A DNA stretch of 64,000 nucleotides from Acidobacteriota bacterium (GTDB lineage: Bacteria > Acidobacteriota > Thermoanaerobaculia > UBA5066 > Gp7-AA6). The stretch's first letter is position 1. Every line of letters starts with the position of its first letter. The notes beneath the pieces were generated by a model. That model was not told the origin of the DNA. It worked only from the letters and a program-made list of their open reading frames with translations, and made no database searches. This document shows, in pieces, positions 1 through 64,000 of this stretch. A program made the translations under genes and the position numbers. Where the stretch lies: positions 6,712 through 70,711 of the forward strand of contig DAHUXD010000019.1 of the NCBI GenBank assembly GCA_027307335.1, in the 5' to 3' direction.

Positions 1-453
1 CGCCGACACCGTCCGGCGGGGATCGACGACGACCAGCCGCGCCCCGTTGCGGATTCCCCGGAGAACGTGGTGAAAGTAGATGGGGTGCGCCTCTCGCGCG
101 TTCGATCCCCACAGGAGGATGATGTTCGCCTCCTCCGTCTCCCGGTAGGAGCTCGTCCCTCCGCCCGCCCCGAACACCGTCGTCAGACCGACGACGCTGG
201 GGGCGTGTCAGGTTCGATTGCAGCTGTCGATGTGGTTCGTGCCGAGGACCGAGCGCGCGAACTTCTGGGCGAGGTAGTTGACCTCGTTGGTCGCCTTCGA
301 GCAGGAGAAGAGGCCGATCGCGCCCGGCCCCTTCTCCGCCTTCACGCGCCGGAATCCTTCCGCCGCGCGGTCGAGCGCCTCGTCCCAGGACGCGGGGCGC
401 AACCGCCCTCCCTCGCGCACCATGGGTTCCGTCAGCCGGACGTAGGGCTTCAT
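1..453 (-). CDS. Formate dehydrogenase-family (MopB) molybdopterin oxidoreductase alpha subunit, N-terminal ~150 aa only (runs off window start). The in-frame TGA at 208-210 is interpreted as selenocysteine.
   Basis: Translation is MKPYVRLTEPMVREGGRLRPASWDEALD...GAIGLFSCSKATNEVNYLAQKFARSVLGTNHIDSCNRT-(TGA)-HAPSVVGLTTVFGAGGGTSSY. This matches the FdhF motif GTNNVDCCARV-U-HGPSVAGL, so the reading frame continues cleanly past the TGA. A GAGGAG RBS lies 6 nt upstream of the ATG at 453. No N-terminal Cys cluster is present, so this is the YdeP/FdhA-like subgroup. Confidence 0.8.
175..207 (-). promoter_or_regulatory. Candidate bacterial SECIS stem-loop immediately 3' of the UGA codon
   Basis: The mRNA after the UGA reads CAC GCC CCC AGC GUC GUC GGU CUG ACG ACG GUG. 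CGUCGUC pairs perfectly with GACGACG around a GGUCU loop, starting about 11 nt after the UGA. This resembles the E. coli fdhF SECIS apical loop AGGUCU. Confidence 0.55.
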
Positions 454-544
454 GGATCGCTCCTCACGGGAAAAGCCTAGCAGAGAGCCATCGGTTGATT
501 CGATCGCATCTCGCGCCCGGGACGGTTCGGGGGAAGCATGAGGC

Positions 545-1258
545 ATGCGCACCGATAGCGAAATTCACGTGCCCGTGATCGTTCCCGCGGCCGGCGCGAC
601 GCTTCACGGCGACCTGGCGGTTCCCGAGGCGGCGCTCGGAATCGTCCTGTTCGCGCACGGCAGCGGCAGCAGCCGCCGGAGCCCGCGGAATCGCTACGTG
701 GCCGAACACCTGCGCGCCTCGGGGCTCGCGACCCTGCTGCTCGATCTCCTGACCGAGGAGGAGGAGGCCGCCGATTTCGAGAGCGGGCACCTGCGCTTCG
801 ACGTTCCGTTCCTCGCGGGGCGGCTCCTGGCGGCGATGCGGTGGACGCTCGGCCGAAGCGAGACCGCGCGGCTGCCGCTCGGACTGTTCGGCGCCTCGAC
901 CGGCGCCGCGGCGGCGCTCGTGGCGGCGGCGCAGGCTCCCGAGGTCGTTCGCGCCGTCGTATCGCGAGGAGGCCGGCCCGATCTCGCCGGAGACGCGCTC
1001 GAGCGCGTCCACGCGCCCACGCTCCTGATCGTCGGCGACCGCGACGCCGACGTGCTCGCGCTGAATCGCGCGGCGAAGAAGCGGCTCGGCGGAGAGGTGC
1101 GGCTCTCCGTCGTCTCCGGCGCGTCCCACCTCTTCGAGGAACCGGGGACGCTCGCCGAGGTCGCGCGCCTGGCGGCGGCCTGGTTCCGGGGTCATTGCGG
1201 CGCGCTGTGGGCGCCGTCGGGCGCCGACCTGCTCGACGCCTCGGTCCGGGGAGAGTGA
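545..1258 (+). CDS. Dienelactone hydrolase family alpha/beta hydrolase
   Basis: Carries the DLH-family motifs HGSGSS and LFGASTGAAAAL (nucleophile elbow) and a C-terminal SHLF. It abuts the phosphoribosyltransferase gene as in known DLH-PRTase pairs. Confidence 0.75.
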   Translation: MRTDSEIHVPVIVPAAGATLHGDLAVPEAALGIVLFAHGSGSSRRSPRNRYVAEHLRASGLATLLLDLLTEEEEAADFESGHLRFDVPFLAGRLLAAMRWTLGRSETARLPLGLFGASTGAAAALVAAAQAPEVVRAVVSRGGRPDLAGDALERVHAPTLLIVGDRDADVLALNRAAKKRLGGEVRLSVVSGASHLFEEPGTLAEVARLAAAWFRGHCGALWAPSGADLLDASVRGE

Positions 1259-1260
1259 GC

Positions 1261-1935
1261 GTGTTCTACGTGGATCGCGCGCACGCGGGGCTCGCGCTCG
1301 CCGACGCGCTGCGTGAGTACGCGGGGCGGCCGGACGTGGTCGTCCTCGCCCTGCCGCGCGGCGGCGTCCCCGTCGCCTCCCGGGTGGCCGAGGCGCTCGA
1401 CGCGCCGCTCGACGTCTTTCTCGTCCGCAAGCTCGGCTTTCCCGGTAACGAGGAGTTCGCGATGGGCGCGATCGCCTCGGGCGGCGTTCGGATCCTGAAC
1501 GAGCCGGTGCTCGACCGCTACGGCGTTCCCGACGCGCTGGTCGAGGCGGTCGCCCGCCGGGAGGGACTCGAGCTCGCGCGGCGCGAGAAGTCCTATCGCG
1601 GCCATCTTCCGCCGCTCGAGGTGCGGGGCAAGACCGTGATCGTCGTCGACGACGGGCTCGCGACCGGGTTCTCGATGCGGGCGGCGGTGACCGCCCTGCG
1701 ATCGCTCGGTCCGCGGCGGGTGGTCGTGGCCGTGCCCGTCGGCCCCCGCGAGACCGTCGAGACCCTGCGCCGCCTCGCCGACGAGGTGGTCTGCCCGGCG
1801 ACGCCGGAGCCGTTCCTGGCGGTCGGCCACTTCTACGAGAACTTCGAGCAGACGTCGGACCATGACGTGGTCGATCTCCTGTCGCGGGCGCGTCGCCGCG
1901 AGCCCGCGAACGAGACCGCCGGGAGGGAAGCATGA
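1261..1935 (+). CDS. Phosphoribosyltransferase-domain protein (type I PRTase fold)
   Basis: Has the PRTase motifs VLALPRGGVPVA and VIVVDDGLATG. A GTG start lies 3 nt after the upstream stop. The longer ATG-started ORF 841-1935 overlaps the DLH gene and was rejected. Confidence 0.7.
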   Translation: MFYVDRAHAGLALADALREYAGRPDVVVLALPRGGVPVASRVAEALDAPLDVFLVRKLGFPGNEEFAMGAIASGGVRILNEPVLDRYGVPDALVEAVARREGLELARREKSYRGHLPPLEVRGKTVIVVDDGLATGFSMRAAVTALRSLGPRRVVVAVPVGPRETVETLRRLADEVVCPATPEPFLAVGHFYENFEQTSDHDVVDLLSRARRREPANETAGREA

Positions 1936-2321
1936 AGACGACGGAAATACCGGCGAGCGATTGGACGGCATTCTTCGACTCGTTCAGCCGCATCCATCAG
2001 GGCTGGCTCGTCCGGCTTTCGGTGCTGGATTTCAGACTCGGAGCTCAGGTCGAAGCGGTGGAGCTGCCCCTCCAGGGGATCGTCGCCGATTCTCGCGGAC
2101 GCGGCATCGCGATCCAGCTCGGCATTCGCCCCGACGACCTCGAGCACTCGGTCCGCCAGCCGCGACGCGTCTGGGTGGAATCCGCCGGCGACCGCGACGA
2201 GGCCGAGGAATCCCTCGAGATCGAGTCCGCGGACGGAACGAGGGTGATCCTCGAATTCCGATGCGCCGCCCTGCCCGAGACCGTCGATGGCCTTGCCGCG
2301 ACGGGGACGGGCGCTCAGTAA
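1932..2321 (+). CDS. Hypothetical protein (DUF5335-like)
   Basis: Its ATG overlaps the PRTase stop (ATGA coupling) and the codon usage is coherent. Sequence begins MKTTEIPASDWTAFFDSFSRIHQGWLV. Confidence 0.5.
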   Translation: MKTTEIPASDWTAFFDSFSRIHQGWLVRLSVLDFRLGAQVEAVELPLQGIVADSRGRGIAIQLGIRPDDLEHSVRQPRRVWVESAGDRDEAEESLEIESADGTRVILEFRCAALPETVDGLAATGTGAQ

Positions 2322-2833
2322 CGGAGGGCCGGTCCGAACGGGCCTCCCGGCTTCGCTGGCGGGGCGAGACGCTGCCGCTCGCAGATCGCCTGGTACGTTC
2401 CGACGAGGTCGGCCCACGATGGCCCGTCCTCGCCGCCCGGCGTCGCCTTGAGCGCGAGGTCATCGAGCGTCACGATCCCCCGAAGGTTCCCGTCGACGGC
2501 GAGCACTGGGAGCCGGCGCACGCGCCAGCGCCGCATCAGCTGCAGCGCGCGGGAATGCGTGTCCTCCTCCTTGAGGTAATGGACGTCTCGAGTCATCGCG
2601 CGATCGACCCGGACCTCGGAGGGCTTCTCGTTTGCGCGGGCGAGCGCGAGGCAGATGTCGCGGTCGGTGAGCATTCCGACGATCCGGCTCCCTTCGACGA
2701 CCGGAAGGACGCCGCAGCGCGTCTCGCCCATCGCGAGGGCGGCATCGGCGAGCGTGGTCCCGGGCGTGCAGGTCCGGGGCGTGCGCGTCATCAGGTCCCT
2801 GGCTTTCACGGACACACCTCGAGCGTCGATCAT
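2315..2833 (-). CDS. CBS-domain pair protein
   Basis: Two CBS motifs are present (VKARDLMTRTP...LPVVEGSRIVGMLTDRDI and RLPVLAVDGNLRGIVTLDDL). Confidence 0.7.
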   Translation of the reverse strand: MIDARGVSVKARDLMTRTPRTCTPGTTLADAALAMGETRCGVLPVVEGSRIVGMLTDRDICLALARANEKPSEVRVDRAMTRDVHYLKEEDTHSRALQLMRRWRVRRLPVLAVDGNLRGIVTLDDLALKATPGGEDGPSWADLVGTYQAICERQRLAPPAKPGGPFGPALRY

Positions 2834-2918
2834 CCCGCTCCGAGATCTCCCGGGGTTGATCCGCTTGAATCATTCGTCGCACGGCGCGGAGGGATGGAAT
2901 CGGACGGGAGGTGTTCGA

Positions 2919-3347
2919 ATGAGACTTCAGGACATCATGAAGGAGTCGGTCGAGACGGTCGCTCCCGGCGACGCGGCCGACGTCGCGTTCGAGCGGATGC
3001 GCCAGAAGCGGATCCGGCACCTCGTCGTCATGGAAGGCCGCGTGGTGACGGGAATCCTCTCGCAGCGCGACATCGCGACAGCGGAGGAGCGGCGGGGACG
3101 CGCTGTCGCGGACCTGATGAGCACGCCGGCCGTGACGGCCGAGCCGCGGACCACGGTTCGACAGGCGGCGAACCTTCTGCGCGGACGCACCCTGGGGTGC
3201 CTGCCGGTCGTCGCGGAGGGAAAGCTCCTCGGAATCGTGACGACCACGGACCTTCTCGAGCTCCTCGGCCATGGAGCCGACCATCCGGTGCGGCGTTCCG
3301 GACGCCGTCTCGAGCGCGGGAGTCTCCGCCGCTTGCGAGCGCAGTGA
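2919..3347 (+). CDS. CBS-domain pair protein
   Basis: Starts MRLQDIMKESVETV and contains HLVVMEGRVVTGILSQRDI and LPVVAEGKLLGIVTTTDLL. The upstream extension to 2655 overlaps the convergent CBS gene and was rejected. Confidence 0.7.
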   Translation: MRLQDIMKESVETVAPGDAADVAFERMRQKRIRHLVVMEGRVVTGILSQRDIATAEERRGRAVADLMSTPAVTAEPRTTVRQAANLLRGRTLGCLPVVAEGKLLGIVTTTDLLELLGHGADHPVRRSGRRLERGSLRRLRAQ

Positions 3348-3468
3348 GGAGACACGGAAACGGTCGGCGCCTTTTGATGAATCCGCATCATACGGGTCGG
3401 CGCCTGAGGGGATAGGTTTTCCTCACCGGTTGAACGGCGGCCCGACCCGATCGGAATCGCCGCAACGG

Positions 3469-3501
3469 CAGGAGGCGGAAACCCGCCTCCTATTATTTTG
3501 G
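3469..3501 (+). terminator. Intrinsic terminator hairpin
   Basis: GGAGGCGG-AAAC-CCGCCTCC followed by TATTATTTTGG, about 120 nt downstream of the CBS gene. Confidence 0.5.
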
Positions 3502-3927
3502 GGCGAAGACGACGCTCACTTCGCCTCTCTTTCGGAAGAGGGTCTCGCCCGGCCTATCCGCGTCCAAAGCGCGGCGTGGGCCAGCGGTCGGCCGCGGCGC
3601 AATCGAGGCAGCGGAAGAAGAGGGTGGGCTGCTCGACCATGTCGCGCGACGCGGCGCCGCAGGCGCGGCACGAAAAGGCGCGAAGGCGCACCGCCTGCGC
3701 CTTCAGGCGGACGACGCGCGGCTCCTCGACCGGGACCACCCGGCCGTGCGGGTCGCACGTGCAGCCGTCGCCCGGAGAGTGCACAGCGTCCGCGTCGTCG
3801 CGGCACCACCTCTGCCGGCACCAGGCTCCCGGGAAGACCGCCTCGCCCATGAGATGAGGATGCGCTGCCCGGGTGGACACATGATGTCCGGCCGAAGGTT
3901 GGTATCGTCCTTGCGGGAGGCTCGGGC

Positions 3928-4149
3928 ATGCGAACGATCGGCATCATTCTCCTGGTGGCCGGGCTCGTCGGGTTCGTGGTGACGTCCAGCCGCCGGAGCG
4001 GCTACGACTCGGTCGAGGGGACTCTCAAGTCCACGTTTTCGTCGAGCGAGCGGTCGAAGAAGGAGGGCCTCGAGACCGGCCGCTGGGTGTCGGCGGGCGT
4101 GGCGGTCGTCGGCCTGGTGCTCGTGTTCGTGCCGGGGAAGAAGGCCTAG
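3928..4149 (+). CDS. Small membrane protein with two predicted TM helices
   Basis: Sequence MRTIGIILLVAGLVGFVVTSS...WVSAGVAVVGLVLVFVPGKKA. Arg content is low compared with surrounding junk ORFs. Confidence 0.4.
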   Translation: MRTIGIILLVAGLVGFVVTSSRRSGYDSVEGTLKSTFSSSERSKKEGLETGRWVSAGVAVVGLVLVFVPGKKA

Positions 4150-5651
4150 ACGGGCTTCGGGAGGCCCGCCGCTTCCGCCTTCAGATACGCGTCGATCGCG
4201 CCCGCCGCCTTGCGGCCGTGGCCCATCGCGAGGATGACCGTCGAGGCGCCCGCGACGATGTCGCCGCCCGCGAAGACGCCCTTGCGCGTCGTCATCATCG
4301 TCGCCTCCTCCACGACGAGCGTGCCGTGGCGCGTCGTCGTCAGTCCCCGCGTCGTCTTCGGGATCAGGGGATTCGGGCCGTTCCCGATCGCCTCGATGAC
4401 GATCTGGACCGGCAGCTCCTCGTAGGCGCCCTCGATCGGCATCGGGCGGCGGCGCCCCTTCTCGTCCGGCTCGCCGAGCTCGCACCGCTGGACCCTCAGC
4501 GCGCGCACCCAGCCGTCCGAGCCGGTGAGGATCTCGACCGGCGCCGAGAGCATGCGGAACTCGACGCCCTCCTCCTCGGCGTGATGGACCTCCTCGAGGC
4601 GCGCCGGCATCTCCTCGCGGGAGCGGCGGTAGACGAGGTAGACGCGCTTCGCGCCGAGGCGGAGCGCGGTGCGCGCCGCGTCCATGGCCACGTTGCCGCC
4701 GCCGAGGACGGCGACGTCGTCGCGACGGAGCACCGGCGTGTCCTCCTCGGGGAAACGGTACGCCCCCATCAGGTTCGCGCGCGTCAGGTACTCGTTGGCG
4801 GAGTAGACGCCGTTGGCGTCCTCGCCCGGGATGTTCACGAAGTAGGGGAGGCCCGCCCCCGTCGCGACGTAGACCGCGTCGAAGCCCTCCTCGAAGAGCT
4901 CGTCGAGCGTGAAGGTCTGGCCGACGATCGTGTCGAACTCGAACCGCACGCCCATCCTCTCGAGGTTGTCCACCTCGGCCTGGACGATGTCCTTCGGCAG
5001 GCGGAACTCCGGAATGCCGTAGACGAGGACGCCGCCGGCCTTGTGGAACGCCTCGAACACGACCGCCTCGTGCCCGAAGCGGCGCAGGTCGCCGGCGCAC
5101 GCGAGCCCGGACGGGCCGGCGCCGATGACCGCGACGCGCCGGCCCGTCTCCGCGCCGACCGGCGGCAGCTCCACGCCGCCCTCCTCGCGCTCCCAGTCGG
5201 CGAGGAACGCCTCGATCTTGCCGACCGAGACCGCGAAGCCGAGGTCCTTGTGGACCTTCGCGACCATGCAGTTTTCCTGGCACTGGCTCTCCTGCGGGCA
5301 GACGCGCCCACAGATCGCCGGCAGGAGGTTCGTCTCCTTGATGCGGCGGATCGCGCCGCGGAAGTCGCCGTCGGCGACGAGCTTCAGGAACGCGGGCACG
5401 TCGACGCCGACCGGGCAGCCCGAGACGCACGGCTCGTTCTTGCACGAGAGGCAGCGCACCGCCTCGGCGCGCGCCTGCATCGGCGTGTAGGCGAACGGGA
5501 CCTCGCGGATGTTGCCGACGCGCTCGCCCGGCTCCTGCTCGGCCCAGAAGATCTTGGGGAGCTGGCCGCGCTCCTTGTTCTTGAACTCCCCGCGGCGCTC
5601 GACCCGCGCGGCGAGTTCCTCGGCCGAAGGATTGACGCGGGTATTCGACAT
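4146..5651 (-). CDS. GltD-family NAD(P)H-dependent FAD/FeS oxidoreductase (NfnB/SudA-like; glutamate synthase small-subunit-like)
   Basis: Starts MSNTRVNP (501 aa). It has two N-terminal 4Fe-4S motifs (CLSCKNEPCVSGCP and CGRVCPQESQCQENC), a GAGPSGLACA Rossmann motif and a second dinucleotide fold (VLGGGNVAMD). The long ORF continuing to 6611 is an in-frame artefact. Confidence 0.8.
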   Translation of the reverse strand: MSNTRVNPSAEELAARVERRGEFKNKERGQLPKIFWAEQEPGERVGNIREVPFAYTPMQARAEAVRCLSCKNEPCVSGCPVGVDVPAFLKLVADGDFRGAIRRIKETNLLPAICGRVCPQESQCQENCMVAKVHKDLGFAVSVGKIEAFLADWEREEGGVELPPVGAETGRRVAVIGAGPSGLACAGDLRRFGHEAVVFEAFHKAGGVLVYGIPEFRLPKDIVQAEVDNLERMGVRFEFDTIVGQTFTLDELFEEGFDAVYVATGAGLPYFVNIPGEDANGVYSANEYLTRANLMGAYRFPEEDTPVLRRDDVAVLGGGNVAMDAARTALRLGAKRVYLVYRRSREEMPARLEEVHHAEEEGVEFRMLSAPVEILTGSDGWVRALRVQRCELGEPDEKGRRRPMPIEGAYEELPVQIVIEAIGNGPNPLIPKTTRGLTTTRHGTLVVEEATMMTTRKGVFAGGDIVAGASTVILAMGHGRKAAGAIDAYLKAEAAGLPKPV

Positions 5652-6562
5652 CAGGACGTCCTCTCCGCTGCGGCGGATGGCACCTCGAGGCGGCACGTGT
5701 GGTTCTTCTCGCGGTAGCGCGCGAGGCTCGCCGCCTCCTCGGGCTTGTACATCGCCTGACGGCGCATCATGCCGTCGAAGTCGACCTGGTGCCCGTCGAA
5801 CTCCGGACCGTCGACGCAGACGTAGCGCGCGGCGCCGCCGACCATCACGCGGCAGCCGCCGCACATTCCGGTGCCGTCCACCATGATCGTGTTGAGGCTC
5901 ACGAGCGTCGGCACGCGATAGGGCTCGGTGGTCTTCGAGCAGAACTTCATCATCAGCGGCGGACCGATCGCGATCGCCACGTCCACGTCTCCGCCCGCGG
6001 CGCGCCGCCGCTCGATCAGCCCGCGGAGGACGTCCGTGACGAAGCCCTTCTGGCCGTAGGAACCGTCGTCCGTGCAGACGAGCAGCTCGCTCGAGACCGA
6101 GCCGAGGCGGTCCTCGAAGACGATGAGGTCCTTCCGGCGGGCGCCGAGAACCGTGACGACCTCGTGGCCGGCGTCGCGGAACGCCCGCGCGATCGGGAGC
6201 ATGGGCGCCGCGCCGATGCCGCCGGCGACGCACGCGACGACGCCGCGGAAGTCGTCGGGCTTGCCGGGGACGCCGATGTGCGTCGGGTTGCCGAGGGGGC
6301 CGGCGACGTTGGAGAATTCGTCGCCTTCCTCGAACTCCCCGGTCATCTCGATGGTGGTCTTTCCCACCGCCTGGACGACGAGGGTGATCGTGCCCCGCTC
6401 TTTGTCCACGTCCGCGATCGTCAGCGGGATGCGCTCGGAGGCCGTGTGGGGCCGGACCATGACGAACTGTCCGGCGCGATGCCGTCGAGCGACGCGGGGG
6501 GCCTCGACCTCGAAAAGAGTGACGTTTTCGCCGAGGGTCTCTTTCAGAATGATTGGAAACAC
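5651..6562 (-). CDS. PyrK-family FAD/NAD(P)-binding 2Fe-2S oxidoreductase (NfnA/SudB-like)
   Basis: Has the RIPLTIAD FAD motif, the GGIGAAPMLP NAD motif and a C-terminal GMCGGCRV...C 2Fe-2S motif. Its stop overlaps the start of the downstream GltD-like gene (TGATG). Confidence 0.8.
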   Translation of the reverse strand: MFPIILKETLGENVTLFEVEAPRVARRHRAGQFVMVRPHTASERIPLTIADVDKERGTITLVVQAVGKTTIEMTGEFEEGDEFSNVAGPLGNPTHIGVPGKPDDFRGVVACVAGGIGAAPMLPIARAFRDAGHEVVTVLGARRKDLIVFEDRLGSVSSELLVCTDDGSYGQKGFVTDVLRGLIERRRAAGGDVDVAIAIGPPLMMKFCSKTTEPYRVPTLVSLNTIMVDGTGMCGGCRVMVGGAARYVCVDGPEFDGHQVDFDGMMRRQAMYKPEEAASLARYREKNHTCRLEVPSAAAERTS

Positions 6563-6685
6563 GCGCGAATGGTCGCAGGCGAGCCCCCCTCGCCGGCAGA
6601 TGCGTTTGCATCAGATCCGGCGAAAGTGCGGCAGCCGCCTCCCCTCTCTCACCGGGGGGTGAGGGGAGAACTACTGGCGTGTGTG

Positions 6686-7393
6686 TTACTTCGCCGGAGT
6701 CGGCGCCGCCGGGGGCTTTCCCTCGGTCCCCGAGTAGTAGGCCGCGAGGCCGGCGATCTCCGCGTCCGTCAGGTGTTTGCAGACGTCGCGCATGACCCGG
6801 TAGACGTCGTTGGCGCGTTCGCCCGACCGGAAGGTCGTCAGCTGTGTGGCCATGTCGTCGAATTTCTGCCCGGAGAGCTTCGGCATCCCGTAGGAGCCCG
6901 AATCCCCGGCGCCCCGCGCCCCGTGGCAGGCGTCGCAGGCGGGCATCAGTCGCGCGCCGTCGCCGAGGCGCGCGAGCGGCACGACCGCGCTCGCCTGCGC
7001 CGGAACGGCGGCGGGCGCCCTGGCCGAGGGCAGGGACGCGTAGAAGGCCGCGAGGTCCGCCATGTCCTTCTCGGAGAGCGGTTTGGCCGCCTCGCCCATG
7101 ATCGGGCTTCCCCGCGTGCCCTCCTTGTAGTCGGACAGCTGCTTGAACGTGTAGAGGGCGTCCTGGCCGGCGAGGTTCGGGACGTCCGGCGTGTCGATGA
7201 CGCCGGCGTCTCCGTGGCAGCCGGCGCAGTCCTCGTGGAGCTTCTTGCCGTGCGCGGCGTCGCCCGAACGCACGAGCCTGACCGTCTCGACCGTCCAGGC
7301 GACCTTCGAGGACGGTCCGCTGACGGCGACGGAGGCCGCGAGCGCGCCGGCGGCGGCCGCGAGCGCGGCCCCGCGCTTCAACGGAACCCCCAC
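6686..7393 (-). CDS. Diheme cytochrome c (c4-like) with signal peptide
   Basis: Two CxxCH motifs (CAGCHG and CDACHG) and an N-terminal KRGAALAAAAGALAAS signal. A GTG (7393) or TTG (7381) start overlaps the stop of the oxidase subunit I gene. Confidence 0.7.
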   Translation of the reverse strand: MGVPLKRGAALAAAAGALAASVAVSGPSSKVAWTVETVRLVRSGDAAHGKKLHEDCAGCHGDAGVIDTPDVPNLAGQDALYTFKQLSDYKEGTRGSPIMGEAAKPLSEKDMADLAAFYASLPSARAPAAVPAQASAVVPLARLGDGARLMPACDACHGARGAGDSGSYGMPKLSGQKFDDMATQLTTFRSGERANDVYRVMRDVCKHLTDAEIAGLAAYYSGTEGKPPAAPTPAK

Positions 7394-9021
7394 GCCAGCG
7401 CCTTGTGCACGGTCATCGAGAAGAACTGCCCGATCGGGTACGCCCACGACGCCGCCATCAGCACGACGAGGAGCCAGTTCCAGACGGCGAAGCCGTTCAA
7501 GGGCGCGGGCACGTGGACCACGGGCTCGACGGTCTCGGAGAGGTGAAGCGCCGGATCCGTCTCCCGTTCGGGGTTGCCGTGCGTGCGGAAGAGCACCCAG
7601 ACGAAGAGGAGCGACGAGAGGCCCATCAGCGCGCCGCCGACGATCATCGGCGGGTTCCATTTCGTCCAGCGATCCACGATCGCGGGGTCGTAGGGCATGT
7701 ACGCCACGCGGCGCGGCATGCCGAGGAGGCCCTGCCAGTGCCAGGGGACCGTCAGCACGAGAAGGCCCACGAACCACATCCAGAGCTGCGCGTTGGCGAG
7801 GCCGCGCGAGGAGAGACGCCGCCCGGTGAGCTTCGGCCACAGCGCGTACGCGCCGGCAAAGTACGCGGTGACGACGGTGCCGCCGAGGATCAGGTGGAAG
7901 TGCGCCGTGATCCAGGCGGTGTTGTGGACCATGACGTCCATCGCGTAGGACGCGTTGACGAGGCCGCCGAAGCCGCCGGGCAGCAGGGCGACGAGCGCGA
8001 GGATGCCGCCGAGGGCGACCGGCTCGTTCCACGGGAGCCGGCCGATCCAGCCGAAGAGTCCCTTTCCGCCGCGCAGGCGTCCCGCGGTCTCGAGCGAGGC
8101 GGCGATCGTGAAGCCGGTCAGGAGCGTGGGGAGCGCGACCATGAAGGTGCCGAGCGCGTGCATGAGCTTCCAGCCGGCCGCCTGCTCCGGATCCACGAAC
8201 ACGTGGTGCAGGCCGATCGGCAGGCTGATGACGAGGAGCATCACGAACGCGATGCGCCCGACCTCGTCGGAGAAGAGGTATCCGCCCGCCGCGCGCGGCA
8301 CGATCGAGTAGAGCACGACGTAGGCGGGAATCAGCCAGAAGTAGACGATCGGGTGGAGCGTCCAGGAGAAGAGCGCCCGCGCGAGGCCGACGTCGATCGT
8401 CGGCGTCAGGCCGAGGGAGAGCGGCAGGAGCTGGAAGACGACCTCGACGACGACCCCGACGAGCGTCCACGCCCAGAGGATGGCGTTGGCCGTCATCCCG
8501 AACTGGGCGAGCGGCACCGGCCGTCCCGGGTTCTCGCGCTTCCAGGAAACCGTCTCCGCGATCGTGATCGCCGTCCACGCCAGCGATCCGACGAGGAGCA
8601 GCGCGGCGCCGACGTAGAAGGTCCAGTGCGCCACCATCGGCGGGTAGAAGGTGTAGAGGACGGTCGCCTTGCCCGCGGCGATCGAGACCGCCGCGACGAG
8701 CGAGCCGACGAGCATCGTCCAGAACCCGAGCCACGCGAGCCCCTTGCGCCGGATCGGACGCCGAAGGCTCGCGGCGGTGATCGCGTAGCCGAAGCCGGCG
8801 ATGAAGAAGGTGGTCAGCACGAACGCCTGCACGACGCCGTGCAGGGTGGTGGACTGGTAGTAGAGCTCGGCGGAGATCCTGACGACGTGATCGCGCTCGA
8901 AGAGCTGGTAAACGCCGAGGAGGCTCGCGACCGCGAAGAGCGCGAAGCCGACCCACATGTGCGCGAGCGCTAGGCCGCGCACTCCGGAGAGGCCATCGCG
9001 GGGGGCGGCGGTGTCGCTCAC
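7378..9021 (-). CDS. cbaA: Heme-copper cytochrome c oxidase subunit I (B-family/ba3-type)
   Basis: Carries the motifs WFFGHPEVY-like, HHVFVDPEQ, HFHLILGGTVV and WHWQGLLGMPRRV. Its GTG start (9021) overlaps the subunit II stop (GTGA). The ATG at 9450 gives an Arg-rich extension overlapping the subunit II gene and was rejected. Confidence 0.8.
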   Translation of the reverse strand: MSDTAAPRDGLSGVRGLALAHMWVGFALFAVASLLGVYQLFERDHVVRISAELYYQSTTLHGVVQAFVLTTFFIAGFGYAITAASLRRPIRRKGLAWLGFWTMLVGSLVAAVSIAAGKATVLYTFYPPMVAHWTFYVGAALLLVGSLAWTAITIAETVSWKRENPGRPVPLAQFGMTANAILWAWTLVGVVVEVVFQLLPLSLGLTPTIDVGLARALFSWTLHPIVYFWLIPAYVVLYSIVPRAAGGYLFSDEVGRIAFVMLLVISLPIGLHHVFVDPEQAAGWKLMHALGTFMVALPTLLTGFTIAASLETAGRLRGGKGLFGWIGRLPWNEPVALGGILALVALLPGGFGGLVNASYAMDVMVHNTAWITAHFHLILGGTVVTAYFAGAYALWPKLTGRRLSSRGLANAQLWMWFVGLLVLTVPWHWQGLLGMPRRVAYMPYDPAIVDRWTKWNPPMIVGGALMGLSSLLFVWVLFRTHGNPERETDPALHLSETVEPVVHVPAPLNGFAVWNWLLVVLMAASWAYPIGQFFSMTVHKALAWGFR

Positions 9022-9536
9022 GGCTTCGTCACCCGCACGCGGCCCCACATCGACTGGTGGCCGAGGCCGCAGTACTCGTTGCAGAAGAGCGGCACGGTCA
9101 CGCTGCCGTCGGGGTTCGCGGTGCCGATCGCGGCGACGCGGTCGAAGCGGATCGTCGTCCGCACCTCCGAGACGTAGCCCGGCACGACCTGCGTGCCGAT
9201 GTTCGTTCCCGCGACGTGCAGCCCGTGCAGGACGTCGGCGCTCGCCGCGCGGATGACGATGGGCGTGTCGGCCGGCAGCGTGATCTCCTGCGGGTGGACC
9301 ATGTAGCGCGCCATCACGATGCGGGCGACGACGGTGCCGTCCTTCGTCCGCTCGACGCCGAGGTGGTCCTCGGCGAACTCCGGCGTCAGGTGCAGCCGCG
9401 TCGAGTCGATCGCCTCGACGTTCGAGGGCGGATGGATCCCCGCTGCCCACGCGGTATAGAGGACGAAGAGCCCCATGACCAGGACGAGGAGGATCGATAC
9501 GACGAACCAGCGGCGCTCGAGCGGGTGAATCGCCAC
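9018..9536 (-). CDS. cbaB: Cytochrome c oxidase subunit II, short single-TM ba3-type with a CuA centre
   Basis: It is 172 aa with one N-terminal TM helix and a cupredoxin CuA motif (H...CNEYCGLGHQSM). Confidence 0.8.
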   Translation of the reverse strand: MAIHPLERRWFVVSILLVLVMGLFVLYTAWAAGIHPPSNVEAIDSTRLHLTPEFAEDHLGVERTKDGTVVARIVMARYMVHPQEITLPADTPIVIRAASADVLHGLHVAGTNIGTQVVPGYVSEVRTTIRFDRVAAIGTANPDGSVTVPLFCNEYCGLGHQSMWGRVRVTKP

Positions 9537-9544
9537 CTGCCGCC

Positions 9545-9691
9545 TTACCGGACCGGCCCGTTGCCGAGGAAGCGCCCGAAGTAGAGGAGCGCCCAGCCGA
9601 CGAAGAGAAGCGCCGCGACGACGAGCATCAGCGCGTACGCGCCTCGCGGCGTCGACGCCATCTTCTCGAGCTCTTCCCGACTCGGTGCCAT
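9545..9691 (-). CDS. Putative ba3 oxidase subunit IIa-like single-TM peptide
   Basis: A 48-aa ORF (MAPSREELEKMASTPRGAYALMLVVAALLFVGWALLYFGRF) with a GGAGG RBS 4 nt upstream, sitting directly upstream of subunit II. Confidence 0.45.
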   Translation of the reverse strand: MAPSREELEKMASTPRGAYALMLVVAALLFVGWALLYFGRFLGNGPVR

Positions 9692-9767
9692 GGAGCCTCC
9701 GGCGAGTTTCCGTGGGGTGGCTGTCCGAAGCCTATCCGCGCGAGGCTCCGGATGGCAAGATTCGGGC

Positions 9768-10487
9768 GTGACGGCGCTCCTCGCCACCGCGTTCGTGGTC
9801 GGGCTCCTCGGCGGCGTGCACTGCATGGTGATGTGCGGCGGCGTCGTGGCCGCGCTGGGAATGCGGGCGCCGGACGGCGGACCGGCGGGGCGGCGCGGCG
9901 TGCTCCGGCAACTCGGCTACAACGCGGGACGAATGGCGACGTACGCGGGGCTCGGCGCGGCGGCGGGGGCTCTCGGCGCGCTCGGGCTGACGACGCCGGA
10001 AGCGCGGCCGGTGCAGATCGCCCTCCTCGCGGCGGCGAACGGGATCGTGGTGCTGCTGGGTCTTTCGATCGCGGGCTTCGCCGGCGCGGCGCGCTTTCTC
10101 GAGAAGGCCGGAAACCTCGTCTGGCGCCTCGTGCGGCGGCTCGGCGGCCGCATCACGCCCGCCCACTCGATGGCGGGAGCCGTCGCCGCGGGCCTCGTCT
10201 GGGGATTTCTCCCCTGCGGGCTCGTCTACGGCGTGCTCGCGACCGCCGTGGCGGCCGGAAGCGCGGCGCGCGGCGCGCTGGTGATGGCCGCGTTCGGAGC
10301 GGGGACGCTGCCGAACCTGATCGCCGCCGGTCTCGCGGCCGAGACGCTGCGGCGCTTCGTGCGCGGTCCGCGCGTGCGCCTCGCCGCCGGCGCCGCGATC
10401 GTCTCGATCGGCTTGATCGGGCTGGCGCGCGTCCCGCACCTCGCCGAGCACCTGGAGCACGGGCTACGCGCGGCGGCGATCCGCTAA
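9768..10487 (+). CDS. DsbD_2/UreH-like transmembrane protein (putative metal handling or oxidase biogenesis)
   Basis: Has GGVHCMVMCGG and FLPCGLVYG motifs, is polytopic, and is convergent with and adjacent to the CcoI-type ATPase. The start is uncertain (GTG at 9768 preferred over the ATG at 9690, which would overlap the IIa gene). Confidence 0.55.
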   Translation: MTALLATAFVVGLLGGVHCMVMCGGVVAALGMRAPDGGPAGRRGVLRQLGYNAGRMATYAGLGAAAGALGALGLTTPEARPVQIALLAAANGIVVLLGLSIAGFAGAARFLEKAGNLVWRLVRRLGGRITPAHSMAGAVAAGLVWGFLPCGLVYGVLATAVAAGSAARGALVMAAFGAGTLPNLIAAGLAAETLRRFVRGPRVRLAAGAAIVSIGLIGLARVPHLAEHLEHGLRAAAIR

Positions 10488-12932
10488 CCGCAGCGCGTTG
10501 ACGACCACCAGCAGCGAGCTCGCCGACATCCCGAGCGCGGCGGCCCACGGCGGCACGCGGCCCGCGGCCGCGAGCGGCACGGCCAGGACGTTGTAGGCGA
10601 GCGCCCAGATCAGATTCTGGACGAGCACGTGCTTCGCCCGTCGGGCGATCCCGCGCGCCCGGGCGAGCGCGTCGAGTCCGCGGCCGAGCAGCAGGAAGTC
10701 GCTCGAGGCGCGGGGCGCGCGGGGCGCCTCGGCGAGCGAGACCGAAACGGAGGCGCCTGCGAGCGCCGGCGCGTCGTTCCAGCCGTCGCCGACGAAGAGG
10801 ACCCGGTCGCCCGCCCGAGCGCGCTCGCCGACCCAGGTGAGCTTGTCCGCGGCGGACATTCCGCCGAGGGCTTCGTCGAACCCCAGCGCGCGGCCGATGC
10901 GCGCGGCGCGTTCGGGAGTGTCGCCGGAGAGGAGCGCGACGCGGCGCAGGCCCTCCGCCCGCAGCGCCGCCGCGATCCCGCCGGCGTCGTCGCGCCAGCG
11001 CTCCGCGAGGGCGAAGACGGCGCCGCGGCCGTGCGCGTCCTCGAGCACGACCGGCAGCAGTCCGTCGTCGCGCGCGCGATCGATCGCCGCGATCGCGTCC
11101 GCCGGAAGCTCCGCGCCGGCGGAAGCGAATTCGGGCGTGCCGATTCGCCACCGCTCGCCGTCGACATCTCCGGCGATTCCTTCTCCCGCGGTTTCCGCGG
11201 CGCGGACCGCCGTGGCCGGCGCTCCCGAGTGAGCGGCCGCGATCGCCCGCGCGGCCGGATGCGTCGAGACCGTCTCGAGCGCCGCCGCGATGCGGAGGGC
11301 CTCCGCCTTCGTGAGGCCGCCGAACGCGTCGACGCGTTCGAGGGACGACGTTCCCGCGGTGAGCGTGCCCGTCTTGTCGAAGACCGCGACGTCCGCGGCC
11401 GCGAGGCGCTCGAGCGCGTCGCCGCGCGTTGAGAGGACCCCGATCGCGGTCAGCCGACCCGCCGTGATCGCGAGCGCCACGGGCGCGGCGAGCGCGAGCG
11501 CGCAGGGGCACGTCACGATCAGCACCGCGATGGTCGCGGGCAGCGCGCTCGCCGGCGTCAGGATGAGGCGTCCGGCGAGCGTGGCGGCCGCGGCCACGAG
11601 CACGGTCACGACGAGGACGGCGGCGGCGCGGTCGGCCAGGAGGACGTAGGGAGGCCGGTTCGCGAGGCCTCGCTCGACCAGCCGGCGGATCTGTGCGAGC
11701 GCCGAGTCTCCGGCCGCGGCCGTCACGCGGAGGACTACGGGCGCTCCGCGCGCGACGCTCCCCGCGGCGACCGTCTCTCCCGCCGCCCGCCGCCGGGGCC
11801 AGGGCTCCCCGGTCAGGACCGCCTCGTCGAGCTCCGCGACGGCGAGGAGGACGCCGTCCGCCGGCACGGTCTCGCCCGGAGGGACGCGGATGCGGTCGCC
11901 CGGCGCGAGCGCCGACGCGGGGACCCGCGCCTCGCGTTCTCCCGCGTCGAGGCGTCTGGCGAACGATGCCGACACCGCCGCGTACCGATCGAGGCCCGCC
12001 GCGGCGCGCGTGCGCGCGCGGGTCTCGAACGCGCGCGCGAGGAGCACGGCCGGTACGAGCATCCCGATGGCGTCGAAATACACCGGTCCCGAACCGCCCA
12101 CGGTCGCGACGGCGCTCGCGGAAAACGCCGCGGCGAGGCCGATCGCGATCGGCACGTCCATGCCGGCGCGGCGGTTCCGCAGATCGCGCGCGGCGCCCGA
12201 GAAGAACTCCCGACCGGGATAGAGAAGGAGCGCGAGGGCGGCCGCGAGGCAGCTCCAGCGGGCGTACGTCTCCCAGAGCGGCAGGCGTCCCGCGGCGTCG
12301 GGGCCGCCGACGAGGTACGCCGCGAGCGCGAGGTTCATGACCATCATGCCGACGAAGCCGGCGAAGATCAGCCGGGCTCCGTCATGGCGACGCGCCTCCG
12401 CGTCGAGGCCTTGGCGGTGGCCCGGGTCGACGGGGCGCGCGCGGTAGCCGATCCGCCGCACGGCGGCGAGGATCTGTGCGAGCGCGACCCGTTCCGGGTC
12501 CCAGCGCACCCGAACCGTCTGCGCGGTCCAGTTCGCCTCGGCCGAGGCGACGCCGTCGAGCGCGCGCAGGCGCGACTCGTTCAGCCACAGGCACGCGGGG
12601 CAGCGCGCGCCGTCGAGGTAGAGGCTCGCCTCACGCAGCGCCCCGTGCCACGCCGGCGCGAGCGCCTCGTCCGCGAGCGCGTCGCCCTCGGTATCGTCAT
12701 CGCCAACGACCGGCGGCGGAGCCGGGTCGGTGCGCAGACGGTAATAGTCGTCGAGACCCTCGGTGGCGATCGTCTCGGCGATCGCCCGGCAGCCGGCGCA
12801 GCAGAAGTCGCGCGGCGCGCCGAGGACGACGGCGCGCCAGAGGGCGCGTTCGGGCACCGGAAGACCGCAGTGATAGCAGTCGGCCGCCGCGCTCTCGGGA
12901 GCCGGTACCGCCGCGCTCATGCTCCCGAGCAT
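10464..12932 (-). CDS. Copper-translocating P1B-type ATPase (CcoI/FixI-like)
   Basis: N-terminal CYHCGLP metal-binding motif, CPC motif (TCPCALALA), DKTGTLT phosphorylation site and GDGWNDAPAL. Confidence 0.85.
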   Translation of the reverse strand: MLGSMSAAVPAPESAAADCYHCGLPVPERALWRAVVLGAPRDFCCAGCRAIAETIATEGLDDYYRLRTDPAPPPVVGDDDTEGDALADEALAPAWHGALREASLYLDGARCPACLWLNESRLRALDGVASAEANWTAQTVRVRWDPERVALAQILAAVRRIGYRARPVDPGHRQGLDAEARRHDGARLIFAGFVGMMVMNLALAAYLVGGPDAAGRLPLWETYARWSCLAAALALLLYPGREFFSGAARDLRNRRAGMDVPIAIGLAAAFSASAVATVGGSGPVYFDAIGMLVPAVLLARAFETRARTRAAAGLDRYAAVSASFARRLDAGEREARVPASALAPGDRIRVPPGETVPADGVLLAVAELDEAVLTGEPWPRRRAAGETVAAGSVARGAPVVLRVTAAAGDSALAQIRRLVERGLANRPPYVLLADRAAAVLVVTVLVAAAATLAGRLILTPASALPATIAVLIVTCPCALALAAPVALAITAGRLTAIGVLSTRGDALERLAAADVAVFDKTGTLTAGTSSLERVDAFGGLTKAEALRIAAALETVSTHPAARAIAAAHSGAPATAVRAAETAGEGIAGDVDGERWRIGTPEFASAGAELPADAIAAIDRARDDGLLPVVLEDAHGRGAVFALAERWRDDAGGIAAALRAEGLRRVALLSGDTPERAARIGRALGFDEALGGMSAADKLTWVGERARAGDRVLFVGDGWNDAPALAGASVSVSLAEAPRAPRASSDFLLLGRGLDALARARGIARRAKHVLVQNLIWALAYNVLAVPLAAAGRVPPWAAALGMSASSLLVVVNALRLADRRRA

Positions 12933-12968
12933 ACCGGCCGCGCCCGCTGCCTGATCGCCGGCCGGAAA

Positions 12969-15806
12969 TCAGGGAGCCGACGGGAAGGTCTTGACGATGA
13001 GCGCCGCGGCCTGGCCGCGCGTGACCGGGTTTTCCGGACAGAAGTTGCCGCCCCCGCAGCCTCCGGTGATGCCCTCCTGGGCGGCCGCCTCGATGTAGTC
13101 GGCCGCGAAGGAGTCGGCGGGCACGTCCCCGAAGACGGTACCCGTCGCCGGCGGCGGCAGGTACCCCGGTCCGTGCTCGGCGCGCAGCAGGAAGACCATC
13201 ATCTGGGCGCGGGTCACCGGCGAGAGCGGACAGTAGTCCGGATACCCGCAGCCGGCGGTGATCTGGTCGAGGAGGAACTGCTGAATGTACGGACCGAAGC
13301 CCGAGCAGCGATCGACGTCGGCCATGGGAAGCGTCTGGTTCGGGCCGCCGAAGACCGGATCGAAGGGGTAGCCCGCGCCGCGCATCGCCTTCTCGACCTG
13401 CACCGCGGCCTGACCGCGGTTGAGCGGCGTGCCCGGGCAGAAGTTCCCGCCGCCGCAGCCGCCGGTGACGGCGCGCTGCGTGAGCGCGACGACGCTCTCG
13501 TGGAACGGAGACGCCGGCGGAACGTCGGCGAAGTCGAAGACGAACGCGCGCAGGGAGTCCTGCTGCGGCTCGCCCGTCACGACCTTCACCGCGACGGCGC
13601 CGGCGGCGCCGGCGGGCGTGATCGCGGCGATGTGCGTGTCGTCCACCACCGCGAAGTCGGCGGCGGCGGTCTGCCCGAAGAAGAGGCCGACGACGGACGC
13701 GAAGCCGGTGCCGGAGACGATGACGAGGGAGTCCCCGGAGGCCGGGCCGGAGGGCGGCGCCACGCCGGCGATCGACGGCGGCGGCGTGGCGGACCGGTGG
13801 ATGTGAAAGACGCTGCCGAATCCGGCGAGGTGCAGGAGGCTGCCGTCGCTCGCGATGGCGAGGCTCGAGCCGTTGTCGTTGTCGACGGTCGGAAGCCCGC
13901 GGTCGTACGGGCTCCACGTGAGTCCCGCGTCGGTGCTGACGTACACCGCCCGGCCGTCCGGCGAGAGCGGCAGATTCGTGGCGGCGTAGGCAGTCGAGGG
14001 ATTCGCGGGGTCGAAGACGATCGAAAGGATGCCGTTCGTCTGCGGCATCCCGGAAAACGAGGGCTGCCAGCTCGCGCCGCGATCGGCGCTGCGGTATAGG
14101 GGAGCGATCATCGTGACCGGGTTCCCGCCCCCGCCGCCGAGCATCAGGTTCGGGTCGGTGGGACTCTGGGCGAAGGCGGTCAGCTGCGCCCCCCCGAGAC
14201 CCGTGTCCGACGGACTCCAGGTCGCGCCGTGGTCGGTGCTCACCTGATTCAGCCCGTCCACGAGGCCGTAGAGGCGCCCGTCGACCGTCGCGTCCGCCAT
14301 CATCCAGTCGACGAAGTACGTGCCCGAGCTCGCGGGTGCCCAGGAGTCACCGCCGTCGTCGGAGAAGTAGAGATGGTTGGCGAGCACGTAGACGCGCCCG
14401 GCATCGGTCGGGGGCACGACGAACTCGGTGGCGTCGATGGCCGCACCCGCCGGAAGCGCTCCGGTGGCCGTCCAGCTCGCGCCCGCGTCGGTGCTGCGGT
14501 AGATGCCGCCGCGGTCCATGAGGCAGACGTAGACGGTCTCGGGCGACCCGGGCTGCACGGTCATTGCGGTGATCCGGCCGGTCGGCAGGTCGGTGGAGAC
14601 GTTCGCCCAGGTCGCCCCGGCGTCGAGGCTCCGGAAGACGCCGGCGCCGCCTCCCCAGGGATTCGCATACCAGAGCGTCGCGTCCGCGGCCGGATCGACG
14701 ACGACCCATCCGAAGAGCAGACCGGCGAACGCCTCGCCGGGGCCGGTCCAGGTGGCGCCGCCGTCCGTCGTCCGGAAGACGCCGTTGCCGGCGGAGCCCG
14801 CGAACCAGAGGCCCGCAGCGGCTCCCGGCACGAGCGCGCTCGGTGCGATCGACGGCAGTCCGACGTTGACCGGCGACCAGGTGGCGCCAGAATCCGTGCT
14901 CACGCGGACCCCTCCGGTCATGCTCAAGACGTAGACCCCGGGGCCGAACGGATCGATCGCGACGCCGATGTACGCCTCGCTCGGAAGGGTCGCGACGGCA
15001 TCCCAGGTCACGCCACCGTCGGCGCTGCGGAAGACGGCGCCGCTCGATTCCCCGGTGATCTCGTTGAAGGAGTTGGCCGCTGCCCAGGCGACGAGCGGGT
15101 CGGCGGGGTTGACCGCCACCTGGGACACGTTCTGCGCGAGCGGCGCGAACAGGACCGATGTCCACTGATCGCCCCCGTCGACGCTGCGAAAGAGGCCGTG
15201 GCCCTGCATGTTGGCGAAGAGAATCCGGCCGTCAGCGGGCGAGACGCCGAGGGAAGTGATGCCGAACTGACCCGGCGGAAGGCCCTCGTTGGCGGCCGCG
15301 TTCCACGAACAGCCGCCGTCGTCGGTTCTCCAGACGCCGGCGAGCGTGGCGGCGTAGACGGTCGACGGGGCCTGCGGATCGACCACGATCGCGTACGCTT
15401 CCTCGTAGGCGCTCGTCGGATTGACGATGTCCTGAGAGACCCAGTGATCCCCTCGATCCGTCGACTTTGCGACGAAGGAGCTGTACGTCGAGGCGTACAG
15501 CGTCGAGGGCGACGTCGGGTCGATCGCGAGTCCCGTGATCCACCGCGCCGGCAACCCCGTGTCGATCGTCGTCCACGTCTGGCCGCCGTCCGTCGAGCGG
15601 AAGACGCCCGCGTACTGCGCGGCCGCGTAAACGACTTGCGGGTTCGTCGGGTCGGCCACGAGCGCCGGCACGGCGCCGGCCCAGGGCCCGGTCGTCGTCC
15701 ATTCGTTGACGCCGCCGCGCGCCGTCACGGCGGCGGCGAGACAGACGGCGAAGCCCGCGAACGCCCGGAGCCCCGGGGCCCGAACCGCCCGAATTGTGCG
15801 AATCAT
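12969..15806 (-). CDS. Large secreted BNR/Asp-box repeat (beta-propeller) surface protein with an IPT/TIG domain and a C-terminal triple SLH-like module
   Basis: Has a signal peptide (MIRTIRAVRAPGLRAFAGFAVCLAAAV), more than 10 SxDxGxTW repeats, and three C-terminal repeats of F.DVP...GITGGCGGGNFCP..VTRGQ. Confidence 0.75.
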   Translation of the reverse strand: MIRTIRAVRAPGLRAFAGFAVCLAAAVTARGGVNEWTTTGPWAGAVPALVADPTNPQVVYAAAQYAGVFRSTDGGQTWTTIDTGLPARWITGLAIDPTSPSTLYASTYSSFVAKSTDRGDHWVSQDIVNPTSAYEEAYAIVVDPQAPSTVYAATLAGVWRTDDGGCSWNAAANEGLPPGQFGITSLGVSPADGRILFANMQGHGLFRSVDGGDQWTSVLFAPLAQNVSQVAVNPADPLVAWAAANSFNEITGESSGAVFRSADGGVTWDAVATLPSEAYIGVAIDPFGPGVYVLSMTGGVRVSTDSGATWSPVNVGLPSIAPSALVPGAAAGLWFAGSAGNGVFRTTDGGATWTGPGEAFAGLLFGWVVVDPAADATLWYANPWGGGAGVFRSLDAGATWANVSTDLPTGRITAMTVQPGSPETVYVCLMDRGGIYRSTDAGASWTATGALPAGAAIDATEFVVPPTDAGRVYVLANHLYFSDDGGDSWAPASSGTYFVDWMMADATVDGRLYGLVDGLNQVSTDHGATWSPSDTGLGGAQLTAFAQSPTDPNLMLGGGGGNPVTMIAPLYRSADRGASWQPSFSGMPQTNGILSIVFDPANPSTAYAATNLPLSPDGRAVYVSTDAGLTWSPYDRGLPTVDNDNGSSLAIASDGSLLHLAGFGSVFHIHRSATPPPSIAGVAPPSGPASGDSLVIVSGTGFASVVGLFFGQTAAADFAVVDDTHIAAITPAGAAGAVAVKVVTGEPQQDSLRAFVFDFADVPPASPFHESVVALTQRAVTGGCGGGNFCPGTPLNRGQAAVQVEKAMRGAGYPFDPVFGGPNQTLPMADVDRCSGFGPYIQQFLLDQITAGCGYPDYCPLSPVTRAQMMVFLLRAEHGPGYLPPPATGTVFGDVPADSFAADYIEAAAQEGITGGCGGGNFCPENPVTRGQAAALIVKTFPSAP

Positions 15807-15819
15807 GCGCGAAATCGTA

Positions 15820-16776
15820 TCAGTAACGGCCGCCCACGGGCGCCGGCAGGGCGTCGAGCTCGGCCCGCTCCTCGGGCGTCAGCGCGATCCCGCCGGCGGC
15901 GACGTTCTGCTCGAGGTACCGGCGCCGCTGCGTGCCCGGGATCGCGTGCACGTGCTCGCCCTGCGCGAGCACCCAGGCGAGGGCGATCTGGGCGGCCGTC
16001 GCGCCGCGGCGCTCGGCGATCGCGCGCACGCTCTCGACGAGCCGCTGGTTGGCGGCGACGGCTTCGGGCCGGAAGCGCGGCAGCCTCGAGCGGAAGTCCT
16101 CGGAGCCGAACCGCGCCTCCGCGCCGATCGAGCCCGTGAGAAACCCGCGCCCGAGCGGCGAGAAGGCGACGAACGCCGCGCCGTGCGCCGCGCACCACGG
16201 CACGACGTCCGCGAGGTGGTCGCGCGTCCACAGCGAGAGCTCCGACTGCACGGCGCTCACCGGATGGATGCGCGACACCCGCTCGAGCTCGTCGACGGTC
16301 GGCTCGGAGATGCCGAGCCTCCGCACCTTGCCCGCTTCGACCAGCGCGGCCATCGCGCGCCACGTCTCCTCGACGGGCGTCTGCGGGTCCACGCGGTGGA
16401 GGTAGTAGAGGTCGATGACGTCGGCGCCGAGCCGGCGCAGCGAGCCGTCGCATGCCGTGCGCACGTGCTCGGGCCGTCCGCTCCGTCCGTAACGGTACGT
16501 CGCCCGGTCCTCGAGGACGAGGCCGCACTTGGTCGCGAGCACGACCCGCTCGCGCCGTCCCGCGAGCGCGCGGCCGACCAGCGACTCGTTGGTGAACGGC
16601 CCGTAGACGTCGGCGGTGTCGAGGTGCTGGACGCCGAGATCGATCGCCTCGTGGATGAGGCGGACGCCCGCGGCCTCGTCGACCGCGGGATCGCGATAGG
16701 CCCAGGACAGCCCCATGCAGCCGAGGCCCACGGGGAAGACCGGACGGCCCGCCCCGCCGAGGCGCCGCCGAAGCAT
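15820..16776 (-). CDS. Aldo/keto reductase
   Basis: AKR family motifs (GLGCMGLS, DTADVYG, LGISE). Confidence 0.8.
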   Translation of the reverse strand: MLRRRLGGAGRPVFPVGLGCMGLSWAYRDPAVDEAAGVRLIHEAIDLGVQHLDTADVYGPFTNESLVGRALAGRRERVVLATKCGLVLEDRATYRYGRSGRPEHVRTACDGSLRRLGADVIDLYYLHRVDPQTPVEETWRAMAALVEAGKVRRLGISEPTVDELERVSRIHPVSAVQSELSLWTRDHLADVVPWCAAHGAAFVAFSPLGRGFLTGSIGAEARFGSEDFRSRLPRFRPEAVAANQRLVESVRAIAERRGATAAQIALAWVLAQGEHVHAIPGTQRRRYLEQNVAAGGIALTPEERAELDALPAPVGGRY

Positions 16777-16828
16777 TGGCGCAACATACACCGCCGCCGC
16801 GTTTTCGAACGGCTAAGATGGCTTCTCC

Positions 16829-17542
16829 ATGGCGGAGACCCGCGTCGCGCTCGTCACCGGCGGCACCCGAGGCATCGGCGCGGCGATCGTGCGGCGCCTC
16901 GCCGCCGACGGCTTCGCGGTGTTCCTCTCCGGCCGCACCGACGAATCGGTCCGGACCGCGCTCGCGCGCTTCGCGAAGGAGGGCCTCTCGGTCCGCGGCT
17001 TTCCCGCGGACGCGCGGCGCGAGGAGGACCAGCGGCGCCTCGTCGAGTCGGCGGCGCGCGAGGGCGGGCGTCTCGACGTGCTCGTCAACAACGCCGGCAT
17101 CGGCCACTTCGCGCCCGTCGACCAGATGGAGCCGGAGCGCTTCCGCGAGGTGCTCGAGACGAACCTGTTCGGCCCGTTCTACGCGGTGCGCCACGCGGCG
17201 CCGATCATGAAGAAGGGCGGCGGCGGCTTCATCGTCAACATCGCCTCCCTCGCGGGCGTCAACGCGTTCGCGGGGGGAGCGGCCTACAACGCCTCGAAAT
17301 TCGCGCTCCTCGGATTCTCGGAGGCGGCGATGCTCGACCTCCGCCACGCCGGCGTCCGGATGGCCACCGTCCTGCCGGGCTCCGTCGCCACCGACTGGAA
17401 CCACTCGCACGGCAACCAGGACGCCTCGTGGATGCTCGCGCCCGAGGACGTGGCCGAGGCCGTGGCGGACCTGGTGCGGTTCCCGGACCGCGCGATCGCC
17501 TCGCGCATCGACCTGCGGCCGTCGCGGCCCCCGAAGAAGTAG
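16829..17542 (+). CDS. SDR-family short-chain dehydrogenase/reductase
   Basis: TGGTRGIGAA cofactor motif, NNAG, and the YNASK catalytic motif. Confidence 0.8.
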   Translation: MAETRVALVTGGTRGIGAAIVRRLAADGFAVFLSGRTDESVRTALARFAKEGLSVRGFPADARREEDQRRLVESAAREGGRLDVLVNNAGIGHFAPVDQMEPERFREVLETNLFGPFYAVRHAAPIMKKGGGGFIVNIASLAGVNAFAGGAAYNASKFALLGFSEAAMLDLRHAGVRMATVLPGSVATDWNHSHGNQDASWMLAPEDVAEAVADLVRFPDRAIASRIDLRPSRPPKK

Positions 17543-17560
17543 GGGCTCAGGACCCGGCGT

Positions 17561-18070
17561 TCACGCGCGCCGGAACGCGGCGCGGACCTCGGGCCGACGC
17601 ATCGCCCGGATCGCCGCGACGAGGAGAAGGCCCGCGACGAGAAGCCCGGCCAGGACCGGCGCGAAATTCCCGGAGCGGGGCAGGCGCGCCCAGACCCACG
17701 CGAATCCGGTCCCGAGCGCGACGGTCACCGCGAGCGCCAGCCACGCGACCAGCTCGAGCGCGCGTCGCGCCCACGGGCGAAGCCTCAGGAACTGGATCGA
17801 GATCCCGGCGACGCACGCGGCGATCGTTCCCTGCACGGCGACGACCGTCGGGAAGTGTCCCATGACCCAATCGACGGGAACGAAGCCATGGTCGCCGCGC
17901 GGCAGGAAGAACGCGACCACCGGTCCGGCGTTTCCGAGCTTCCAGACCACCCAGCCGATGAGGTCGAGCAGGAAACGGATCGAGGACAGAGCGAGGAACG
18001 CGCCGCCCACGACGTTGACGGACCGGGGCCGCTCCCCAGCGGACTCGGGCGCGATGCTCGCCGGCCCCAT
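17561..18070 (-). CDS. Hypothetical polytopic membrane protein
   Basis: Four predicted TM segments; sits downstream of the sortase-locus genes on the same strand. Confidence 0.4.
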   Translation of the reverse strand: MGPASIAPESAGERPRSVNVVGGAFLALSSIRFLLDLIGWVVWKLGNAGPVVAFFLPRGDHGFVPVDWVMGHFPTVVAVQGTIAACVAGISIQFLRLRPWARRALELVAWLALAVTVALGTGFAWVWARLPRSGNFAPVLAGLLVAGLLLVAAIRAMRRPEVRAAFRRA

Positions 18071-18098
18071 GCGCGAATCATAGGGCCCCCGGGTACGC

Positions 18099-19577
18099 TC
18101 AGGTCGCCTTGCCGGCGCCCTCCTTCAGGACCTTCGCGTACCACTGCTTCGCGAAGAGCGGCCGGATCTTCGTTCCCGTCGGTCCGATCTCGACACCCAC
18201 GATCAGGATGCCCTGCTCGAACAGGAAGGCGCCGTCGTTCGTCTTCCCGTCGTGGTCGTACTGGCCCTGCACCCGGAACTTGCCGCCGGTCGCCTCGAGC
18301 TCGCGCACCCGGATCTCTCCCGGCGCGGCGGTGACCGCGGCCCCGGCGCTGAGGTCGTCGAGGCTCACGAGTCCCTTCGTCCACGCGGGCAGGTCGACGT
18401 TCAGGAGCGCGAGCAGGGGACGCGCGTCCCGGCAGTGCGCCTCGATGCGGCCGGACGCGGCGCGGCCGATCTTCGCCTGGGGCGCCTCGAACGTGCCCCA
18501 CCACTCCCGCGCGTCGGCCGCGCCGCTCCCGTGGACGTGGGCGAGCGCGACGCGCATGCCGGAAGCATCGAAGGACAGGGGTCCGGTGACGTCCCAGCGG
18601 CGGATCGGGACGCTCGCGTCGAGGTCGCCCGTCAGACGATAGGTTCGCGTGCGGGCGGCGCCGCCGCGCACCGTGAGCGTCACCTTCCCGTTCGCGACGC
18701 CCTCCTCCGATGCGATCGACACGGTTGCCTTCGGACCGTTGCCCTCGAGGCGCACGCCTTCCGGGAAGCGCACGTACTCCTCGATCGCGTGGAGGGCGTC
18801 GGTCGCGAGGTCGATGTCGAGCTGGACGCGGAACTCCCGCAGCGCCCGGGGCATGGGGGCGTTGATGGGCTCGAACGCTCGCGAGGACGTCGCGAGCTTC
18901 CCGGAGAGGGCGACGCGGTCGGGCGAGCGCCCGACGGTCAGCGCCCCGCCGTCCCACTGGAGCACCGCGTCCTCGATCTGCGCGAGGCGCGTCGGCCAGA
19001 GATAGAAGCCGCCAGAGACGCGCGCGGGGCCCCGGTAGTGGAGCTGGTTGACCCAGAGGCTCTCGGCGCGATCGATCGAGACGCCCCGCACGTCGATGTG
19101 AAACGGGTTCGACTCGACGCGGAACTCCTGGCCCGGCTCCTTCAGCGGCGGGTCGGAGAAGCCCGGGATCGGAGGCAGGAGAGGCACGTCCGCCGTCTTG
19201 ACCTGGCCGGGCTCGAGCTTCGAGCGCAGCGCGAACGAGAGGCCGGAGCCGACGAGCCGCGTGCAGCGGAACGTGCGGTGGAGCAGCGCCACGATCGAGT
19301 AGTCGAGCTCGGCCTGCTCGAGATCGATCGCCCACTGCACGTTGGGATCGCTGCCCCGAAGCGAGAGATTGCGCAGCCGCACGTGGCCGGGCCGCGTCGA
19401 CACGGCCTCGCCCCAGTCGATGCGGAAGCTCTGGGGATGCGCGTTGATGATCGCGCGCAGCTTCGGTCCCGAAAGGAGCCAGCGCGTCAGCGGGAAGTAC
19501 GCGGCGTAGAACGCGACCGGCAGGAGGAGGACGAGACCGAGGAGCCACGCGACGAGCCGTCGGCGTCGGCCCCTCAC
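18099..19577 (-). CDS. Hypothetical protein with N-terminal signal-anchor and a large extracytoplasmic domain
   Basis: Starts MRGRRRRLVAWLLGLVLLLPVAFYAAYF; 492 aa; not Arg/Pro-biased. Confidence 0.55.
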   Translation of the reverse strand: MRGRRRRLVAWLLGLVLLLPVAFYAAYFPLTRWLLSGPKLRAIINAHPQSFRIDWGEAVSTRPGHVRLRNLSLRGSDPNVQWAIDLEQAELDYSIVALLHRTFRCTRLVGSGLSFALRSKLEPGQVKTADVPLLPPIPGFSDPPLKEPGQEFRVESNPFHIDVRGVSIDRAESLWVNQLHYRGPARVSGGFYLWPTRLAQIEDAVLQWDGGALTVGRSPDRVALSGKLATSSRAFEPINAPMPRALREFRVQLDIDLATDALHAIEEYVRFPEGVRLEGNGPKATVSIASEEGVANGKVTLTVRGGAARTRTYRLTGDLDASVPIRRWDVTGPLSFDASGMRVALAHVHGSGAADAREWWGTFEAPQAKIGRAASGRIEAHCRDARPLLALLNVDLPAWTKGLVSLDDLSAGAAVTAAPGEIRVRELEATGGKFRVQGQYDHDGKTNDGAFLFEQGILIVGVEIGPTGTKIRPLFAKQWYAKVLKEGAGKAT

Positions 19578-19700
19578 GAGGACGTTTTCCGGGGATCCAG
19601 GGCGCCGAGGCGGCGGTGCGTTTCAACGGGCACGCACGGATCTTAGGCAAGGGACGGGCCAAGACCCGGCGTCTCGACCGGAAAACTCGAAAAAGGCTGC

Positions 19701-20324
19701 CTAACGAAGGCCGCGCGCTTCGAGCTTCGAGCTTCGGATTTCTCTCTGGGCGACGGCGTCCACCCGGCGAGCGGTCCACACCAGCCGGTACGGCGCCGGG
19801 CCGAGGAAGTGAAAGGGATAGCAGGTGACGAGCGTCAGCCGATCTCCCGGGAGCGGGGAAATCGCGCCGAGGTCGTCGGGCTTCACGACTCGTCGGCTCT
19901 CGAGGCGGTAGGTGGCGGCGAGGCCGCCGCCGTGCAGCGTCACGACGTCGCCGGCCCGCGCTCCCTCGAGCCGGCGGAAGAACGTGTCCCGGTGCGCGGA
20001 GATGACGCACGACGACGGCGCGCCGTCGCCGGGCCAGCCGGTTCCACGGAGGTGGCCCGGGCCCTTGCGGAGGGTCTCGTCGGACGTGCCCTCGAAAACG
20101 ACGGCGTCGAGCCCCACGCGGGAGAGCGTCAGTCGTCCGAGCGGCTCGCCTTCGCGCCGGGCCGCGCGGGTCGCCGGAGGGGCGTCGGTTTTCGCGACGA
20201 GTGCGGCCGCGCCGTGCTCCTGGGCGCGCGCAGCGATCCACCAGTGCATCGCGGGCGGGACGAGCAAGAGAGCGCCCGCGAGGATCAGCAGGTCGCCGAG
20301 AGAGCGGAGATACCAGGCGCGCAT
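19701..20324 (-). CDS. Sortase-family transpeptidase
   Basis: N-terminal TM helix, catalytic His in ISAHRDTFF, Cys in LTLVTCYPF, and Arg in YRLVWTARR. Confidence 0.65.
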   Translation of the reverse strand: MRAWYLRSLGDLLILAGALLLVPPAMHWWIAARAQEHGAAALVAKTDAPPATRAARREGEPLGRLTLSRVGLDAVVFEGTSDETLRKGPGHLRGTGWPGDGAPSSCVISAHRDTFFRRLEGARAGDVVTLHGGGLAATYRLESRRVVKPDDLGAISPLPGDRLTLVTCYPFHFLGPAPYRLVWTARRVDAVAQREIRSSKLEARGLR

Positions 20325-20390
20325 CGGATCACCGCGCTTCCGGAGCAGCGGCCGACCCGGGAAGGGCCGGCCGCGAGCCCGGAAACCGCC

Positions 20391-20999
20391 TCAGAAGAAG
20401 CGGCGAGCGAGGAGCCCGCCGGCGATGAGGGCCAGACCGGCGGCCGCGTAGAGCGGGTCGGCGGTGGCCGTCTTCGGCATCTCGACGGGAGCCGGCGCGG
20501 GCGGAGCCGGCGGCGGAACCGCGGCCGGAACATGGGCCGGCGGCGGAACCGGACGGGGCTTGTACACCGTCACGTTCGGGGGCTGCGCCGGAGGCGCCAC
20601 GGCCACGAAGCTGATCTCCTTGCGATCGAACACTTCTCCCGCGCGGTTGATGGCGAGGAAGGTGAGCTTGTGCGGTCCGGGCGTCACGTTCTCGAGCGTG
20701 ACGATGTTGTTCTCGTCCCGCATCCGTCCCTGGCGCGAGTCATCGAGGAACACCTGGACGTCCGGACGCGGCATGGTGTTGACGTCGCGACGCACGTCGT
20801 TGTCGCCCGGGATCTCGGTGTTCACGATGACCTGCACGGTCGGGCCAGTCACCGTTGCGCCTTCGACCGGCTGCATGATCTTGAGGCGGTAGTCGTTGTG
20901 CGTTGGACCGCCCCCATAGACGTTGGCGTTCTGGGCCCAGACGAACGCTGCGGCCGCCAGCCCCAGAACCGCGGCGGCGATCGTTTTGAGGTGTCTCAT
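20391..20999 (-). CDS. Secreted sortase-substrate candidate with an MPKTATA sorting signal
   Basis: Signal peptide MRHLKTIAAAVLGLAAAAFVWAQ, a ~150-aa domain, a Pro-rich linker, then MPKTATADP followed by a hydrophobic segment and RRFF. Confidence 0.65.
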   Translation of the reverse strand: MRHLKTIAAAVLGLAAAAFVWAQNANVYGGGPTHNDYRLKIMQPVEGATVTGPTVQVIVNTEIPGDNDVRRDVNTMPRPDVQVFLDDSRQGRMRDENNIVTLENVTPGPHKLTFLAINRAGEVFDRKEISFVAVAPPAQPPNVTVYKPRPVPPPAHVPAAVPPPAPPAPAPVEMPKTATADPLYAAAGLALIAGGLLARRFF

Positions 21000-21228
21000 C
21001 GGAACCTCCTCCTGACGTGCCGGCCCACCTGCCGGCCACGATGGAAATTGGATCAGTTCGCGACCCCTCCCCGAATCTTCCAGACGCATCAATTCCCTTG
21101 GCCGGCTGGCGGCGATGGCGACGCCAAGTCGCGGCAGCGGCGGTACTTGCAATCCCATGGTGCGGATACATCAGGCGCGGGCGCGGCGCGCATGCGAGTC
21201 TTCTCCCGCAGACAGGAGGGTGCTCTTC

Positions 21229-21480
21229 ATGGCAATGGTGATTCGCGAGGACTGCATCAACTGCGGCAGCTGCGAGCCGAGCTGCCCGAACACGGCGATC
21301 TCGGCGGGCGAGAACATCTACCTCGTCGACCGCGAGCGTTGCACCGAGTGCGTCGGCGCGTTCGACGAGCCGCAGTGCGTGGGCGCGTGCCCGATCGAGG
21401 GATGCATCACGCAGGACACGGAGAACCCCGAGTCCCGCGAGGCGCTCCTCGCGCGGTACCAGCAGCTCCACCCGAACTAG
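21229..21480 (+). CDS. 2x[4Fe-4S] ferredoxin
   Basis: CINCGSCEPSCP and CTECVGAFDEPQCVGACP motifs. An AGGAGG-like RBS lies upstream. The start was chosen at MAMVIRED rather than the ATG at 21115. Confidence 0.7.
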   Translation: MAMVIREDCINCGSCEPSCPNTAISAGENIYLVDRERCTECVGAFDEPQCVGACPIEGCITQDTENPESREALLARYQQLHPN

Positions 21481-21508
21481 ACGACGGCTCGCGCGCCTCG
21501 GCGCCGCG

Positions 21509-23323
21509 TCAGAATCCCGGCGGACGCTCCCCGGCCACGCCGAAAGCGCGCTCCAACGCGATCCCGGCGGTCCCGATCGTCCCCTCGTCGAACATCCGGC
21601 CGATCAGGCACACGCCGTGCGGCACGCGGCGCGGCTTCGCGAAGGTCGGCATCGGGTTCTTCGGGTCCGGCGCCCAGTCGCTCCGCGCCTGCGTGACGCC
21701 GATGAAGCCGGCGCGCACGACGAGCGCGGGGTGCCCGGTGAAATTGGTGATCGTGAGGATCTCGTCGCGGAGCGACGGCACGAGCATCACGTCCACCTTG
21801 TCGAAGATGCGCTGCATCTCGATCGCGACCTTGCGGCGGAGCCGGTCCGCCTGGACGTAGTCGACTGCCGAGAGGAAGCGCGACTGGCGGAACGTGTTCG
21901 GCCACGCGTCGGGGACCTGCGCCTTCAGCTGATTCAGCCCTCCGGAGAGCGTCAGCTCCTCGAACGCGGCCGCGGCCTCGGCGAAGAGCACCGTGTTGAG
22001 CGACCCGTAGGGCCAGTCGGGGAGCGACACCTCGACCGTCTGCATGCCGAGCCGGCGCACCGTCTCGAGCGCGGCGCGGTCGACCTCGGTCGCCGGATCC
22101 TCCTGCATCCACCCGGGGATGAAGCCGACCCTCAGTCCCCTCACCGACCCCGAGGCGTCGAAGTCGAGGTGCGACGGCAGGCTCGACAGGTCGCCGGGGT
22201 CCGGGCCCGTGATCGCGGCGAGCACGAGCATCGTGTCCTCGACGCCGCGCGTCATCGGACCGAGCTTGTCGAGCGACCAGCAGAGCGTCATCGCGCCGGT
22301 GCGCGCGACGCGGCCGAAGGTGGGCCGCAGCCCGGCGAGGCCGCAGCGCATCGCCGGATCGACGATCGAGCCGCCGGTCTCGCTGCCGATCGAGAACGAG
22401 ACGAGGGCGGCGGCGGTCGACGCTCCCGGTCCCGCGCTGGAGCCGCCGGAGCCTTCCTCCGGCAGCCACGGGTTCATCGTCTGTCCGCCGAACCAGATGT
22501 CGTTGAGCGCGAGCGCGCCGAGCGACAGCTTCGCGAGGAGCACGGCGCCGGCGTCGTACAGCCGCTGGACCGCGACGGCGTTCGCGTCGGGGACGCGGTT
22601 GCGGTAGGGCTCGGCGCCGTACGTCGTGAGGATGCCCTTCGTGTCGAGGAGGTCCTTCACGCCGAACGGAATCCCGTGCAGCGGCCCGCGGTGCCTGCCG
22701 GCCGCGATCTCCGCGTCGGCGCGGCGGGCCTGCTCGAGCGCGAGATCCGGCGTGCGCGTGATGATGGCGCGCAGCCTCGGATCGAGGCGGTCCATGCGGG
22801 CGAGATAGATCTTCGTGAGCCGCTCGGAGGAGAGCGCCCGCGACTCGATCCAGCGCGACTGCTCGGCGACGGTGGCGTACGCGATGTCCTCGTCCTTCGA
22901 GGGCAGCGGCCGGACGGGACCGGGGGAGCGCACGAAGCGGTTCTTCGAGGGCCCCGGCGAGACGCCCGGGATCAGAGGGTCCCAGCGCGAGGCGGGCGCG
23001 AGCGTCGTGTCGAAGCTAACCTTGCGGGGCCCCGTCCGCCGCTCCATCGTCGCCGCCATCGACTGCCGCCAGTTCGAGGCGATCTGTTCCTTCTCGGGTG
23101 GCGTGAACTCGATGCGGACGAGCTTCTCGGCCTCCGAGATCGTGGCGACGCCGATCTCCGGGCCGACCGGAGGCGCCGTGCCGAAGGCCGGCGGCGTTCC
23201 GGCGGCGGTGGACGGCGTCGGCTGAGGAGAGGGCTGCTGCTCTCCGATGACCTTGCCGGCGGCCGCGGCGCCGACGAGTCCGGCGGCGGTCCGCGCGAGG
23301 AAATCCCGGCGGGATTCCGACAT
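21509..23323 (-). CDS. Amidase (amidase-signature family) with a Tat signal peptide
   Basis: Starts MSESRRDFLARTAAGLVGAAAAG (twin-arginine motif) and has a GGSSAGPGA... AS-family Ser-cisSer-Lys region. Confidence 0.75.
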   Translation of the reverse strand: MSESRRDFLARTAAGLVGAAAAGKVIGEQQPSPQPTPSTAAGTPPAFGTAPPVGPEIGVATISEAEKLVRIEFTPPEKEQIASNWRQSMAATMERRTGPRKVSFDTTLAPASRWDPLIPGVSPGPSKNRFVRSPGPVRPLPSKDEDIAYATVAEQSRWIESRALSSERLTKIYLARMDRLDPRLRAIITRTPDLALEQARRADAEIAAGRHRGPLHGIPFGVKDLLDTKGILTTYGAEPYRNRVPDANAVAVQRLYDAGAVLLAKLSLGALALNDIWFGGQTMNPWLPEEGSGGSSAGPGASTAAALVSFSIGSETGGSIVDPAMRCGLAGLRPTFGRVARTGAMTLCWSLDKLGPMTRGVEDTMLVLAAITGPDPGDLSSLPSHLDFDASGSVRGLRVGFIPGWMQEDPATEVDRAALETVRRLGMQTVEVSLPDWPYGSLNTVLFAEAAAAFEELTLSGGLNQLKAQVPDAWPNTFRQSRFLSAVDYVQADRLRRKVAIEMQRIFDKVDVMLVPSLRDEILTITNFTGHPALVVRAGFIGVTQARSDWAPDPKNPMPTFAKPRRVPHGVCLIGRMFDEGTIGTAGIALERAFGVAGERPPGF

Positions 23324-23480
23324 GGAGGGCCTCCTTGGGGGCGGATCGTATCCGAGCCCTCTGCCGTGGGAGGCCGGGGACCTGTCAGAAGCTCTGCCGC
23401 GCCGCTCAGCGCCGCGGTGTCGGCGCACCTCGCCCAGGCGCTCCCCGATCCGGTCGAACGGCGCGAGGTCGCGGAAATCT

Positions 23481-23524
23481 GACTTCCAGGAATTTGAAAC
23501 TCACACATTCAGAGACCTGACCCC
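23481..23524. repeat. Partial copy (loop plus right arm) of a ~66-bp palindromic repeat element
   Basis: GACTTCCAGGAATTTGAAACTCACACATTCAGAGACCTGACCCC matches the right half of the copies at 24775 and 57217. Confidence 0.6.
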
Positions 23525-23577
23525 ATTGGAAAATCGCATCTGGCGGGGCCGAACGGCTTCGTGGCAGTCTTTCTTCG

Positions 23578-24798
23578 ATGGCGCGGCACGACGTGATCGT
23601 GGTGGGCGGGGGCGTGAGCGGGACGGCGTTCGCCTTCCACGCCGCGCGCGGGGGGCGGAGCGTGCTCCTGCTCGAGCGCGAGGAGCGGTTCGGCGGCTGC
23701 CTCCACACGGAGCGCGGACCGGGCGACTTCTGGTTCGAGCTCGGCGCGCACACCTGCTACAACTCGTACGGAGCGCTCATCGAGATGCTCGAGGGCTGCG
23801 GCCTCATGGGCTCGCTCCAGCCACGCGCGAAGCCGGTGCTCCGCTTCCTCGACGGCGACCGCGTGCTGCCGGGACAGAACCTCGGGCTGCTGGTGCGCCT
23901 GATGGACAAGTTCGAGCTCGCGCGATCGCTGCCGCACGCCTTCGGCGCGCGCCAGGACGGCCGGACCGTGCGCGCGTACTACGCGTCGATCGTGGGTCCG
24001 AAGAACTACGAGCGCGTCCTCGGACCGATGCTGTCGGCCGTTCCGTCGCAGAAGGCCGACGACCTGCCGGCCGAGATGCTCTTCAAGAAGCGGCCTCGAC
24101 GAAAGGACGTGATCCGGAGCTTCACCCTGCGGGGAGGACTTCAGCGCGTCTGCGAGGCGGCGGCGGCGACGCCCGGAGTGACGTCGCGCCGCGGCGCGGC
24201 GGTGGACGCCGTCGAGAAGACCGTGGCGGGCTTCGCGGTGACGCTCGGCGACGGCACGCGCGAGGAGGCGGGCATCGTCGCGATCGCGACCCCTCCCCGC
24301 GCGGCGGCCGCACTCCTGCGCGAAGGCCTGCCGGAGCTCGCGGGGCGACTCGCCCGGGTCCGCGAAACCTCGGTCGACACGCTCGCGATCGTCCTGCGGG
24401 CGGCGAAGGCGGGACGCGTGCCGCCGTCGACGTTCCTCATTCCCCGGTCGGATGCGTTCTTCTCGGTCGTCACGCGCGACGTCGTTCCCGACGCGACCTT
24501 CCGCGCCTTCACGTTTCACTTCCGGCCCGGCCAGTCCGCCGAGGACCGGATGCGGCGGGCGACGCGGCTCCTCGGCGTGGAGCCGCGGGACCTCGACGCC
24601 GCGGTCGAGCGCCGGACGGTCCTGCCGTCGCCCGTCGTCGGGCACCGGGAGATCGTCGCCGAGCTCGATCGCCTTCTCGCGGGCTCCGACCTCGCGCTGA
24701 CCGGGAACTGGTTCGGGGGACTCTCGATCGAGGACTGCATCCTGCGCTCGCGCGCAGAGTGGGAGCGGATCTCTGGGGTCAGGTCTCTGAAAATGTGA
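23578..24798 (+). CDS. FAD-dependent oxidoreductase (amine oxidase/protoporphyrinogen oxidase-like)
   Basis: N-terminal VIVVGGGVSGTAFAFHAA dinucleotide-binding motif. The last six codons and the stop lie inside the palindromic repeat. Confidence 0.7.
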   Translation: MARHDVIVVGGGVSGTAFAFHAARGGRSVLLLEREERFGGCLHTERGPGDFWFELGAHTCYNSYGALIEMLEGCGLMGSLQPRAKPVLRFLDGDRVLPGQNLGLLVRLMDKFELARSLPHAFGARQDGRTVRAYYASIVGPKNYERVLGPMLSAVPSQKADDLPAEMLFKKRPRRKDVIRSFTLRGGLQRVCEAAAATPGVTSRRGAAVDAVEKTVAGFAVTLGDGTREEAGIVAIATPPRAAAALLREGLPELAGRLARVRETSVDTLAIVLRAAKAGRVPPSTFLIPRSDAFFSVVTRDVVPDATFRAFTFHFRPGQSAEDRMRRATRLLGVEPRDLDAAVERRTVLPSPVVGHREIVAELDRLLAGSDLALTGNWFGGLSIEDCILRSRAEWERISGVRSLKM

Positions 24799-24840
24799 CT
24801 TCCAATAATTTGGAACTCACACATTCAGAGACCTGACCCC
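24775..24840. repeat. 66-bp palindromic repeat element (full copy)
   Basis: GGGGTCAGGTCTCTGAAAATGTGA-CTTCCAATAATTTGGAAC-TCACACATTCAGAGACCTGACCCC. The 24-bp arms are near-perfect inverted repeats around a nested TTCCAA/TTGGAA stem. Confidence 0.7.
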
Positions 24841-26237
24841 TAGTGTCCTTTTCCGTACGCCTCGACGTCCGCGAGCATGCGGTCGAGGTCGGCGCGCGAG
24901 AGATAGCGGCCGTTCGCGACGACGCCGGCGATCCGGCGCGTGCGGCTCACGTCCTCGAGCGGATTCGCGTCGAGGAGGACGAGGTCGGCGATCTTCCCCT
25001 TCTCGACGGCGCCGAAGTCGGCGGTGCGCCCGAGGAAGCGCGCCGGATCGAGTGTCGCCGTCCGCAGCGCCTCGAGCGGCGTGAAGCCCGCCGCGACGAA
25101 ACGTTCGAGCTCGTGATGGAGGCTCGGTCCCGGAATCACGTCGACGCCCGCGGGCGTGTCGGTTCCGGCGAGGAAGGGCACGCCGGCGCGCTGGAGCCGC
25201 GCCACGATCTCGAGCTCGTGCGCGACGAACTTCTCGCGCACCGGCAGCGGATCGGTGTCCATCGTCTTCGCGATGTCCGCGGCGAACCTCGGCCAGGTCT
25301 TCTCGCGCCACGAGGCGGGCGCCCAGCGCAGGTCGGGGTCCCTGGAGATTTCGATCGCGTCGACGAGCCACTGGCCGCGCTCCCAGAAGAGCGTCGGACA
25401 CTGCCAGGTGCGATTCCTGGCGAGGCGCGCGATCAGCCCGGCTTCGAGGGAAGGATCGTAAGTCTCGAGAAAGCGCCCCGGCCCCTTGGGATCACCCTTC
25501 ACGAAAGCGTCCTCCGACGGCGAGCTGCCCTCGAAGACGCCGATCAGGTGCTCGAAGCTCGCCTGGCCCGCGTCGGAGGCGTCGGCGGCCCGGACGGCGT
25601 CCGGCACGTGGCCTTCGAACGGAATCTTCCGGCGCCGGCACTCTTCGGCGACGGCGAAGTACACGTCGCGCGGCACGTACGACTGGATCTTGATGAAGTC
25701 GACGCCGCGCTCCTGGAGCATCGCGACGGCGCGGCGCCCGTCGTCCGGCGTCGCGAGCTTGATGGAGGCGGGGAACGGCGACTTCGGTCCGTCGAGCATC
25801 GGCCCGGAGACGACGAGCCGCGGACCGGCCAGCCGCCCCGCCGCGATGTCGGCCCGCGCGGCGAGGATCGGATCGAGATCGCTGCCCATGTCGCGGGCTC
25901 CCGTCACGCCGTGCGCGAGCAGCAGCGACAGCGTGACCTCGCGGCCGCCCGGCACCCAGTCGCCGAAGAAGGAGTGGATGTGCATGTCCCAGAGGCCGGG
26001 CATGACGAAGCGGAAGGAGGCGTCGACGAGGCGCGCGCCCGGCGGGATCACCGCGGACGCGGCGGGCGAGACGTCCACGATGCGCTCGCCTCGGATCACG
26101 ACGGTCCGGTCCGGGAGCACGGCGCCGGTCGCCATGTCGATGACCGAGACGTGCGTCAGCGCGAGCGCGGACGGCGCCGTCGCCGGGGCCGCCGCCTGGG
26201 TCAGCGCGAGGAGGAGCGCGAGCGGCGTCGGAAACAT
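24840..26237 (-). CDS. Amidohydrolase-family metal-dependent hydrolase with a signal peptide
   Basis: The HIH metal-ligand motif (DMHIHSF) plus later H and D ligands. Starts MFPTPLALLLALTQAAAPA. Confidence 0.7.
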   Translation of the reverse strand: MFPTPLALLLALTQAAAPATAPSALALTHVSVIDMATGAVLPDRTVVIRGERIVDVSPAASAVIPPGARLVDASFRFVMPGLWDMHIHSFFGDWVPGGREVTLSLLLAHGVTGARDMGSDLDPILAARADIAAGRLAGPRLVVSGPMLDGPKSPFPASIKLATPDDGRRAVAMLQERGVDFIKIQSYVPRDVYFAVAEECRRRKIPFEGHVPDAVRAADASDAGQASFEHLIGVFEGSSPSEDAFVKGDPKGPGRFLETYDPSLEAGLIARLARNRTWQCPTLFWERGQWLVDAIEISRDPDLRWAPASWREKTWPRFAADIAKTMDTDPLPVREKFVAHELEIVARLQRAGVPFLAGTDTPAGVDVIPGPSLHHELERFVAAGFTPLEALRTATLDPARFLGRTADFGAVEKGKIADLVLLDANPLEDVSRTRRIAGVVANGRYLSRADLDRMLADVEAYGKGH

Positions 26238-26239
26238 CG

Positions 26240-26932
26240 CTATACCGGGATCGCCGCGCCGCGGATCAGGCGCGCGTCGTCGCCGCACAGAAAGAGGATG
26301 ACGCCCGCGATCTCCTCCGGCTTGGGCCACTTCGAGAAGTCCGCCTTCGGCATCGCGCGGCGGTTCGCCTCGGTGTCGATGATCGACGGCAGGACCGAGT
26401 TTGCGCGCACGTTCGTGCCCGCCAGGTCCGCCGCGAGCGAGTCGACGAGCGCGACCGCGGCCGCCTTGGAGACCGCGTACGCGGCGAGCCCGGCGCCGTG
26501 GTCGACGGCCGCGCGGGACGCGACGTTGACGATCGCGCCGCCCCCCCGCGCCAGCATCGCCGGCACGGCGGCGCGGCAGAGCACGAGGCCCGAGCGGAGG
26601 TTCAGGTCGAGCATCCGGTCGAACGTCTTCGCGTCCGTCTCCCAGAGCTTCGTGCCGCCCGCGAAGCCGCCCACGCAGTTGACGAGCGCGTCGAGGCGGC
26701 CGAGCTCGTTCACGAGGCGCCGCACCGCGGACTCGTCGGTGACATCGACGGCGTGGCCCGACAGGCGCCCGCGCGCCGCATCGCCGGCGGCGGCTTCGAG
26801 GGCGGCGTATTCGTCGGGGTTCCGGTACGTGACGGCGACCCGGGCGCCGGCCTCGAGGAAGGCGAGCGCCACCGCCTTTCCGAGCCCTCCGGTGCCGCCC
26901 GCGACGAGGACGACCTCGCCGGCTCGCGTCAT
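26240..26932 (-). CDS. SDR-family oxidoreductase
   Basis: GGTGGLGKA cofactor motif and the YAVSK catalytic motif. Confidence 0.75.
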   Translation of the reverse strand: MTRAGEVVLVAGGTGGLGKAVALAFLEAGARVAVTYRNPDEYAALEAAAGDAARGRLSGHAVDVTDESAVRRLVNELGRLDALVNCVGGFAGGTKLWETDAKTFDRMLDLNLRSGLVLCRAAVPAMLARGGGAIVNVASRAAVDHGAGLAAYAVSKAAAVALVDSLAADLAGTNVRANSVLPSIIDTEANRRAMPKADFSKWPKPEEIAGVILFLCGDDARLIRGAAIPV

Positions 26933-26997
26933 TTCAGCCCGCATCGTACAGCGGCTCCGGCGGTAGAGTGGCCTCCCACGCTCACGAGGAGGCCGTC

Positions 26998-27528
26998 ATG
27001 TCCGCCACGACTCCGACCGCGACCCGAACCGTTCCAAGTTTCCGGCAGCACCTGCTCGACACGGTCGAGCGCGAGGGCGTGAAGACCATGCGCGTCCTGC
27101 GCGCCTATCCGAGCGACCAGTGGGAGCTCCGGCCGCACGCGAAGTCCAAGACCGCGCGCGAGCTCGCCTTCGCGTTCGTGATGGAGCAGAAGGCGATGCA
27201 GACGATCATGACGACCGGCTTCGACTTCTCGAAGCCGCTGTCGTGGCCGGCCGCTCCGGACTCGGGCGACGCGGTGGTCGCCGCGCTCGAGGAGGCGCAG
27301 GCGAAGACCGCGGGGCTGCTGCGCGGCCTGAGCGACGAGGACCTCGCGAAGGGCACGCCGTTCATGGCCGGCCCGGGCAGGATCGGCGAGCTGCCCGTCT
27401 ACGAGATCCTCTGGAGCATGACCTTCGACCAGATCCACCACCGCGGGCAGTTTTCGATCTACCTGCGCATGGCCGGAGGAAAAGTGCCGTCGATCTACGG
27501 TCCGTCGGCCGACGAGCCCTGGCGGTAG
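26998..27528 (+). CDS. DinB/YfiT-family protein
   Basis: Four-helix-bundle family with His motifs. GAGGAGG RBS upstream of MSATTP. Confidence 0.6.
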   Translation: MSATTPTATRTVPSFRQHLLDTVEREGVKTMRVLRAYPSDQWELRPHAKSKTARELAFAFVMEQKAMQTIMTTGFDFSKPLSWPAAPDSGDAVVAALEEAQAKTAGLLRGLSDEDLAKGTPFMAGPGRIGELPVYEILWSMTFDQIHHRGQFSIYLRMAGGKVPSIYGPSADEPWR

Positions 27529-27588
27529 GCGTCCTCGGCGGCGAGCCGCCCCATCATCCCCGCCGCTCTCCCGGTGGGAGAGGGGAAA

Positions 27589-29763
27589 TCAGTGCGGGGG
27601 GCGCGTCGGCGTGGGCGCCGGCGCGCGCAGGAGCTGCTGGAGCATGTCGATGGCGCCGGAGGTCTTGCCGCCGCCGAGCGCGTCGCCGAGCGCCTTTCCC
27701 GCCGTCCCGCCGACCCGGTCGGCCGCCTCGCGGGCGAGGAGGCGCCGCCCGAGCTCGAGCACCAGGCTCTCGTCGACCGAGACGCTCGGGGAGGTCACGG
27801 GCCCGGTCGCGCGAAAAGGAATCGCGAGCGTCCCGGACGCGTCGGCGAGATAACGCCCGGCGTTTCCGAGGCTCTTCAGCACGGGCGCGCCGAGCACGAC
27901 GCGCCCCTCGTAGGAAATCGTCCGGTCGAGACCGATCGAGCCCTGCGCGGAGCCGGAGACGTCGGGTCCGCTCATCGTCACGTCCGGCGTCGCGAGCCGG
28001 CCGTCCGCGAGCTTCAACGACGTCTCGAGCTTCGTGAAGTGCGTGCGCTCGAGGCTTTCGGGGACCTGGAATCCCGCGACTCGGCCCACGGCGCCGAGCG
28101 CCCGCGAGACGGCCGGCATGAGCTCCACCGTCCGCAGCTCGGCGTCGGTGACCGCGAGGTGTCCGTCGCCGCGCCCCGTCTTCGAGATCGCGTCCCAGCC
28201 GAGGCCGCGGCTGACCAGCGCGAAGTTTCCGTTCAGCGTTCCCGAGAGGACGTTGCGCACCGCCGTCGTCGACTCGACGAGCGGCTGCGCCCGGATCCCG
28301 TGCAGCTCGAACGCGACGCGGGACTCGGCGCCGGGTTTTCCGAAGTCGCTCCGAAGATGCGCGTCGAGCGTGCCGCCGGAGACGCCGGCGGAGGACGCGA
28401 GCGTGAGAACTCCCTTGTCCCAGGTCCAGTCGGCGCGCAGATTTTCGAAGGGCAGCTGCCGGAGGCGTCCCGCCCCGGCGGAGATGCGCCCCGACAGAGG
28501 CGCCGCGCCCTTCGACTCGACCGTGGCGTGAACCGCCGGCGCCTCCAGCAGCGCCTGCCCCTCGCGGGTCACGCGGAGGGACGCCGCGTCCGCCGATCCG
28601 CTCACGTCGAGATCCGAGGCGGTGCCCTGGATCCGCGCCTCGAGGCGGACGCTGCCGGCGAGCTTCGTGCCCTCGGGGAAGCGGCCGGCGATGCCCGGCA
28701 GGCCCGTCACGTGGTCGAGCGGGACGTCGCCGGGCGTGCCGACCCGCAGGTCGACCTCGGGCGTCTCGTGAAAGCGATCGACGCGTCCCTCGATCTGGAT
28801 CGGCAGCTCGGCGACGTCGAAGAGCGAGCGGCCGATCGCGAGCGTTCCCTTCGCCGCGTCGAGCGTGAGCGTGACCGTCCCGTCCGCCGCGGGCATCCGC
28901 GCGCCCGACGCGCCCGAGGGATCGAGCGCGACCTTCCCCGCGATCGCGAGCGCGCCGAGGAGCTTGCCCTGGACGTTCCCCTCCAACGACAGGACGCCGG
29001 GGTCGTTCTCGCGGAACGCGGCCACCCACGGTGCGAGGCGCCCGAGCGCGACGGCCTTCGCCGAGAAGCGTGCATCGAGAGGCGCCTCGCCGACGGGCCC
29101 CGCGCCCGGCGGCGGACCGAGGGTTCCCTGCAGCGTCACGTTGCGCCCCTCGTCCGCGAGGAAGCGAGCGGCGACGTCGAAGCGCGCCGGCGTGCGCGCG
29201 CCGATGTCCCGCAGGTGCGCGGTGAGGTCGTCGAGAGAGAGCGTGTCGGCGCGGCCGGCCCGGTGGTCCACGAAGACCGCGCGGCCGCCTTCGAGATCGA
29301 TGCGAGAGACCAGCAGGACGGCGGCCGCCGTCTGCGATGCCGGCGGGCTCTCGCGCTGCCCCGCGGACACGAAGTCGCTCACGCTCAGCTTGCCGTCGGC
29401 GCCTCGCTCGACGGTCACGGTGACGCCGCGAAGCTCGAGGCGCCGCACCTCGACGCGCCGGGAGAGCAGCGGCCAGAACGCGACCTTGATCGAGGCGCGG
29501 TCCGCCGTCAGGAGCGGGGGCCCGGAAGGGTCGCGGCGGTCGTGCACCACGAGACGCTCGACGCCCGCGCCGAGGCCCGAGAGGATCTGGAGACGCATCG
29601 CGCCGATCTCGACCTTGCGGTGCAGCGAGGACTCCGCGGCGGCGACGACGCGCCCGCGCACGGAGTCGAGCGACACGAGATAGGGAAGCGCGAGGAGAAC
29701 CAGGAGGACGAGCGCCGCGATCGAGGCGGCGGCGATGGCGACGCGGCGGCCGGTGCGGGACAT
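27589..29763 (-). CDS. AsmA-family outer-membrane-assembly-like protein
   Basis: N-terminal signal anchor followed by a long beta-rich region with Gly/Ala-rich repeats typical of the AsmA family. Confidence 0.6.
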   Translation of the reverse strand: MSRTGRRVAIAAASIAALVLLVLLALPYLVSLDSVRGRVVAAAESSLHRKVEIGAMRLQILSGLGAGVERLVVHDRRDPSGPPLLTADRASIKVAFWPLLSRRVEVRRLELRGVTVTVERGADGKLSVSDFVSAGQRESPPASQTAAAVLLVSRIDLEGGRAVFVDHRAGRADTLSLDDLTAHLRDIGARTPARFDVAARFLADEGRNVTLQGTLGPPPGAGPVGEAPLDARFSAKAVALGRLAPWVAAFRENDPGVLSLEGNVQGKLLGALAIAGKVALDPSGASGARMPAADGTVTLTLDAAKGTLAIGRSLFDVAELPIQIEGRVDRFHETPEVDLRVGTPGDVPLDHVTGLPGIAGRFPEGTKLAGSVRLEARIQGTASDLDVSGSADAASLRVTREGQALLEAPAVHATVESKGAAPLSGRISAGAGRLRQLPFENLRADWTWDKGVLTLASSAGVSGGTLDAHLRSDFGKPGAESRVAFELHGIRAQPLVESTTAVRNVLSGTLNGNFALVSRGLGWDAISKTGRGDGHLAVTDAELRTVELMPAVSRALGAVGRVAGFQVPESLERTHFTKLETSLKLADGRLATPDVTMSGPDVSGSAQGSIGLDRTISYEGRVVLGAPVLKSLGNAGRYLADASGTLAIPFRATGPVTSPSVSVDESLVLELGRRLLAREAADRVGGTAGKALGDALGGGKTSGAIDMLQQLLRAPAPTPTRPPH

Positions 29764-29809
29764 GGTGGTCCGGGAGGCTGCAGGATCCGAGCCAGCCGGG
29801 GACCGCTCG

Positions 29810-30229
29810 TCAGTCATCGGAGCTCACGCCCTTACGGGACGCCTTCACGCGTCCGCGGCGCGTCTTGGATTCGAGGCGGCGCTCCCGCGCGGCGGTCGTG
29901 GGTCTCGTCTTCCGGCGCGGCCGCGGAACCACCGCCGCCCGGCGGACGAGCTCGGCGAGCCGCTCCCGCGCGGCCGCGCGGTTCTGCGCCTGCGTGCGGT
30001 GCGAGCGGCTGTCGATCAGAAGAACGCCCTGCTCGCTCACGCGCCGGCCGGCGAGACGCGCGAGTCGCCGCTTGACGTCCTCGGGCAGCGTCGACGCCCG
30101 GAGATCGAGGCGCAGCTCGACGGCCGTGGCGACCTTGTTGACGTTCTGGCCGCCCGGTCCCGACGCGCGCACGAAGCGCTCCTCGAGCTCCGCCTCCGGA
30201 ATCGCGAGCGCGGGCGAGACGGTCAGCAT
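29810..30229 (-). CDS. arfB: Peptidyl-tRNA hydrolase ArfB (alternative ribosome rescue factor B)
   Basis: GGQ motif (ASGPGGQNVNKV) and a basic C-terminal tail. Confidence 0.8.
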   Translation of the reverse strand: MLTVSPALAIPEAELEERFVRASGPGGQNVNKVATAVELRLDLRASTLPEDVKRRLARLAGRRVSEQGVLLIDSRSHRTQAQNRAAARERLAELVRRAAVVPRPRRKTRPTTAARERRLESKTRRGRVKASRKGVSSDD

Positions 30230-30365
30230 GCCGTGACGCCGACGAGCGCGAGCTTCCGGGCGGGCTCGGCCGCCCGGACGTCCGCGGCGGACGCGCCGGG
30301 AGCGAGGGCGAGAGCGGCGACTCGCATGCAGCGCATCCTATCGGGCTGTAGAGTCCGAAGGAATC

Positions 30366-31235
30366 ATGCCCGAAGGCAACACCATTCACTGGCTGGCGCG
30401 CGTGCACACGCGCGACTTCGCGGCACGCCGGGTGCGCGCCGACTCGCCGCAGGGCCGCTTCGCCCGCGAGGCGCGGCGGCTCGACGGCCGTCTCTTCGAA
30501 TCCGCGGAGGCCTACGGCAAGCACCTCTTCCACCACTGGAGCGGCGGACTCGTGGTCCACGTGCACCTCGGGATGGCAGGTTGGTTCTACCGGCACCCCG
30601 CCCCGGCGCCGCCGCCGCGGCCGACCGTCCGCCTGCGCCTGGCGACTCGAGACGTCGCGACGGACCTGATCGGGCCGCCGACGTGCGAGCTGATCCCGGA
30701 GTTCGCGCGCCGGAAGCTTCTCGCGCGTCTCGGCCCCGATCCGCTGCGTCGGGACTTCGACCCGGATCGCGCGCTCGCCGAGCTCGTCCGGCGGCCGCGC
30801 CGCACGATCGGCGACGCCCTCCTCGATCAGCGCGTCCTCGCCGGTGTCGGCAACATCTATCGCGCCGAGGCGCTGTTCCTGACCGGCATCCACCCGAAGC
30901 GGGCGTCCGGGAACGTCTCGGCGGAGGAGTGGGAACGCCTCTGGAAGACGGTGCGCGCGCTCATGCGGCGCGGCGCCGTGCGCGGCCGCATCCGGACGAT
31001 CGAACCGGACGAGCCTCCGGCGCATCCGCTCGCGGGGCGCGCACCCGCGGATGCCTTTTACGTTTACCAGCAGGCGATCTGTCGGCGCTGTGCCTCGCCG
31101 CTCGAGGAGTTCCCGATGTCCGCGCGCCGGATGTTCGCGTGTCCCCGCTGCCAGCCCGAGCCGCGTCGCGGCTCGAAGCGCCGCGCGAAAGAGAAAAACG
31201 GCCGCGATCGGAAACGCCGCGCCGCCGCTCCCTGA
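30366..31235 (+). CDS. Fpg/Nei-family DNA glycosylase (formamidopyrimidine/endonuclease VIII-like)
   Basis: N-terminal MPEGNT catalytic Pro2/Glu3, an H2TH region, and a C-terminal zinc finger CRRC...CPRC. Confidence 0.75.
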   Translation: MPEGNTIHWLARVHTRDFAARRVRADSPQGRFAREARRLDGRLFESAEAYGKHLFHHWSGGLVVHVHLGMAGWFYRHPAPAPPPRPTVRLRLATRDVATDLIGPPTCELIPEFARRKLLARLGPDPLRRDFDPDRALAELVRRPRRTIGDALLDQRVLAGVGNIYRAEALFLTGIHPKRASGNVSAEEWERLWKTVRALMRRGAVRGRIRTIEPDEPPAHPLAGRAPADAFYVYQQAICRRCASPLEEFPMSARRMFACPRCQPEPRRGSKRRAKEKNGRDRKRRAAAP

Positions 31236-31533
31236 CGCCGTTCTCCTTCGGGAGCGGTGAACGCCGGAAACGACAAAAACGGTGCGCGGCACGTCGTCGC
31301 CGTCGCGGCCAGGGAGCTCGAATCGTCGCAACCGGCATGCCACCAGGGACGACGGTGGGTGGCGCGCGCGTTCGCTCGTGACGTTGTGCGGCGCGGGTCG
31401 ATCCGGGTCGTCACGCCGGCGAGGGATACGAAATGAGAGACGACGCGCCGACCCGCCACCGAGAGCCTCCGAAGAGAAGCGAAACGGCTGCGGCCCCGCG
31501 GTGTCCGGGGGGCCGCATCCGTTGCGCTCGAAG

Positions 31534-32298
31534 TCACGCCCTGCGGCGGATCAGGTAAGAACCGAGGAGCAGCGCTCCGCCCGCGAGGAGCAGAGCACCG
31601 TCGTTGGAGGCGGTCGCGGGCATTCTCGGCCGCGTGCGATTCTCCGCGGTCGACAAGCTGCTCGGGGTCGACGGGGAGGTATTGCGATCGGAGGAGGCCT
31701 GCGGCGAGGAATACGTGCTGCCGGAGCTCGAGCTCGTCGGACCCGCGATCGAGCTGTCGCTTCCCGTCGTCTTCGCCATGCTCGACGAGGTCCCGTAGCT
31801 CGAGGCATTGCCGTTCGAGTCGTTCGTCTGCGTGTAGGCGCTGGACTGAGGCGGCGTCGTGCCGCCCGAGTTCGCGCCCTCGACCACCGAACCCGAGCTC
31901 GTGAAGTTGAGCTCCTTCTTGTCGATGATCTCGTTCGACTTGTTCTTGGCGACGAGCGCGAGCTTGTGCGGCCCCGCCGAAACGTTGTCGATCTCGATGA
32001 CGTTCTCCGCATCCTTCATCGTGCCGCGGCGCGTGCCGTCGAGCCAAACGTCGACCAGAGGGCGGGGCATCTTGTTCGGCCCCAGCGTCTGGCCGCCGAC
32101 CTGCTCGGGGACCGTCGTGTCGACGACCACGCGGACGGTCGAACCGGTGATCGCCGCGCCGTCGCTCGGTTCGATCACCTTCAGCCGATAGTCGTTCTTG
32201 GTCGGACCCGCGGTGTTCTCGTCCGCGTTCTGGCCGAGAGCGACAGCCGCGAAGGTACTGACGGCCAGCACCGCGATGGCGAGTCTGGTTCGAGTCAT
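31534..32298 (-). CDS. Secreted sortase-substrate paralog with an MPATAS sorting signal
   Basis: Its N-terminal domain is homologous to that of 20391-20999 (NDYRLK...GPHKL). It then has a Ser/Thr-rich linker and RMPATASNDG followed by a hydrophobic helix and RRRA. GGAGG RBS upstream. Confidence 0.6.
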   Translation of the reverse strand: MTRTRLAIAVLAVSTFAAVALGQNADENTAGPTKNDYRLKVIEPSDGAAITGSTVRVVVDTTVPEQVGGQTLGPNKMPRPLVDVWLDGTRRGTMKDAENVIEIDNVSAGPHKLALVAKNKSNEIIDKKELNFTSSGSVVEGANSGGTTPPQSSAYTQTNDSNGNASSYGTSSSMAKTTGSDSSIAGPTSSSSGSTYSSPQASSDRNTSPSTPSSLSTAENRTRPRMPATASNDGALLLAGGALLLGSYLIRRRA

Positions 32299-32475
32299 AA
32301 ATTCCCTCCTCGGGTAAGGTCGTTCGGCCCTGTTGCCGAACATATCGATGACGTTGCAAGGAAGGTGCCGCGAAAATGCTCTCTGCGCTCTTTGTGCGCG
32401 CGCGGCACGCTTCCTGCAAAGGCGCGGCATCGGGCAATAGAGCCCGCCCAGCCGATTCCACAAAGGAGAAGCCCG

Positions 32476-32727
32476 ATGGAGAACATCGAGGATCGGACCG
32501 AGGAGTTGCCGACCCGTCCCGGCTCGAGCGAGCCGACGACCGACGATGACGATCCGACCGTCCCGGGCGCGCGCACCGAGCCGCGACGCGGCGGCCAGGA
32601 GCCGGTGCAGGAATATCCCGGCGAGGGCGTGCGGTCGCACTATCCGACCGATCCCGTGACGGGCCGCGATGGAGAGGCGTCGGGCCGACTCGGCTCGGAC
32701 GAGTCCGCCGGCGACGAGGGAGTCTGA
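32476..32727 (+). CDS. Small highly acidic, predicted disordered protein
   Basis: AAAGGAG RBS. 83 aa rich in D, E and P (TTDDDDPTVP...DESAGDEGV). Confidence 0.45.
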   Translation: MENIEDRTEELPTRPGSSEPTTDDDDPTVPGARTEPRRGGQEPVQEYPGEGVRSHYPTDPVTGRDGEASGRLGSDESAGDEGV

Positions 32728-32752
32728 GGCTTTTTCTTTTCCAGGAGGAACC

Positions 32753-32995
32753 CTGATGAGGTCGATCCGTAGGCTGATCTCGTTGATCGCTTTCCTGCTT
32801 CTCGCGGTCGCGCTGGCGAGCGGATGCCAGAAGCGGGAGACGACCACGACCGAAACGACGACCACGACGTCCATGTCGACGACGCCGGCCGGGGGCGCGT
32901 TGGACACGACGCCCTCGATGGCGACGACGCCATCCGAGAGCATGTCGACGTCGACCTCTTCGTTGCCCGAGACCACGCCGACCCGCGTTCCCTGA
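32753..32995 (+). CDS. Thr/Ser-rich lipoprotein
   Basis: AGGAGG RBS and a lipobox (LAVALASGC). Confidence 0.5.
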   Translation: MMRSIRRLISLIAFLLLAVALASGCQKRETTTTETTTTTSMSTTPAGGALDTTPSMATTPSESMSTSTSSLPETTPTRVP

Positions 32996-33059
32996 CGCAC
33001 CGCCGCCGGCCGATCGGCGGCGGCCGCCGGCCGGGTCCTGCGCCTCATAGGATGGAGGC

Positions 33060-36000
33060 GTGAGCCGGGATCCGCTCCAGAGCTTCCATGAGGCCGTCCG
33101 CGAGTGGTTCGCGGAGACCTTCGCCGCGGCGACGCTCGCGCAGGCGAAGGGCTGGCCCCCGATCCGCCGCGGGGAGTCGACGCTCCTCCTCGCTCCCACC
33201 GGCTCCGGCAAGACGCTGGCGGCATTTCTGGCCGCGATCGACCGCCTCATGTTCACGCCTGAGCCCGAGCGCGCGGCGCGCTGCCGCGTCGTCTACGTCT
33301 CGCCGCTCAAGGCGCTCGCCGTCGACGTCGAGCGGAATCTCCGCGGCCCGATCGCGGGCATCGCGGCCGTCGCGGCGCGCCGCGGGCTGCCGCATCGGGT
33401 GCCGTCCGTCGCGATGCGCACGGGCGATACGCCCGCCTCCGAGCGCGCGCGCCTGGTCCGCGTGCCGCCGGACATCCTGATCACGACTCCGGAGTCGCTG
33501 TATCTCCTCCTGACGTCCCGCGCCCGGACGACGCTCGCCGGAGTCGAGACGGTGATCGTCGACGAGATCCACTCGGTCGCCGGCAGCAAGCGCGGCGCCC
33601 ACCTCTTCCTCTCGCTCGAGCGCCTCGAGGAGGCGCGGCGCGCCGACGGTCCGGGCCCGCTGCAGCGCATCGGCCTCTCCGCGACGCAGCGCCCCCTCGA
33701 GGAGATCGCGCGCCTGCTCGGCGGGGGCCGCGTCGTGGGGCGCCGCGGCGCGTGGAAGCCGCGTCCGGTCACGATCGTCGACACGCGCGTCCGCAAGGCC
33801 TTCGATCTGCGCGTCGAGGTGCCGGTCGAGGACATGGCCCGGCCGGGCGGCGCGGGCGAGCCGGCGTCCGGCGAGAGGCCCTCGCCGGAGTCGATCTGGC
33901 CGTCGATCTATCCGCGCCTCGTGGAGCTCGTGCGCGCGCACCGCTCGACCATGATTTTCGCGAACAGCCGGCGCCTCGCGGAGCGGCTCGCCGCCGCGAT
34001 CAACGAGACGGCGGGCGAAGAGCTCGCGCTCGCGCACCACGGCTCGGTCGCGCGCGAGCAGCGGCAGGAGATCGAGGAGCGGCTGAAGCGCGGCACGCTG
34101 CCGGCGATCGTCGCCACCTCCTCGCTCGAGCTCGGCATCGACATGGGCGCCGTCGATCTCGTCGTGCAGATCGAGGCGCCGCCGTCCGTCGCATCGGGGG
34201 TGCAGCGGATCGGTCGCGCGGGACACTCGGTCGGCGAGGTGTCGCGCGGCATCGTGTTCCCCAAGTACCGCGGCGACCTCGTGGCGGCGGCCGCCGCGAC
34301 CGCCCGCATGAAAGAGGGACTCGTCGAGGAGACGTTCTATCCGCGCCACCCGCTCGACGTTCTCGCGCAGCAGATCGTTGCGATCGCGTCGGAGGGCGAG
34401 CGGGACGTCGAGTCGCTCTACCATCTCGTGCGCGGAGCGGCGCCCTACGCGGACCTGCCGCGGAACGCCTTCGAGGGCGTCCTCGACATGCTGTCCGGCC
34501 GCTATCCCTCCGACGAGTTCGCGGAGCTCCGGCCCCGCGTGACGTGGGACCGCGCCTCCGGACGGATCCGCGCGCGGGAGGGCGCGCAGCGGATCGCCCT
34601 CGTCAACGCCGGCACGATTCCCGACCGCGGCCTCTACGGCGTGTTCCTCGCCGCCGAGGAGGGCCGCCGCAGCCGACGCGTGGGCGAGCTCGACGAGGAG
34701 ATGGTCTTCGAGTCCTCGCCGGGCGACGTGTTCGTGCTCGGCGCGTCGTCGTGGCGCATCGACGAGATCTCGCACGACCGCGTGCTCGTCTCTCCGGCGC
34801 CGGGCGTGCCCGGCAAGACGCCGTTCTGGCACGGGGACCGGCCGGGCCGCCCGACCGAGTTCGGGCGCGCGATCGGAGCGCTGACGCGGCGACTCGCCGC
34901 GGCGCCCGCGCCCGAGGCGATGCGCCGCCTGCGCGAGGAGCACGGCCTCGACGAGCGGGCGGCGGCCAACTTGGTCGCGTACCTGGCCGAGCAGGTGCGC
35001 GCGACGGGCGAGGTGCCGAGCGACCGCACCCTCGTCGTCGAGCGGTACATGGACGAGATCGGCGACTGGCGCGTCTGCCTCCTCTCGCCCTGGGGGGCGC
35101 GCGTGCACGCGCCGTGGGCGACCGCGATCCTCGCCCGGCTGCGCGAGCGCACCGGCGCGGACGTCGAGGCGCTCTGGTCCGACGACGGCATGGTCTTCCG
35201 CCTGCCGGAGTCGAGCGAGCCGCCCGAGGTCTCGCTCTTCCTGCCCGCGGGCGCGGAGATCGAAGACCTCGTCGTGCGGAGCCTCGGCGAGACGTCCCTC
35301 TTCGCCGCGCGCTTCCGTGAGAACGCGGCCCGCGCGCTGCTGCTGCCGCGGCGCCACCCCGGGCGGCGCAGTCCGCTCTGGGCCCAGCGCAAGCGCGCCG
35401 CCGATCTCCTCGCCGTGGCGTCGCGATACGGGTCGTTCCCGATCCTGCTCGAGACCTACCGCGAGTGCCTGCGCGACGTGTTCGACCTGCCGGCCGCCGT
35501 CGACGTCCTGAGGCGGATCGCCGCGAAGGAGATCCGGGTCCTGACGGTCGACGCCGCCCGGCCGTCCCCGTTCGCGGCCTCGCTCCTCTTCTCCTACGTC
35601 GCGAACTTCATCTACGACGGCGACGCCCCGCTCGCGGAGCGGCGCGCGCAGGCGCTGTCCGTGGACCAGGCGCAGCTGCGCGAGCTCCTCGGCGAGGAGG
35701 AGCTGCGCGAGCTCCTCGACCCCGACGCAATCGCCTCGCTCGAGCGCTCCCTGCAGCGGCTCGAGGGGCGCCGCGTGCGCCACGCCGACGGCGTCCACGA
35801 CCTGCTCCTCGCGCTGGGAGATCTGACGGCTGCCGAAGTCGCGGAGCGCAGCGATCCGCCGGAGGCGGCCGCCGGCTGGCTCGAGGGGCTGCGGACGGAG
35901 CGCCGCGTCTTCGCGGCCGAGATCGGCGGCTCGACGCGCTTCGCCGCGGCCGAGGACGCGGGCCGGCTGCGCGAGGCGCTCGGCGTGTCGCCGCCGTCCG

Positions 36001-37586
36001 ACCTTCCGGCGGCGTTTCTCGCGCCCGTCGACGACCCGCTCGGCGACGTGCTCTCGCGCTACGCGCGCACGCACGGGCCGTTCCGGACGGAGGACGCCGC
36101 GCGGCGCTTCGGGCTGCCGGAGACCGCGGTGCGGCGGACGCTCGCGGAGCTCGCCGCGCGCGGACGGGTCGTCGAGGGAGACTTCCTGCCCGGCGGGCGG
36201 ACGCGCGAGTGGTGCGAGGCCGGCGTGCTGCGGTCGATCAAGCGGCGGTCGCTCGCGCGGCTGCGCCGCGAGGTCGAGCCGGTCGAGCCCGCGGTCTTCG
36301 CGCGCTTCCTGCTCGACTGGCACGGCGTCCTCCGGCCGGCCGTCGGGGGCGATGCGCTGCGGATCGCCGCCGAGGGACTCCACGGCGCGGCCATGCCGGC
36401 GTCGGCGCTCGAAGCCGACGTCCTGCCGGCGCGCGTCATGGGCTATCTCCCCGGCGGCCTCGATCCTCTCCTCGCGGCCGGCGACCTCACCTGGCGCGGC
36501 GTCGAGCCGCTCGGGAAGGCCGACGGGCGGATCGCGATCTATGCCGCGGGCCGCGCGCCCGCGCGTCCGGGACCGGTCGACGACAGCGAAGCGGACGACG
36601 CGCCGGCGGCGGCGGTCCGGGACGCGCTCGCGCGGCGCGGCGCGCTCTTCTTTCCCGACCTGAGGACGGAGACCGGCGTCTTCGCCGGCGACCTCCTCGC
36701 CGCGCTCTGGCGGCTGGTCTGGCGCGGCGAGGTTACCAACGACACGCTCGCGCCGCTGCGCTCCCGGCTCGCCGCGGCCGCCGAGCCGCCGCGCGGCCGC
36801 CGCGGAGCGCCGAAGCGGGGAGGACCTCCGGGCGGCGAGGGCCGCTGGTGGCTCGTGCCGCCGGCGGAGCGCGGCGGCTCGAGCGACACGGCGCGGCTCG
36901 CGGAGCTCGCGAACGACCTGCTCGCCCGTCACGGCGTCGTGACGCGTGAAGCCGTCGCCGCCGAGGGAATCCCGGGCGGCTTCGGCTCGCTCTATCCCGT
37001 CTTCCGCGCGATGGAGGAGGGGGGCCGCGTGCGCCGGGGCTACTTCGTCGCCGGGCTCGGCGCCGCGCAGTTCGCGCTGCCGGGAGCGGCCGACCGGCTC
37101 CGGGCGGTGCGCGCGGAGCATGAGGAAACAACGACGGTCGTCCTCGCGGCGACCGATCCCGCGAATCCCTACGGGGCGGCTCTCCCGTGGCCGCCGGGCG
37201 GTCCCGCCCGCCCCCAGCGCGCGGCCGGTGCGCACGTGGTGATTCGCGACGGCGAGCTGGTCGCCTGGCTCGGCCGGGCCGAGACGAACCTTCTGACGTT
37301 CCTTCCCGCCGAGGAGCCGGGGCGCGCGGCGGCGGCGGCCGATCTCGCTCGCGCGCTCGCGGGTCTCGTGGAGTCGGGACGCAGGCGGGTCGTGCTCGTC
37401 GCGCGCGTGGACGGCGGCGACCCGGACGCCACGCCGCTCGCCGGGCGGCTCGTGGAGGCGGGATTCGTGCGCGGGAGCCGCGGCTACATGAAGCGCCGCG
37501 CCGCGCCGCCGGCCGGTTTGCCGCCCGCGGCCGCCCGAGCCTCGCGGGCTCCGGCGGGGCGGCGGATCCTCCGGCCGATGGGTTGA
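33060..37586 (+). CDS. lhr: Lhr-type large ATP-dependent helicase (DEAD/DEAH superfamily 2)
   Basis: Walker A (APTGSGKT), DEIH box, motif VI (QRIGRAGH), and total length of 1508 aa typical of Lhr. Confidence 0.85.
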   Translation: MSRDPLQSFHEAVREWFAETFAAATLAQAKGWPPIRRGESTLLLAPTGSGKTLAAFLAAIDRLMFTPEPERAARCRVVYVSPLKALAVDVERNLRGPIAGIAAVAARRGLPHRVPSVAMRTGDTPASERARLVRVPPDILITTPESLYLLLTSRARTTLAGVETVIVDEIHSVAGSKRGAHLFLSLERLEEARRADGPGPLQRIGLSATQRPLEEIARLLGGGRVVGRRGAWKPRPVTIVDTRVRKAFDLRVEVPVEDMARPGGAGEPASGERPSPESIWPSIYPRLVELVRAHRSTMIFANSRRLAERLAAAINETAGEELALAHHGSVAREQRQEIEERLKRGTLPAIVATSSLELGIDMGAVDLVVQIEAPPSVASGVQRIGRAGHSVGEVSRGIVFPKYRGDLVAAAAATARMKEGLVEETFYPRHPLDVLAQQIVAIASEGERDVESLYHLVRGAAPYADLPRNAFEGVLDMLSGRYPSDEFAELRPRVTWDRASGRIRAREGAQRIALVNAGTIPDRGLYGVFLAAEEGRRSRRVGELDEEMVFESSPGDVFVLGASSWRIDEISHDRVLVSPAPGVPGKTPFWHGDRPGRPTEFGRAIGALTRRLAAAPAPEAMRRLREEHGLDERAAANLVAYLAEQVRATGEVPSDRTLVVERYMDEIGDWRVCLLSPWGARVHAPWATAILARLRERTGADVEALWSDDGMVFRLPESSEPPEVSLFLPAGAEIEDLVVRSLGETSLFAARFRENAARALLLPRRHPGRRSPLWAQRKRAADLLAVASRYGSFPILLETYRECLRDVFDLPAAVDVLRRIAAKEIRVLTVDAARPSPFAASLLFSYVANFIYDGDAPLAERRAQALSVDQAQLRELLGEEELRELLDPDAIASLERSLQRLEGRRVRHADGVHDLLLALGDLTAAEVAERSDPPEAAAGWLEGLRTERRVFAAEIGGSTRFAAAEDAGRLREALGVSPPSDLPAAFLAPVDDPLGDVLSRYARTHGPFRTEDAARRFGLPETAVRRTLAELAARGRVVEGDFLPGGRTREWCEAGVLRSIKRRSLARLRREVEPVEPAVFARFLLDWHGVLRPAVGGDALRIAAEGLHGAAMPASALEADVLPARVMGYLPGGLDPLLAAGDLTWRGVEPLGKADGRIAIYAAGRAPARPGPVDDSEADDAPAAAVRDALARRGALFFPDLRTETGVFAGDLLAALWRLVWRGEVTNDTLAPLRSRLAAAAEPPRGRRGAPKRGGPPGGEGRWWLVPPAERGGSSDTARLAELANDLLARHGVVTREAVAAEGIPGGFGSLYPVFRAMEEGGRVRRGYFVAGLGAAQFALPGAADRLRAVRAEHEETTTVVLAATDPANPYGAALPWPPGGPARPQRAAGAHVVIRDGELVAWLGRAETNLLTFLPAEEPGRAAAAADLARALAGLVESGRRRVVLVARVDGGDPDATPLAGRLVEAGFVRGSRGYMKRRAAPPAGLPPAAARASRAPAGRRILRPMG

Positions 37587-37593
37587 GTCCGGG

Positions 37594-38064
37594 TTAGGGG
37601 TTGATCTGGACGGTCGTCGACGCGGTGGCGTCGCCGGGGTTGATGCCGTTGCCCGTCAGCTGTGCCTGGATCGCGACGCTCTGCGCGTTCGATCCCGCCG
37701 GCAGAGTTCCCATCAGGTTGACGTGCAGCGTGGACTGGCTGTTCGAGTCGAGCGTCCCGAGAATCCAGGTGACGGTGTTTCCGGAGACCGTCGCGCTCGT
37801 GCCGCTCGACGCATTGGTCGAGAGGATCGTCAGCGGCGCGGGAACCGCGACCGTGACCATGCCGTTCTGGACGTTGTTGATGCCGACGGCCGTGGCGGCG
37901 ACGTCGACGTCGAAGTTCTGACCCGACGCGACCGAGTTCGGGCCCGTCACCGTCACGTTGGCGAGCGATCCCGGCGCCGTCGTCGTGTCGCTGTGATGAC
38001 AGGCGGCGAGGGAACCGACAAACGCGCCCGCGAGGACAATGCGAGAAGTACCGGCGAGTGTCAT
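37594..38064 (-). CDS. DUF11-like lipoprotein
   Basis: GGAGG RBS, lipobox (SLAAC), and beta-rich repeats such as ANVTVTGPNSV. Confidence 0.55.
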   Translation of the reverse strand: MTLAGTSRIVLAGAFVGSLAACHHSDTTTAPGSLANVTVTGPNSVASGQNFDVDVAATAVGINNVQNGMVTVAVPAPLTILSTNASSGTSATVSGNTVTWILGTLDSNSQSTLHVNLMGTLPAGSNAQSVAIQAQLTGNGINPGDATASTTVQINP

Positions 38065-38172
38065 GAAACCTCCTTGAAAGCGGGCGCATGCCGCGCCCCT
38101 CGGTGCGAGGAGCAAGGCGGGTGCCATACGGGCACCGCTCTTGCTAGTCAGGTCCTCGGGAGGTTTGAAGTC

Positions 38173-38349
38173 ATGATCAAGTGGGCGTTGACGTTTCTCG
38201 TGGTCGGTCTGATCGCCGCCCTGCTCGGGTTCACCGGAATTGCGGGGGCCTCTTTCGCGATCGCGAAGGTGCTGGCCCTGATCTTCGCCGCACTCTTCCT
38301 CGTGTTCCTGCTGCTCGGTCTGGCGGGCGCGAGCCGCATCGCGACGTAG
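38173..38349 (+). CDS. DUF1328 small membrane protein
   Basis: Starts MIKWALTFLVVGLIAALLGFTGIAGAS. GGGAGG RBS upstream and a terminator downstream. Confidence 0.7.
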   Translation: MIKWALTFLVVGLIAALLGFTGIAGASFAIAKVLALIFAALFLVFLLLGLAGASRIAT

Positions 38350-38368
38350 CGGGTATTTTTCGAGGATC

Positions 38369-38410
38369 GAAACGGCCCTCCGGCGAAAGCCGGGGGGCCG
38401 TTTTCTTTCC
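38369..38410 (+). terminator. Rho-independent terminator
   Basis: AACGGCCCTCCGGC-GAAA-GCCGGGGGGCCGTT followed by TTTCTTTCC. Confidence 0.65.
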
Positions 38411-38962
38411 TGATGGCGAGGCAGAAGGGCGAAGCGAAGCGATCCGTTCGCGACCCTCGACGTCGCCGTTGCGGCGGCGCGGTTCCGAGGTCGAATCGGC
38501 CGCTCGGAGTCCGAGGCAAAAAAAAGAAGGGGTGCCGCCATGTCCGGGGTAGCAGACGCTGGCGGCACCGTGAAAGAGGGGATTTGGTGGTGCCCGCCGG
38601 AATGGAGAAGCAAACGGTCTGCCAAAGTGAGGCCACTCGGGCAGCCCTTTCGGCGTCAGACCCGTGGCGCGATTCTTGCTCCAAAGTGGGAACAAGGTTC
38701 TGTGGAAGACTCGAACCGTTCTCACCAACTGGCCCCACCCCAATCCGGACCCGCCCCTTCGGGGGCGGTAGTCCCTTTTCTGTAGCGCGAATCGCCCTCC
38801 GGCAGGACAGTCCCGCGGACGCGGTCCGCCTCCGGGACTCTCGAGCCCGTTTCGCCTCTGTGGCACGGACGATGCAATTTCGCAGTGGGACGACCCGCGC
38901 CGTGCTCGGCCCGTTCGCTCGGAGCCGCCCTGAAAGCGAGGAAAGACGATGACGGTCGCGCG

Positions 38963-40117
38963 ATGAGCGCCGAATCGAGAGTCCGCGCGGATAGCGAGGA
39001 CGCCCGGCCCGAGGTTCGCGCGCCTTCTTCCTGGCGGCTGGTCGCTCTGTCGACGAGCGCCCAGATCCTCCTCGCCCTCACGCTCCTCTTCGCGGGGCTG
39101 TGGATCCTCCACAAGATCGCGACCGTCCTGCTGCTGCTCGCGCTCGCGATCCTGTTCTCCTACATGGTCGCCCCGCTCGTCGCCTTATTCCGGCGGCCGA
39201 TCGGGTGGTTCGGCGGACGCTCGCTCGGACTCCTGCCGGCGATCTGGGCCGCGTACTTGAGCCTCACCGCGGTCGCGGCGCTCGCGATCTGGCTCGTGTG
39301 GCCCGCGCTCAATGCCCAGTTCGGCGAGCTTCGCGCCCAGCTTCCCGACTATGTCGTTCGCATCCAGACGAGCTGGAAGACCTGGAAAGCGGGTCAGACG
39401 CGGATGATGCCGCGCGGCGCGCGGGCGATGATCGAGGACCTCGTCGACCAGGCGTCGAGCGGCGCGATCGGCTACATCCACAAAGACCTGCTGCCGCGCG
39501 TCGCGGGCTGGCTGCTCGCGTTGCCGTGGCTGATCCTCGTTCCGATCTTCGCGTTCTTCTTCCTGAAGGACGCGGAGCTCTTTCGCCAGAGGGCGCTGAA
39601 GCTCCTGCTCGAACGCCGGCTCCGCTGGCGCGGCGATCTCTTCTTCGAGGAGGTCAGCCGCACCCTGGCGGCCTACATTCGGGCACTCGTTGCCGGCTGC
39701 CTCGTGGTCGCGACCCTCAGCACGGTCGGATTCCTCGCGATCGGAATTCCCTACCCGATGCTCTTCGGCGTGGCCGCGGGGCTCTTCGAGTTTCTGCCGC
39801 TCGTCGGACCGCTCGTGATCGCCCTGATCGTCGTCGCGGTCGCCGGGATGCAGGCGCTCTCGAAGGCCATCCTCGTCGCGGGCTTTCTGCTGCTCCTGCG
39901 GATCGCCGAGGATTACGTGATCTATCCGCGCCTCGTCGGGCGCGAGCTGCCTCTGCATCCCATGGCGGTGATCCTCGCGATCCTCTGCGGCGCGGAGCTC
40001 GGCGGCGTTGCGGGCGTCTTTCTCGCGGTGCCGACGCTCGCGATTCTCACGGTCGCGTTCCGGCACTGGCGCGCGCACCAGAACGCGGCGCCGCCGCCGA
40101 GACCCTCCGCGGCGTGA
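38963..40117 (+). CDS. AI-2E family transporter (PerM/YhhT-like)
   Basis: Eight TM segments with the conserved AI-2E architecture. Start chosen at MSAESRV. Confidence 0.7.
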   Translation: MSAESRVRADSEDARPEVRAPSSWRLVALSTSAQILLALTLLFAGLWILHKIATVLLLLALAILFSYMVAPLVALFRRPIGWFGGRSLGLLPAIWAAYLSLTAVAALAIWLVWPALNAQFGELRAQLPDYVVRIQTSWKTWKAGQTRMMPRGARAMIEDLVDQASSGAIGYIHKDLLPRVAGWLLALPWLILVPIFAFFFLKDAELFRQRALKLLLERRLRWRGDLFFEEVSRTLAAYIRALVAGCLVVATLSTVGFLAIGIPYPMLFGVAAGLFEFLPLVGPLVIALIVVAVAGMQALSKAILVAGFLLLLRIAEDYVIYPRLVGRELPLHPMAVILAILCGAELGGVAGVFLAVPTLAILTVAFRHWRAHQNAAPPPRPSAA

Positions 40118-40172
40118 GGCCGGGACGGGTCACTGGCATGTCACTTGCTGCGACAGCGCCCCGGAGGAAAAC

Positions 40173-40769
40173 ATGAACAGCCACGGTTCTCGCATGTTTC
40201 GATGCTTTGGAATTCTCTTTGCCGCGGCGGCGACGGCCGTGCTCGCGCAGAGCGATTCGTCGATGACGGATCGCAGCTCTGCCTCCACCTCGAGCAAGAG
40301 CATGACGACCTCGAAGACGAAGGGCGGCTCCGATCAGGCCTTCGTGCAGGAAGCCGGCGTCGGCGGGCTGGCCGAGGTGGAGATGGGACAGTTGGCGGTC
40401 CAGAAGGCCAAGGACGATCGCGTCCGCCAGTTCGGCCAGAAGATGATCGACGACCACTCCAGGGCGAACGAGCAGCTGAAGCAGGCCGCGTCGGAGGAGG
40501 GCCTCAACGTGCCGGCCACGCTCGACGAGAAGCACAAGCAGACGATGAATCGCCTGGAGAAGCTCTCGGGCGACGAGTTCGACGATGCGTACTCCAAGCT
40601 GATGGTCAAGGACCACAAGGAGGACGTGAGTCTCTTCGAAAAGCATTCGAACGAGGGTGGCTCCGCGGTCCAGAAGTTCGCGGCGGAGACCGTGCCCACG
40701 CTGAAGAACCACCTGCAGATGGCCGAGCAGCTCCCCTCGGGATCCCATTCGGGGAACTCCGTTCACTGA
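40173..40769 (+). CDS. DUF4142-domain secreted protein
   Basis: GGAGG RBS, a signal peptide, and a helical DUF4142 domain (QFGQKMIDDHSRANEQL... twice). Confidence 0.65.
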   Translation: MNSHGSRMFRCFGILFAAAATAVLAQSDSSMTDRSSASTSSKSMTTSKTKGGSDQAFVQEAGVGGLAEVEMGQLAVQKAKDDRVRQFGQKMIDDHSRANEQLKQAASEEGLNVPATLDEKHKQTMNRLEKLSGDEFDDAYSKLMVKDHKEDVSLFEKHSNEGGSAVQKFAAETVPTLKNHLQMAEQLPSGSHSGNSVH

Positions 40770-40852
40770 CCTTCGTTCGGGTCGTCTTGCGCCGGGACGG
40801 GTCGCCGCCGACGCCTCCGGACGCATCCGGGAAGAGAGGGGAGGAGAGTTCC

Positions 40853-41014
40853 ATGGGCAGGAAGAAGGCGTTCTATTGCCCCCGCTGCCGCCACCGCGAC
40901 GAGGAGACGGTGCCTTCCCGTCTGCGATGCCCCAAGTGCGGCTCGGCGATTCCGCAGCCCGACGACGGGCAGATCCTTGATCTCGGCGGACGCCGGCCGG
41001 CGCCGCACTTCTGA
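40853..41014 (+). CDS. Small zinc-ribbon protein
   Basis: GGAGGAG RBS and CPRC-x13-CPKC. Confidence 0.55.
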   Translation: MGRKKAFYCPRCRHRDEETVPSRLRCPKCGSAIPQPDDGQILDLGGRRPAPHF

Positions 41015-41026
41015 GATTCCCGGCCT

Positions 41027-41054
41027 CGAAGAATCAGAGGGCCGCGGCGATCGC
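41027..41054. terminator. Perfect 28-bp GC-rich palindrome between convergent genes (candidate bidirectional terminator)
   Basis: GAGGGCCGCGGCGATCGCCGCGGCCCTC. Confidence 0.4.
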
Positions 41055-41095
41055 CGCGGCCCTCGTCGTGAGCGGACATCGAAAAGGCGGCCGTC

Positions 41096-43408
41096 TCACT
41101 CCGGCCGCGGGGTCGGACGCGGAGTCGGACGGCGCCCGCGGTTCGGCGATGGCTGCGGGGGGTGCGCCTGGGCGCCGCGCGCTGGCGGGGCCTCCCGCAC
41201 CTCTCCCCGATTCGGCGTGGGCGGCACCCTTCCGGGAGGGGCCGACTCGCGCTCGGCGGCGGACCGCGGCGGCGCGGCCTCGCGCGCCTCGGGGTTCTCT
41301 CGTGCCGGCGGAGCGGCCTCCCGTTGCGGATGGACGCGCGACGGCGGCGTGGGCATCGGACTCCGCGGCGCGGCGTTCTCTCTCTGTCCCGCCGCGGGCG
41401 GACGGTCGTCGGGATGCAGATACGCCGGCGTCGGGCGCAACCCGCGCGGCGGCGCCTCGGCCGTCTCACGCTGCGGCTGCGGAGGGACCGCGGCCGGAGG
41501 CGCGCTCTCGCGATCGCGCCAGTTCGCGGGCGGCGTCGCTCTCGTGAAGGAGGGCGTCGGACGCAGGTCCTCGCGAGGCACCGCGAGCGCCGGCTCGTCC
41601 GGACGACGCCCCTCGAGAGCGGGCGCGGTCGGGCGGCCGAGCGGCGCGGACTGCGGACGCGCTTCGGCGCCCGTGTTCGGCCGCGTCTCCGCGCCGGGCT
41701 GAGGCCGCGCCGGCGCGGGCGTGGGACGGAGCGGCTGTGTCTCGCGCGCCGCGGCGGCGGGGGGTGCGCCCCGGCTCGCCGTCACCGGCTGGACCTGTTT
41801 CTGCCGCGCGGCGTTCGGCTGCGCCGGGGAGAGGCGAACGTTGCCGGCCTCGGCCGCGACGGAACGAACCGGGACGACCGACGCGGCCGCGTTCGGCACG
41901 AGACGTGCCGCGGCCGCCGGGGCGACGGGCGCCTTGTTCTCGCGGATCGTCGCGAGCTTCTGATCGAATCGCGGCGGCGCGGGCGGCGGCGCGGAGCGCG
42001 TCACGACGGAGCGCGACACGACCGCGGCGGGAGGTCGCGGCGCCGGAGCGGAACCGGGGCGCGCGGCCAGGCGCACCGACGACGCCGTCGGCAGAACCGG
42101 GACGCGTCCCGCGACGACCGGGGCGGCGGAGACCTGCCGCACGATCGCCGTCTCGCGAACGACGGCGGGCGCGACGAGATTCCCGGAGACGAAGGTGTTC
42201 TGGTTGACGACCGTCACGTACGTGCGATTGACGTACGTCACGTTGGTGACCTGCGTGACGTTGACCTGCGCGCGGCGCGGTCCCCACCACGGGACGAGCG
42301 GGTCGGCCGGCGCGAGCGGAAACCATCCGACGTAGGACGGCGCGGCCGTGACCGCGACGCCCACGCCGCCGAGGGGCCCGCCGACGAACGCGACGAGAGC
42401 CGGCGCGTAGGCGACGGTCGTGACCGCCGGCGCCACCGGCACCCAGTACCAGCGCGACGAGTAGGTCACCCACCGGCCGTAGTGATAGGGCGCCCAACCC
42501 CAGGGTTCGGTCGAGACCCACGTCCATCCCCACGGGTCCTGCCAGGTCCAGCGCCCGTCGCGATACGGCGCCCAGCCGGCCTCGACCGACGCCGGCGTCC
42601 ACACGTGTCCGTATCCGGGGACGTCGTCCCAGCGCCCGTAGGCGTCGAGGTCGGCCGCGCCGACGATGCCGGGGCTCACGTAGCGCACCGACGCCGCTCG
42701 GAGCTCGCGATCCTGGCGCGTGTCCGCCCAGCCGTCCCAGCGGTCGGGCGGGGGAGTCGCCACGACCTCGTAGCGCGGCGCGTCGGTGCCCTCGATCATG
42801 ATCGCCTCGCCGTCGCCGAGGGCCAGCTGACCCCCGCCCGCCGCCACCGTCGCGTCGCCGCGGCGGACGACGACGCGCGTCTGGCCCGACTCGTCGACGT
42901 CGACGCGGTAGCGTCCCGGCCGGTCGAACGTGACCGCCGCGTTCGGCGTGTCCACCTCGAAGATCTCGCCGGGCGCGAGCCGCGGCACCGCGAAGGAGGC
43001 GATGCCCGACTTGACGGCGAACTGCGATACCTGCTCGGTCAGGTTCAGCGTCGCGAGGTCGGTGCGCGCGCCGAGATCCACGAGCGCGCCGTGTTCGAGC
43101 TGGAGCTCGAGGCTGCCTTCGCCCGTGTAGACGCGATCGCCGATCGTCATCGGGACGTTGACGTCCGCGTCCTGCCACTCATCCGGGTCGTCGCCCCGCG
43201 CGAACGAGACGTTCCCGTTCAGGTACGAGATGCGCGCGACCGACTGGGAGATCCCGGAGTCGGCGGCGTCGTACGCGCCGGGCTGCTCGAGGGGATAGCC
43301 CTGCTGGGGCGGGTAGCCGGACTGCTGGGCGCCGAGCGGCAGCGCGAATCCTCCGAGCAGCCCGAGCAGGGTGCGGCGCCAGCGCCGCCAACGCCTTCCT
43401 CCGTTCAT
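41096..43408 (-). CDS. Secreted FecR-domain protein with a Trp/Tyr-rich region and a long Pro/Ala/Arg-rich tail
   Basis: Signal peptide, FecR-like sequence (ISYLNGNVSFARGDD), then WGWTWVSTEPWGWAPYHYGRWVTYSSRWYWVP. The C-terminal extent is uncertain because the frame runs on as low complexity. Confidence 0.55.
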   Translation of the reverse strand: MNGGRRWRRWRRTLLGLLGGFALPLGAQQSGYPPQQGYPLEQPGAYDAADSGISQSVARISYLNGNVSFARGDDPDEWQDADVNVPMTIGDRVYTGEGSLELQLEHGALVDLGARTDLATLNLTEQVSQFAVKSGIASFAVPRLAPGEIFEVDTPNAAVTFDRPGRYRVDVDESGQTRVVVRRGDATVAAGGGQLALGDGEAIMIEGTDAPRYEVVATPPPDRWDGWADTRQDRELRAASVRYVSPGIVGAADLDAYGRWDDVPGYGHVWTPASVEAGWAPYRDGRWTWQDPWGWTWVSTEPWGWAPYHYGRWVTYSSRWYWVPVAPAVTTVAYAPALVAFVGGPLGGVGVAVTAAPSYVGWFPLAPADPLVPWWGPRRAQVNVTQVTNVTYVNRTYVTVVNQNTFVSGNLVAPAVVRETAIVRQVSAAPVVAGRVPVLPTASSVRLAARPGSAPAPRPPAAVVSRSVVTRSAPPPAPPRFDQKLATIRENKAPVAPAAAARLVPNAAASVVPVRSVAAEAGNVRLSPAQPNAARQKQVQPVTASRGAPPAAAARETQPLRPTPAPARPQPGAETRPNTGAEARPQSAPLGRPTAPALEGRRPDEPALAVPREDLRPTPSFTRATPPANWRDRESAPPAAVPPQPQRETAEAPPRGLRPTPAYLHPDDRPPAAGQRENAAPRSPMPTPPSRVHPQREAAPPARENPEAREAAPPRSAAERESAPPGRVPPTPNRGEVREAPPARGAQAHPPQPSPNRGRRPTPRPTPRPE

Positions 43409-44151
43409 CGCGACCTCCCGGAGAGCGCGGGACCGCCGCCGGTGCGGACCGGGCCGGTGCGGTCGCCGCGGATCGTAATGTCGGTGTCGCCGCGGCGGCG
43501 CGCGAGGCGCGTCACGACGATCAGCACCGCGATGATGAAGCCCAGGACGAGGAGCCAGATCGACCGGGAAGCCGTGTGCGCATTCGCCGTCGCGGCATCG
43601 TTCACCACGACGGGGCGCTGTTCGGAAACGGGCTCCGGGGGAACCGCGGACTGGGCCGCCGCGGTGGACGTGCTCTGCGTCGTCGCGGGTTCGCCGGTCG
43701 TGCCGGGTCCCGACGTCGGCGGCTGCTGGTCGGCCGAGGTCGATCCGGCGGCGGCCGCCGCGGCCGCGCCCTGATCGGACTTGTCCGCGTCGGCCGATGG
43801 AGGCGCCGCCTTCGGCGTCTTCGCGCTGCGGCGGGCGCGGCGCGAAGCCGCGCTCTTGTCGGAGGAAGACGAGCGCGACGTCGAGGGCGCGGCCTCGGCC
43901 GGCGGATTCGCGTTCACCGGAGGCGCGGGAGCCACGCCGCTGTCCGGCGGGACCGGGACCGGCGCGGCGCTCGTGTCCGACGACGGGTTCGCCGCCGACG
44001 GATTCGGCGCCGGCGCCGGCGCGGCGGACGAAGTGGGCTGGCCGGTGACGCCGGGCGTCACCGGCGGCGGCGCGTTCTGATCCTGCGCCGCGGCATAACC
44101 CGCGAACGCCAGGGCGCTCGCGATGATCAGCGCTCGAGAGACAGTCTTCAC
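43405..44151 (-). CDS. Secreted Pro/Ala/Ser-rich protein with a C-terminal TM anchor
   Basis: AAGGAGG RBS 6 nt before the GTG start. Has a signal peptide (KTVSRALIIASALAFAGYAAAQ) and a C-terminal IWLLVLGFIIAVLIVV helix. Its stop overlaps the downstream start (ATGA). Confidence 0.5.
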   Translation of the reverse strand: MKTVSRALIIASALAFAGYAAAQDQNAPPPVTPGVTGQPTSSAAPAPAPNPSAANPSSDTSAAPVPVPPDSGVAPAPPVNANPPAEAAPSTSRSSSSDKSAASRRARRSAKTPKAAPPSADADKSDQGAAAAAAAGSTSADQQPPTSGPGTTGEPATTQSTSTAAAQSAVPPEPVSEQRPVVVNDAATANAHTASRSIWLLVLGFIIAVLIVVTRLARRRGDTDITIRGDRTGPVRTGGGPALSGRSR

Positions 44152-44457
44152 GGTAAGCCTCCTTGTTCGTTGGTCGTCAGCGGCGCGAGAGCCGCGCACC
44201 CGACGAACATGAAAGGAGCATGTTCCGTGCCATTTTCGGAGACTCGCCGTTTCGCGACGGCACAAGGACTTGCAGATGCCGCGCGCGCTTCCGACTCGGC
44301 GTCTTCTCGACACGCGTCCTCGCGAAGCGACGCGCCGGCCTCGAGAAAGAACGACGGTTTCGACTAGGAGGGCTTCCGGACTCCCGCCCGGGAGGAGCTT
44401 CCGGTGCCGTTCGGCGCCGCGTTCGGCGGCGGCTCGACGCGCACCGTCTGGCCGCGC

Positions 44458-46917
44458 TCACTGCAGGTTGAATGTCTTCGTGATGAACACCGCCATCTGG
44501 CCGCGCGTGTTCGGGTTGCCCGGGCAGTAATTGCCGCCGCCGCACCCGCCCGTGATGCTCTCCGTCGCGAGCTGCTCGATCCAGTTGGCGAAGGTCGACG
44601 GACAGGCCACGTCCATGAATGCGCCGACGCATTCGGGAGGCACGTAGGCGGATCCGTGCTCGGCCTTCAGGAGGAACACGGCCATCTGATCGCGGCGGAC
44701 CAGATTCTGAGGGCAGAAGTTGCCGCCGCCGCAGCCGCCGGTGATGCCCTCGTTGGCCATGGCCTCGATCCAGTTGGCGAAGGTCGAGGGGCAGGGGACG
44801 TCGCCGAACATGCCGCTGCAGGGCGGCGGCGTGTAACAGAGCCCGTGCTTGGCCTTGAGGATGAAGACCGCCATCTGCTGGCGCAGCGTGTCGTCGGCCA
44901 CGCCGTACAGCCCGCCCCCGATGCCCGCGGTGATGCCGTTCGAGACGAGCTTCGTGACGTAGGAGTAGAACTGGTTGGCGTTGGGGACGTCGGTGAAGTC
45001 CGCGACGAACGCCTTGACCAGGGTGCCCTTCGAGCCGTCCGTGTTGGAAACGACGAGGTCGTTGGCGGTTCCCGGGGCGAGCGCGGGCGTCGTGGCATTC
45101 ATGTCGTTGTAATCCGTGACGCTGACTCCGGTCGCCGAGATGCCCCCGATCGTGACGGTCGCGCCCGCCAGGAAGTTGGTTCCATGGATGGTCAGGGCCG
45201 TGCCGCCGGACGGCGGCCCCGACTGAGCGCTGATCGAGAAGGGCAGGCGCTGGGAGAACTCGGAGGTGTTGCCGTTGGGATCGGTCGCGGTGACGGAAAT
45301 GCGATCTCCGCTCACCGTCGCGCCCAGCCCCGAGACGTTGAAGGTGACGTTGCCCGAGCCGTCGGTCGTGGCAGGGCCGGAGCCGAGGTAGGCCGCGCCC
45401 TGGACGTATTCGCGCGGGAAGTTCGAGCAGCCCGGGCTCGAGTAGAAGTCGAGCTGGAAGGTCGTGTTCGCGGTCGAGTTGAGAACGCCGGCGACGGTCG
45501 TGCTGGCCCCGTAGGTCACCGAAGAGACGACCGGAAAGTTCTGAAGGTTGTTCGGTCCCGTGTCCGCGTCGCCGAAGTCATTCGCCGTTGCGCCGTCGTC
45601 GTTGAGGTCGATGCCGGTCCCTGCGTTGTCGTGAATCGAGTTGCCGCGGATCGCGGTGCCGGCAACCGGTCCGGTGACTACCACGCCGGTCCCGGCGTTG
45701 AAGGCGATCAGGTTCCCGGCGCCCGGATCGGTGCCGCCGACGGTTACGTTGTCGGCCTGGAGCAGGACGCCCGGACCCTGGTTGCCGAGAGCGATCGTCC
45801 CGGTCACGTCCGTGCCGATGAAATTACCCTCGATCGTCGAGCCCTCCGCGTAAGTCATCGAGATTCCGGAGGTGGTGTTTCCCGAGATGACGTTCCCCGC
45901 GCCGGCGGCTGAGCCGCCGATCGTGTTGTTCCAGCCGCCGGAGGCGATGCCCGAGCTCGCGTTGCCGAGGGGCAAGGTGCCGGTGACGTCGGTGCCGATG
46001 AAGTTGCCCTGGATCACGTTGTTCGTGACCGTGTTGTCGTTCAGGCTGTTGCTGAGGGAGATGCCCCCGAGGTTCCCGGAGATGACGTTGCGCTCGGCCG
46101 GTGTCGTGCCGCCGATGTGGACGCCGGAGGTGACGTGACCGAGCACGATCCCCGGATAGACCCCCGGCAACGCGCCCGTGCCCAGTGCGTTGGTGCCGAT
46201 GAGGTTGCCCTGGATGACGTGGTTCGTGCCGCCGTTCGTCTCGATCCCCACGAAGTTGCCGGAGATGAGGTTGCGCGCCGCCGGCGTCGTGCCGCCGACG
46301 AGGACGTTGGTGATGGCGCCGTCGATCGCGATGCCATAGCCGAGGTTACCCTCGGCCGTCATTCCAGAGGGATCGACGCCGATGAAGTTGCCCTCGATCA
46401 CCATGTTCGACACGTCGACCTGGATCCCGGCGCTCCTGCCGCGGTTGAACACGAGCCCGCGGACGATGCTGCCCTGGCTCGTCCCGGTGAAGAGGAATAT
46501 TCCGAAGCCAAACGATGGGGTCAGGTTGACCCCGTCGAGCTCGATGAGCAGGACGGCGTTCGTTGCCTCCGTCGGCCCGTTCGTGTTCGCGCTCGTGCCC
46601 GGCTGCGTGTAGCCGTCGATCGTGACGGGGACCAGGATGTTGGGATAGTCCGCGGCCGGTGTGATCGTGTGGACGCCGGTCCCGGAAATGTTGAACGCGA
46701 TGGTCGAGCCGGAGTTCGCGTTCGCGAACGTGATCGCGTCGCGCAGCGTGCAGGTTCCCGTTCCGGTCGTCGCGCAGGCGCCCATGGAATCGCCCGTATC
46801 GGTGACCGTCACGGTCGCGGCGTTCGCGGCGCATGCGAGGAGAAGCAGGAGCGTGCCGGAGAGCCACACCGCGACGCGGGGATATCCGACCCGGGACTCC
46901 GGAGTCGAAGCACTCAT
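44458..46917 (-). CDS. Large secreted right-handed beta-helix (pectate-lyase/NosD-like) surface protein with an IPT/TIG domain and a C-terminal triple SLH-like module
   Basis: Signal peptide, many GNxIxGN beta-helix rungs, and three C-terminal repeats of F.DVP..FANWIE...GITGGCGGGNFCP...MAVFL. Confidence 0.75.
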   Translation of the reverse strand: MSASTPESRVGYPRVAVWLSGTLLLLLACAANAATVTVTDTGDSMGACATTGTGTCTLRDAITFANANSGSTIAFNISGTGVHTITPAADYPNILVPVTIDGYTQPGTSANTNGPTEATNAVLLIELDGVNLTPSFGFGIFLFTGTSQGSIVRGLVFNRGRSAGIQVDVSNMVIEGNFIGVDPSGMTAEGNLGYGIAIDGAITNVLVGGTTPAARNLISGNFVGIETNGGTNHVIQGNLIGTNALGTGALPGVYPGIVLGHVTSGVHIGGTTPAERNVISGNLGGISLSNSLNDNTVTNNVIQGNFIGTDVTGTLPLGNASSGIASGGWNNTIGGSAAGAGNVISGNTTSGISMTYAEGSTIEGNFIGTDVTGTIALGNQGPGVLLQADNVTVGGTDPGAGNLIAFNAGTGVVVTGPVAGTAIRGNSIHDNAGTGIDLNDDGATANDFGDADTGPNNLQNFPVVSSVTYGASTTVAGVLNSTANTTFQLDFYSSPGCSNFPREYVQGAAYLGSGPATTDGSGNVTFNVSGLGATVSGDRISVTATDPNGNTSEFSQRLPFSISAQSGPPSGGTALTIHGTNFLAGATVTIGGISATGVSVTDYNDMNATTPALAPGTANDLVVSNTDGSKGTLVKAFVADFTDVPNANQFYSYVTKLVSNGITAGIGGGLYGVADDTLRQQMAVFILKAKHGLCYTPPPCSGMFGDVPCPSTFANWIEAMANEGITGGCGGGNFCPQNLVRRDQMAVFLLKAEHGSAYVPPECVGAFMDVACPSTFANWIEQLATESITGGCGGGNYCPGNPNTRGQMAVFITKTFNLQ

Positions 46918-46986
46918 TTTGCCTCCACGTTTGCGAGGCGCAATCTATCCCACGCGCGAGAAGGGCCGCCGGCGGCGCGGAGAAGC

Positions 46987-47003
46987 TGGTGGAGGCGTTC
47001 GCA
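46987..47003 (-). repeat. tmRNA 3'-end-like direct repeat (att-like scar); extended similarity runs to about 47035
   Basis: TGGTGGAGGCGTTCGCA is identical to 48935-48951. The downstream GGCGGGACGTGAACCGCGTCCGG matches the ssrA 3' end GGCGGGAGTTGAACCCGCGTCCGG. Confidence 0.6.
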
Positions 47004-47042
47004 GGGCGGCGGCGGGACGTGAACCGCGTCCGGGCGCCGGCT

Positions 47043-47324
47043 CTATCGGTAAGCGTCCTTTCGATGGTCGGCGGCCGTCAGGAACACGACACGCTTGTCG
47101 TCGTCGATCTCGTAGAAGATCCGCCAGGCGCCGATCCGGATTCTCCATGTCGGAGGGTCCCACTCCTTGAGGCGCGCCGCGGACGGCACCTCGCGAGGCG
47201 CGGCCCTGAGGACCGGGTAAACGCGTTCCGTCAGAGTGTTCTGGATTCGCCGGGCCGCCTCCGCTCCGAGGCCGTCGAGGTCGCGCCGGAAGCCCGAGGT
47301 CTCGAAGAGCCGATACTCAGACAA
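47043..47324 (-). CDS. RelE/ParE-family type II toxin
   Basis: 93 aa, with WRIRIGAWRIFYEIDDDKRVVFLTAADHRKDAY matching the RelE/ParE fold consensus. It overlaps the upstream antitoxin by 8 nt. Confidence 0.7.
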   Translation of the reverse strand: MSEYRLFETSGFRRDLDGLGAEAARRIQNTLTERVYPVLRAAPREVPSAARLKEWDPPTWRIRIGAWRIFYEIDDDKRVVFLTAADHRKDAYR

Positions 47325-47556
47325 ACCGGCCCTTGCGGGAAGCCGCTTCGCGATGACCTCTCTTCAGGCGTTTCCGAAGAGCGGAATCCGAACGAATCCC
47401 GGCCATCTCGGAATCGGAGACGAAAATCTCCGAGGCGGCGCGTTGCAGGGCGGCCGTCTCGATGAAGTTCGAAACCGAGCGGTTCTGGGCGGCGGCCGCT
47501 TCCGCGATGAGGCGGTATGCCGCGTCGTCGATGCGGACGGTCAACGATTTGGGCAT
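47317..47556 (-). CDS. Ribbon-helix-helix type II antitoxin (ParD/CopG-like)
   Basis: 79 aa, beginning MPKSLTVRIDDAAYRLIAEAAA. Sits immediately upstream of and overlapping the toxin. Confidence 0.6.
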   Translation of the reverse strand: MPKSLTVRIDDAAYRLIAEAAAAQNRSVSNFIETAALQRAASEIFVSDSEMAGIRSDSALRKRLKRGHREAASRKGRFV

Positions 47557-47614
47557 TGCATCACTCCGATGTCATTTTAACATCACAGTGATGCACTCGG
47601 TCAGGACGGAAAAT

Positions 47615-47640
47615 TGGCGGAGGCAGCGGGAGTGGAACCC
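47615..47640 (-). repeat. tmRNA 3'-end-like direct repeat (att-like scar)
   Basis: TTGGCGGAGGCAGCGGGAGTGGAACCC compared with the ssrA TGGTGGAGGCGGCGGGAGTTGAACCC. It lies in a lower-GC stretch. Confidence 0.5.
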
Positions 47641-47777
47641 ATGGAATTCTTGCCAATTCCTGAGTGATTTCGAGCTACCCCCCCGAATTATCCGTCTCTT
47701 TGTCCGCGTTTCCCGGCCGCATCTGGGTTGCTGGCCACTTTGGGGGATTTCCTTCCATACTCCGAGTCGGAGGCACC

Positions 47778-48116
47778 ATGTCGCAAGATCAAGCAGTCGC
47801 TCCCGGACTCGAAGGCGTCGTATTCGCCTCGGCTCTCGTTACCTGCCAGCCCGGAACCGTGGTCAGCCGTACGCTCGTACGGAAGCCGGCCGGCACGGTG
47901 ACGGCCTTCGCGTTTGATGCCGGTGAGGGCTTGAGCGAGCACACGGCGCCGTTCGATGCCTTGGCCCTGGACCTCGAAGGCGAAGCCGAGATTTCCATTG
48001 CCGGCACGCCCCACCGTCTCAGCGCAGGTCAACTTCTAAGGCTCCCTGCTCAACAGCCGCACGCCGTGAAGGCAATCACCCCGTTCAAGATGTTGCTCGT
48101 CATGATCAAAGCATGA
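47778..48116 (+). CDS. Cupin-domain protein
   Basis: GGAGG RBS. Cupin motifs (G..HTAPFDALALDLEGEAEI and P...PHAV). Confidence 0.55.
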   Translation: MSQDQAVAPGLEGVVFASALVTCQPGTVVSRTLVRKPAGTVTAFAFDAGEGLSEHTAPFDALALDLEGEAEISIAGTPHRLSAGQLLRLPAQQPHAVKAITPFKMLLVMIKA

Positions 48117-48174
48117 GACTCCTCCTCGAACGAGGGAGTGAAGCCATGGAGCTCTCGCCGGCAGAGCATTCTCA

Positions 48175-48855
48175 ATGACCGAAACCAGCCGCTGGGACGA
48201 GGCCGGGACCGTCGGGAGCTTCTCCACAGCCGCCGCCAACAGGGTCCTCCTGGAGTTCGTTCGCACCGAAATGGCTCGTTGCCCGAGGCTGCGCATCCTG
48301 GACCTCGGTTGCGGTGCGGCCCGCAACGCCGCACCCATGGCGGCACAGGGGGGCACCGTGGTCGGCACGGACGTGTCCTGGCCGATGCTGGTCGCCGCAC
48401 GCCGGCGGGTCGCAAGAGAAGGCGTGGCCGGACGGGTCGCACTCGTGCGGGGGTCCATGGATTACCTGCCACTGCGCGACGCGAACGTCGACCTCGTGAT
48501 CGCGCACGGGATCTGGAACCTCGCGCGCTCGGCCGCCGAGTTTCGCCGCGCGGTCGCCGAGGCGGCCCGCGTCGCTCGGCCGGGCGCGGGTCTCTTCTTG
48601 TTCACCTTCTCCCGCACCACGCTCCCCCCCGAGGACCGGCCCATCCCGGGCGAGCCCTTCGTGTTCACCCGGTTCGCCGGCGAACCGCAGTGTTTCCTGA
48701 CCGAGGCGCAGGTGAAGGAGGAGCTGCTCCGGGCCGGATGGGAGAAGGACCCGCCCGGGCCTCTCATCGAGTACAACCGACCCGTCGCCGGGAGCGCCAT
48801 CCCACAGGGCGGTCCCGTGATCTACGAGGGGACTTTCCGCCGGCTGGGTCGTTAG
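48175..48855 (+). CDS. Class I SAM-dependent methyltransferase
   Basis: Motif I (ILDLGCGAARNA) and the post-I acidic residue (GTDVS). Confidence 0.7.
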   Translation: MTETSRWDEAGTVGSFSTAAANRVLLEFVRTEMARCPRLRILDLGCGAARNAAPMAAQGGTVVGTDVSWPMLVAARRRVAREGVAGRVALVRGSMDYLPLRDANVDLVIAHGIWNLARSAAEFRRAVAEAARVARPGAGLFLFTFSRTTLPPEDRPIPGEPFVFTRFAGEPQCFLTEAQVKEELLRAGWEKDPPGPLIEYNRPVAGSAIPQGGPVIYEGTFRRLGR

Positions 48856-48934
48856 TCGGCCGCGCTTCGCGCGGCGACCCTGGCAACCCAGCAACGGGCC
48901 GAGAAGCCCAGCCCTCACTTCGATGAATTTGAAT

Positions 48935-48951
48935 TGGTGGAGGCGTTCGCA
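48935..48951 (-). repeat. tmRNA 3'-end-like direct repeat (att-like scar)
   Basis: TTGAATTGGTGGAGGCGTTCGCA. This shares a 17-mer with 46987 and shares TTGAA.TGGTGGAGGCG with the ssrA 3' end. Confidence 0.6.
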
Positions 48952-49153
48952 AAGGATTAGAGCCGCGAGAGACTCTTTGGAGGCAGCCTCGTTCGACGCC
49001 AGAATCCCGCCCCACCAACGCATCGCGGCTGACGCCGCCCGCGGCGTGCCCTCGAGCCGGTCGCCCCCGCGCGCCCCAAGCGCGGGGTGCCTGATGCCTC
49101 TACATCTCGTGGGGAGGACCTTCCCCGGCTAGTGTCGGGCTTCGGAGGCCACC

Positions 49154-50410
49154 ATGCTCGCGTGCAGGTCCTTCATTTGCGCGTTCGCTCTTCTCGCTCC
49201 GCTCGTCCCCGGGACCAACGGGGCGCTCGGACAGGCCTTGCCTCCCGAAAGCGCCAGGGTGCGGCTGGGCGAGAAGCTCTTCTTCGACACGTCGCTCTCC
49301 CGGCCGCCCGGCCAGTCCTGCGCCGACTGTCATGGGCCCGCCGTCGGCTTCACCGGTCCCGACGAGAAGATCAATCGGGGCGGGGCCGTCTACGAGGGCG
49401 CCTTCCACGGGCGCTTCGGCAACCGCAAGCCGCCGAGTATCGCCTACGCCGACGCGCCGGCCTTCGGCATGCGGAAGGAAGACGGCGAAGCCGTGTTCTA
49501 CGGGGGAAGCTTCTGGGACGGCCGCGCCACGGGATCGCGGCTCGGCAGCGCGCTCGCCGAGCAGGCCCTCGGACCGTTCCTCAACCCTCTCGAGCAGAAC
49601 CTCGCCGACGGCGCCGCCGTCGTCGCGAGGGTCTGCGCGGGCAACTACGTATCTCTGCTCAACGAGGTCGCCCAAAAGGAGAAGGGTATCCAGGATGCCT
49701 GCGCGCCCGGAAACGCCGCGGTCGTCTACGACGTCATCGGCCTCTCGATCGCCGCGTACGAGACGTCTCGGAAAGTGCAGCCCTTCTCATCCCGATACGA
49801 CTCCTTTCTCGCCGGCAAGGCTGAGCTCAACGAGCAGGAGAAACTGGGGCTCGCCCTCTTCGCCGGCAAAGGCCGTTGCAGCCGGTGTCATCCGCACGAG
49901 CGCGGTCCGAAGGGAGAGCCTCCCCTCTTCACCGACTTCACTTACGACAACATCGGCCTGCCGCCCAACCCGGCCAATCCCTTCTACAGGATGGGTCCCG
50001 AGCACAACCCGGCCGGCGCGGCGTGGAAGGACCCGGGACTGGCCGGCTTCCTGAAAGAGGATCCGCGCTATGCCCGGTTCGCGGACGAGAACGTCGGCAA
50101 GTTCAAGGTTCCCACGCTGCGCAACGTCGACCGGCGGCCGTCGCCCGGGTTTGTCAAGGCGTACGGCCACAACGGCTTCTTCAAGAGCCTCGAGGAGCTC
50201 GTCCACTTCTACAACACGCGCGACGTCTTTCCCGCCTGCGGCGCGACGAGCGAACCGAAACCGGGGCGCAACTGCTGGCCGGCTCCGGAAGAGCCGCGCC
50301 AAGTCGAGCACGAGAACACCGGGAAGCTCGGCCTGACGGCGAGCGAAGAGGCCGCGATCGTCGTGTTCCTGAAGACGCTCGACGACCAGCCGTCGCCGCC
50401 GGCTCGCTAA
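49154..50410 (+). CDS. Diheme cytochrome c peroxidase (CCP/MauG family)
   Basis: Signal peptide, two heme motifs (CADCHG and CSRCHP), and a conserved Trp/PHN region. Confidence 0.8.
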   Translation: MLACRSFICAFALLAPLVPGTNGALGQALPPESARVRLGEKLFFDTSLSRPPGQSCADCHGPAVGFTGPDEKINRGGAVYEGAFHGRFGNRKPPSIAYADAPAFGMRKEDGEAVFYGGSFWDGRATGSRLGSALAEQALGPFLNPLEQNLADGAAVVARVCAGNYVSLLNEVAQKEKGIQDACAPGNAAVVYDVIGLSIAAYETSRKVQPFSSRYDSFLAGKAELNEQEKLGLALFAGKGRCSRCHPHERGPKGEPPLFTDFTYDNIGLPPNPANPFYRMGPEHNPAGAAWKDPGLAGFLKEDPRYARFADENVGKFKVPTLRNVDRRPSPGFVKAYGHNGFFKSLEELVHFYNTRDVFPACGATSEPKPGRNCWPAPEEPRQVEHENTGKLGLTASEEAAIVVFLKTLDDQPSPPAR

Positions 50411-50736
50411 CCGGGGCCGACCGCCGGGAAGCCGCGACAGCGCGGCCGCGTCCCAAGCCGCTCGTGGAGGGCCCTGGCTATGTTGGCTCGTCGCGAGATG
50501 ACGAGGTTGAACCTCGAGAAGGAACCTGAACGGCCGGTGGCTCCAGGGTCCAGGAAGTCCTGGAGCGACGTACCGAGCTGCTCCTGAGAGCGCTCCTCGG
50601 GAAGATCCTGCTGAAAGCGGCCACGCGGGAGAACGGGAGGTCCTACTCCCGAGCGGTGTCGAAGCTGCAGGTCCTGGCGCTGCTCGACGTCCCATCGACG
50701 CCAGACAGTGCGGAGCCCGGTTCTACGTCATTGAAA

Positions 50737-51097
50737 TGGTGGAGGCGGCGGGAGTTGAACCCGCGTCCGGAAGCGCGACGGGAGAGGCCACTCCATGCTC
50801 AGCCTCTTCTTGGTTCTCGCCCCGCCGCCTCGAGAAGAGGCAAAACGGCGGAAGGGCAACCCCGGATTCGTTTCGCACGAGCGGCCGGGGGACCGCGCGC
50901 GCTACACCCGAATTTCGCGACGTCGGCCGGAGCGCGTCGGGTGCGCTCACCGTCCAACGAGGCTACTTAATTAAGCAGCCAGAGCGAAGTTGCTGTTGTT
51001 CGCAGCTACTATTTTTCACCCTGCTTTTACGAGGAGGGGTGAGACCTCGGCATGCAACCTCTCGCGCCGACGTCCCCGTCGAAGCCGTTTCGCCCCC
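50737..51097 (-). ncRNA. ssrA: tmRNA (SsrA)
   Basis: 5' end GGGGGCGAAACGGCTTCGACGGGGACG and 3' end GGACGCGGGTTCAACTCCCGCCGCCTCCACCA. The internal tag reading frame GCG AAC AAC AGC AAC TTC GCT CTG GCT GCT TAA gives ANNSNFALAA followed by a stop. Confidence 0.9.
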
Positions 51098-51197
51098 ACG
51101 GTGATCTGCGCGAGACTCAAAGATCGGACTGGTAATTTTACCATCCCCTTCATGAATTCTTGACTTGGTCCTCCCGCGAGCATGGAATGCGACGCCT

Positions 51198-51587
51198 ATG
51201 GCCAAGTCCGAAGAGCTCATCGTCGTCGTCACGTCGGTCGGCACCGAGGAGCAGGCGCTCGACGTCGCGCACGCGCTCGTGCGCGGCCGCCGCGCCGCCT
51301 GCGTCAACATCGTGCCGAACATCCACTCGGTCTACCGCTGGAAAGGCCGCGTCTGCGACGACGGCGAGATGCTCCTCATCATCAAGACCCGCGCGTCCCA
51401 GTTCGAGGGCGTGCGCGACACGATCCAGCGCGTCAACACTTACGAGCTCCCCGAGGTCCTCGGGTACCGCGTCGACAAGGCCTCTCCCGGGTTCGCGCAG
51501 TGGATCGAGAAGATGACCGCGGCGCCCAGGGCCGCCGCGAAGCCCAAGCCGCGCCGTCGCGCGGTGAAGCCTCGCAAGAAGAAATAG
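51198..51587 (+). CDS. cutA: Divalent-cation tolerance protein CutA
   Basis: CutA1 fold consensus (VVVTSVGTEEQA...ACVNIVPNIHSVYRWKG...) with a basic C-terminal tail. Confidence 0.75.
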   Translation: MAKSEELIVVVTSVGTEEQALDVAHALVRGRRAACVNIVPNIHSVYRWKGRVCDDGEMLLIIKTRASQFEGVRDTIQRVNTYELPEVLGYRVDKASPGFAQWIEKMTAAPRAAAKPKPRRRAVKPRKKK

Positions 51588-51620
51588 GACCGATGCGACC
51601 GGAAGGGTTCCGGTCCGGCC

Positions 51621-52763
51621 CTACCGCACCGCCGCGAGCGCCTGGTCGAGGTCCGCGATCAGGTCTTCGAGGTCCTCGATCCCGACGGAGATCCGCACGA
51701 GCCCCGGCGTGACGCCGAGCCGGTTGCGCTCCTCCTCGGGAATCGACGCGTGGGTCATCGTGGCCGGGTGCGAGATCAACGTCTCGACGCCGCCGAGGCT
51801 CTCGCCGAGCGAGCAGAGCCGCACCTTCGCGAGGAAGGACTTCGCGTTGTCGAACGAGCCGAGGTCGAAGGAGATCATCGCGCCGAAGCCGGACATCTGC
51901 TTTTTCGCGAGCGCGTGCTGCGGGTGGGTGGGGAGTCCCGGGTAGTTCACCTTCTTCACCTTCGGGTGCCGCGCGAGGTGCTCGGCGATCGCCCGCCCGT
52001 TCTTCTCGTGTCGTTCCATGCGCACGACGAGCGTCTTGATGCCCCGGAGCACGAGCCACGAGTCCATGGGCGAGAGGATCGCCCCCGAGCTGTTCTGCAC
52101 GAAGCCGAGCCACTCGACGTGCTCCTTCGACTTCGCGATCGCCGCGCCGCCGACCGTGTCCGAGTGGCCGCCGAGGAACTTGGTCGTCGAGTGCATGACG
52201 ATGTCGGCCCCGAGCGCGAGCGGCTTCTGCAGGTAGGGGGAGCAGAAGGTGTTGTCGACGACCACGACGGCGCCGTTGCGGTGGGCGAGCTCGGACAGGA
52301 GCGCGATGTCGCAGAGCTGCATCGTCGGGTTGGTCGGCGACTCGAGGTGGAGGAGGCGCGTCTCGGGACGGATCGCTCGCTCGACGTCTTCCGGCCGCGC
52401 CGTGTCCACGAAGGAGAACGCGACGCCGTAGTTCGCCAGGATCTTCGTGAAGTACCGGTACGTCCCGCCGTACGTCATGTTCGAGCAGACGACGTGGTCG
52501 CCCTGCTTCACGAGCGTCGAGATCGCGGTGATCGCGGCCATGCCGGATGCGAACGCCCGCGCGCCGGCGCCGCCCTCGAGCACCGCGAGGTTCTTCTCGA
52601 GGGCCGAGCGCGTCGGGTTCTGCGTGCGCGCGTACTCCCAGCCCTTGTTCTGGCCGAGTCCCTCCTGCACGTACGTCGAGGTCTGGTAGATCGGGACGGC
52701 CACCGCGCCCGTCGAGGGATCGGGCTCGTTGCCGGCGTGGATGCAGTCGGTGGAGAAGCCCAT
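51621..52763 (-). CDS. PLP-dependent Cys/Met-metabolism enzyme (cystathionine gamma-lyase/gamma-synthase/methionine gamma-lyase family)
   Basis: Begins MGFSTDCIHAG...PIYQTSTY and contains the PLP-lysine region STTKFLGGHSD. AAGAGGA RBS. Confidence 0.8.
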   Translation of the reverse strand: MGFSTDCIHAGNEPDPSTGAVAVPIYQTSTYVQEGLGQNKGWEYARTQNPTRSALEKNLAVLEGGAGARAFASGMAAITAISTLVKQGDHVVCSNMTYGGTYRYFTKILANYGVAFSFVDTARPEDVERAIRPETRLLHLESPTNPTMQLCDIALLSELAHRNGAVVVVDNTFCSPYLQKPLALGADIVMHSTTKFLGGHSDTVGGAAIAKSKEHVEWLGFVQNSSGAILSPMDSWLVLRGIKTLVVRMERHEKNGRAIAEHLARHPKVKKVNYPGLPTHPQHALAKKQMSGFGAMISFDLGSFDNAKSFLAKVRLCSLGESLGGVETLISHPATMTHASIPEEERNRLGVTPGLVRISVGIEDLEDLIADLDQALAAVR

Positions 52764-52777
52764 GCTGTCCTCTTTTC

Positions 52778-53740
52778 TCATCCCTTTGGGCGCGATGCCG
52801 CGAAGAGGCCCTGGTCCGGATAGCGCTCGGCGCCGTCCGGAAAGAGCGTGACGACCGTCCTGCCCGGACCGAGCCGCTCGGCGATGCGCAGCGCCGCCGC
52901 CGCCGCCGCTCCCGAGGAGCCGCCGACGCAGAGGCCCTCCTCGCGCGCGAGCGTGCGGCACGTGTCGAACGCCTCCTTGTCGCGGATCTCGAGGACCTCG
53001 TCGATCACGGAGCGGTCGAGGATCGGCCAGAGCTTCGACAGCCCGATGCCCTCGACCTCGTGGGGACCCGGAGGTCCTCCCCGCAGGATCGAACCCTGCG
53101 GCTCGACCGCGACGCGCAGGACGCCCGGCCGCGCCTCTGTGAGCGCGCGCGCCACGCCGACGAAGGTCCCGGTCGTGCCGACGCCCGCGACCCACGCGTC
53201 GATCGGTCCGTCGATCGCGGCGGCGATCTCCGGCCCGGTCGTCTCGAAGTGCGTGAGGGGGTTGACGGGATTGTGGAACTGGTCGGGGACGTAGGCGCCG
53301 GGCGTCGCCGCGGCGATCTCGCGCGCGCGATCGACCGCTCCCGTCATCATGGCATCGGCCGGCGTCCGGACCACCTCGGCGCCGAGCGCCTGCATGAGCT
53401 TCGCCTTGACGTGACCGTATCCCTCGGGCATCACGATGACGCAGTGGTAGTCCTTGACGGCCGCGACCATGGCCAGCGCGACGCCGGTGTTGCCCGACGT
53501 GGCCTCGACGATCGTCCCGCCGGGGACGAGAAGGCCGCGGGCCTCCGCGTCCTCGACCATCGCCTTCGCGATCCGGTCTTTGACCGAGCCCCCGGGATTG
53601 AACTGTTCGAGCTTCGCGAACACGCGGCCCGCGCCGCGGGAGAACCGCGGCAGCTCCACTAAGGGCGTCCGACCGATGCGCTCGAGCAGCCGCGAGGCGG
53701 CCCCTCGCGTGTCGGCCGTCGAGGACACGTTCGTTGTCAC
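52778..53740 (-). CDS. Cysteine synthase/cystathionine beta-synthase family PLP enzyme (no CBS domains)
   Basis: Has the PLP-lysine motif GSVKDR and the GNTG motif. 320 aa. Confidence 0.75.
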   Translation of the reverse strand: MTTNVSSTADTRGAASRLLERIGRTPLVELPRFSRGAGRVFAKLEQFNPGGSVKDRIAKAMVEDAEARGLLVPGGTIVEATSGNTGVALAMVAAVKDYHCVIVMPEGYGHVKAKLMQALGAEVVRTPADAMMTGAVDRAREIAAATPGAYVPDQFHNPVNPLTHFETTGPEIAAAIDGPIDAWVAGVGTTGTFVGVARALTEARPGVLRVAVEPQGSILRGGPPGPHEVEGIGLSKLWPILDRSVIDEVLEIRDKEAFDTCRTLAREEGLCVGGSSGAAAAAALRIAERLGPGRTVVTLFPDGAERYPDQGLFAASRPKG

Positions 53741-53807
53741 GCGATGCCCGACATTAACAAAAAAAGCCCCGGCTGCGAGGCCGGGGCTCGAGTCGACGAA
53801 GAGCGGC

Positions 53808-54107
53808 TCAGTAGGACTGCTGGGAGCGGCGCGCCGAGTAGCACTCGCGGCAGTAGACCGGCTTGCCGTTGGTCGGATTGAAAGGAACCTGCGTCTGCTT
53901 GCCGCAGCCGTCGCAGGTCACGTCGTAGAAAGTGCGCTCGCGGCCCTCGCCCGACGCCATCTTCCGCTTGTCGCGACAGGGCTTGCAGCGCTTGGGCTCG
54001 TTGGTGAAGCCCTTGCGCGCGTAAAACTCCTGGTCGTCGGCCGAGAAGAGGAACGTGCCGCCACAGTCCACGCAGGTGAGGTTCTTGTCCGTGTATTGCT
54101 GCATCAT
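53808..54107 (-). CDS. zf-trcl-type zinc-ribbon protein
   Basis: Begins MMQQYTDKNLTCVDCGGTFLFSADDQEFYARKGFTNEPKRCKPCR, followed by CDGCG...CRECY (four CxxC motifs). Confidence 0.65.
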   Translation of the reverse strand: MMQQYTDKNLTCVDCGGTFLFSADDQEFYARKGFTNEPKRCKPCRDKRKMASGEGRERTFYDVTCDGCGKQTQVPFNPTNGKPVYCRECYSARRSQQSY

Positions 54108-54195
54108 GGAATTTACAGATCTCCTGGGTTTCATCCCTGGGCCGGAAGTCGGCGATGCCGCTCCCGGCGAAAAAAATGACGAATCGTTGTTTACG

Positions 54196-54225
54196 CAAAC
54201 CGAAAGAAACCCGGCGCCGAGAAGC
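54196..54225 (-). terminator. Rho-independent terminator on the minus strand
   Basis: On the minus strand: CCCGGCGC-TTCTCG-GCGCCGGG followed by TTTCTTTCGGTTTG. Confidence 0.55.
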
Positions 54226-54479
54226 GCCGGGACCAAGCTCTCTCTAGGACCGACCCCCTTTCGAGCGCGCGTACGCCGGCCCGCGATGGCGGACGGATGG
54301 GGGAAGGAAAAACATAAAGAAGCGGCTCTTGGGATGTGCGGGTCTTAATTAAAAGCTGGCGCAACGTAGCACGCGGCTTGTAATCGTTGCAAGGGAAATT
54401 ACTGACCGGAAGGACAGGGGCCGGGGGGCGCCGTCGCGGCGGGCATCGGCGACCTGACTAACCCCTTTGTCGGCGCGGG

Positions 54480-55307
54480 TTAGCTCGACCCGATGACGCC
54501 CTGGACGGGCGAGGAGGCCGTGGCGTAACGCTTCCGCGGAATGCGCCCGGCGAGGTGCGCGTCGCGGCCCGAACGCACGGCGTCGCGCATCGCGCGCGCC
54601 ATGCGGACCGGATCGGTCGCGCCGGCGATGCCGGTGTTCATCAGCACGCCGGCGGCGCCGAGCTCCATCGCGACGCACGCGTCGGAGGCCGTGCCCACAC
54701 CGGCGTCGACGATCACCGGGACCTTCGCCCGCTCGAGGATGATCGAGATCGAGTTCGGGTTCTGGATGCCGAGGCCCGAGCCGATCGGCGCCCCGAGCGG
54801 CATCACCGCCGCGGCGCCCGCTTCCTCGAGGCGGCGGCACACGATCGGATCGTCCGACGTGTACGGAAAGACCACGAAGCCTTCCTGCACGAGCGTCCGC
54901 GTGGCCGAAAGCAATGCCTCGTTGTCCGGCCAGAGCGTCTGCTCGTCGCCGAGCACTTCGAGCTTCACCCAGTTCGAGAGGCCGACCTCGCGCCCGAGCC
55001 TCGCGGCGCGAATCGCGTCGTCCGCGTTGTAGCAGCCGGCCGTGTTCGGCAGGAGCGTCATGCCCTTGGGGATGAAGTCGAGCAGCGACTCCTTCGAGCG
55101 GTCCGTCAGATTCACCCGGCGCACCGCGACCGTCACGATCTCGGCGCCGGACTCCTCGAGGGCCCGCTTCATCAACGGGAACGTCGCGTACTTGCCGGTG
55201 CCGACGATCAGGCGCGAACGGAACGACCGGCCGCCCAGGACGAGCTCGTCCATCTGGCCCGCGGACGGCGCCGCGGTGGGCGCCTCGAGGGTCTCGGGAC
55301 CGTTCAT
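54480..55307 (-). CDS. thiG: Thiazole synthase ThiG
   Basis: Begins [18 protein letters not shown], with a Schiff-base Lys region and C-terminal [12 protein letters not shown]. Confidence 0.85.
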
Positions 55308-55317
55308 CGTCCCGATC

Positions 55318-56172
55318 CTATGCCTTCGCCGGGTCGAGGAGGTACACGTTGTCGATCAGGCGCGTGCCGCCGAGGCGCACGGCCGCGGCCAGGCAGACGC
55401 CGGGACGCGCCTCGGGGGAACGGCGCATCGTGAGCGAATCGACCGCTTCGAGGTAATCGATCTGAAAGCGCGCGGCCTCGAGCTGGCGCAGCGCGTCCTC
55501 CTCGAGCCGGCGCGCGTCGCGGGCGCCATGGATCGCGCGGGCCCGCGCCGCCAGGAGTGTCCGCGCGAGGTCCGGGGCGCGGCGCCGCTCCTCGGGAGAG
55601 AGGTACGCGTTGCGCGAGGACATCGCGAGCCCGTCGGTCTCGCGCACGACCTCCCCGACCACGAGCCGGATCGGCAGGTCGAGGTCGCGGATCATCCGCC
55701 GCACGACGGCGACCTGCTGGAGATCCTTGCGGCCGAACACGGCGGCGTCGGGCAGGACGCGCAGGAACAGCTTGAGGACCACGGTCGCGACGCCGCGGAA
55801 ATGCCCGGGACGGACGGCGCCCTCGCCGCCCTCGGTCACGCCCGCGACGTCGACGATCGTCGAGAAGTCGGGGGGATACAGGCTCGCCTCGGTCGGCATG
55901 TAGAGAACGTCGACGCCCTCGCGCTCGAGGAGGGCGGCGTCCTCCTTCTCCCGGCGCGGATAGCGCGCGAGGTCTTCGCCGGGCGCGAACTGCAGCGGGT
56001 TGACGAAGATCGAGACGACGGTCAGTCCGCCCTCGCGCCGCGCGAGACGCACGAGCGAGAGGTGTCCCTCGTGCAGCGCGCCCATCGTCGGCACGAACGC
56101 GACGGGGCGCGCGGCCCTCCGGGCCTGCGCGACCAGGTCGCGCAACGTGGGGACGTCGCGGACGGTTCTCAT
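55318..56172 (-). CDS. panC: Pantoate--beta-alanine ligase
   Basis: HIGH-like motif ([14 protein letters not shown]) and the C-terminal MSSRN motif. Confidence 0.85.
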
Positions 56173-56258
56173 GGGTGGGAGCCTCTCATGGAGATAGCCC
56201 TGATTTCCTTTTCCAGCGGGAGATGTGGAGTGCGTGGCGTCGTTGACGCCCCTCACCC

Positions 56259-57176
56259 CTACGCCCCTCTCCCGCAGGGAGAGGGGGACTTCGAATGTAC
56301 GCGGCGGAGCGGCGGCTTCGTCCCGGAAAAGCTCTCTTCGCGCGACGGGTACGCGCCGCTCTTGACGTCGTGGGTGAAGGCGCGCGCGGCCTGCTCGATG
56401 ACGGTCGCGAGATCGGCGTAGCGGCGCACGAACTTCGGCCGGTGCCCGCGCGTGAAGCCCATCACGTCGTGGAACACGAGCACCTGCCCGTCGCACGCGG
56501 CGCCGGCGCCGATGCCGATCGTGGGGATCGGCACCTCGCGCGTGATCTCGGCCGCGAGCGAGTCCGGCACGCACTCGAGGACGAGCGCGAAGCAGCCGGC
56601 CTCGGCAAGCGCCTTCGCGTCGTCGGCGATCGCGCGGGCCGACTCGGCCTCGCGGCCCTGCACCTTGAATCCGCCGAACTTCCGGTAGGACTGGGGCGTC
56701 AGCCCCACGTGGCCCATGACCGGGATGTCCGCCGCGAGGATCGCCTCGACGGCGGGCAGGATCCGGCGCCCTCCTTCGACCTTGACGGCCGCGGCGCCGC
56801 CCTCGGCCAGGAAGCGCCCCGCGTTCTCGACGGCCTTCTCGACGCCGGCCTGGTAGGAGAGGAAGGGCATGTCGCCGACGACGACGGCGCGCCGCGTCGC
56901 GCGCGACACGGCCCTCGTGTGCCGCACCATCGCGTCCATCGTGGCCGTCAGCGTGTTCGGCTCGCCATAGACGGTCATCTCGGCGGAGTCTCCGACGAGG
57001 AGCACGTCGATCCCGGCCGCGTCGAGCAGCGCCGCCGAGGGCGCGTCGTAGGCCGTCATCATCGCGATGCGCTCCTGACCCTTCGCGGCGAGAAGCAGGG
57101 GAATCGAGAGGGGTTCGTCTTCCGGCAGGACGGCCACGACTTCGCTCCTTGCCTTTCGGTCGACGTCCCCGACCAT
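56259..57176 (-). CDS. panB: 3-methyl-2-oxobutanoate hydroxymethyltransferase (ketopantoate hydroxymethyltransferase)
   Basis: IAMMTAYDAPSAALLDAAGIDVLLVGDS and GHVGLTPQS motifs. Confidence 0.8.
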   Translation of the reverse strand: MVGDVDRKARSEVVAVLPEDEPLSIPLLLAAKGQERIAMMTAYDAPSAALLDAAGIDVLLVGDSAEMTVYGEPNTLTATMDAMVRHTRAVSRATRRAVVVGDMPFLSYQAGVEKAVENAGRFLAEGGAAAVKVEGGRRILPAVEAILAADIPVMGHVGLTPQSYRKFGGFKVQGREAESARAIADDAKALAEAGCFALVLECVPDSLAAEITREVPIPTIGIGAGAACDGQVLVFHDVMGFTRGHRPKFVRRYADLATVIEQAARAFTHDVKSGAYPSREESFSGTKPPLRRVHSKSPSPCGRGA

Positions 57177-57216
57177 CCGGGAATCGCCGCCGATCAGGGC
57201 GACCCGGGAATTATAT

Positions 57217-57283
57217 GGGGTCAGGTCTCTGAATGTGTGACTTTCAAATTTCTGAAGATCACGCTTTCAGAGACCTGACCCCC
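57217..57283. repeat. ~66-bp palindromic repeat element (full copy)
   Basis: GGGGTCAGGTCTCTGAATGTGTGA-CTTTCAAATTTCTGAAGA-TCACGCTTTCAGAGACCTGACCCC, located between the panB start and the kinase stop. Confidence 0.7.
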
Positions 57284-57284
57284 T

Positions 57285-57950
57285 TCATTTCGGCGTGCTC
57301 GTGGCCGGAACGTAGTACTGGACGCCCTTCTTCACCTTCTGGATCTGGGCGACCAGGTCGTCGAAATCGCCGGGCCGGTTCACGAAGTCGATCTCGTTCG
57401 TGTCGACCACGAGAAGCGGCGTCTCGTCGTAGTGGTAGAAGTAATAGTTGTAAGCCTCGATCAGCTGCGCCAGGTACTCCGGCGTGACGCTCTTCTCGAG
57501 GTTCCCCTTCTTCTTCTTGATCCGTTTGAGGCACGTCTCGAGCGAGCCCTGCAGGTAGATCACGGCGTCGGGCTTGCGCACCGACTCCGCGAGCAGCGTG
57601 TACAGCCGGTCGTAAATCAGGAGCTCCGAATCGTCGAGATTCAGGCACGCGAAGATCTTGTCTTTCGGGAAGTGGTAGTCGGCGACGACGAGCGTCGAGA
57701 AGAGGTCGATCTGCGCGATCTCCTGCTGCTGCTGGTAGCGCGACAGCAGGAAGAAGAGCTGCGTCTGAAAGGCCGATCCCTTCTTCTTCTTGTAGAAGTC
57801 GGGGAGGAACGGGTTGTCGACGTCCTCGAGGATCTTCGTGCCGTGGAAGCGTCGGGAGAGCATCTCGACGAGCGAGGTTTTTCCGACTCCGATCGGCCCG
57901 TCGATCGCGAGATGTCGGAGTTTGACGTCCCCTTCGCTCGGGATGGGCAT
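57285..57950 (-). CDS. Deoxynucleoside kinase (dCK/dGK family)
   Basis: P-loop (IDGPIGVGKTS), an ERS-like region, and an Arg/Lys lid. Confidence 0.8.
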   Translation of the reverse strand: MPIPSEGDVKLRHLAIDGPIGVGKTSLVEMLSRRFHGTKILEDVDNPFLPDFYKKKKGSAFQTQLFFLLSRYQQQQEIAQIDLFSTLVVADYHFPKDKIFACLNLDDSELLIYDRLYTLLAESVRKPDAVIYLQGSLETCLKRIKKKKGNLEKSVTPEYLAQLIEAYNYYFYHYDETPLLVVDTNEIDFVNRPGDFDDLVAQIQKVKKGVQYYVPATSTPK

Positions 57951-57978
57951 TCCGGGGGCCGATTCTAATCCGACCCCG

Positions 57979-58863
57979 TCACGGCGCCGCCCGGCGGGCC
58001 AGGACGTCGGCGATGCCGCAGAGGGCGAGCGTCACCGAAACGAAGCCGTTCGCCGTGAAGAAGGCGGCATTGACGCGCGAGAGGTCGCCGGGCCGCACGA
58101 TCGCGTGCTGATAGACGAGCGCCGCCGCCGTCGCGCCGATGCCCGCAAGGAGGATGCCCCCGCTCCCCGAGAGCCTCCAGACGCCCAGGAGCAGCACCAG
58201 CATGAGGACGTGGAAGAGGGCGGATCCGGCGAGCGCGCGCCGCGCGCCGAATCGAGCGGGAATCGAGCGCAGGCCGGCCCGGCGGTCGTGCTCCTCGTCC
58301 TGCAGCGCATAGATCACGTCGAACCCGGCCGTCCAGAAGAGGACGGCCAGGCCGAGCAGGATCGGGAGCGCGCCGATCGACCCGCGCACGGCGATCCACG
58401 CGCCGACCGGAGCGAGCCCGAGGCAGAGGCCGAGGACGAGATGCGACAGGACCGTGAACCGCTTCGTGTACGAATAGAGGAGGAGCAGCGCGAGCGCCAG
58501 GGGGGAGAGCGCGAGCGTCAGCCGGTTCAGGCTCGCCGCCGCGGCGAGGAAGAGCACGATCGAGGCGCCGAGAAACGCGCGCACGAAGCCGACCGAGAGG
58601 GCGCCGGCGGGCAGCGCGCGCCCGGCCGTGCGCGGATTCGCGGCGTCGAGCGCGCGGTCGGCGAGACGATTGTGCGCCATCGCGGTGCTGCGGGCTCCGA
58701 CCATCGCGAGCAGGATCTTCCCGAGCGTCGCCGGGGTCGGCCAGCCGTCCGCCGCGAGAAACGCCGCATAGATCGCGAACGGCAGCGCGAACAGCGTGTG
58801 GCTGAACTTGATCATCTCGAGCGTCGTTCGCAGCGAATGAACGACGCCCGTTCGGGCGCTCAC
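57979..58863 (-). CDS. UbiA-family aromatic prenyltransferase (UbiA/MqnP-like)
   Basis: LRTTLEMIKFSHTLFALPFA followed by Asp-rich motifs (NRLADRALD; DVIYALQDEEHD). The start is uncertain: a GTG at 58863 overlaps the ubiX stop (GTGA), and the alternative ATG is at 58815. Confidence 0.7.
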   Translation of the reverse strand: MSARTGVVHSLRTTLEMIKFSHTLFALPFAIYAAFLAADGWPTPATLGKILLAMVGARSTAMAHNRLADRALDAANPRTAGRALPAGALSVGFVRAFLGASIVLFLAAAASLNRLTLALSPLALALLLLYSYTKRFTVLSHLVLGLCLGLAPVGAWIAVRGSIGALPILLGLAVLFWTAGFDVIYALQDEEHDRRAGLRSIPARFGARRALAGSALFHVLMLVLLLGVWRLSGSGGILLAGIGATAAALVYQHAIVRPGDLSRVNAAFFTANGFVSVTLALCGIADVLARRAAP

Positions 58864-59501
58864 CGCCGGCGCGGGCGCCCCGGCTTCGGACGGGCGCCCT
58901 CCCAGCGGAACCCCTCCTCGCGCGGAGCGAGGCCGAGCAGCCGGCACGTCCGGACGCAATACGCGTCGAGGAACCGGTCGACCGACGGCGCATCCACGTA
59001 GAAGGCCGGTGTCGGGGGCGCCACGATCGCGCCCGCGCGCGTGACGCGCCGCATGTTCTCGATGTGCACGAGCGAATACGGAGATTCGCGGAGCGCCAGC
59101 ACCAGCGGACGCCTCTCCTTCAGGCAGACGTCGGCGGCGCGCTGCAGCAGGTCGCGCGCGATCCCGTTCGCGATCGCGCCGAGCGTCCCGCCGCTGCAGG
59201 GGACGACCGCCATGCCGGCCGTCGGGTAGCTGCCCGAAGCGATCGAGGCGCCGACGTCGGCGTTCTCGTGGATCACGAGCCGCCGCCGCAGGACCGCCGG
59301 CGCGTCGAGCGCGGCCGCCCAGTCCGACGCGGTCGCGATCGCGGGAGAGATCTCGGTGCGGGCCACCATCAGCGCGGGCTCCGAGATCACCAGATGGAGG
59401 CGGGCGAGGTTCCTCGAGGCGAGCGCGATCTGGACGAATCGCCGGCCGAGACGGGCACCGGAGCCGCCGGAGACGCCGACGGCGATCTCGAGGGAAGCCA
59501 C
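58860..59501 (-). CDS. ubiX: Flavin prenyltransferase UbiX
   Basis: IAVGVSGGSGA P-loop-like FMN site and a conserved SGGTL region. Confidence 0.8.
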   Translation of the reverse strand: MASLEIAVGVSGGSGARLGRRFVQIALASRNLARLHLVISEPALMVARTEISPAIATASDWAAALDAPAVLRRRLVIHENADVGASIASGSYPTAGMAVVPCSGGTLGAIANGIARDLLQRAADVCLKERRPLVLALRESPYSLVHIENMRRVTRAGAIVAPPTPAFYVDAPSVDRFLDAYCVRTCRLLGLAPREEGFRWEGARPKPGRPRRR

Positions 59502-59852
59502 GCCGGCAGTCTATACGGCCGCTGACAAGAACCTGGACACCCGACAGGAGCGCTTGCCGCCGCCGCAAAGTCCGTGCGTGGCGGTCGCTTGCGTCGTCTC
59601 GGACCACGCGCGGCGACCGGAACCACGACATCCGTCCGCGCCGCCGCGCAATCTCCGTTTTCGCTCAACTCGCGCGGCCGCCGTGACTTCGGAGAGAACC
59701 CGGCGCGCGGCACGGCTTTCGCGATTCGTCCCCACCCGAAACGAAAGGAGGTGCCGATGGAGAACGCCTGATCGACATCGACCCGATGAGGACAAGTCCG
59801 TCGCACAGACCCCGAGAAACCGATCGATTCGAAATCGACAAGGAGATTTTCG

Positions 59853-60260
59853 ATGAACCCATCCCGAATTCGCGCCGCCGCTCTCGCCGCGCTGATCTGT
59901 GTCGGCACGGGCGCGCTGCTCTTCGGCGAGAGCATGGAGTCCGGCGCCACGCCGAAGGTCAACATCAACACCGCCACGGCCGTCGAGCTCGCCTACCTGC
60001 CGCGCCTCGGATCCAAGGTCGCCGCCCGCATCGTCGAGCATCGCAAGGAGAAGCCGTTCGCGCGGCCCGAGGACCTCATGGAGGTCAAGGGCATCGGCGA
60101 GAAGCTCTTCACGAAGCTCAAGCCCTACCTCGCCGTCAGCGGCCCGACGACGCTGTCGGCCAAGGTGCGCTCCGGCTCCTCGACCTCCCGCCGTTCCTCC
60201 CCCGCGGCGGCGTCGAAGGAGAAACCCGCCACCACCGTTCCCGTGGGCAAGGGACGGTGA
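59853..60260 (+). CDS. comEA: ComEA-type helix-hairpin-helix DNA-binding protein
   Basis: AAGGAG RBS, an N-terminal TM/signal segment, and VNINTATAVELAYLPRLGSKVAARIVEHR...MEVKGIGEKLFTKLKPYL (tandem HhH). Confidence 0.75.
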   Translation: MNPSRIRAAALAALICVGTGALLFGESMESGATPKVNINTATAVELAYLPRLGSKVAARIVEHRKEKPFARPEDLMEVKGIGEKLFTKLKPYLAVSGPTTLSAKVRSGSSTSRRSSPAAASKEKPATTVPVGKGR

Positions 60261-60886
60261 CCACCTCGCCCGCCCGGGGCCCTCAGGGCCCCGGGCCTCT
60301 TCGCCCGAACGCCGGCCTGTCGATCTTCGAGCTGCTGCTCGGCATGACCACGCTCGCGGGAATGCTCGCGATCGCGACGCCGGGTGTGATGCGCCTGAGG
60401 GAGGAAGTCTCGCTGCGGTCGGCGGTGCACGAGGCGAGCGTCGCCTTCTACCTGGCCAGGTCCTACGCGATTTCACGAAACCGCAACGTCGGCCTGAAGT
60501 TCCGCCGCAACGGCGACCGGTACGAGTGGGCGCTCTACGCCGACGGCAACGGCAACGGTGTCCGGACCGCGGAGATCGCGAGCGGGGTCGACCGCTTCCT
60601 CGGCGTCACGTACCCGTGGACGCGCAACGACGTGAGGCCCGGAATCATGACGGGGACGCGCGTGCCGGACCCGGGCAGTCCGGGCCACTACCTCGATCAT
60701 CCCGAGGATCCGATTCGCTTCAATGCCTCCGACATCTGCTCGTTCTCGGCGATGGGCGAGTCCACGCCGGGGTCCGTCTATCTCTGGAACGCGCACGACG
60801 GCATGGCCGTCCTCCGCGTGTTCGGCCAGACCGCGAAGCTGCGAAGCCTTTACTACCGCCGCGGCGACAGGGAGTGGAAACCATGA
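60257..60886 (+). CDS. Type IV pilin-like pseudopilin (FimT/GspH-like) with a prepilin leader
   Basis: Its GTG start overlaps the comEA stop (GTGA). Has a leader ending in G followed by LSIFELLLGMTTLAGMLAIA (class III signal, Glu at +5). Confidence 0.6.
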   Translation: MTTSPARGPQGPGPLRPNAGLSIFELLLGMTTLAGMLAIATPGVMRLREEVSLRSAVHEASVAFYLARSYAISRNRNVGLKFRRNGDRYEWALYADGNGNGVRTAEIASGVDRFLGVTYPWTRNDVRPGIMTGTRVPDPGSPGHYLDHPEDPIRFNASDICSFSAMGESTPGSVYLWNAHDGMAVLRVFGQTAKLRSLYYRRGDREWKP

Positions 60887-61878
60887 GAATCGTCATCGAG
60901 CCCGGAAAGATCGAGAGCGACGGCCTCGCCGGAACGGTCGGCAGCCCAGAGAAGGGCTTTTTCATAGTGGGCGCCCGCCGGGATGCGGCCGCGAGCCGCG
61001 AGGCAATTCTCGAGGCGCGCGCCCGCGCCCACGGACGTTCCCGCCCAGACGGCGGTGCGCCGAAGGACGGCTCCGTGGCCGATCGCGGCTCCGTCCGCGA
61101 CGACGCTGTCGATCGCATCGACGTCGCCGCGGCCGCCGAGCACGCGCCGTCTCGCGTCGAAGAGTCCCGCGCCGGCGGGGAAGGGCCCTCCGCGAGCGAG
61201 CGCTTCGAGCGACGCGCGGAGGAAATCGCCCGGGCGGCCGAGGTCGGCGAACGGACCGTCGTGAAGGACGAAGCCGATCTCCTCCCGACCCTCGGCGAGC
61301 AGGGGCTGCCAGAGATCGGCGACCAGAGCGGTCTCGCCGGCCGGTATGCGGTCGAGCAGCCTCGGGGCGAGCACACAGACGCCGGTGTAGAGGAGCGGCC
61401 GGTCCCGATTGGTCCCGAATCCCGCGATGCGGTCCCCTTCGGGTTGAAGCGGCGTGTACCGATCGGGATGGCGGTTTTCGGTGACCAGGAGCGTGGCCGC
61501 GCGGCGCGATGCGCGGTGCCGCGCCACGAGTCCGGCGAAGTCCGGAGCGATCGCCGCATCGGAGTTCACGACGAGAAAGTCACCGCCGCCCAGGAACAAT
61601 GCCGCATTGCGCAGCGCGCCCGCGGTGCCCAGGATCTCGGGCTCGAGGAAAAACGCGAGCTCTGGCGCGCGCGGCGCCTCCTCGCGCAGCACGCGCTCGA
61701 CCTCCTCGGGCAGGTGATGGAGATTTACCGCCACCTGAGCGACGCCGGCCTGATCCAGCCGCCGCAGGTGCTGCGCCGCCATCGGGACGTTCAGGAAGGG
61801 TAGGAGCGGCTTGGGAATGCGGTCCGTGACCGGGCGGAAGCGGGTGCCCCTGCCCGCGCAGAGAAGGATCGCCCTCAC
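60853..61878 (-). CDS. Sugar-phosphate nucleotidyltransferase (NTP-transferase family) with a C-terminal left-handed beta-helix
   Basis: GTG-initiated VRAILLCAGRGTRFRPVTDRIPKPLLP nucleotide-binding motif. Confidence 0.7.
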   Translation of the reverse strand: MRAILLCAGRGTRFRPVTDRIPKPLLPFLNVPMAAQHLRRLDQAGVAQVAVNLHHLPEEVERVLREEAPRAPELAFFLEPEILGTAGALRNAALFLGGGDFLVVNSDAAIAPDFAGLVARHRASRRAATLLVTENRHPDRYTPLQPEGDRIAGFGTNRDRPLLYTGVCVLAPRLLDRIPAGETALVADLWQPLLAEGREEIGFVLHDGPFADLGRPGDFLRASLEALARGGPFPAGAGLFDARRRVLGGRGDVDAIDSVVADGAAIGHGAVLRRTAVWAGTSVGAGARLENCLAARGRIPAGAHYEKALLWAADRSGEAVALDLSGLDDDSHGFHSLSPRR

Positions 61879-61900
61879 GGGAGCGAGGGGCGCGGGAGGC

Positions 61901-62482
61901 TCAGCGTTCCCTCGGCACGAACACCATGTCCGCGGGCAGAGAGGGATCTTCCTTGCGCCGCCGCAGATAGAGCTCCGGATAGGAGTAGGGAACCGCCTCG
62001 CTCGCATCGAGCCCGAGCGCCGCGACCACCCTCCGGATCGCGCCGGGATCGCCCTCGATCTCGACGAAATCCCCGATCGGCGTCTCGTCCAGAGCGACGA
62101 CGCAGCCCTCGGAGGCCCACTCCTCGCGGCGCTTCTCGTATCGGAAGGTCTTCGTCAGGCCGAGTCCCGCGAGGATCGCGTCGGCCTCGCCCGCGTCCGA
62201 GACGTCGACCTCGCGTTCCTCGCGCACGCGCGTGCCGCTATCGAAACGGGACACCCCCTTGTAGGTCAGCACGGCACGCCCGGCGGCGCGGCGGAGGCGC
62301 ACCGTCCGTCCGCTTGCGGAGAGCCTTCGCTCGGGGTCGTCGTAGAGATCGTTCGACTCGTCGTGCCGCGGAGCGTGGAGCCGGGCGCCGGTCCTGGAGA
62401 GGCGGTCCCGGACGGGGGCCAGTTCAGCGACCGGAAGCTTGATCTCGATCTCTTCGCGGCGGCCGGCCTCGCCGGCGCTCAC
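61901..62482 (-). CDS. CYTH-domain protein (class IV adenylate cyclase/triphosphatase fold)
   Basis: N-terminal EIEIKLPV (ExExK) motif. Confidence 0.65.
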   Translation of the reverse strand: MSAGEAGRREEIEIKLPVAELAPVRDRLSRTGARLHAPRHDESNDLYDDPERRLSASGRTVRLRRAAGRAVLTYKGVSRFDSGTRVREEREVDVSDAGEADAILAGLGLTKTFRYEKRREEWASEGCVVALDETPIGDFVEIEGDPGAIRRVVAALGLDASEAVPYSYPELYLRRRKEDPSLPADMVFVPRER

Positions 62483-62916
62483 GGCAGGAGGCGTCGCGCG
62501 ATCGCCTGCGCCTGCTTCCCGTCGACGCGGCCCTTGTGGCGGGCCATCAGCTCCTTCATCGCGAGCCCCACGTCCTTCGAGGAGGAGAGGCCCTTCTCGG
62601 CGATCACATCGCGCAGAGCGGCCTCGATCTCGGCGTCGGCCAGTCCCTTCGGAAGGTAGGCCTCGAGGATGCCGAGCTCCTCCGTCTCCGCGTCCACCAG
62701 ATCCTGGCGGTTGCCCTTCGCGTACTGCTCGATCGAATCCTTGCGCTGCTTGACGGCGCGGCGGAGGACCGCCTCGACGTCCTCGGAGGTCAGCTCCCGC
62801 TGCGCCTGGATGCGCTCGTTCTTCAGGTTGGCGAGTAGCAGGCGCAGCGTCGCGACCCGCCGCTTATCGCCCGCCTTCATGGCCGTCTTGAGGTCCTCTT
62901 CGATGCGGGACTGCAT
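62479..62916 (-). CDS. GatB/YqeY-domain protein
   Basis: YqeY family consensus (LKTAMKAGDKRRVATLRLLLANLKNERI...). Confidence 0.7.
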   Translation of the reverse strand: MQSRIEEDLKTAMKAGDKRRVATLRLLLANLKNERIQAQRELTSEDVEAVLRRAVKQRKDSIEQYAKGNRQDLVDAETEELGILEAYLPKGLADAEIEAALRDVIAEKGLSSSKDVGLAMKELMARHKGRVDGKQAQAIARRLLP

Positions 62917-62976
62917 GGCGCGAGGCTATCAAAGCCCGCTTCCCGTTTGCCGCGGCGCGCCGGCGAAGCGACATAT

Positions 62977-64000
62977 TCTGTCGGCGTGAAGCGATTCCTC
63001 GTCGGCACGGCCGGGCACATCGATCACGGAAAGACCGCGCTCATCAAGGCGCTCACCGGAATCGACGCGGACCGCCTGCCCGAGGAGAAGCGCCGGGGCA
63101 TCACCATCGACCTCGGTTTCGCGCACGCGGAGTGGGAGGGCGTGCGCATTTCGTTCGTGGACGTTCCCGGACACGAGCGGTTCGTGCGCCACATGCTCGC
63201 GGGCGCGGGCGGGATCGACGCGGTGCTCCTCGTCGTGGCCGCCGACGAGTCGGTGATGCCTCAGACCCGCGAGCATTTCGACATCGTGCGGCTGCTCGGG
63301 CTTCCCGCGGGCGTCGTCGCCGTGACGAAGGTAGACCGCGCCGGCCGCGAGCTCGCCGAGGTGACGGCGAGCGACGTGCGCGACCTCGTGCGCGGATCCT
63401 TCCTCGAGGAGGCTCCGATCATCCCGGTGTCCGCCGTGACCGGCGAGGGGCTGCGCGAGCTTCGGTCCGCGCTCGTCGCCGTGGCGGCGCGCGCGCACGC
63501 GGAAGAGCGCGAGCCCCGCGCCATTCGCCTGCCGATCGACCGCGCGTTCCTGATCCCCGGGTTCGGTCCGGTCGTCACCGGCAGCCTCGTGTCCGGGACG
63601 GTCACGCGCGACCAGAAGCTGGAGCTGCTGCCGGAGCGCCGGCCCGTCCGCGTGCGCCGCGTCGAGGTCCACGGGCGCGAGGAAGAGACGGCCCGCGCGG
63701 GGGAACGCGTCAGCGCGAACCTGGTCGGCGTCGAGCTGTCGGACCTTCATCGCGGCATGGTCCTCTCCGCCCCGGACGCGCTTCCGGTGTCGTCGCGCCT
63801 CCTCGTTCGGCTGGAGCTCCTTCCCGGGTCGAAGCCCCTCGAGAGCGGCAGCCGGGTCTCGTTTCATCACTTCGCGAGCGAAGCGCGCGCGAGCGTGCGC
63901 CTCCTCGAGGCGCGATCCGTTCCCCCCGGGGGCACCGCGCTCGCGCAGCTCCGGCTGTCCGCTCCCGTCGCGGCGGCGCCGGGCGACCGCTTCGTGGTCC
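62977..64000 (+). CDS. selB: Selenocysteine-specific elongation factor SelB, N-terminal GTPase part (runs off window end)
   Basis: GTG-initiated [47 protein letters not shown]...VDVPGHERF... The [12 protein letters not shown]1 motif and the [17 protein letters not shown] region are diagnostic of SelB rather than EF-Tu. Confidence 0.8.

Follow-up and report, generated by a model that had tools for sequence, protein, structure and literature searches.

A probable tandem array of decayed integrative elements at the 3' end of the tmRNA gene in an Acidobacteriota genome

Organization of the ssrA locus

In the window (the whole stretch of 64 kb analysed here), the tmRNA gene (ssrA) is followed downstream by 3.75 kb of sequence that very probably represents a tandem array of three decayed elements that had integrated into the 3' end of this gene. 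The ssrA gene (50737–51097, minus strand) was identified by ARAGORN and by a full-length match to the Rfam model RF00023 (177 bits) and encodes the tag AANNSNFALAA; its 3' end at 50737 forms the attL side of the array. Beyond the opposite end of the array, the chromosomal flank begins with a gene for an SLH/beta-helix/IPT surface protein (44458–46917, minus strand; Pfam). The gene order from the SLH gene through ssrA is identical in the independent Logan assembly L001. All gene calls of the preliminary description (RelE/RHH pair, cupin, methyltransferase and cytochrome c peroxidase) were borne out by Pfam. The islands are classed as decayed, because their integrase is reduced to a stub (islet 1) or absent (islets 2 and 3).

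The G+C content of the islet genes (0.63–0.68) differs modestly from that of the window (0.71), and their GC3 values (0.70–0.87, from few and short genes) are below those of five flanking core genes (0.91–0.97). The lower GC previously noted within 47560–47760 belongs to a dip to 0.55–0.58 that spans about 47400–47850.

Copies of the ssrA 3' end

The ssrA 3' end recurs at 48935 (scar A), 47615 (scar B) and 46987 (scar C), in one orientation throughout; these three copies, proposed from a first reading of the sequence, were recovered by 11-mer, 26-nt and alignment searches. The 11-mer TGGTGGAGGCG has three exact copies in the window, at 46987, 48935 and 50737, which share one strand; chance would give about two matches even when one mismatch is tolerated, and the 11-mer match count was reached in none of 100 shuffles. 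Scar B (47615–47640, minus strand) is a 26-nt copy reaching from the T-stem to CCA; 23 of its positions agree with the terminal 26 nt of ssrA, whereas no such match is expected by chance. The copies at 46987 and 48935 have the exact 17-mer TGGTGGAGGCGTTCGCA in common, as had been reported. In the 46987 copy a 13-nt insert is followed by a stretch aligning to the T-arm part of ssrA (47008–47038), in keeping with the degenerate T-arm suggested earlier. In a search of the whole window on both strands, the 46987 and 47615 copies were the best two non-self matches to the ssrA 3' end, and none was found elsewhere in the window beyond the three named. Within 571 kb of sequence (the window and related loci), the core 11-mer occurs 68 times at ssrA ends and four times downstream of them on the same strand, but never upstream of ssrA and never on the opposite strand, which argues strongly against a dispersed repeat family unrelated to ssrA.

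Islet 1 and its recombinase remnant

Islet 1 (48952–50736) is located between scar A and ssrA. The sole intact gene left in it encodes a di-haem cytochrome c peroxidase (49154–50410, plus strand; Pfam CCP_MauG, E = 6.5e-28). The preliminary description held that no integrase remains; this is contradicted by a pseudogene remnant of a large serine recombinase, comprising the last ~64 codons (50548–50736, plus strand; tblastn and alignment of the C-terminus). The remnant is in frame, lacks stop codons and continues into the 3' end of ssrA; it also serves as the element-side (P') arm of attL. It shares 62.7 % identity with a 550-aa recombinase of L152 (tblastn, E = 1e-16) and 66–73 % with three aligned recombinase C-termini, and is of the serine rather than the usual tyrosine type.

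Pfam detects the domains Resolvase, Recombinase and Zn_ribbon_recom in an intact homologue, and the intact homologues share 62–100 % pairwise identity. In all seven sampled contigs, from genomes with five different tmRNA tags, they end exactly at the ssrA 3' end (the tmRNA CCA); the recombinase gene abuts attL and its 3' end overlaps ssrA, where the window has only the homologous remnant. Beside the recombinase, the gene tables of L168–L175 contain a MerR-like gene (~190 aa) and a small ORF (~65 aa), but neither a second Resolvase-domain gene nor ParB. The attR of the intact serine-recombinase islands was not found within 10 kb, a distance over which their far end was never reached, and no live element showed the TTTGCGAA arm at its distal end within those 10 kb; a search of viral contigs yielded no attP form. 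The cytochrome c peroxidase gene, a putative element cargo, was not found adjoining ssrA in any related locus compared, and in no case did it accompany an intact recombinase.

Scar A (48935–48951, minus strand) consists, in ssrA orientation, of the 11-bp core CGCCTCCACCA and the six element-arm nucleotides TGCGAA, and reads as the attR of the recombinase: the element arm TTTGCGAA followed by the core. The same core preceded by TTTGCGAA or CTGCGAA is present in scars A and C of the window and in L142/L163. The adjoining 48952–48973 (minus strand), reading GGCTCTAATCCTTTGCGAA in ssrA orientation, would be the element-side (P) arm of attR. It is an inverted repeat of the ssrA-adjoining arms of intact islands (TTGCAAAGAATTCGAACCGG) at ~16 of 21 positions by eye; a symmetry test gave 13 of 21, a value reached by 39 of 5000 shuffles and thus of moderate significance only. 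The identity block measures 11 bp; the axis of symmetry coincides with the TC of CGCCTCCACCA, within the acceptor stem, and the crossover would accordingly be placed at this central TC, on the stem's 3' strand. Scar A is followed by 65 nt (48870–48934, minus strand) with homology to the terminator-like flank found immediately after ssrA in L007/L166. As this is the flank of a sigma gene absent from the window, an extra assumption is needed here.

Islets 2 and 3

Islet 2 contains genes for a cupin (47778–48116, plus strand; Pfam Cupin_2) and a class I SAM methyltransferase (48175–48855, plus strand; Pfam Methyltransf_25/11), with 98 % and 90 % amino-acid identity, respectively, to the copies in L142/L163. 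At the DNA level, 47619–48869 is 88.8 % identical to d+114..1368 of L142. The counterpart of scar B in L142/L163 forms an exact block of 22 nt.

Islet 3 harbours a ParE/RelE-superfamily toxin gene (47043–47324, minus strand; Pfam ParE_toxin, 37 bits, E = 4.5e-9) and, upstream of it with an overlap of 8 nt, an RHH (CopG/TacA-like) antitoxin gene (47317–47556, minus strand; Pfam RHH_1/TacA1), which together form a putative type II ParE/RelE toxin-antitoxin pair. Amino-acid identity of the toxin amounts to 97 % in L126 and 81 % in L120, that of the antitoxin to 94 % in L126 and 77 % in L120/L145.

Two scars are combined in the copy at 46987. Its inner part (47008–47038, minus strand) is a degenerate copy of the ssrA segment that covers the T-arm and the beginning of the acceptor strand (about -40 to -8), the equivalent of which is present in L126 and forms a perfect 63-nt repeat in L120. 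The outer part (46987–47007, minus strand) reads as a second attR of the serine-recombinase type (GCCCTGCGAA + CGCCTCCACCA) abutting the SLH-gene flank; it is homologous to GCCCTCGTTTGCGAA plus a core-like motif of L142/L163, and its 17-mer is identical to that of scar A.

Islets 2 and 3 are att-flanked and carry no genes for integration or transfer: ORF and Pfam analysis revealed no integrase gene in either, and no recombinase or remnant accounting for scars B and C was found. The longer identity blocks in the scars at 47615 and 46987 imply that elements of at least two kinds integrated here, and the scars fall into at least two att classes.

Related loci and history of the array

The locus was compared with ~50 ssrA loci encoding the same tmRNA tag, the relatives being Thermoanaerobaculia contigs. 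An unoccupied site, with ssrA directly followed by an ECF sigma gene, is present in L007 and L166. In L142 and L163, ssrA is followed by the methyltransferase/cupin islet alone, a scar and the sigma gene. In L126, only the RHH/ParE islet is present; beyond it lie a scar and the SLH gene known from the window (87 % DNA identity). L120 and L145 likewise contain only the toxin-antitoxin islet, bounded by an ssrA 3' fragment. A different islet of 859 bp with a 65-nt scar is located in L005. Relatives thus carry single islets or unoccupied sites, and none has the gene set of the window in the same order at ssrA. Together with the co-oriented scars, this agrees with the earlier proposal of serial site-specific integration at the ssrA 3' end. 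The accompanying view of the islets as decayed and integrase-less stands with respect to decay, the mobility genes having presumably been lost, but not with respect to the integrase, given the 64-codon stub in islet 1.

From these observations we infer the following order of events, including decay by deletion. Each element would have inserted site-specifically into the tmRNA 3' end and would have supplied a replacement for it from the element's att site; each new insertion would have displaced the earlier ssrA 3' end outward, leaving it as a scar. Islet 1 would be the newest and would have been brought by an element with a large serine recombinase, of which the residue may be 64 codons at attL, the peroxidase gene and the attR of scar A. 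Islets 2 and 3 end in longer ssrA copies (26 nt and at least 33–40 nt, respectively), which suggests one or more other recombinases with crossovers deeper inside the gene. At 46987, the end of islet 3 would have become fused to an older serine-recombinase attR beside the chromosomal flank. Deletions would then have stripped the mobility genes, and the survivors may be the parts that could not be deleted: the ssrA junction, the short scars and the addictive toxin-antitoxin pair.

A possible, though rather doubtful, alternative is that the islets were gained once, long ago, in a common ancestor and that the present patchwork (window, L126, L142) goes back to deletions by homologous recombination between co-oriented ssrA fragments rather than to repeated recent insertions. 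The nucleotide identity of islets to relatives (78–92 %) is about equal to that of the flanks (76–87 %), so loss by scar-to-scar recombination explains part of the patchiness as well as separate gains do. Moreover, beyond the single scar in L142 lie the spacer and arm motif that also follow scar C of the window, as expected if the toxin-antitoxin islet had been lost by recombination between scars B and C. Serial integrations would still be required to build such an array, however, and the methyltransferase-cupin islet has different flanks in L142 (sigma gene) and in the window (toxin-antitoxin islet and SLH gene). The perfect 63-nt repeat around a 22 %-diverged toxin-antitoxin islet in L120/L145 also speaks for a recent event.

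The same repeats, which enclose only 633 bp in L120, could also be taken to mean that the integrase-less islets are cis-mobilizable, non-autonomous cassettes on whose att sites a recombinase, either resident or visiting, still acts in trans. Compact islets with att-type ends recur in several genomes, intact ssrA-specific recombinases circulate within the same clade, and Dehalococcoides islands lacking the integration module have been proposed to be cis-mobilizable (PMC3146451). Nevertheless, we consider this unlikely: the window scars are degenerate (three mismatches in B; indels and an insert in C), circular forms were not observed, and a serine recombinase requires complete half-sites on both sides. 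In addition, the ssrA-proximal ends of one and the same islet vary (window versus L142; window/L126 versus L120), which is more readily explained by independent deletions than by a mobile unit of defined extent. It is similarly improbable that ssrA serves as an integron-like cassette platform of the clade, on which large serine recombinases specific for the tmRNA gene also move small islets in trans. If it did, one widespread recombinase family, whose 11-bp core lies in the acceptor arm and whose reading frame is completed across attL, would bring in large defence/resistance islands and also move the toxin-antitoxin and methyltransferase-cupin islets.

Explanations that dispense with mobile elements (chance similarity, dispersed repeats, or slippage or unequal crossing-over at the ssrA 3' end) could draw on the mere 11 nt common to the 48935 copy and ssrA in a genome of 71 % GC, but are extremely improbable and were rejected in view of the shuffles, the distribution of the core in 571 kb, the recombinase remnant abutting ssrA, and the single islets or unoccupied sites of relatives.

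Comparison with known systems

Structures of this kind are already known: precedents are the tmRNA-gene islands of Williams and the Dehalococcoides ssrA islands with DsiB. Integrative islands and tandem arrays at tRNA and tmRNA genes were reportedly described by Williams in 2002 and 2003. In streptococcal CIMEs the att sites have been demonstrated to function, and mobilization proceeds by accretion with an ICE; islets 2 and 3 resemble CIMEs in being att-flanked without integration or transfer genes, but the att copies of the islets are degenerate.

In tRNA/tmRNA islands the element restores its target gene, displaced direct 3' fragments mark the ends, newer arrivals shift older ones outward, and the tmRNA gene is the most enriched target (PMC4383910, PMC7192596). 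The present array agrees with the Williams/Islander/TIGER islands in gene restoration, displaced fragments, outward shift and target. Island surveys credit tyrosine integrases with tDNA targeting, whereas the sole recombinase trace here is of serine type; moreover, Islander demands an integrase per island, a filter that this array would fail. In Prochlorococcus, repeated tRNA/tmRNA integration of tycheposons yields islands with fragmented integrases and scattered partial tRNA copies (bioRxiv 10.1101/2020.12.28.424599). The locus in this soil acidobacterium likewise retains fragments of older events, but tycheposons mostly possess tyrosine recombinases and often replication modules, and the remnants here are far smaller (0.6–1.8 kb).

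Dehalococcoides (Chloroflexota) has tandem islands downstream of a single-copy tmRNA gene, bounded by short direct repeats of its 3' end (PMC3146451), and DsiB is a serine-family recombinase encoded beside attL with its frame antisense into ssrA (McMurdie et al. 2011, PMC3146451). The likeness to these islands considered here is one of arrangement. It extends to the repeat-bounded tandem layout, a serine-family recombinase of ~540–550 aa placed against attL with its frame antisense into ssrA, and the presence of arrayed islands without an integration module. The two systems differ in the repeat (11 bp here, 20 bp in Dehalococcoides), in the likely crossover (3' strand of the acceptor stem here, mid T-loop there) and in the neighbouring genes (MerR-like, ~190 aa, and the ~65-aa ORF here; DsiA, RecF, ParB and Mom there). 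The six-gene integration module of DsiB type (DsiB, DsiA, RecF-like, ParB, Mom and an embedded tRNA-like gene) was not seen in the gene tables of L168–L175, and the recombinase in the window, unlike that of Dehalococcoides, is cut to 64 codons. What is new is a further example of such an array, in a soil bacterium of the phylum Acidobacteriota (Thermoanaerobaculia).

Copies of the ssrA 3' end

The full-length tmRNA gene (ssrA), which was located by ARAGORN and Rfam at 50737-51097 (-), encodes the tag AANNSNFALAA and has a 3' end reading TGGTGGAGGCGGCGGGAGTTGAACCCGCGTCCGG on the plus strand. The preliminary description had reported three same-orientation repeats of this end, referred to here as scar A (48935-48951), scar B (47615-47640) and scar C (46987-47038, with an inner and an outer part; all (-)), and all three were borne out. 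Within the 64 kb of the window, the 11-mer TGGTGGAGGCG has three exact copies (46987, 48935 and 50737), always on a single strand; about two 11-mer matches were obtained in shuffled sequence with one mismatch permitted. Scar B is a 23-of-26 match to the first 26 nt of the ssrA 3' end; by chance, no such match is expected. Leaving ssrA itself aside, nothing in the whole window, on either strand, matches its 3' end better than the copies at 46987 and 47615. The exact 17-mer TGGTGGAGGCGTTCGCA attributed to the copies at 46987 and 48935 is indeed common to both, and the T-arm vestige described for the former was found, in degenerate form, past a 13-nt insert. A candidate fourth ssrA-like fragment at about 48975-49000 was dropped, as it scored below background in the window-wide scan. 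At a permissive Rfam threshold, the sole match within 46800-50720 was a weak tRNA-like one at scar B (E = 2.4). Two same-sample Logan unitigs (L001 and L003) end or start within the last ~30 nt of ssrA (window ~50740-50765), a branch of the assembly graph at the att core such as would be expected if co-occurring strains differ downstream of ssrA.

Gene content and composition of the islets

Pfam analysis upheld the gene assignments made for the three segments delimited by the scars: a ParE/RelE-type toxin and an RHH antitoxin, a cupin and a SAM methyltransferase, and a di-haem cytochrome c peroxidase (segment 48952-50736). The gene order is identical in the independent assembly L001. A local decrease in GC, previously noted for 47560-47760, is real (~0.55 near 47560-47780), and the GC3 of the islet genes (0.70-0.87 vs 0.91-0.97 in flanking core genes) is consistent with foreign origin. 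Past the array, the chromosomal flank carries an SLH/beta-helix surface protein gene (SLH gene, 44458-46917 (-)) with a 189-nt tandem duplicate and repeats of ~180-nt period representing beta-helix turns (44476-44853, 45700-46400). Elsewhere in the window, a match to the CyVA-1 sRNA family was detected at 31219-31292 (-) (Rfam 52.8 bits; gathering score 41.4).

Related ssrA loci

The closest relatives of the cystathionine lyase gene adjoining ssrA (81-91 % identity) belong to Thermoanaerobaculia/Acidobacteriota MAGs. With 33 nt of the tag region as query, 68 contigs from soil metagenomes that share this tmRNA were retrieved, which together with L005 and L007 yielded ~50 loci reaching downstream of ssrA. 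Synteny breaks down on this downstream side, where the initial 400 nt form ~30 different classes. Relatives with an empty site do exist: in L007 and L166, an ECF sigma gene begins 67 nt past ssrA. Locus L005 has the same type of flank with an 859-bp insert and 65 nt duplicated from the ssrA 3' end interposed. Neither the ECF sigma nor the YCII protein genes that follow ssrA in relatives are present anywhere in the window.

The same genes in the same order without repeats, one arrangement that would speak against integration, were not encountered in the relatives; instead, these carry single islets with scars. In L126, the RHH-ParE pair (92 % DNA identity to the window) is followed by a degenerate ssrA fragment and then by the SLH gene of the window (87 %); in L142 and L163, the methyltransferase-cupin pair (89 %) is followed by an exact 22-nt ssrA fragment and the sigma gene; and in L120 and L145, a 78 % identical RHH-ParE islet is terminated by a perfect 63-nt ssrA repeat. 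In all informative loci the repeats have the orientation of ssrA. A dispersed repeat family unrelated to ssrA can be ruled out, because across 571 kb (window and loci) the core CGCCTCCACCA, an 11-bp sequence of the ssrA 3' end, was found at 68 ssrA ends and in four downstream same-strand copies, and never upstream of ssrA or on the opposite strand. This distribution and the arrangements in relatives together identify the three segments of the window as separable modules bordered by att-type scars. The array of att scars is thus real, and its reading as the product of serial site-specific integration at ssrA, given the repeats, separable islets and unoccupied sites, was correct.

On the other side of ssrA, a second variable spot was observed between the cystathionine lyase gene and cutA, where L005 (11127-15750) and L007 (11129-12628) carry insertions of 4.6 kb and 1.5 kb that are missing from the window. 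In the metagenome contig L147, the ssrA tag region is present twice in inverted arrangement (229-261 (-) and 5508-5540 (+)), together with inverted cutA and lyase fragments, which is probably an assembly artefact.

A serine recombinase stub and its family

The gap between the peroxidase gene and ssrA comprises 326 bp, of which the first ~190 nt have conserved counterparts after ssrA in seven further loci. At the equivalent position, L152 encodes a 550-aa protein identified as a large serine recombinase by its Resolvase, Recombinase and Zn-ribbon domains. Positions 50548-50739 of the window encode the last 64 residues of such an enzyme, in frame and with zero stop codons (E = 1e-16 against the L152 protein; 66-73 % identity to three C-termini). 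The earlier statement that no integrase remains accordingly holds for a functional enzyme only, since a 64-codon stub persists. No tyrosine integrase was recognised by eye among the ORFs downstream of ssrA in ~20 representative related loci.

At E < 1e-30, the L152 recombinase has more than 1100 matches among database proteins. Seven contigs (among L168-L175) with recombinases 62-100 % identical to it (e.g. L169, 10001-11881) were sampled, and in 7/7 the conserved part of the protein stops precisely at a tmRNA gene's CCA end; these genomes have five different tmRNA tags and differing neighbour genes. Gene callers extend the ORF by ~76 codons antisense through ssrA, resulting in 626-aa calls. 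Intact recombinase islands exceed 10 kb; the recombinase gene is accompanied by a MerR-like gene and a 65-codon ORF, and the cargo includes CBASS, mercury/copper resistance (MerT/HMA/Cu-oxidase), UvrD/PDDEXK and RND/CDF transporter genes. The far end (attR) of five intact islands was not found within 10 kb, and no recombinase relatives were found in viral contigs.

Proposed reading of the scars as att sites

In ssrA orientation, scar A reads ...GGCTCTAATCCTTTGCGAA / CGCCTCCACCA / ATTCAAATTCATCGAAGTGAGGGC... Its post-core part is homologous to the terminator-like flank following ssrA in the unoccupied loci L007 and L166, as the chromosomal side of an attR should be. Its pre-core part is an inverted repeat of the arm following ssrA in intact islands (TTGCAAAGAATTCGAACCGG). 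The attP sites of serine integrases are imperfectly palindromic; when the reconstructed attP was scanned for symmetry, 13/21 positions matched about an axis on the core TC, a value reached by 39 of 5000 shuffles. From the flank homology, the inverted-repeat arm and the symmetry scan, we infer that scar A is the attR of the element whose stub sits at attL, on the ssrA side, and that crossover probably took place at the core TC. An attR of the stub's recombinase would then have the form ...TTTGCGAA + CGCCTCCACCA + chromosomal flank.

Scar B has 26 nt in common with ssrA, from the T-stem onward, and scar C at least 33-40 nt (63 nt in L120). These longer identity blocks suggest crossovers deeper in ssrA and hence imply recombinases other than that of the stub, no trace of which was found. 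Abutting the SLH flank, the outermost 17 nt of scar C (CTGCGAA plus core) form a putative second serine-type attR. A homologous motif (GCCCTCGTTTGCGAA with degenerate core) immediately precedes the sigma flank in L142 and L163, so that serine-type attR motifs sit close behind longer ssrA fragments. In L120, ~706-740 nt downstream of ssrA, the sequence ttccaagaattcgtcc after the perfect 63-nt scar weakly resembles the recombinase arm ttgcaaagaattcgaacc, which hints that the toxin-antitoxin element there may have displaced a serine-recombinase attL.

As a candidate attP in viral contigs, the 17-mer yielded 15 matches, nearly all coding (LVEAFA motif) and without tRNA or tmRNA nearby, which were judged to be chance; a degenerate attP pattern gave two chance matches, without recombinase or tmRNA.

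Gain and loss of islets

Recent horizontal transfer of the islets is unsupported, since islet identity to the window tracks flank identity (L126, 92 % vs 87 % for the SLH gene; L142, 89 % vs 87 % for cutA; L120, 78 % vs 76 % for cutA). The perfect 63-nt repeat in L120 and L145 does indicate a recent event at those loci. In the most economical history, a serine-recombinase element would have inserted first and later been almost wholly deleted, followed by a toxin-antitoxin element, a methyltransferase-cupin element and, as final arrival, a serine-recombinase element with the peroxidase gene, before deletions stripped the mobility genes. Loss via recombination between scars can plausibly explain part of the patchy distribution, and the toxin-antitoxin pair may keep one islet in place.

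Comparison with known systems

The array exemplifies a heavily used integration site after decay; its three islets (0.6-1.8 kb) would escape island finders that rely on integrases. The more useful by-product is the large serine recombinase family, associated with the tmRNA 3' end in every sampled contig; strain engineering might make practical use of a serine integrase whose target, the end of a bacterial gene, is universally conserved. In some surveys, tDNA targeting is regarded as a property of tyrosine integrases only. Displaced tRNA/tmRNA 3' fragments as island borders and tandem arrays are established, the tmRNA gene being the most enriched target (PMC4383910, PMC7192596). Prochlorococcus islands resemble the present array in accumulating integrase fragments and incomplete tRNA copies (bioRxiv 10.1101/2020.12.28.424599). 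The closest precedent is the tandem ssrA islands of Dehalococcoides, which are bordered by 20-bp ssrA repeats and in which DsiB, a serine recombinase of 540 aa, has its gene overlapping ssrA at attL, some islands having no integration module (PMC3146451). Because of this published precedent, the recombinase family extends known biology rather than constituting a discovery. Compared by description, the system of the window differs from that of Dehalococcoides in phylum, accessory genes, repeat length (11 bp vs 20 bp) and crossover, which would lie in the acceptor stem rather than in the T-loop.
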